From an uncultured virus (IMG/VR IMGVR_UViG_3300007514_000623) (taxonomy: Duplodnaviria > Heunggongvirae > Uroviricota > Caudoviricetes), in IMG/VR virus record IMGVR_UViG_3300007514_000623: a stretch of DNA of 20,000 bases. One strand, given 5' to 3'. Position numbers and translations under genes: made by a program. The notes under the pieces were generated by a model that saw nothing but the letters and a program-made list of their open reading frames with translations, did no database searches and had not been told where the DNA came from. Shown here piece by piece: positions 1-20,000 of this stretch; within the stretch, counting starts at the first letter, position 1; each line of letters opens with the position of its first letter.

Positions 1-123
1 GAATGGGTAAGAAAGAGTGTTTTACGACAATCAGAACAAGATATAAAAGATATTGATGCCCAGATTGCGAAAGAAAAACCAGAAGAAGAAGAAACTGATT
101 CTGGTGATGATGATGAATTTTAA
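1..123 (+). CDS. g20: Portal vertex protein gp20, C-terminal fragment (5' truncated by window)
   Basis: Manual frame-1 translation EWVRKSVLRQSEQDIKDIDAQIAKEKPEEEETDSGDDDEF* resembles the T4-like gp20 C-terminus (…VRxxILRQxxxxIxxIDxQIxxE plus acidic tail). It lies directly upstream of the prohead core/g21 cluster. Confidence 0.8.
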   Translation, partial: EWVRKSVLRQSEQDIKDIDAQIAKEKPEEEETDSGDDDEF

Positions 124-136
124 TCCATAATTAAAT

Positions 137-376
137 ATGAAAATTTCTAAATCCAGTTTTATTGAAAATTATAAGAAGAAGGTTTCTGACTTGCCTGAAA
201 AGGAAAGGATACAGGAAGCAATTTATTTTGCGTTTGATTTAACAGATCAATATGGTATCGTTAGAATTAATAAGGCGATTGCAGAATCCGCAATTAAGTT
301 TAATATCAACGAAGATATACTTAGAGAAAAAATTAACGACTCTGATTTTATTTTAAATGAAAGGAAAGCGAAATGA
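137..376 (+). CDS. Hypothetical protein in head module
   Basis: 79-aa ORF between g20 and the prohead core genes; its stop overlaps the next start (ATGA). No motif recognised. Confidence 0.6.
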   Translation: MKISKSSFIENYKKKVSDLPEKERIQEAIYFAFDLTDQYGIVRINKAIAESAIKFNINEDILREKINDSDFILNERKAK

Positions 377-603
377 GTGATGCAGATACAAGATCAACTA
401 ATGTTAGTTTTATAAAACAAATTGTAGATAAAAAATTTAGTAAATCAAATGTTACATTAGCCGATATGATGAAAAATAAGGCGATGTCAGTTATTGATGA
501 TTTCAAAAATTCGTTTAAGTATGTTCCTAATGCTAGTTCACCAACAACAGAACCTAAAGGTGAGACAAGTACGGAAACAGAAACAGATAATACCACAGGA
601 TAA
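373..603 (+). CDS. Probable prohead core protein, gp67-like
   Basis: 76 aa, helical segment IKQIVDKKFSKSNVTLADMMKNKAMSVIDDFK; size and position match T4 g67 between g20 and g68. Confidence 0.45.
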   Translation: MSDADTRSTNVSFIKQIVDKKFSKSNVTLADMMKNKAMSVIDDFKNSFKYVPNASSPTTEPKGETSTETETDNTTG

Positions 604-609
604 TATAAA

Positions 610-954
610 ATGGATGAAGCACTAACAATCTCTCAAAGATTGAAACGATCTAGAATAATGAAAATGAAGTCTGGTATTATTAAAAGAAAACGTGAGATCG
701 CTTTAAACAAAAGAGCAAGTCCTGAGAAAATATTTAACAGAGCGATGAAAAAGGCTCGTGATATTCTTAGAAAAAAACATACAGCTGGTAAAAGTGCAAA
801 AGACTTATCTATGTCTCAAAAAGAAAAAGTTGAAAAGTTGTTAAGCAAGAAGAAAGGTATAATTAAAAAAATTGCTAAAAAATTATTTCCTAAAATGAAG
901 TCTGCTGAAGGGGAGAGATTAAAAGCACGAAGGGCGAAAAAGGGAGAGAAATAA
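610..954 (+). CDS. Probable prohead core protein, gp68-like (very basic)
   Basis: 114-aa K/R-rich protein immediately upstream of g21, the position of the basic gp68 in T4-like phages. Confidence 0.55.
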   Translation: MDEALTISQRLKRSRIMKMKSGIIKRKREIALNKRASPEKIFNRAMKKARDILRKKHTAGKSAKDLSMSQKEKVEKLLSKKKGIIKKIAKKLFPKMKSAEGERLKARRAKKGEK

Positions 955-1584
955 ATGAAACTAATAACAGAACATACCAGCGAAGTTGAATATATTGTTG
1001 AAGGTAAAGATAAACAACAATATATTAAAGGTATCTTTATGCAATCTGATATTAAGAATCAGAATGGTAGAGTTTATCCATATCCAGTTCTTAAAAAGCA
1101 GGTAAAGAAATTTAATGAGAACTTTGTAAAACAAGATAGAGCGTTGGGAGAGTTAGGACATCCAGACGGCCCAACCGTTAATCTTGATAGGGTTTCTCAT
1201 ATAATAACAGAATTAAAAGAAGATGGAAAAAATTTCATTGGAAAAGCAAAGATAATCGATACACCGAATGGAAAGATTGTAAAAAATCTTCTTGAATCAG
1301 GTGTTCGTTTGGGAGTGAGTTCTAGAGGTCTTGGTTCAGTTAAGACAAATAAAGATGGTGTGAATGAAGTTCAAGATGACTTTGTTCTTTCTACTGTTGA
1401 TATTGTTTCTGACCCAAGTGCCCCTGACGCATTTGTTAATGGCATTATGGAAGGTAGAGAATTTAGTCTCACAGGAGAACTTGAGTATGATATTCGTAAA
1501 GAGATTAAGAGTACAATATCCAAAAGACTAGATGAAAAGAAGATAAAACTATTTCAAAGTTTTATGAAAAAATTACAATCTTAA
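955..1584 (+). CDS. g21: Prohead core scaffold protease gp21
   Basis: Motifs MKLITE, GIFMQ…NxNGRVYP, ALGELGHP, LDRVSH, GVSSRGLGS and DIVSDPSAPDAFV. Confidence 0.97.
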   Translation: MKLITEHTSEVEYIVEGKDKQQYIKGIFMQSDIKNQNGRVYPYPVLKKQVKKFNENFVKQDRALGELGHPDGPTVNLDRVSHIITELKEDGKNFIGKAKIIDTPNGKIVKNLLESGVRLGVSSRGLGSVKTNKDGVNEVQDDFVLSTVDIVSDPSAPDAFVNGIMEGREFSLTGELEYDIRKEIKSTISKRLDEKKIKLFQSFMKKLQS

Positions 1585-1611
1585 TTAGATATTTAAAAGG
1601 AGTAGTTAAAA

Positions 1612-2739
1612 ATGGCTAAACAAAATGGACAAACTGATGCAGAGATGATGGAAGATAGTGAGATCGAAAAAAAGATAAACGAAAAAGTAAAAGATTCTAA
1701 CAAAGAAGCTGGACTTCCTGAGATCGATCCAGATACAGGTCGAGATGAATCAGAGGAAGATGGAGAAGAAGGAACATCTAAAGCTTCCGAACCTAAAACT
1801 TCTAAGTCTCACGCATCTGCAAAAGCAGAAGGTAAAAAAGTGAAAAAAGAGATGGATGACGAAGAAGAAGATGAAGAAGAATGGGAAGAATCCAAGAAAT
1901 CTAAGAAAGAGGAATTCCCCCCTGCTGATGACGAAGATGAAGATGAAGAAGATGAGGATGAAGAAGAAGCAGAGGAATCTAAGAAAGCTAAGAAAGAAGA
2001 AATCGAAATTAATGTAGATGAAGATGTAGCTGCATTGGTTGATGGTGAAGAACTTTCTGAAGAATTCAAAACTAAAGCTGCTACAATCTTTGAAGCCGCT
2101 GTTAAATCCAAAATTGCAAAAGTTCGCAAACAGATTCGTGAAGAATCTAAGAAAGAACTTAATGAGCGTGTTGAGACAATTCAAACAGAGATGTCTGAAA
2201 ATGTTGATAAATACCTCAACTATGCAACTGAAGAATGGATGAAAGAAAACAAACTTGTCGTAGAACAAGGTGTTCGTAACGAAGTTACGGAGAGTTTTAT
2301 TGCTGGATTGAAAAAATTGTTTGAGGAACATTATATTGACGTTCCCGAAGAAAAAGAAGATGTATTTGAAAGTCTAGTTGTTGAAGTTGCAGAACTTGAA
2401 CAGAAATTAGACGAACAAACTGAGAAGCACATGGACACCGTGAAAGAGTTAAATACATATAAGGCTGCTTCTGTATTTAAGACCGTATCAGAAGGTATGG
2501 TTGACACAGACATTGAAAAACTAAAAGAATTGACAGAGGATGTTGATTACGATACTGATGCTAAGTATGCGGAAAAACTGAACACTATCAAGAATAGTTA
2601 TTTCAAATCTGACAAGAAAGAAGTTGTGGACAATAAGAAAGCAACTGCTGGCACTAACAACCCTGTTGTAGATGGAACTGGTGATAGTCGTATGGATAGT
2701 GTTATGAGTGCAATTTCTAATTTGTCAAAAAAACAATAA
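1612..2739 (+). CDS. g22: Prohead core scaffolding protein gp22
   Basis: Highly acidic coiled-coil protein with ELSEEFKTKAATIFEAAV, YLNYATEEWMKEN and GLKKLFEEHYIDVPEEK; lies between g21 and g23; AAGGAG RBS upstream. Confidence 0.95.
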   Translation: MAKQNGQTDAEMMEDSEIEKKINEKVKDSNKEAGLPEIDPDTGRDESEEDGEEGTSKASEPKTSKSHASAKAEGKKVKKEMDDEEEDEEEWEESKKSKKEEFPPADDEDEDEEDEDEEEAEESKKAKKEEIEINVDEDVAALVDGEELSEEFKTKAATIFEAAVKSKIAKVRKQIREESKKELNERVETIQTEMSENVDKYLNYATEEWMKENKLVVEQGVRNEVTESFIAGLKKLFEEHYIDVPEEKEDVFESLVVEVAELEQKLDEQTEKHMDTVKELNTYKAASVFKTVSEGMVDTDIEKLKELTEDVDYDTDAKYAEKLNTIKNSYFKSDKKEVVDNKKATAGTNNPVVDGTGDSRMDSVMSAISNLSKKQ

Positions 2740-2802
2740 TAATGGATTGACTGAATTTTAACATTAATTAATTAAACAAAATTATTTACAAGGAGTACAA
2801 TT

Positions 2803-4071
2803 ATGTATTTATCAGAAGATATTTCGGATAAGTGGAAGCCGGTAATGGAACACGGCGATCTTCCCGAAGTTAAAGATTCATATCGCAGAGATGTTACTTT
2901 GCGTTTGTTGGAAAACCAAGAGAACTTCTTAAAAGAAGCAGCACCCACTAATTCTACTGGTGGGAGCGTAGATAACTGGGATCCAATTTTAATTAGTCTT
3001 GTAAGACGTGCTATGCCTCAAATGATTGCATATGACGTTGCAGGCGTTCAACCTATGACTGGGCCAACTGGTTTGATTTTCGCTATGAAATCAAAATACA
3101 ATGCTCAGACAGGTGGATCAGGTGGAGTTGCTGGTGGTGAGAGTGTTGAAGCGTTCGGTGCAGCTGGTACAGGTGCAGACGAAGCAGATACTCAACATTC
3201 TGGTACTGGTACACATACCACAACCGACAATACCAATAATCCTTTTGGTGGCACATGGAATTATGGTACTGGTATGGCAACAGCTGACGCTGAAGATTTA
3301 GGCGCTGGTGGAACTTTTGGCGAGATGGCTTTCACAATCGACAAAACTTCCGTAACCGCTAAATCACGTGCTCTTAAAGCTGAGTACTCTACGGAGTTGG
3401 CTCAAGACTTGAAAGCAGTACATGGTTTGGATGCAGAAACAGAATTGGCGAATATTCTTTCTACGGAAATCTTGCAAGAGATTAACCGTGAAGTTATCCG
3501 TACAATTTATGTAACTGCTAACGACGGTGCTTCTACAACTACATCAGCAGGTACATTCGATCTTGACCTTGATAGTTCTGGTCGTTGGTCTGTTGAAAAA
3601 TTCAAAGGTTTGATGTTCCAAATCGAGCGTGATCGAAATGAAATCGGTCATAACACTCGCCGAGGAAAAGGTAACTTTATGATCTGTTCCGCTGACGTTG
3701 CTTCTGCTATGTCAATGGGTGGTATGTTGGAATCAGGTCATGCGTTGAATGTAGATGATACAATGTCAACTTATGCTGGTATGATGAACGGCATGAAAGT
3801 TTATGTTGATCCTTACTACACATCAAACGCTGGTCAATTCTATGTAGTTGGTTATAAGGGTGCAAGTCCTTATGATGCTGGTCTTTTCTACTGTCCTTAC
3901 GTTCCTCTACAGATGGTACGTGCTATGGGTGAAAACACATTCCAACCAAAAATCGGATTTAAGACACGCTACGGCATGATTAAGAATCCTTTTGTTGGTG
4001 ATGGTTCTCAAACCATGACAGCAGACGAAAACCAATATTACAGAAAAGTGAAAGTCAATAACCTACTGTAA
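2803..4071 (+). CDS. g23: Major capsid protein gp23
   Basis: Motifs DPILISLVRRAMP, GVQPMTGPTGLIFAM, AKSRALKAEYSTELAQDLKAVHGLDAE and YCPYVPLQMVRA…FQPKIGFKTRYG; AAGGAG RBS; candidate gp21 cleavage site L-K-E|A near residue 45. Confidence 0.99.
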   Translation: MYLSEDISDKWKPVMEHGDLPEVKDSYRRDVTLRLLENQENFLKEAAPTNSTGGSVDNWDPILISLVRRAMPQMIAYDVAGVQPMTGPTGLIFAMKSKYNAQTGGSGGVAGGESVEAFGAAGTGADEADTQHSGTGTHTTTDNTNNPFGGTWNYGTGMATADAEDLGAGGTFGEMAFTIDKTSVTAKSRALKAEYSTELAQDLKAVHGLDAETELANILSTEILQEINREVIRTIYVTANDGASTTTSAGTFDLDLDSSGRWSVEKFKGLMFQIERDRNEIGHNTRRGKGNFMICSADVASAMSMGGMLESGHALNVDDTMSTYAGMMNGMKVYVDPYYTSNAGQFYVVGYKGASPYDAGLFYCPYVPLQMVRAMGENTFQPKIGFKTRYGMIKNPFVGDGSQTMTADENQYYRKVKVNNLL

Positions 4072-4093
4072 TTTTAGTTTGGTTTAAATCAAG

Positions 4094-4127
4094 AGGGGTA
4101 AGGGTTTTGCCCTTACCCCTTTTTTTT
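4094..4127 (+). terminator. Rho-independent terminator after g23
   Basis: Perfect 11-bp stem AGGGGTAAGGG (4094-4104) / CCCTTACCCCT (4110-4120), 5-nt loop, followed by a T-run. Confidence 0.92.
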
Positions 4128-4140
4128 ATGGAGTCTATTT

Positions 4141-4560
4141 ATGTATGAATACCGAGCTCGTGTTAAACGGATTATCGATGGCGATACTATTAGGTGTGAT
4201 ATTGATTTGGGGTTTGATTTGTTTCTTGCTAATCAAACTATACGATTACATGGCATAGATGCACCAGAGTCAAGGACGAAAGATAAAGAAGAAAAGTATT
4301 ACGGAAACCTCGCAAAAGAGTTTTTAAATGATTATTGCCCTAAAGGTAGTGAAATAAAAATAAGAACTATTAAAGATGGAAAAGGAAAGTTTGGTAGAAT
4401 ATTAGGTGATATTATAATGAACGGAGTTTCATTAAATGAACAAATGGTTGAAGAAAACCTTGCCGTATTCTATGACGGGCAATCTAAAGAAGATATACAG
4501 AAAGAACATCAAGTTAACAGAGTAGCATTAAATAGAAAAGGTTATAAATATATAACATAG
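4141..4560 (+). CDS. Thermonuclease (SNase-like) family nuclease
   Basis: MYEYRARVKRIIDGDT, IRLHGIDAPESRT and GKFGRILG are staphylococcal-nuclease-type catalytic motifs; GGAG RBS at 4130-4133. Confidence 0.9.
   Translation: MYEYRARVKRIIDGDTIRCDIDLGFDLFLANQTIRLHGIDAPESRTKDKEEKYYGNLAKEFLNDYCPKGSEIKIRTIKDGKGKFGRILGDIIMNGVSLNEQMVEENLAVFYDGQSKEDIQKEHQVNRVALNRKGYKYIT
4543..4550 (+). promoter_or_regulatory. Possible gp55-dependent late promoter (TATAAATA) inside the nuclease 3' end
   Basis: Exact T4 late consensus about 110 nt upstream of g3; could be chance in AT-rich DNA. Confidence 0.35.
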
Positions 4561-4593
4561 TTCCTTACATTGACTATTTTTTCATGGTAGGCT
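4561..4593 (+). promoter_or_regulatory. Sigma70-type promoter upstream of g3
   Basis: TTCC-TTACAT (4565-4570), 17-nt spacer ending TGG, TAGGCT (4588-4593); same architecture as four other intergenic sites. Confidence 0.55.
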
Positions 4594-4616
4594 TTGCTTG
4601 TCAGCTTGGTCAATAG

Positions 4617-4624
4617 TATAAATA
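4617..4624 (+). promoter_or_regulatory. gp55-dependent late promoter (TATAAATA) for g3
   Basis: Exact T4 late consensus in the intergenic region, 34 nt before the start of a late structural gene. Confidence 0.75.
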
Positions 4625-4658
4625 GATTTAATACACTTAACATAAAGCAATTAATAAT

Positions 4659-5192
4659 ATGCCATTTAATACACCAACTGAAATAAATTATCTTAATCCA
4701 GTATCTTTTGAAACTAGTTTTCTAAGATTACCTGATGTTAGTTTTATGACTCAAGAAGTAACAATTCCTAGTGTAGCATTAGGTATAACTTCTTATGCTT
4801 CTTTCTTTAGTGATTTACCTATCGAAGGCGATAAAATTAACTTTGAACAATTAAGTATTTCTTTTATAGTAGCAGAAGATTTATCTAATTATCTTGAAAT
4901 ATATAACTGGTTGTTAGCAATCGGATTTCCAGAAGATTTTGACCAATTTAAATTAAAAGAATCTATTGTTTCCACAGCATCAGGCACAGGCCTTGATACG
5001 CTTAAATCCGATATGTCTATTATAGTGAATACTAACAAATCAAATCCAAATTACGAAATCGTATTTCGTGATTCATTTCCTGTATCTCTATCCAGTATCT
5101 CATTCCAAGCAAATGCTGCCGCTATAGAACCGATTATAGTTACTGCAAATTTCGCATATGCAGGGCAGTTCCAGATTAAAAAACTTACCTAA
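4659..5192 (+). CDS. g3: Tail tube terminator / tail completion protein gp3
   Basis: NYLNPVSF…LPDVSF..QEVTIP, GDKINFEQLSISFIVAEDLSNYLEIYNWL and FRDSFPVSLS; occupies the g23-g3-uvsY-uvsW synteny of marine T4-like phages. Confidence 0.88.
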   Translation: MPFNTPTEINYLNPVSFETSFLRLPDVSFMTQEVTIPSVALGITSYASFFSDLPIEGDKINFEQLSISFIVAEDLSNYLEIYNWLLAIGFPEDFDQFKLKESIVSTASGTGLDTLKSDMSIIVNTNKSNPNYEIVFRDSFPVSLSSISFQANAAAIEPIIVTANFAYAGQFQIKKLT

Positions 5193-5197
5193 ACTAA

Positions 5198-5230
5198 TTC
5201 CTTGTATATGAATTAATCCTTTGTTATACT
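5198..5230 (+). promoter_or_regulatory. Sigma70-type promoter for uvsY-uvsW
   Basis: TTCC-TTGTAT (5202-5207), 17-nt spacer ending TGT, TATACT (5225-5230). Confidence 0.7.
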
Positions 5231-5236
5231 TATATT

Positions 5237-5674
5237 ATGAATATTAATGATATCAAAGAAATGATTACGGAAGATTCTATCTTTTTTAAAGATGAGGCTA
5301 ATATAGATATCGCATCTTTATCCGTGCCCGAGATGAGCGGAAAATACCATCAATTAATCGCTGACGAAACTATGGGTTTGCGATTACTTAAAAAAGATTA
5401 TGATGTTCTTTATAAAGAAAGATGGTTATTTTATTCTGGAAAAGCAGACCCCGAAGAATACGAAAAAGAAGAATTTGATTTAAAAATTCTTAAATCAGAT
5501 ATTGACAAATTTTTAAATTCAGATGAAGCGTTAAATAAATTAAAAGATAAGATTACGTTACAAGAAATCAAGATTAACTTGCTAACAGATTTTACTAAAT
5601 CTATTACGTCAGCATCTTTTAATATTGGTAATGCAATTAAATGGAAGAAGTTTTTATCTGGTGAACTTGGATGA
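5237..5674 (+). CDS. uvsY: Recombination mediator protein UvsY
   Basis: SLSVPEMSGKYH, WLFYSGKADPEEY…FDLKILKSDIDKFL.SD and FNIGNAIKWKKFLSG; directly upstream of uvsW. Confidence 0.9.
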   Translation: MNINDIKEMITEDSIFFKDEANIDIASLSVPEMSGKYHQLIADETMGLRLLKKDYDVLYKERWLFYSGKADPEEYEKEEFDLKILKSDIDKFLNSDEALNKLKDKITLQEIKINLLTDFTKSITSASFNIGNAIKWKKFLSGELG

Positions 5675-7155
5675 TTGTTGTTGGTAAAGTTAATGAATCT
5701 TTCTTACAGATTTCTTGTGAGAGACATATCGCATATGAGCTTAATGAATACTTTAGTTTTAAAGTACCTAATGCTCAATTCCATCCTAAGTTTAAAGCGA
5801 AATTGTGGGATGGTAAGATACGTTTATTTAATATCAATACAGGAAAGATGTATCTAGGTTTATATCCTTATCTTAAAGAGTGGGCATCTAAACATAGTTA
5901 CGAAATAAAAACAGATATAATAGAAGTAAAAGGTCATAAGATTGATTATGATAACTGCAAGAAGTATATGGAATCATTAATGCCTCTTGTTAAGGGAAAG
6001 AAGATTATACCAAGAGATTATCAAGTTGAATCTTTTGTTGAGTGTATTAAACAAGAAAGAGCGTTGTTACTTTCCCCGACATCATCTGGAAAGAGTTTAG
6101 TTATCTATTCTTTAATAAGATGGCATCAACAATTTCTAGAGAGGGATAAGATTTTAATTCTTGTACCTACTACAAATCTTGTTACGCAAATGTACAATGA
6201 TTTTAAAGATTATTCTTCAAAATTAAAAGATTGGAATGTTGAAGAACAATGTCATGTAATTTATTCGGGTAAAGAAAAGGATTCAGAGAAACAGATATAT
6301 ATAAGCACATGGCAGTCGTTGTATCGATTAGGTGCTCCATACTTCCGCAAATTCGGAATGGTTGTAGGTGATGAAGCTCACCTATGTAATGCCCAAAGTC
6401 TTAAAGGTATTCTGGAAAAGATGATTAACACCAGATATCGTTTCGGAACTACTGGAACAATTACCGATTCTAAGACACATAAATTAGTATTAGAAGGTTT
6501 GTTTGGTAAAACATATACAGCGGTTACTTCAAAGAAATTGATGGAAGATAAACATATATCTGATTTACGGATTGATTGTTTAGTATTAAAATATAATGAT
6601 GCAGAAAGAAAACAATTAGCAAGAGCTTCTTATAAAGAAGAAATTGATTTTGTTGTACAACATAAATTAAGAAATCAGTTTATCCGTGATCTTGCTTTAC
6701 TTAGAAAAGGTAACGTGTTAATTCTTTTTAATTATGTTGAGAAACATGGTAAAGTATTACATAAGATGTTGCAACAAAAAAATAGTAAAGATAGAAATAT
6801 CTTTTTTATAGCAGGTGAAACGTCTGTTGAAGATAGAGAGAAAATTCGTAGTTTAGCTGAAGTTGAGAATTCCATAATAGTCGCTTCGTCTGGTGTATTA
6901 TCAACTGGTGTGAATATCAAGAATTTGCAGACTTTAATTTTTGCTCATCCTTATAAAGCGAAGATAAGAAATCTTCAATCAATAGGTAGGGTATTAAGAT
7001 TAGATGATAAAGATAATAAAGCAATTCTGTTTGATATTGTTGATGATCTTTCATGGAAAGCACACCAAAATTATGGTGTTAAACATTGGAAAGAACGTGT
7101 TAACACTTATCTAGCAGAACAATTTGACTATATATGTAAGGAAATCACTTTATGA
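5671..7155 (+). CDS. uvsW: RNA-DNA/DNA-DNA helicase UvsW (SF2)
   Basis: WDGKIRLF, PRDYQ, Walker A SPTSSGKS, DEAH, GTTGT and LQSIGRVLR. Confidence 0.97.
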   Translation: MIVVGKVNESFLQISCERHIAYELNEYFSFKVPNAQFHPKFKAKLWDGKIRLFNINTGKMYLGLYPYLKEWASKHSYEIKTDIIEVKGHKIDYDNCKKYMESLMPLVKGKKIIPRDYQVESFVECIKQERALLLSPTSSGKSLVIYSLIRWHQQFLERDKILILVPTTNLVTQMYNDFKDYSSKLKDWNVEEQCHVIYSGKEKDSEKQIYISTWQSLYRLGAPYFRKFGMVVGDEAHLCNAQSLKGILEKMINTRYRFGTTGTITDSKTHKLVLEGLFGKTYTAVTSKKLMEDKHISDLRIDCLVLKYNDAERKQLARASYKEEIDFVVQHKLRNQFIRDLALLRKGNVLILFNYVEKHGKVLHKMLQQKNSKDRNIFFIAGETSVEDREKIRSLAEVENSIIVASSGVLSTGVNIKNLQTLIFAHPYKAKIRNLQSIGRVLRLDDKDNKAILFDIVDDLSWKAHQNYGVKHWKERVNTYLAEQFDYICKEITL

Positions 7156-7164
7156 GGAAAAAAA

Positions 7165-7341
7165 ATGGGCAAGACATTTAAGAAATTTGTTAAGAATCGT
7201 TTTGAGAAAAAGAAGTTTAATCGTTACAAAAACAGAAAACGTAAATTTATGGAAGGGGTTAATGATGGACAAGAGGAACTGGACGAGGATGGCGAAGTGC
7301 GACAGGTGCAAAAAGAAAACGACACAAGAGAATCGGAGTGA
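7165..7341 (+). CDS. Small bipolar (basic N-half, acidic C-half) hypothetical protein, 58 aa, not in the supplied ORF track
   Basis: Manual translation MGKTFKKFVKNRFEKKKFNRYKNRKRKFMEGVNDGQEELDEDGEVRQVQKENDTRESE*; GAGG RBS at 7154-7157; starts 9 nt after the uvsW stop. Confidence 0.6.
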   Translation: MGKTFKKFVKNRFEKKKFNRYKNRKRKFMEGVNDGQEELDEDGEVRQVQKENDTRESE

Positions 7342-7459
7342 GGGATTTGCTGGAAAAGTCTATTACGAAGATTGGTATTGTTTAGATTGTGATTGTATTA
7401 TGTTAGAGAAAAAAAGAGGTAATCCCAAGTTTGAAACTGAATGGTGTATTAGCGGATGA
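7262..7459 (+). CDS. Small Zn-ribbon protein (C-terminal part of track ORF 7124..7459; start re-assigned)
   Basis: CDRC…CLDC pairs; GGAAGGGG upstream of ATG 7262/7265 (alternative start 7289); stop overlaps the glycosyltransferase start (ATGA). Confidence 0.6.
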   Translation: MMDKRNWTRMAKCDRCKKKTTQENRSEGFAGKVYYEDWYCLDCDCIMLEKKRGNPKFETEWCISG

Positions 7460-8475
7460 GAATTGTTTTACCATATAATATGCATTTTGGAAAATATAAT
7501 ACGGACATTATCGCTGGTGGAATTGAAAAGTTTTGCCATCAGATAGTTGAAACCTTTGATGATGTTCATGTTGTTAATATTGATAATGATGAGACAGCGA
7601 AAGATAATGCGAATAAAATTATCGATTATTCCAGAAAGGTTGATGCGGATATTATAATATCAAACTGGTATCAAGCATCTTTTGCTGGTTCACATATATT
7701 AGATTCCGAGTTTCCTATTATGTTGATACTGCATGGGTGTATTGGGATGGGTTCTTTGTTGTCCACTATTAACAATCTTAGGGAAAAAGAACATTCATGT
7801 TTTATGGTGAGTGAATTTCAATTTGATTTTTATAAGAGTATGGCAGATAGATTTAGAACTAATGTTGCTATTGATGGTTATATTGATTCTAGTTATGTCA
7901 AGGGAAACAAACCAGAATTATTAGAAATAGAATATGATTGCGTAACAATAGGGAGATGTTGTCCGCTTGAAAAAAGACCTTTTCTATTAAAGGAGTATTT
8001 AAAAGATACCGATTATAAAACTGTTTTGATGTCAAATACTCCAAGAGATGAAAAGGAAAGGACATACTTAGAAAAGAATAAGAAGTATGATGGTGTTTTA
8101 TTTGATCTAGAACATAAAGAGGTTATGAAAACGCTTTCAAAATCTATGACTTACTTTTCTACATCTTGGCAAGAAACATGGGGTATTACTGCATTAGAAG
8201 CTTTATCGCATGGTGTTCCAGTAATATTAAACAGTAAAGATAACAAACATGGATCGACTATTATTCCTAGTCAGGATAATCATTATAGGATGATAGACCA
8301 TGATCCTCACGAACTTATAATGGCGATAGAAAGTTTAAGAGGTTGTGATAGAAAAGAAATCCAAGATAAAACTTGGGATAAACATAATCATAATAATTGG
8401 AAAAATAAATTTTCTAATATGATTGATAGTACAGTAGAAAAATATAAAAAACCAAACTTGGTTCAATTCATGTAA
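7456..8475 (+). CDS. GT-B fold glycosyltransferase (GT4 / Glycos_transf_1-like)
   Basis: N-terminal AGGIEKF, central IGR…EKRP, and the Ex7E motif in SWQETWGITALEALSHGVPVI. Confidence 0.85.
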   Translation: MRIVLPYNMHFGKYNTDIIAGGIEKFCHQIVETFDDVHVVNIDNDETAKDNANKIIDYSRKVDADIIISNWYQASFAGSHILDSEFPIMLILHGCIGMGSLLSTINNLREKEHSCFMVSEFQFDFYKSMADRFRTNVAIDGYIDSSYVKGNKPELLEIEYDCVTIGRCCPLEKRPFLLKEYLKDTDYKTVLMSNTPRDEKERTYLEKNKKYDGVLFDLEHKEVMKTLSKSMTYFSTSWQETWGITALEALSHGVPVILNSKDNKHGSTIIPSQDNHYRMIDHDPHELIMAIESLRGCDRKEIQDKTWDKHNHNNWKNKFSNMIDSTVEKYKKPNLVQFM

Positions 8476-8478
8476 AGG

Positions 8479-8916
8479 ATGATTGCTATGTTAAAAGTTA
8501 AAATGGTGAACAAGAGTGATAATGCATTACCTAAGTATGCAAAAGATGGTGATGCTGGTATGGATATATGCTCTCTGGAAGATGTTGAATTAGGGGCATT
8601 TCAATGGCAACCAATACCTACTGGAATATATATGGAACTTCCAGAAGGTTATGAATGTCAAATCAGGTCAAGGTCTGGTTTAGCGGCTAAAGAGGGTATT
8701 CAAGTTTTAAATAGCCCAGGCACTATTGATTCTGGTTATCGTGGCGAGGTTAAAGTTATTTTAAAAAATAATGCATACGCTCCATATAAAATTAAAAAAG
8801 GTGATAGGATTGCACAAATGGTTTTTGCACCAGTAACAAATGTTGCTCCTGTTGAAGTTGAAGAACTTTCCGCATCTGATAGAGGTGAGGGTGGATTGGG
8901 GAGTACAGGAACATGA
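8479..8916 (+). CDS. dut: Trimeric dUTP diphosphatase
   Basis: All five motifs: AGMD, RSRSGLA, GTIDSGYRGE, GDRIAQ and RGEGGLGSTG. Start could be 8488. Confidence 0.97.
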   Translation: MIAMLKVKMVNKSDNALPKYAKDGDAGMDICSLEDVELGAFQWQPIPTGIYMELPEGYECQIRSRSGLAAKEGIQVLNSPGTIDSGYRGEVKVILKNNAYAPYKIKKGDRIAQMVFAPVTNVAPVEVEELSASDRGEGGLGSTGT

Positions 8917-9437
8917 CAGATAAAAGAAAACACTATGTAGATAATGAGAAGTTTTTTGATGAAATGAAGAAATGGAAACAGCGGGTTTTAGATGCAAGGG
9001 AAGTTGACGAACCTGATCCGCCTTCTACTGAATTTATGGGTGAATGTTTTTTAAAGATTTGTGAACATTTAATCATGCGCCCTAATTTTATTAATTACAC
9101 ATTCCGAGATGATTTGATTTCTGATGGCATTGAGAATTGTTTGTTATACGCTCACAATTTCAATCCAGAAAAATCGAAGAATCCTTTTTCATATTTTACA
9201 CAAATTATACATCATGCATACGTTAGGAGAATTGTTAAAGAAAGAAAGTTAATGCATATTAAATATCTTTTTGTTGAAAGGTCTGGAATACTAGATGAAT
9301 TAAATCCAGAGAATGAGGACAATAAAAGGGTTACTAAGGTCTGGTTGGACTATCTAAAGACTCACGAAAAGTATGCTGTTAATCCAGATAAAAAGAAAAA
9401 GAAACCAAAACCTGATTTAGAATTGTACTTTAAATAG
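8913..9437 (+). CDS. g55: Late-transcription sigma factor gp55
   Basis: HYVDNEKF, GECFLKI, RPNFINYTFRDDLISDGIENCL, NFNPEKSKNPFSYFTQI and RRIVKE. Confidence 0.96.
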   Translation: MTDKRKHYVDNEKFFDEMKKWKQRVLDAREVDEPDPPSTEFMGECFLKICEHLIMRPNFINYTFRDDLISDGIENCLLYAHNFNPEKSKNPFSYFTQIIHHAYVRRIVKERKLMHIKYLFVERSGILDELNPENEDNKRVTKVWLDYLKTHEKYAVNPDKKKKKPKPDLELYFK

Positions 9438-9451
9438 AGGATTCTACTTAA

Positions 9452-9484
9452 TTCCTTACATTCCTATAACTTTTTTGATAGACT
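9452..9484 (+). promoter_or_regulatory. Sigma70-type promoter upstream of the Zn-ribbon/g47/g46 unit
   Basis: TTCC-TTACAT (9456-9461), 17-nt spacer ending TGA, TAGACT (9479-9484). Confidence 0.65.
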
Positions 9485-9496
9485 AAGGACTAAACA

Positions 9497-9745
9497 TTGG
9501 ATTATCACGTTATGATTTTTGAAGAATGTCAGAAGTGTAAACAATTTGAACCAGATCATTCATTTAAACATTGTTCATTTACAATGACTAAGTTAGATGA
9601 TGGAAAAGCTCTACAAGAGTTTGAATGTTCAAGATGTAATTTTAAATGGGAAAGAATATATGAAAGTAGCACTAATAACGGATCAACATTTCGGGGGGAA
9701 GCAAGACAGTCAGAACTTTTTGAATCACATAAGGAAATTTTATGA
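9497..9745 (+). CDS. Small Zn-ribbon protein (TTG start; ATG 9512 is an alternative)
   Basis: CQKC…CSRC followed by xxxW; its 3' end overlaps the 5' end of g47 in another frame. Confidence 0.6.
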   Translation: MDYHVMIFEECQKCKQFEPDHSFKHCSFTMTKLDDGKALQEFECSRCNFKWERIYESSTNNGSTFRGEARQSELFESHKEIL

Positions 9746-10748
9746 AGAACAGTTTTTTCCATATTTGTTTGAACATAATATTAGTACTGTTATTGATCTT
9801 GGCGACACATTTGATCGCCGAAAGTACGTTAACTTTAATACATTAAATGAAGTTAAGAAATTTTACTTTGATGTATTCTATGAACGTGATATTCAACTAC
9901 ATTCTATTGTAGGTAATCATTCTACTTATTATAGAAATACAAATTCTGTTAACAGTTCTGAATTACTTTATGGACATTATGATAATATTGAAGTATATCC
10001 AGAAGCTAAAACAATTCATGTGGGTGAATATGTAGATAGTGAAATTGCTATTGATTTAATTCCGTGGATTAATTCAGAAAATTATGATAAGACAATGAAT
10101 TTTATCAAGAATTCTAAATCACAAATTGCTCTTGGTCATTTAGAAGTAGCAGGGTTTGCTATGTACAAAGGATATAATTCAGAGGATGGAATATCTAAAA
10201 CTACATTTAAAGGATATGAGTTAGTATGTTCTGGACATTATCATCATAAGTCAAGTGAGGATAACATTCATTATCTTGGAGCTCCTTATGAGATTACTTG
10301 GAATGATTATGATGACCCTAGAGGGTTTCATATATTAGATACAGAAACCAGAGAAATAGAGTTTATTCGTAATAAGTTTAGATTGTTTGAAAAGATTTAT
10401 TATGATGATAATAAGTCCGATTATTCAAATGTTGATACAGCGGAATATAAAGATAAAATAGTTAAACTTATAGTTGAGAATAAAAAAGACACATCTACTT
10501 ATGAAAATTTTATTGATAAGTTGTATGCTTCTGATTTGGCAGACTTGACTATACTTGAGGATTTATCGGAATATAGTGCGAGGTATGAAGGTACACAGGA
10601 AGATGATATTGAGGTAGGAAATACATCTGATTTCCTAGATGAATATGTTGATAGTATGCCTTCTAATAGTGCAAAGATAGATGAACGAACAAAGATAAAG
10701 AAACTATTAAAAGTTATATATAATGAAGCACTTAACATGGAAGAATAA
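9660..10748 (+). CDS. g47: Recombination endonuclease subunit gp47 (Mre11/SbcD-like)
   Basis: Metallophosphoesterase motifs ITDQHFG, LGDTFDRRK, VGNH, GHLE and SGHYH. Start moved from track position 9597 to ATG 9660 (MKVALITD) to fit the family N-terminus. Confidence 0.95.
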   Translation: MKVALITDQHFGGKQDSQNFLNHIRKFYEEQFFPYLFEHNISTVIDLGDTFDRRKYVNFNTLNEVKKFYFDVFYERDIQLHSIVGNHSTYYRNTNSVNSSELLYGHYDNIEVYPEAKTIHVGEYVDSEIAIDLIPWINSENYDKTMNFIKNSKSQIALGHLEVAGFAMYKGYNSEDGISKTTFKGYELVCSGHYHHKSSEDNIHYLGAPYEITWNDYDDPRGFHILDTETREIEFIRNKFRLFEKIYYDDNKSDYSNVDTAEYKDKIVKLIVENKKDTSTYENFIDKLYASDLADLTILEDLSEYSARYEGTQEDDIEVGNTSDFLDEYVDSMPSNSAKIDERTKIKKLLKVIYNEALNMEE

Positions 10749-12448
10749 TGATTAGATTGAAAACTGTTAGGTGGAAGAACTTTCTATCTACTGGAAATAA
10801 CTTTTTAGAAGTAAAGTTAAATAAAGAACCAATGACATTGATCGTTGGAAAGAATGGTGCTGGTAAATCAACATTGATTGACGCTATCACCTTTTCTTTG
10901 TTTGGTAAACCTTTTAAAAAGATCAATAAAAGTCAATTATTGAATACCGTGAACGAATGTGATCTTTTAACAGAGATTGAATTTTCTGTTGGGAATTCTG
11001 AATGGAAAATAGTTCGTGGCATTAAACCGAATTTATTTGAAATATATAATAATGGTAAACTGGTTAATCAAGATGCAAAGGCGATGGACTACCAAAAGTA
11101 TCTTGAAGAAAAAGTATTAAAGTTAAACTTTAAATCGTTTACACAGATTGTTGTATTAGGGTCAGCATCATTTGTTCCCTTTATGCAATTATCTGCTAAT
11201 GATAGAAGAATTATTATTGAGGATATTCTGGATATAGGTATATTCTCTGTTATGAAGAATTTACTTAAAGATCGTTCAGTCATTCTTAAAGAAGAAATGA
11301 GTGAAGTTGATTATGAGATTAAATTGCTTCAAGAGAAAATTAAACTACAAGAAAAACATTTAGAAGAACTAAAAGCGAAATCTGATTCAAAGAGAAAGTC
11401 TGATCTAGTTAAGATCAAGGAAACAGAAGGCGAGATTAAAAGACTTACAGAGGAAATAGAAAATCATCAAGATATGGTGGTGTCTTTGATGAGGTCTATT
11501 GTTGATGAAGATACGACACATAAAAAGAATAATGAACTTGATAAATATCGTTCACAGATAAATAAGAACTTAAAGAAACTTAATAAAGATAAAAAGTTTT
11601 TTGAAGAAAAAGAAAACTGTCCTACTTGTGAACAAGATATTGATGAGGTATTTAAGAAAAGCAAACTTAATGATATATCAGATGACATTGAGGAAATGGA
11701 TGATGGTCTGGAAAAGATAGATGAAGAAATCCAGAGAGTATTTGAACGGTTGGATGAGATAACATCTGCCCATCAAGATATACAGAAACAAGAAAATGAA
11801 ATTGTAGCAAAGAATGGTCATATAAAATCTCATAATGCTTTTATACAACATTTAAACGAAGAATTTGATAATAAAGTAGAAGATGCTGACGAAGGTAAGA
11901 TAACAATATTAACTAGCGAATTAGAAGAATCAAAGAAAAATAGAAATCAATATTCTGAGCAGAAAAGATATTATGATATTCTAGGTACAATATTAAATGA
12001 TAAGGGAATTAAAACAAGGATTATCCGTAAGTATTTACCAGTTATTAATAACTATGTAAATCTTTATTTAAAGGATATGGATTTCTTTGTGAATTTCCAG
12101 CTGGATGAGAACTTTCAAGAAACTATTAAGAGTCGCCACAGGGACGATTTTTCTTATTATTCTTTTTCAGAAGGTGAAAAGAAAAGAATTGATATTGCAT
12201 TGTTATTGACTTGGAGACATATTGCATCCATGCGTAACTCTGTTAATGTCAACTTGTTAATACTAGATGAAGTTTTTGATGCAAGCCTGGATCAAGCAGG
12301 AGTAGATGATTTAATGAAGTTATTTGGTATTCTTGAAAAGACCAACTTGTTTATTATATCTCATAAGTTAGATATACTAGACGATAAATTTCCTGCTAAG
12401 ATTACAGTAGAGAAACTTAAAAACTTTTCAACTATGGAGTATAGGTGA
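10748..12448 (+). CDS. g46: Recombination endonuclease subunit gp46 (Rad50/SbcC-like ATPase)
   Basis: WKNFLSTGN, Walker A GKNGAGKST, coiled coil with CPTC zinc hook, signature FSEGEK, Walker B LILDEVFD, and ISH. Confidence 0.97.
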   Translation: MIRLKTVRWKNFLSTGNNFLEVKLNKEPMTLIVGKNGAGKSTLIDAITFSLFGKPFKKINKSQLLNTVNECDLLTEIEFSVGNSEWKIVRGIKPNLFEIYNNGKLVNQDAKAMDYQKYLEEKVLKLNFKSFTQIVVLGSASFVPFMQLSANDRRIIIEDILDIGIFSVMKNLLKDRSVILKEEMSEVDYEIKLLQEKIKLQEKHLEELKAKSDSKRKSDLVKIKETEGEIKRLTEEIENHQDMVVSLMRSIVDEDTTHKKNNELDKYRSQINKNLKKLNKDKKFFEEKENCPTCEQDIDEVFKKSKLNDISDDIEEMDDGLEKIDEEIQRVFERLDEITSAHQDIQKQENEIVAKNGHIKSHNAFIQHLNEEFDNKVEDADEGKITILTSELEESKKNRNQYSEQKRYYDILGTILNDKGIKTRIIRKYLPVINNYVNLYLKDMDFFVNFQLDENFQETIKSRHRDDFSYYSFSEGEKKRIDIALLLTWRHIASMRNSVNVNLLILDEVFDASLDQAGVDDLMKLFGILEKTNLFIISHKLDILDDKFPAKITVEKLKNFSTMEYR

Positions 12449-12630
12449 AAATTATTGTGCTGATGTGGATACTTTCATTCAAGGATTTGTCTGGTGAGAT
12501 TCATAAATTTACAGGCAGCATGGATGAATGTATGTTAACATCACTTTCATTTAATCAGGTACACGAAGGACAAAAGTATTCTGGTTGTTTTGCTTTGTCT
12601 AAACATTACGATTACGTTCCGAGGGATTAG
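12445..12630 (+). CDS. Hypothetical protein, hydrophobic N-terminus, two Cys
   Basis: 61 aa; GTG start overlapping the g46 stop; GGAG upstream; fills the gap between neighbouring genes exactly. Confidence 0.55.
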   Translation: MKIIVLMWILSFKDLSGEIHKFTGSMDECMLTSLSFNQVHEGQKYSGCFALSKHYDYVPRD

Positions 12631-12632
12631 AA

Positions 12633-12857
12633 ATGCCGTTTTATAGTTATCGTTGTAATCAATGTGGTTTTACTGATGAAGCATTTGTTGATGTAAATAA
12701 AAGAGATAAGAAATGGCCTTGTGAACAAGAAGGTTGTACTGGTGTTATGGAAAGGGAAATTGATGCCCCATCATTTAAGTTGAAGGGTGATGGGTGGTAT
12801 AAAGATGGTTATAGTAAGAAACCTAAACCGAAACCAAAAGAGGAAAAGAAAGAATGA
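12633..12857 (+). CDS. FmdB-family zinc-ribbon protein
   Basis: MPxYxYRCxxCG…CxxxxC…F.LKG.GWY.DGY pattern of the FmdB/CxxC_CxxC_SSSS family. Confidence 0.88.
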   Translation: MPFYSYRCNQCGFTDEAFVDVNKRDKKWPCEQEGCTGVMEREIDAPSFKLKGDGWYKDGYSKKPKPKPKEEKKE

Positions 12858-13774
12858 AACTCTTATATCCATTTGCAAAACGATTTATTGCTGGGCATGA
12901 TTTTGATTCTGCTAAACCAGTAATTGATGATCTATTGCTTGATGGATTTGAAATTTCAATAGACTACTTAGGTGAATTAAGTAAGACTAAAGACGATTGT
13001 GAAAAAGCATATAGACAATATACAAATATCATTTCTCATTATTCTAGAATTGGAAAAAAAATTGATCTATCTATTAAACCATCACAACTAGGTTTAAAAC
13101 TAGATATAGGGTATTGTCGAAAGATGATACAGAGTCTTGCTTTTCTAGCAGATCATAATGGTATGACAGTTAGATTGGATATGGAAGATTCTTCTTTAAC
13201 ACAAGATACTATTGACTTGTGTTTTGAATTAAGAGATCATTCTAATAATGTTGGAATAGCATTACAAAGTAATTTATTTAGAACTGCAAAAGATATTCAG
13301 AATTTATTAGATGCTAAGATTTCTTTAAGAATTGTTAAAGGTGCATATAAGGAAACTAATAAAGAAGCATATCAAAATAAAAAACAAATCAGGCAACTGT
13401 TTATAAAAAATATATTTCAGATTATTACAAATAGGTGTCGATCATATTATCACTTTAAAGATATTACAACTCCTGTATCTGCTGTAGGTACACATGATGA
13501 ATATGTATTAATGGAAGTTGTAAAGAACATGAAGAAGTTTAATGTTTCAAAAGATGATATGGATTTTGAATTGCTGTACGGCATCCGTAGAGATTTAAGT
13601 AGGGAATTAATGAAGAAGGGGTATAAGGTTCGGTTATATGTTCCATTCGGAACTGAATGGTTGCCATACACTTTACGAAGATTAAGAGAGTATGATAATA
13701 TGAAAATGGTATTAGTTAACGTAATTAAGGAGCTATGGAATGGAAGAAAGACCGACAGATTTGAAATTGCATGA
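12854..13774 (+). CDS. Monofunctional proline dehydrogenase (PRODH, PutB-type)
   Basis: AKRFIAG, DYLGE, SIKPSQLG, RLDMED, GIALQSNLFRT, LRIVKGAY, GTHD, FELLYGIR and RLYVPFGxxWxPYxxRRLxE; 306 aa, the typical size for the family. Confidence 0.93.
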   Translation: MKLLYPFAKRFIAGHDFDSAKPVIDDLLLDGFEISIDYLGELSKTKDDCEKAYRQYTNIISHYSRIGKKIDLSIKPSQLGLKLDIGYCRKMIQSLAFLADHNGMTVRLDMEDSSLTQDTIDLCFELRDHSNNVGIALQSNLFRTAKDIQNLLDAKISLRIVKGAYKETNKEAYQNKKQIRQLFIKNIFQIITNRCRSYYHFKDITTPVSAVGTHDEYVLMEVVKNMKKFNVSKDDMDFELLYGIRRDLSRELMKKGYKVRLYVPFGTEWLPYTLRRLREYDNMKMVLVNVIKELWNGRKTDRFEIA

Positions 13775-14363
13775 ATTCCCTGATGCAAGTTTTATTCATG
13801 GCTGTTATATCAGGGAAGAAATTTGTGATGATTTAATTAATTATTTTGAAACGCATCCTACAAGACATGAATCTGGAAAGATATATGGAACGTGTGCTGA
13901 ACATCTTGGTAGTTTAGTAGAAAATGATGAATTAAAGGTGAGCAAAGATATATACTTTTCACCTAAAAATGTTGCAGATGCTATGAGATTAAATAGTTAT
14001 GTATTTGATTTAAACAAGTGTATAAGCGAGTATGAATATAAATATAAGAGAGCATACTATATGCAAAGTTATGGAGTATCTGAAAGTATTAACTTACAAA
14101 AGTATGAAAAGAATGAAGGATTTAAAGCATGGCATTGTGAAAGAGATGGACACGCACAACAATCACGCTGTCTAGCATTTATGACTTACTTAAACACCGT
14201 ACCAGCTGGGGGTACGGAATTTTTGTATCAAAAACTTACTGTCCCAGCGATTAAAGGTTTAACCGTGATTTGGCCGTCTGATTGGACTCATACCCATAGG
14301 GGAGAGATTTCTAAACACCATACTAAGTATGTTTTAACAGGATGGTTGAATTACCAATCTTAA
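13740..14363 (+). CDS. 2OG-Fe(II) oxygenase (prolyl-4-hydroxylase-like phage family)
   Basis: NLQKY, WHCE (HxE), FMTYLN, GGTEF, WTHTHRG and KYVLTGW; AAGGAG RBS at 13727-13732. Confidence 0.92.
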   Translation: MEERPTDLKLHEFPDASFIHGCYIREEICDDLINYFETHPTRHESGKIYGTCAEHLGSLVENDELKVSKDIYFSPKNVADAMRLNSYVFDLNKCISEYEYKYKRAYYMQSYGVSESINLQKYEKNEGFKAWHCERDGHAQQSRCLAFMTYLNTVPAGGTEFLYQKLTVPAIKGLTVIWPSDWTHTHRGEISKHHTKYVLTGWLNYQS

Positions 14364-14378
14364 AGGAGATGTGTTACA

Positions 14379-14627
14379 ATGGAAGAATGTAATAAAGTGT
14401 CAATGAGAGATCAGTATCTAGAAACTTTTAAAGCAGTTTGTAAAGGTAATCTGGACAAACATAGAATGAATATAGAGACAATGCTTAATAACGGTGTAGG
14501 TGTTGCTGAGCATGGAGACTTTATGGGCACTATAACAAGTGAAATGGAAAATGTTGCCAAGTGGGATGAAATGCTTACAATGGCGGATAAACATTTTCTA
14601 ATGGATAATAACGTATATAATGGTTAA
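14379..14627 (+). CDS. Small conserved-looking phage hypothetical protein
   Basis: 82 aa with KHRMNIE.ML.N.VGVAEH.D, a pattern I recall from small T4-like phage proteins; AAGGAG RBS. Confidence 0.7.
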   Translation: MEECNKVSMRDQYLETFKAVCKGNLDKHRMNIETMLNNGVGVAEHGDFMGTITSEMENVAKWDEMLTMADKHFLMDNNVYNG

Positions 14628-14629
14628 TC

Positions 14630-14679
14630 TTTATAAAAGATTAATCAAAAACTAATATTATCCTAACACAAATCTAATT
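14630..14679 (+). promoter_or_regulatory. Pho-box-like array (OmpR/PhoB-family direct repeats with 11-bp period)
   Basis: Hexamers TTAATC (14641), CTAATA (14652), CTAACA (14663) and CTAATT (14674), plus weaker TTTATA (14630), spaced exactly 11 bp; upstream of a phosphate-permease-like operon. Confidence 0.65.
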
Positions 14680-14732
14680 CTTTTTTTATAAGTATTAATG
14701 AATAATTAATAAATAATAAAAAAGGAGATAAG

Positions 14733-14930
14733 ATGAGATTGACATTTTTAATATTGATAATGAGTATTACAATCGGCTGTGCTAGTGAACGAAGTACAAG
14801 AACTGCACAGCAAATATTAACACCAGATAAATTGAATATGCAGATTCATGTGAACCCCGATATTAGAAATGATATGAGGGATGATACTACAATACAGCAA
14901 GTTCGTTTAGGATTAGATTGGAATTTATAA
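14733..14930 (+). CDS. Small putative lipoprotein with beta-signal-like C-terminus
   Basis: Signal-peptide-II-like MRLTFLILIMSITIG|C; ends QQVRLGLDWNL; AAGGAG RBS; stop lies 1 nt before the permease start. Confidence 0.65.
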   Translation: MRLTFLILIMSITIGCASERSTRTAQQILTPDKLNMQIHVNPDIRNDMRDDTTIQQVRLGLDWNL

Positions 14931-14931
14931 T

Positions 14932-15900
14932 ATGGATTTAACATTATGGGCTTTACTTGGTTTTATTTTTGCGGTTTATGCAGTAACAGCAAATGATAGT
15001 ATTCAAACTTTAGGAACATATATTTCATCCAATGCCGATATTAAATGGTATTGGATGTTTGGTTATATGGGTACTATTTTTGTTGGTACAATGTTATATG
15101 GATTTGGAATTTATGATCCAGCATTCGGTAGATTAGAGAAGTTCCCCACAGTAGAAGTTCAATGGTATCATGCCGTAGCACCTATGATACTAGTTGCACT
15201 TACTCGCCTAAAGATTCCTGTATCAACTACCTTTTTAGTTTTATCAGTATTTGCTTCATCCGTAGTAATGGAGAAAATGTTAATTAAAAGTTTTCTCGGT
15301 TATGCTGTATCTTTTGTTTTTGCGTTTGGTTCATGGTATCTTATAAGTAAGTATATCTTGAATGAAGGACAAAAGGGGCAGGATAAACATAACCTCTATT
15401 GGAGATATGGCCAATGGATTACTACTGGATGGTTATGGGCAACATGGTTACAACATGATATGGCGAACATCATGGTATTCCTTCCAAGATATCATCCAGC
15501 TGGAAATGGTAGTTACGAATTACTTGTTATCGGAGTAATGTTAGTTGGACTTGCTTTTATGTTTTGGGAACGTGGTGGAAGGATTCAAGAAATTGTATTA
15601 TCTAAAACCAATACAAGATATGTTCGATCTGCAACATTGATTGATCTGGTTTATTGTTTCGTATTATATTTCTTTAAAGAATTAAACAATATTCCAATGT
15701 CAACAACATTTGTTTTTATGGGAATGTTAGCAGGAAGGGAAATGGGTATTTGGATGGACATGGGATATGGAAATCTAACATACACAAAACGACATAAGAA
15801 AGCAATATTTCCAATGCTGTACACAGACTTTTTAAGACTAATGCTGGGACTAGCTGTTAGTGTAACTATGGCATACGGAGTTTTTTATCTAAATAATTAA
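14932..15900 (+). CDS. PiT/PHO4-related inorganic phosphate (or sulfate) permease
   Basis: Multi-pass membrane protein with two internal repeats: TANDSIQTLG…IPVSTTF and QHDMAN…IPMSTTF, equivalent to the PiT GANDxAN/NDxAN and PxSTT signatures. Confidence 0.75.
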   Translation: MDLTLWALLGFIFAVYAVTANDSIQTLGTYISSNADIKWYWMFGYMGTIFVGTMLYGFGIYDPAFGRLEKFPTVEVQWYHAVAPMILVALTRLKIPVSTTFLVLSVFASSVVMEKMLIKSFLGYAVSFVFAFGSWYLISKYILNEGQKGQDKHNLYWRYGQWITTGWLWATWLQHDMANIMVFLPRYHPAGNGSYELLVIGVMLVGLAFMFWERGGRIQEIVLSKTNTRYVRSATLIDLVYCFVLYFFKELNNIPMSTTFVFMGMLAGREMGIWMDMGYGNLTYTKRHKKAIFPMLYTDFLRLMLGLAVSVTMAYGVFYLNN

Positions 15901-15916
15901 CTTTTTTTTCACCAAG

Positions 15917-15953
15917 ACCTTGACATTTGAAATTTAGATGTTATTTATATAGT
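15917..15953 (+). promoter_or_regulatory. Possible promoter for hsp20
   Basis: CC-TTGACA (15920-15925) matches the -35 of the other promoters, but there is no clean -10 at 17-nt spacing. Confidence 0.35.
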
Positions 15954-15981
15954 AACACTAATTTTACAAGGAGAAAGAAAG

Positions 15982-16404
15982 ATGACTTTTATGACTAAAA
16001 GAAAACCTTATACATTTGATTCACTAAGTCCGTTTCCAAATTGGTTAGAATTTGATAGGTGGGATGATTGGTTCAATTCTGGACTTGAACAATATGAACG
16101 CCCGTTAAATAAATATCGTTGGGATGAAACGGAAGAAGAATATCGAATTGATATGGTTATGCCAGGCATGACTAAAAAGGATATTGATATATCTTTTAAG
16201 AATGAAATGCTTACTGTTAAATGCAAGAGAGAGGTTTCTGAAAAGGATCAAAAATTCTTTGGTATAAAAACCGAACAATCCTTTAAGAACTTTCCGAGTG
16301 GAATAGACTCAAGTAAAATTTCTGCGGAAATGGGTGATGGTATTTTAACTATTAAACTCCCAAAAAGAGAAGCAGATAAACCGAAGTACATTGACATTAA
16401 ATAG
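15982..16404 (+). CDS. hsp20: Small heat-shock protein (Hsp20/alpha-crystallin family)
   Basis: ETEEEYRIDMVMPGMTKKDIDI and IDSSKISAEMGDGILTIKLPK (AxxxxGxLxxxxPK); AAGGAG RBS. Confidence 0.93.
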   Translation: MTFMTKRKPYTFDSLSPFPNWLEFDRWDDWFNSGLEQYERPLNKYRWDETEEEYRIDMVMPGMTKKDIDISFKNEMLTVKCKREVSEKDQKFFGIKTEQSFKNFPSGIDSSKISAEMGDGILTIKLPKREADKPKYIDIK

Positions 16405-16412
16405 GAGTTGCT

Positions 16413-16604
16413 ATGGATGAAGAAAGTATTGAACTTGATTTTGATTCAAGTGATTTAAATAACGATTGGGTTGATTTTATATATTATGAAAATGGAGTGA
16501 AAGTTACCAGACTACATCCATCATGGCATAAAGACCCCAATATTTTTGAAAATCCATTAAAAGGAAGGGCCCGCAAACCTAGTTTTGGGCCTAAAGACCC
16601 CTAA
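16413..16604 (+). CDS. Hypothetical protein
   Basis: 63 aa with acidic N-terminus; AGGAG RBS; its 3' end runs into the structured intergenic cassette. Confidence 0.55.
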   Translation: MDEESIELDFDSSDLNNDWVDFIYYENGVKVTRLHPSWHKDPNIFENPLKGRARKPSFGPKDP

Positions 16605-16713
16605 CCCTATATAACTAAAGGAGTTATAGTGAAAATCCCGTAACTCCTTTGTTTATAGGGGTTTATGTTTTTTTTGAAAACTTTTTTGTAAACCCTTTGT
16701 TTACAATGCTTTA
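16602..16713. repeat. Three copies of a 25-bp 9-7-9 quasi-palindrome; copies 1 and 2 form a larger inverted repeat
   Basis: TAACCCTAT-ATAACTA-AAGGAGTTA (16602-16626), TAACTCCTT-TGTTTAT-AGGGGTTTA (16641-16665) and TAAACCCTT-TGTTTAC-AATGCTTTA (16689-16713). Confidence 0.7.
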
Positions 16714-16735
16714 CAGACCAACTTTTTTTCATTAT

Positions 16736-16768
16736 TTCCTTGACATTATTCCCCTATTTTGATAGGCT
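16736..16768 (+). promoter_or_regulatory. Strong sigma70-type early promoter
   Basis: TTCC-TTGACA (16740-16745), 17-nt spacer ending TGA, TAGGCT (16763-16768), with a T-rich upstream tract. Confidence 0.85.
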
Positions 16769-16798
16769 AGAGTTAACAAATTGAGAGGAACTTATTTT

Positions 16799-19141
16799 AT
16801 GACTGAAAAAACTGTAAAGATTGAATCTAAAGAAAAACTCGCCAAACTCTTAGCGATGGAAGATTTAGACATTCAACATAAGCAAGTTCGTACTGCTATG
16901 TTTGATGTTAAAAACCGTTGCTTAGTCCTGCCCATTTGGAAGGACGTTTCCAATAACCTTTATGATCTATTAGTTGGACATGAAGTTGGACACGCTCTTT
17001 TCACTCCTAATAATGAAGAAAAACTTAAAGGCTTAATAAAGAAATCTTCTAAACATTGTGTGAATGTTGTTGAAGATGCTCGCATTGAATCTTTAATGAA
17101 ACGCAAGTATCCAGGCTTGGTTAAATCTTTCTATAAAGGTTATGGTGAATTAGTTAAGAAAGATTTTTTCGGTTTGAATGAAATGGATTTTGATAAAATT
17201 AATTTGTTGGATAAACTTAATTTGCATTTTAAAATTCCTTCAGCAGTTGCTGGTTGTTTTGAGTTTAATAAAACTGAACAATCATTTGTTAATCGTATTG
17301 AGAAAATTAAGAAGTTTGAAGAACTTGAAAAGATTTGTGTAGATATTTGTAAGTACATTAAAGAGAATCGTACTGAAGAAGAAGAGCAAGAGTCAAAATA
17401 TTTTGATAAAGACTCTGAAAATTATTCAAATGATAATATTGAATTTGAAGATGAAGAAAATAATGAGTCTGGTGAAGATGCTGATTCTAATGAAGATACT
17501 GAGCAGGGTTCATCTGATGAAGATAATGAGGAAGATGAATCCGAGGAAAGTGAATCAGAAAAAGAATCTGCTTCTGATGAAGATAATTTAGAAGTTGAAT
17601 CCGAAAAAAAGGATGCGATTGGTACAGCAACTAATAATGCTGACCATGAAGAAGATTTCGTACCCGAAGATTTAAAGTCAAAAACTCTTGAGAATGTTGA
17701 AAAAGAATTAGAAAAAATTACTGATAATAAATCTGATAATGAATATGTTACTTTGCCAAAAACTGTATTGGATAATAATATTAATGATTATAAAGATGCA
17801 TGGAAACCTTTTAAGAAGTTTTATGATCTAGAGACATATCGCTCAGTTGCATCTCAAGGTTCTGAAGCAATTCGTAGAAATTATGATTGGTCTTTTGAAA
17901 CTGAATCAAGGTTTTTAAATGATAAAGAAATGATCTTTAAATCAGCAAAGGAAACATTGGATAAGATTAAAAAAGAATCTTCTAAGAATGTTGCTCACAT
18001 GGCTATGGAGTTTGAAAGAAAGAAGTCTGCTGATGTTTATAAAAGAACTTCATTCTCTAAAACTGGTGTTTTAGATACAAACAAAATGTTCTCTGCTAAA
18101 TATAATGATGATATATTTAAAAAGAATATTCGCACGCCTGATGGTAAGAATCATGGTCTTTGTATGTTCGTAGATTGGTCTGGTTCAATGGCACCTAACA
18201 TGGCGGGATGTATCAAGCAGTTAATTGAATTGATGTTGTTCTGTAAGAAAGTTAATATCCCATTTGAAGTTTATTCTTTTACGGATGTAAGTGCGGATTC
18301 TAATAATAAAGCACTTTCTTTCAAATATGGACATGGTGATTTAGTTTGCGATAAGAGAGTTACCTTGAATAATTACTTTTCAAGTCGAATGAGTACTAGA
18401 GACTTTAATGATGCTCTTTTAAACATGACTGTTATTTCTAATTCCTTTCGAGGCGGATATCAGTACTACCCTATTCCAAGTGAAGATAGACTTGGTTATA
18501 CACCTCTTAATGGTTCTATTATTGCTTCTGAGAAAATCATTCGGGAATTTAAATCAAGGAATTCACTTGATAAGGTTCATGGTGTTTGGATAACAGATGG
18601 CGAAGGTAATAACTGTATTGCAAAAAAGGAACTTAATGAACATGGCATTCTGACAGATAAGGGTGTTAACAATTACTCAAATAATTTATATGTTCAAGAT
18701 ACTATTATGAAAAAGAATTATCGTGTTACAGGACGAAAATTGACCCCTACTCTTTTTAAGATTCTTAAAGATCGTTTGGGTTGTAATGTAGTAGGATTTT
18801 TCTTGGATGGTAATTTTGGAAAGAAAAGTGGTATGATGAAATATTGGTATGATGCAATTCAGAGTAATACGCATCAATTTCCAAAAGAACAAAGATACCC
18901 AAATCGGATTGACCAGAATGCTTGGTTACAAAAATGTAAGAAGGATGGATTCTTAATTAAATCATCTGCTGGTTATGATGAATATTATGTTATCAATAAT
19001 GCCCCGATAGTAGATAAGACTGTTGACATTGAAGAAAAAATGACTGCTCGAAGAATGGCCACTCTATTCTCAGCGAAGTCAACTCAATTCAAAAAGTCTA
19101 GGGTTATATTGAGTAAGTTTATTGATCTAATAACCGTTTAA
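16799..19141 (+). CDS. HExxH metallopeptidase-like / VWA-domain protein (CobT-like partner of the CobS-like ATPase)
   Basis: N-terminal LLVGHEVGHALFT and NVVEDARIE; acidic linker; MIDAS motif VDWSGSM, TPLN and ITDGEG. ATG 16799 with GAGAGGA RBS is preferred to the track's TTG at 16781. Confidence 0.88.
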   Translation: MTEKTVKIESKEKLAKLLAMEDLDIQHKQVRTAMFDVKNRCLVLPIWKDVSNNLYDLLVGHEVGHALFTPNNEEKLKGLIKKSSKHCVNVVEDARIESLMKRKYPGLVKSFYKGYGELVKKDFFGLNEMDFDKINLLDKLNLHFKIPSAVAGCFEFNKTEQSFVNRIEKIKKFEELEKICVDICKYIKENRTEEEEQESKYFDKDSENYSNDNIEFEDEENNESGEDADSNEDTEQGSSDEDNEEDESEESESEKESASDEDNLEVESEKKDAIGTATNNADHEEDFVPEDLKSKTLENVEKELEKITDNKSDNEYVTLPKTVLDNNINDYKDAWKPFKKFYDLETYRSVASQGSEAIRRNYDWSFETESRFLNDKEMIFKSAKETLDKIKKESSKNVAHMAMEFERKKSADVYKRTSFSKTGVLDTNKMFSAKYNDDIFKKNIRTPDGKNHGLCMFVDWSGSMAPNMAGCIKQLIELMLFCKKVNIPFEVYSFTDVSADSNNKALSFKYGHGDLVCDKRVTLNNYFSSRMSTRDFNDALLNMTVISNSFRGGYQYYPIPSEDRLGYTPLNGSIIASEKIIREFKSRNSLDKVHGVWITDGEGNNCIAKKELNEHGILTDKGVNNYSNNLYVQDTIMKKNYRVTGRKLTPTLFKILKDRLGCNVVGFFLDGNFGKKSGMMKYWYDAIQSNTHQFPKEQRYPNRIDQNAWLQKCKKDGFLIKSSAGYDEYYVINNAPIVDKTVDIEEKMTARRMATLFSAKSTQFKKSRVILSKFIDLITV

Positions 19142-19146
19142 TACAA

Positions 19147-19218
19147 GCGATTTTAAGCGGTTTTTAACCCCTAACCCTTACTCTGGTATGGGTTTTTAAT
19201 AAAAACCGCTTAAATCGC
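19147..19218. repeat. Long imperfect inverted repeat / stem-loop
   Basis: GCGATTTTAAGCGGTTTTTA (19147-19166) pairs with TAAAAACCGCTTAAATCGC (19200-19218) with one bulged T; inner AACCC/GGGTT stem. Confidence 0.8.
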
Positions 19219-19234
19219 ATTTCAGTTCGTTTTA

Positions 19235-19296
19235 TAAACCTTTGTAAAATAAGGAGTTACAAACAAGATGAAAACCTCTTTAAAATCAAGGACTTA
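19235..19296. repeat. Two further copies of the 25-bp 9-7-9 quasi-palindrome
   Basis: TAAACCTTT-GTAAAAT-AAGGAGTTA (19235-19259) and AAACCTCTT-TAAAATC-AAGGACTTA (19272-19296). Confidence 0.7.
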
Positions 19297-19329
19297 CAGA
19301 CACAATTATTTTGCTATAAAGTAAAGATT

Positions 19330-19362
19330 TTCCTTGACAATTTGAGCATAATTTGATAAGCT
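19330..19362 (+). promoter_or_regulatory. Strong sigma70-type early promoter
   Basis: TTCC-TTGACA (19334-19339), 17-nt spacer ending TGA, TAAGCT (19357-19362). Confidence 0.85.
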
Positions 19363-19401
19363 GTATAAAGATAAAAATTAATTGATAGGAGCACATATAT
19401 T

Positions 19402-20000
19402 ATGATTGACATGAATAAGAATGAAACTCGCCAAACCTTTAAAGCAGAAATTGATAAACTGTATGGTGATGGCACTTTCACTACTGGACAAGCATATAAG
19501 GCTTGTATTTCTTCTGGCCTGCCTGAAAGTACTTGGTCTGGAATTTATGCTTTGTTGCGTAAACATTGTCGAACTGATGAGCGTGGCGTTTTAACTTTCA
19601 AAGACCGCTGTGGTACTGAAGCAAATGCTAAACCTTCAAAAGAAGTTATTAAGAAAAAGGTTAAGAAAAGTGTTGCTGATGATAGAGCACTTTTAAATGA
19701 ATCTGTAGTTGCTCCAACTACTCCTAAAAAAGATTTAACAGTAAAGACTGCTTCAAATACTGTTATTAATCTTATTCCTAAAAAAGACCCCACTTATGTA
19801 ACGTGGGGGCATTTCAAAGATATTAAATCTGTTTTAGAATCTAAAATCTTTTATCCGATTTTTGTAACTGGTTTATCGGGTAATGGTAAAACTTCCATGA
19901 TAAGAGAAGTTTGTGCTAAACTGAAACGTGATATGGTTCGGGTAAACATTACCGTTGAAACGGATGAAGATGACTTGCTCGGCGGTTTTCGTTTAGTAAA
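19402..20000 (+). CDS. cobS: CobS-like MoxR-family AAA+ ATPase (3' truncated; not in the ORF track)
   Basis: Manual translation MIDMNKNETRQ…NLIPKKDPTYVTWGHFKDIKSVLESKIFYPIFVTGLSGNGKT…RVNITVETDEDDLLGGFRLV, open to the window end; AGGAG RBS at 19387-19391. Confidence 0.93.
   Translation, partial: MIDMNKNETRQTFKAEIDKLYGDGTFTTGQAYKACISSGLPESTWSGIYALLRKHCRTDERGVLTFKDRCGTEANAKPSKEVIKKKVKKSVADDRALLNESVVAPTTPKKDLTVKTASNTVINLIPKKDPTYVTWGHFKDIKSVLESKIFYPIFVTGLSGNGKTSMIREVCAKLKRDMVRVNITVETDEDDLLGGFRLV

What the first reader, a model, noticed from the sequence alone, without database searches (positions are those of the whole stretch)
14630..15900. Candidate host-PhoB-controlled phage phosphate-uptake unit: Pho-box array, lipoprotein, PiT-type permease
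Seen in sequence: four YTAAY-type hexamers at an exact 11-bp period (14641, 14652, 14663, 14674; a weaker fifth at 14630). They are followed by a tight two-gene unit encoding a small lipoprotein and a PiT/PHO4-related permease. This intergenic region lacks the TTCC-TTGACA/TTACAT promoter found before other units. Established: OmpR/PhoB regulators bind 11-bp-period direct repeats (cyanobacterial YTTAAYYW, Bacillus TTHACA), and cyanophage pstS/phoA genes are controlled by host PhoRB through such boxes. Inference: this phage uses host phosphate-starvation signalling to switch on a self-sufficient single-component transporter rather than the usual pstS. I do not recall this arrangement being described in T4-like phages.
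Basis: partly seen in the sequence, partly recalled or inferred. Interest (0 to 1): 0.82.

Follow-up and report, generated by a model that had tools for sequence, protein, structure and literature searches.

The report
Phosphate-starvation switch on phage late promoter
An uncultured T4-like phage carries five evenly spaced DNA boxes, of the kind found ahead of phosphate genes in SAR406 ocean bacteria, directly in front of a predicted phage late promoter and a gene predicted to fold like a sodium-phosphate transporter, so it likely uses its host's phosphate-hunger signal to switch on extra phosphate uptake.

Summary
Four YTAAY units at an 11-bp period are unique in the 73-kb contig (1 of 20,000 shuffles), and relatives keep a fifth unit. 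The array recurs in 10 of 15 related lipoprotein loci behind five different upstream genes. The permease scores below the PHO4 cut-off, but its model matches TmPiT (Z 20.3, next 6.0) and keeps all eight phosphate-binding residues by motif. Its closest cellular relatives (73-81%) lie in one SAR406 family that mostly lacks PstS. Some of those genomes place it after phoB-phoR-phoU, behind the same boxes. In host promoters and cyanophage P-SSM2, a sigma-70 -10 element starts 10 bp after the last box. In all 10 phage arrays that slot holds the T4 late-promoter core instead. PhoB therefore likely acts on the phage's late polymerase, though nothing here tests binding or direction. The lipoprotein's role is unknown. 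The host call rests on the permease and boxes only, and PhoB was found in 7 of 38 family genomes. This scan noted Pho boxes on late promoters, phage PiT cassettes and the SAR406 island before, on other DNA. New variant of a known kind; interest 0.6.

The parts
14630..14679 (+). Array of five direct-repeat units at an 11-bp period (14630, 14641, 14652, 14663, 14674); predicted PhoB binding sites
   Evidence: unique, shuffles; conserved register; same units in SAR406 phosphate promoters
14687..14694 (+). TATAAGTA, predicted T4-type late (gp55) promoter core; its TAAGTA starts 10 bp after the last unit's TAAY
   Evidence: TATAAATA 16 times on +, 2 on -; exact TATAAATA at this offset in 6 of 10 array loci
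14709..14715 (+). Second late-like word ATAAATA, a possible second start site
   Evidence: also in L005, L092, L096, L102
14723..14727 (+). Shine-Dalgarno AGGAG
   Evidence: sequence
14733..14930 (+). 65-aa predicted lipoprotein (hydrophobic leader, Cys16), found only in virus-type sequences; function unknown
   Evidence: 75 homologues; C16 in at least 90% of 35; taxa 100% viral where recorded; 0 of 38 host-family genomes
14932..15900 (+). 322-aa divergent PiT/SLC20-fold permease, predicted Na+/phosphate symporter
   Evidence: host link
8913..9437 (+). Phage late sigma factor (gp55-like), the predicted reader of the core promoter
   Evidence: phrog_234, E 2.3e-53

Best explanation
The five 11-bp repeats are likely a binding array for the host's phosphate-starvation regulator PhoB, placed where it would switch on a predicted phage late promoter that drives a small lipoprotein and a permease predicted to import phosphate with sodium. 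Shown: the array, its conservation, its fixed 10-bp distance from TATAA(A/G)TA, the same units before SAR406 phosphate genes, and the PiT fold. Inferred steps: (1) low phosphate makes host PhoR phosphorylate PhoB; (2) PhoB dimers load head-to-tail on the array, which covers the -35-equivalent position that T4 late promoters normally leave free of sequence; (3) this raises transcription by gp55-RNA polymerase, so uptake is boosted late, when phage DNA is being made and packaged; (4) the permease adds a single-protein, ion-driven importer of the same type the likely host (small-genome SAR406) relies on, which explains why a PiT and not pstS is carried, since a lone PstS would have no PstCAB partner there. 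The lipoprotein is co-expressed; its role is unknown. Odds by step: phosphate transport 0.85, PhoB-type control 0.75, SAR406 host 0.6, activation of the late polymerase 0.45.
For: Array unique and beyond chance. Five-unit register kept in 10 of 15 non-redundant lipoprotein loci with upstream DNA, behind five different upstream genes, and in 0 of the 3 where another gene replaces the permease. SAR406 island phoB-phoR-TonB receptor-lipoprotein-phoU-permease has CTAACA/CAAACA units at period 11 before three of its genes in G001, G002, G009, G012 and G027. The same units precede a PlcP-like hydrolase and, four times over, a pstS. A matrix from 17 host units ranks this array first for 2 and 4 units and second for 3 units among about 146,000 positions. 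Slot 10 bp after the last unit: TAnnnT in 10 of 12 host or P-SSM2 rows, in 0 of 10 phage arrays, which have TAAATA (7), TAAGTA (2) or TACATA (1). The 16 other TATAAATA sites of the contig have no arrays. In distant phage permease loci, 16 of 59 have unit pairs at period 11 (shuffles: mean 2.3, max 7), and TAAATA starts at offset 15, 25 or 26 in 9 of those 16. Fold: pLDDT 91; TmPiT 6L85 Foldseek E 7.9e-5, Z 20.3, rmsd 3.9, 287 aligned, next Z 6.0. Host family: permease 33 of 38, PstS family 1 of 38, PHO4 over cut-off 0 of 38, Na/Pi cotransporter 0 of 38.
Against: No binding, start-site or transport data. The island-type PhoB was found in only 7 of 38 family genomes (genomes incomplete), yet 7 of 11 close phage permease loci keep the array, so the true host may be an unsampled relative. 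Other phage genes give no host support: proline dehydrogenase is 28-39% identical to family homologues apart from one 52% hit, PurC about 32% with no preference, tRNA-Pro 79% against 74-76% elsewhere. Similar units precede P-SSM2 g247, so the box type is not exclusive to SAR406. Host PhoB and PhoR score below their family cut-offs. PhoB activates through sigma-70 region 4 (recalled), which gp55 lacks, and the gp45 clamp occupies the upstream end of activated late complexes (PMC2988020), so a clash is possible. This window's core has a mismatch (TATAAGTA). Host training sites were found with patterns written after seeing the phage array, the two-unit pattern is not enriched over its reversed control in 121 phylum genomes, the slot script was anchored on the late-like word, and the loci are related. 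Four close loci with the permease (L002, L003, L004, L097) lack the array. The glycine of both G-x-N-D motifs is missing and N257 is replaced by His.
Confidence: 0.55

Rival explanations
1. Classical arrangement: host PhoB activates host sigma-70 polymerase at a poor -10 element, as at cyanophage pstS promoters, and the late-promoter word gives a second, PhoB-independent route from the same spot.
For: The array sits at exactly the host spacing from the -10 slot. PhoB control of cyanophage genes is established (PMC10976474, passages). T and A at the first two slot positions are kept in all 10 arrays. It needs no new protein contact.
Against: The slot never has the last T of TAnnnT (0 of 10), and 6 of 10 loci have no TAnnnT from -2 to +34, while the phage's four sigma-70-type promoters in the window all keep it and P-SSM2 keeps TATAAT in the slot.
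Confidence: 0.27
2. PhoB bound to the long array represses the late promoter by blocking the gp45 sliding clamp, or the array soaks up PhoB, so the permease is made when phosphate is plentiful.
For: gp45 sits at the upstream end of the activated late complex and gp33 occupies the flap (PMC2988020, passages). Five units is more than the 2-4 seen in host promoters. In SAR11 a PiT-like gene excludes the Pst/Pho module (preprint 10.64898/2026.08.15.744057, section 21).
Against: The spacing is the activator spacing of host phosphate promoters, and the host's own copy lies in the operon behind such boxes with phoU. A roadblock or decoy would not need a fixed phase in unrelated phages.
Confidence: 0.08
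3. The array is read by another OmpR/PhoB-type or phage-encoded regulator, or the permease carries another oxyanion such as sulfate or arsenate.
For: OmpR-family proteins share 11-bp repeats (established). PHO4 score is under the cut-off. The contig is about 37% complete, so a phage regulator could lie outside it. PhoB was not found in most host-family genomes.
Against: The same units precede phoU, pstS and a PlcP-like gene. All eight phosphate-binding positions are kept by motif. No Trans_reg_C domain in G000 or two related fragments (all incomplete).
Confidence: 0.1

Closest known systems
Cyanophage pstS/phoA and S-PM2d genes under host PhoBR (PMC10976474, passages; Zeng and Chisholm 2012 known only as cited there and from recall)
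   Same: Phage phosphate gene behind 11-bp host Pho boxes, with a small predicted envelope protein first (DUF680 g247 before pstS in P-SSM2).
   Different: Cargo is a single-protein PiT-fold permease. Likely host is SAR406. P-SSM2 has TATAAT in the -10 slot; here the slot holds the late-promoter core.
PiT/SLC20/PHO4 transporters; TmPiT, PDB 6L85 (PMC7413737, passages)
   Same: Fold (Z 20.3), two inverted repeats, N21/D22/T29, both P-x-S-T-T hairpin tips, second aspartate D176.
   Different: 322 against 401 residues, 14-15% identity, below the Pfam cut-off, no PDB hit by sequence, no glycine in the G-x-N-D motifs, His for N257.
SAR11 OG0001433, candidate PiT-type alternative to Pst/Pho (preprint 10.64898/2026.08.15.744057, section 21 read)
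   Same: Missed by profile annotation, matches TmPiT by structure, and occurs where Pst is missing, as in the SAR406 family here.
   Different: Cellular, and it excludes the Pho module in SAR11. I did not align it to this protein, so same-family status is inferred.
Viral pho4 genes (PMC3429862, abstract and passages)
   Same: Virus-encoded PHO4-superfamily transporters, including one phage-derived metagenomic clone.
   Different: Mostly viruses of eukaryotic algae; no promoter or PhoB link in the passages read.
T4 late promoter and gp55/gp33/gp45 system (PMC2988020, passages)
   Same: 8-bp TATA box at the -10 position; gp55-like sigma in the window.
   Different: T4 late promoters have no upstream element; here a conserved five-unit array lies upstream at a fixed distance.

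Membership tests
Pho box / PhoB-dependent promoter | Direct repeats at an 11-bp period, beyond chance | tested here: met
Pho box / PhoB-dependent promoter | Unit sequence matches sites before phosphate genes of a plausible host that has PhoBR | tested here: met
   training sites not chosen blind
Pho box / PhoB-dependent promoter | Sigma-70 -10 element 10 bp after the last repeat | tested here: not met
   TAnnnT in 0 of 10 phage arrays against 10 of 12 host or P-SSM2 rows
Pho box / PhoB-dependent promoter | Bound by PhoB~P and induced by phosphate starvation | not testable with these tools
   needs EMSA, footprint, reporter or stranded raw reads
T4-type late promoter | TATAAATA core, also used before the phage's other late genes, and a gp55 gene | tested here: met
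   16 + strand copies, 9 within 70 bp of an ORF start; exact word in 6 of 10 array loci, one mismatch in this window; gp55-like gene
T4-type late promoter | No conserved upstream element | tested here: not met
   five conserved units upstream
T4-type late promoter | Start site about one turn below the core, gp55-dependent | not testable with these tools
   only assembled RNA contigs were on offer
PiT/SLC20 (PHO4) | PiT fold with two inverted repeats | tested here: met
PiT/SLC20 (PHO4) | Eight phosphate-binding residues (two Asp, two S-T-T tips) | tested here: met
   D22, S98/T99/T100, D176, S257/T258/T259; kept in 63, 66/61/48, 55, 60/67/68 of 68 rows; mapped by motif to PMC7413737, not by residue-level superposition
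PiT/SLC20 (PHO4) | Full G-x-N-D signature in both repeats | tested here: not met
   V-T-A-N-D and L-Q-H-D; glycine absent
PiT/SLC20 (PHO4) | Pfam PF01384 score above the curated cut-off | tested here: not met
   24.8 bits against 33.7, E 1.3e-5
PiT/SLC20 (PHO4) | Ion-coupled phosphate uptake | not testable with these tools
   needs a transport assay
Bacterial-type lipoprotein | Basic N-terminus, hydrophobic stretch, lipobox cysteine | tested here: inconclusive
   pattern seen by eye, C16 nearly invariant; no signal-peptide predictor was run

The most novel reading that the evidence does not exclude
A host two-component regulator directly activates the phage's own late RNA polymerase: PhoB sits at the empty -35-equivalent position of a gp55 promoter and stands in for, or works beside, the gp45 clamp. 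This would tie late phage transcription to host phosphate status across many marine T4-like phages, and this clade would be T4-like phages of SAR406 carrying that family's only recognisable phosphate importer.
Probability: 0.35. Interest if true: 0.82.

Novelty: new variant of a known kind. Interest (0 to 1): 0.6.

Why it matters
It would extend host-PhoB control of phage genes from cyanophages to phages of an abundant uncultured heterotroph, with a different transporter. It points to an overlooked PiT subfamily, missed by Pfam cut-offs and not found in 50,697 deposited phage records but present in about 1,000 viral stretches, as a common phosphate gene of marine phages. The promoter layout poses a direct biochemical question: can a host activator that normally needs sigma-70 region 4 act on a phage sigma that lacks it? 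It also gives a candidate SAR406 Pho box and a host lead for an unassigned phage clade.

Tried and rejected
Sequence searches of the PDB with two alignments found nothing. No Rfam match in the window. No homologue of the permease in deposited phage genomes. Lipoprotein: no family hit worth trusting (T7 o-spanin E 0.18, TssJ E 0.047), no longer relatives among 7,999 candidates (weak evidence), and the Atlas lead to Phage_OMP (score 0.77, 14% of members) is under its trust level. My idea that it forms a small multi-chain beta-barrel went to complex prediction with four copies and got no answer (score 0.01), which is evidence neither way. Expression: one RNA run held 8% of the words; two short contigs covered 14766-14914 and 16223-16405, and the second run laid nothing; contigs show no start, strand or level. 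A two-unit pattern scan over 121 phylum genomes was not enriched over its control, and a three-unit pattern hit 2 of 38 genomes against 2 in the control. Of the 13 regions I picked, 6 were intergenic sites before three gene types (PlcP-like, an unknown exported protein, pstS) plus one before another gene, 1 lay by an RNA gene end, and 5 lay inside ORFs. Eight viral pstS loci were read upstream but not scored. Direction of permease transfer is unresolved: the base of the 21-row clade is open. Two papers I wanted (Kelly 2013, Lin 2016) are not held.

Full report
Setting. The window is the last 20 kb of a 73,242-bp linear virus record, estimated 37% complete. It encodes a gp23 capsid, a gp55-like late sigma, SbcC/D-like nucleases and Hsp20, so it is a T4-like phage.

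The observation. Units lie at 14641, 14652, 14663 and 14674, with a weaker one at 14630. Four YTAAY at period 11 occur once in the contig, in 1 of 20,000 shuffles of the intergenic stretch and in 0 of 200 contig shuffles. The two ORFs are 1 bp apart. The TTCC-TTGACA/TTACAT promoters occur four times elsewhere in the window, each with a TAnnnT -10 at 17 bp, and not here.

Conservation. Lipoprotein searches gave 4, 13 and 8 loci. After merging duplicates and dropping one with no upstream DNA (L231), 15 remain, and 10 have the five-unit array. They follow five different upstream genes, so the array travels with the cassette. Eight of the 10 have the full permease next; in L095 it is cut by the contig end and L089 ends inside the lipoprotein. 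Of the 5 without an array, 2 have the permease and 3 have another ORF. Two further close permease loci have neither lipoprotein nor array. The unit is common but not fixed.

The permease. It matches PHO4 at E 1.3e-5 but below the cut-off and no PDB chain by sequence. A model from 68 rows (pLDDT 91) has TmPiT as its only clear match: Foldseek E 7.9e-5; Z 20.3, rmsd 3.9 over 287 residues, next Z 6.0 among 48,161 chains. TmPiT binds phosphate with D22, D258 and two S-T-T hairpin tips, and sodium with N21, T29 and D327 among others (PMC7413737, passages). By motif these map to D22, D176, S98-T100, S257-T259, N21, T29 and probably D238, all well kept in the family. The glycines of the G-x-N-D signature are missing and N257 is His. 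It works like a PiT and is a divergent branch that profile cut-offs miss. The family is large: 7,367 of 7,999 scored candidates, 997 clusters at 50% identity, 597 of 600 scanned IMG/VR stretches with about 1,000 estimated, and none in 50,697 deposited phage records. A preprint reports a SAR11 gene with the same structural match that excludes Pst/Pho (section 21 read); I did not align it.

The likely host. The closest cellular relatives are Marinimicrobia (SAR406) at 74-80%. In a 51-row tree (4 cellular and 1 viral locus dropped because no full ORF was extracted) the window, 9 phage rows and 11 SAR406 rows form a clade with 100/100 support; the SAR406 rows are one subclade and the base is open, so direction is unknown. 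In the family of G001 the permease is in 33 of 38 genomes (30 at 73-81%), PstS in 1, PHO4 above cut-off in 0 and the Na/Pi cotransporter in 0. In 201 phylum genomes it is in 15, 14 of them from this family. Seven family genomes have a PhoB-like gene of one type, and in five the order is tRNA-Asn, phoB, phoR, TonB receptor, lipoprotein, phoU, permease. PhoU passes its cut-off; PhoB and PhoR are best or near-best hits below theirs. The spacers before the receptor, the lipoprotein and phoU carry CAAACA/CTAACA units at period 11, including the ATCCTAACA seen in the phage. The same units precede a PlcP-like hydrolase (name from recall; the call gives LpxH family) and, four times, a pstS in another phylum member. 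A matrix from 17 host units puts the phage array first or second among about 146,000 positions. That test is not blind, because I wrote the locating patterns after seeing the phage array, and the bare pattern is not enriched phylum-wide. Against the host call: PhoB was not found in most family genomes, three other phage genes show no clear link, and cyanophage boxes look similar.

The core promoter. TATAAATA occurs 16 times on the coding strand and twice on the other, 9 times within 70 bp of an ORF start, and none of the 16 has an array. In 12 comparison rows (9 SAR406, 2 from the foreign-looking pst operon, 1 P-SSM2; 8 distinct promoters, last unit chosen by eye) TAnnnT starts exactly 10 bp after the last unit in 10 rows (6 of 8 promoters). 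In the 10 phage arrays that slot reads TAAATA, TAAGTA or TACATA, never TAnnnT; 9 have TA before it, 6 give the exact late word, and 6 have no TAnnnT from -2 to +34. The script was anchored on the late-like word and two units, so only the other three units are a free test. More distant phages repeat the layout: 16 of 59 non-redundant loci have unit pairs at period 11 against 2.3 in shuffles and at most 5 at other periods, and TAAATA starts at offset 15, 25 or 26 in 9 of the 16 (binomial 8e-7 if independent, which they are not). T4 late promoters have only the 8-bp box at the -10 position, gp33 fills the place of sigma region 4, and gp45 binds the upstream end (PMC2988020, passages). An array in activator position on such a promoter is therefore unexpected.

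Mechanism. Shown: anatomy, conservation, spacing, host match and fold. Inferred: PhoB~P loads on the array under phosphate shortage and raises transcription, most likely by gp55 polymerase, giving extra single-protein phosphate import while phage DNA is made. A PiT suits a host without PstCAB. Rivals: sigma-70 with a poor -10 overlapping an independent late promoter (0.27), repression or decoy (0.08), another regulator or substrate (0.10). The lipoprotein has 75 homologues, none in 38 host-family genomes, and no assignable function.

What is known. PhoB control of cyanophage genes is established (PMC10976474, passages). Viral pho4 genes and one phage-derived clone are in print (PMC3429862, abstract and passages). 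PMC3037559 searched for Pho boxes and late promoters near cyanophage pstS and found no single solution (passages); its figures 5 and S5 were not visible and may bear on novelty. Eight full-text searches (listings only unless named above) showed no paper on Pho boxes at gp55 promoters, on this permease under PhoB in phages, or on SAR406 T4-like phages. The library lacks most subscription papers, including Kelly 2013 and Lin 2016, and I did not read Zeng and Chisholm 2012. This scan's earlier unchecked notes describe Pho boxes on late promoters, phage PiT cassettes and the SAR406 island on other DNA. I had recorded my reading before seeing them, and they are not independent evidence.

Verdict. 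Real and well supported as a Pho-type phosphate-uptake cassette; a new variant of a known kind. Interest 0.6. The boldest reading, direct PhoB activation of the phage late polymerase in phages of SAR406, has probability 0.35 and would merit 0.82.

Noticed in passing
L134-L210, last 60 bases before the permease start (for example L152, L175, L193): A conserved hairpin leader with apparently compensating stem changes sits just before the ribosome-binding site in 35 of 59 distant phage permease loci. No Rfam match in 7 loci scanned. Absent from this window. The scan's note e1-5660332 describes such a leader.
   Followed up: partly
L142, L145, L189, L202, L206 upstream of the permease: The preceding gene ends like an outer-membrane beta-barrel protein (alternating residues, aromatic end), by eye. 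A porin may take the lipoprotein's place in those phages.
   Followed up: no
L091, L103, L104: Same lipoprotein and five-unit array, but the permease belongs to another clade, so promoter plus lipoprotein and permease have been recombined.
   Followed up: partly
L094, L101, L226, L227: The lipoprotein is followed by a different small membrane ORF with two cysteines and has no array.
   Followed up: no
L211:2044-3879 (Pelagibacter phage Mosig): pstS lies divergent from a PlcP-like hydrolase gene, with Pho-type repeats between them.
   Followed up: no
window 12854-13774: Phage-encoded monofunctional proline dehydrogenase (Pro_dh E 1.2e-28), kept in several relatives next to this cassette.
   Followed up: partly
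window 15026-15057: A 12-pair hairpin followed by a T-rich run inside the start of the permease gene; possibly chance.
   Followed up: no
L039, L040, L045 between tRNA-Asn and the permease: In these SAR406 genomes a roughly 350-bp spacer with an internal tandem duplication replaces the phoBR island.
   Followed up: no
L112 (G035:C2): The only pst operon in the 38 family genomes has CTGTAAY-type boxes unlike the family's own and lies beside phage-like genes; it may be foreign or a binning error.
   Followed up: no
L145:1687-2065: Two-piece tmRNA gene in a phage permease locus.
   Followed up: no
G000:C1:356-4434: Cluster of host-type genes: SAICAR synthetase, two 2OG oxygenases, pterin dehydratase, NifU-like, cNMP-binding and 5-formyl-THF cyclo-ligase.
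   Followed up: no
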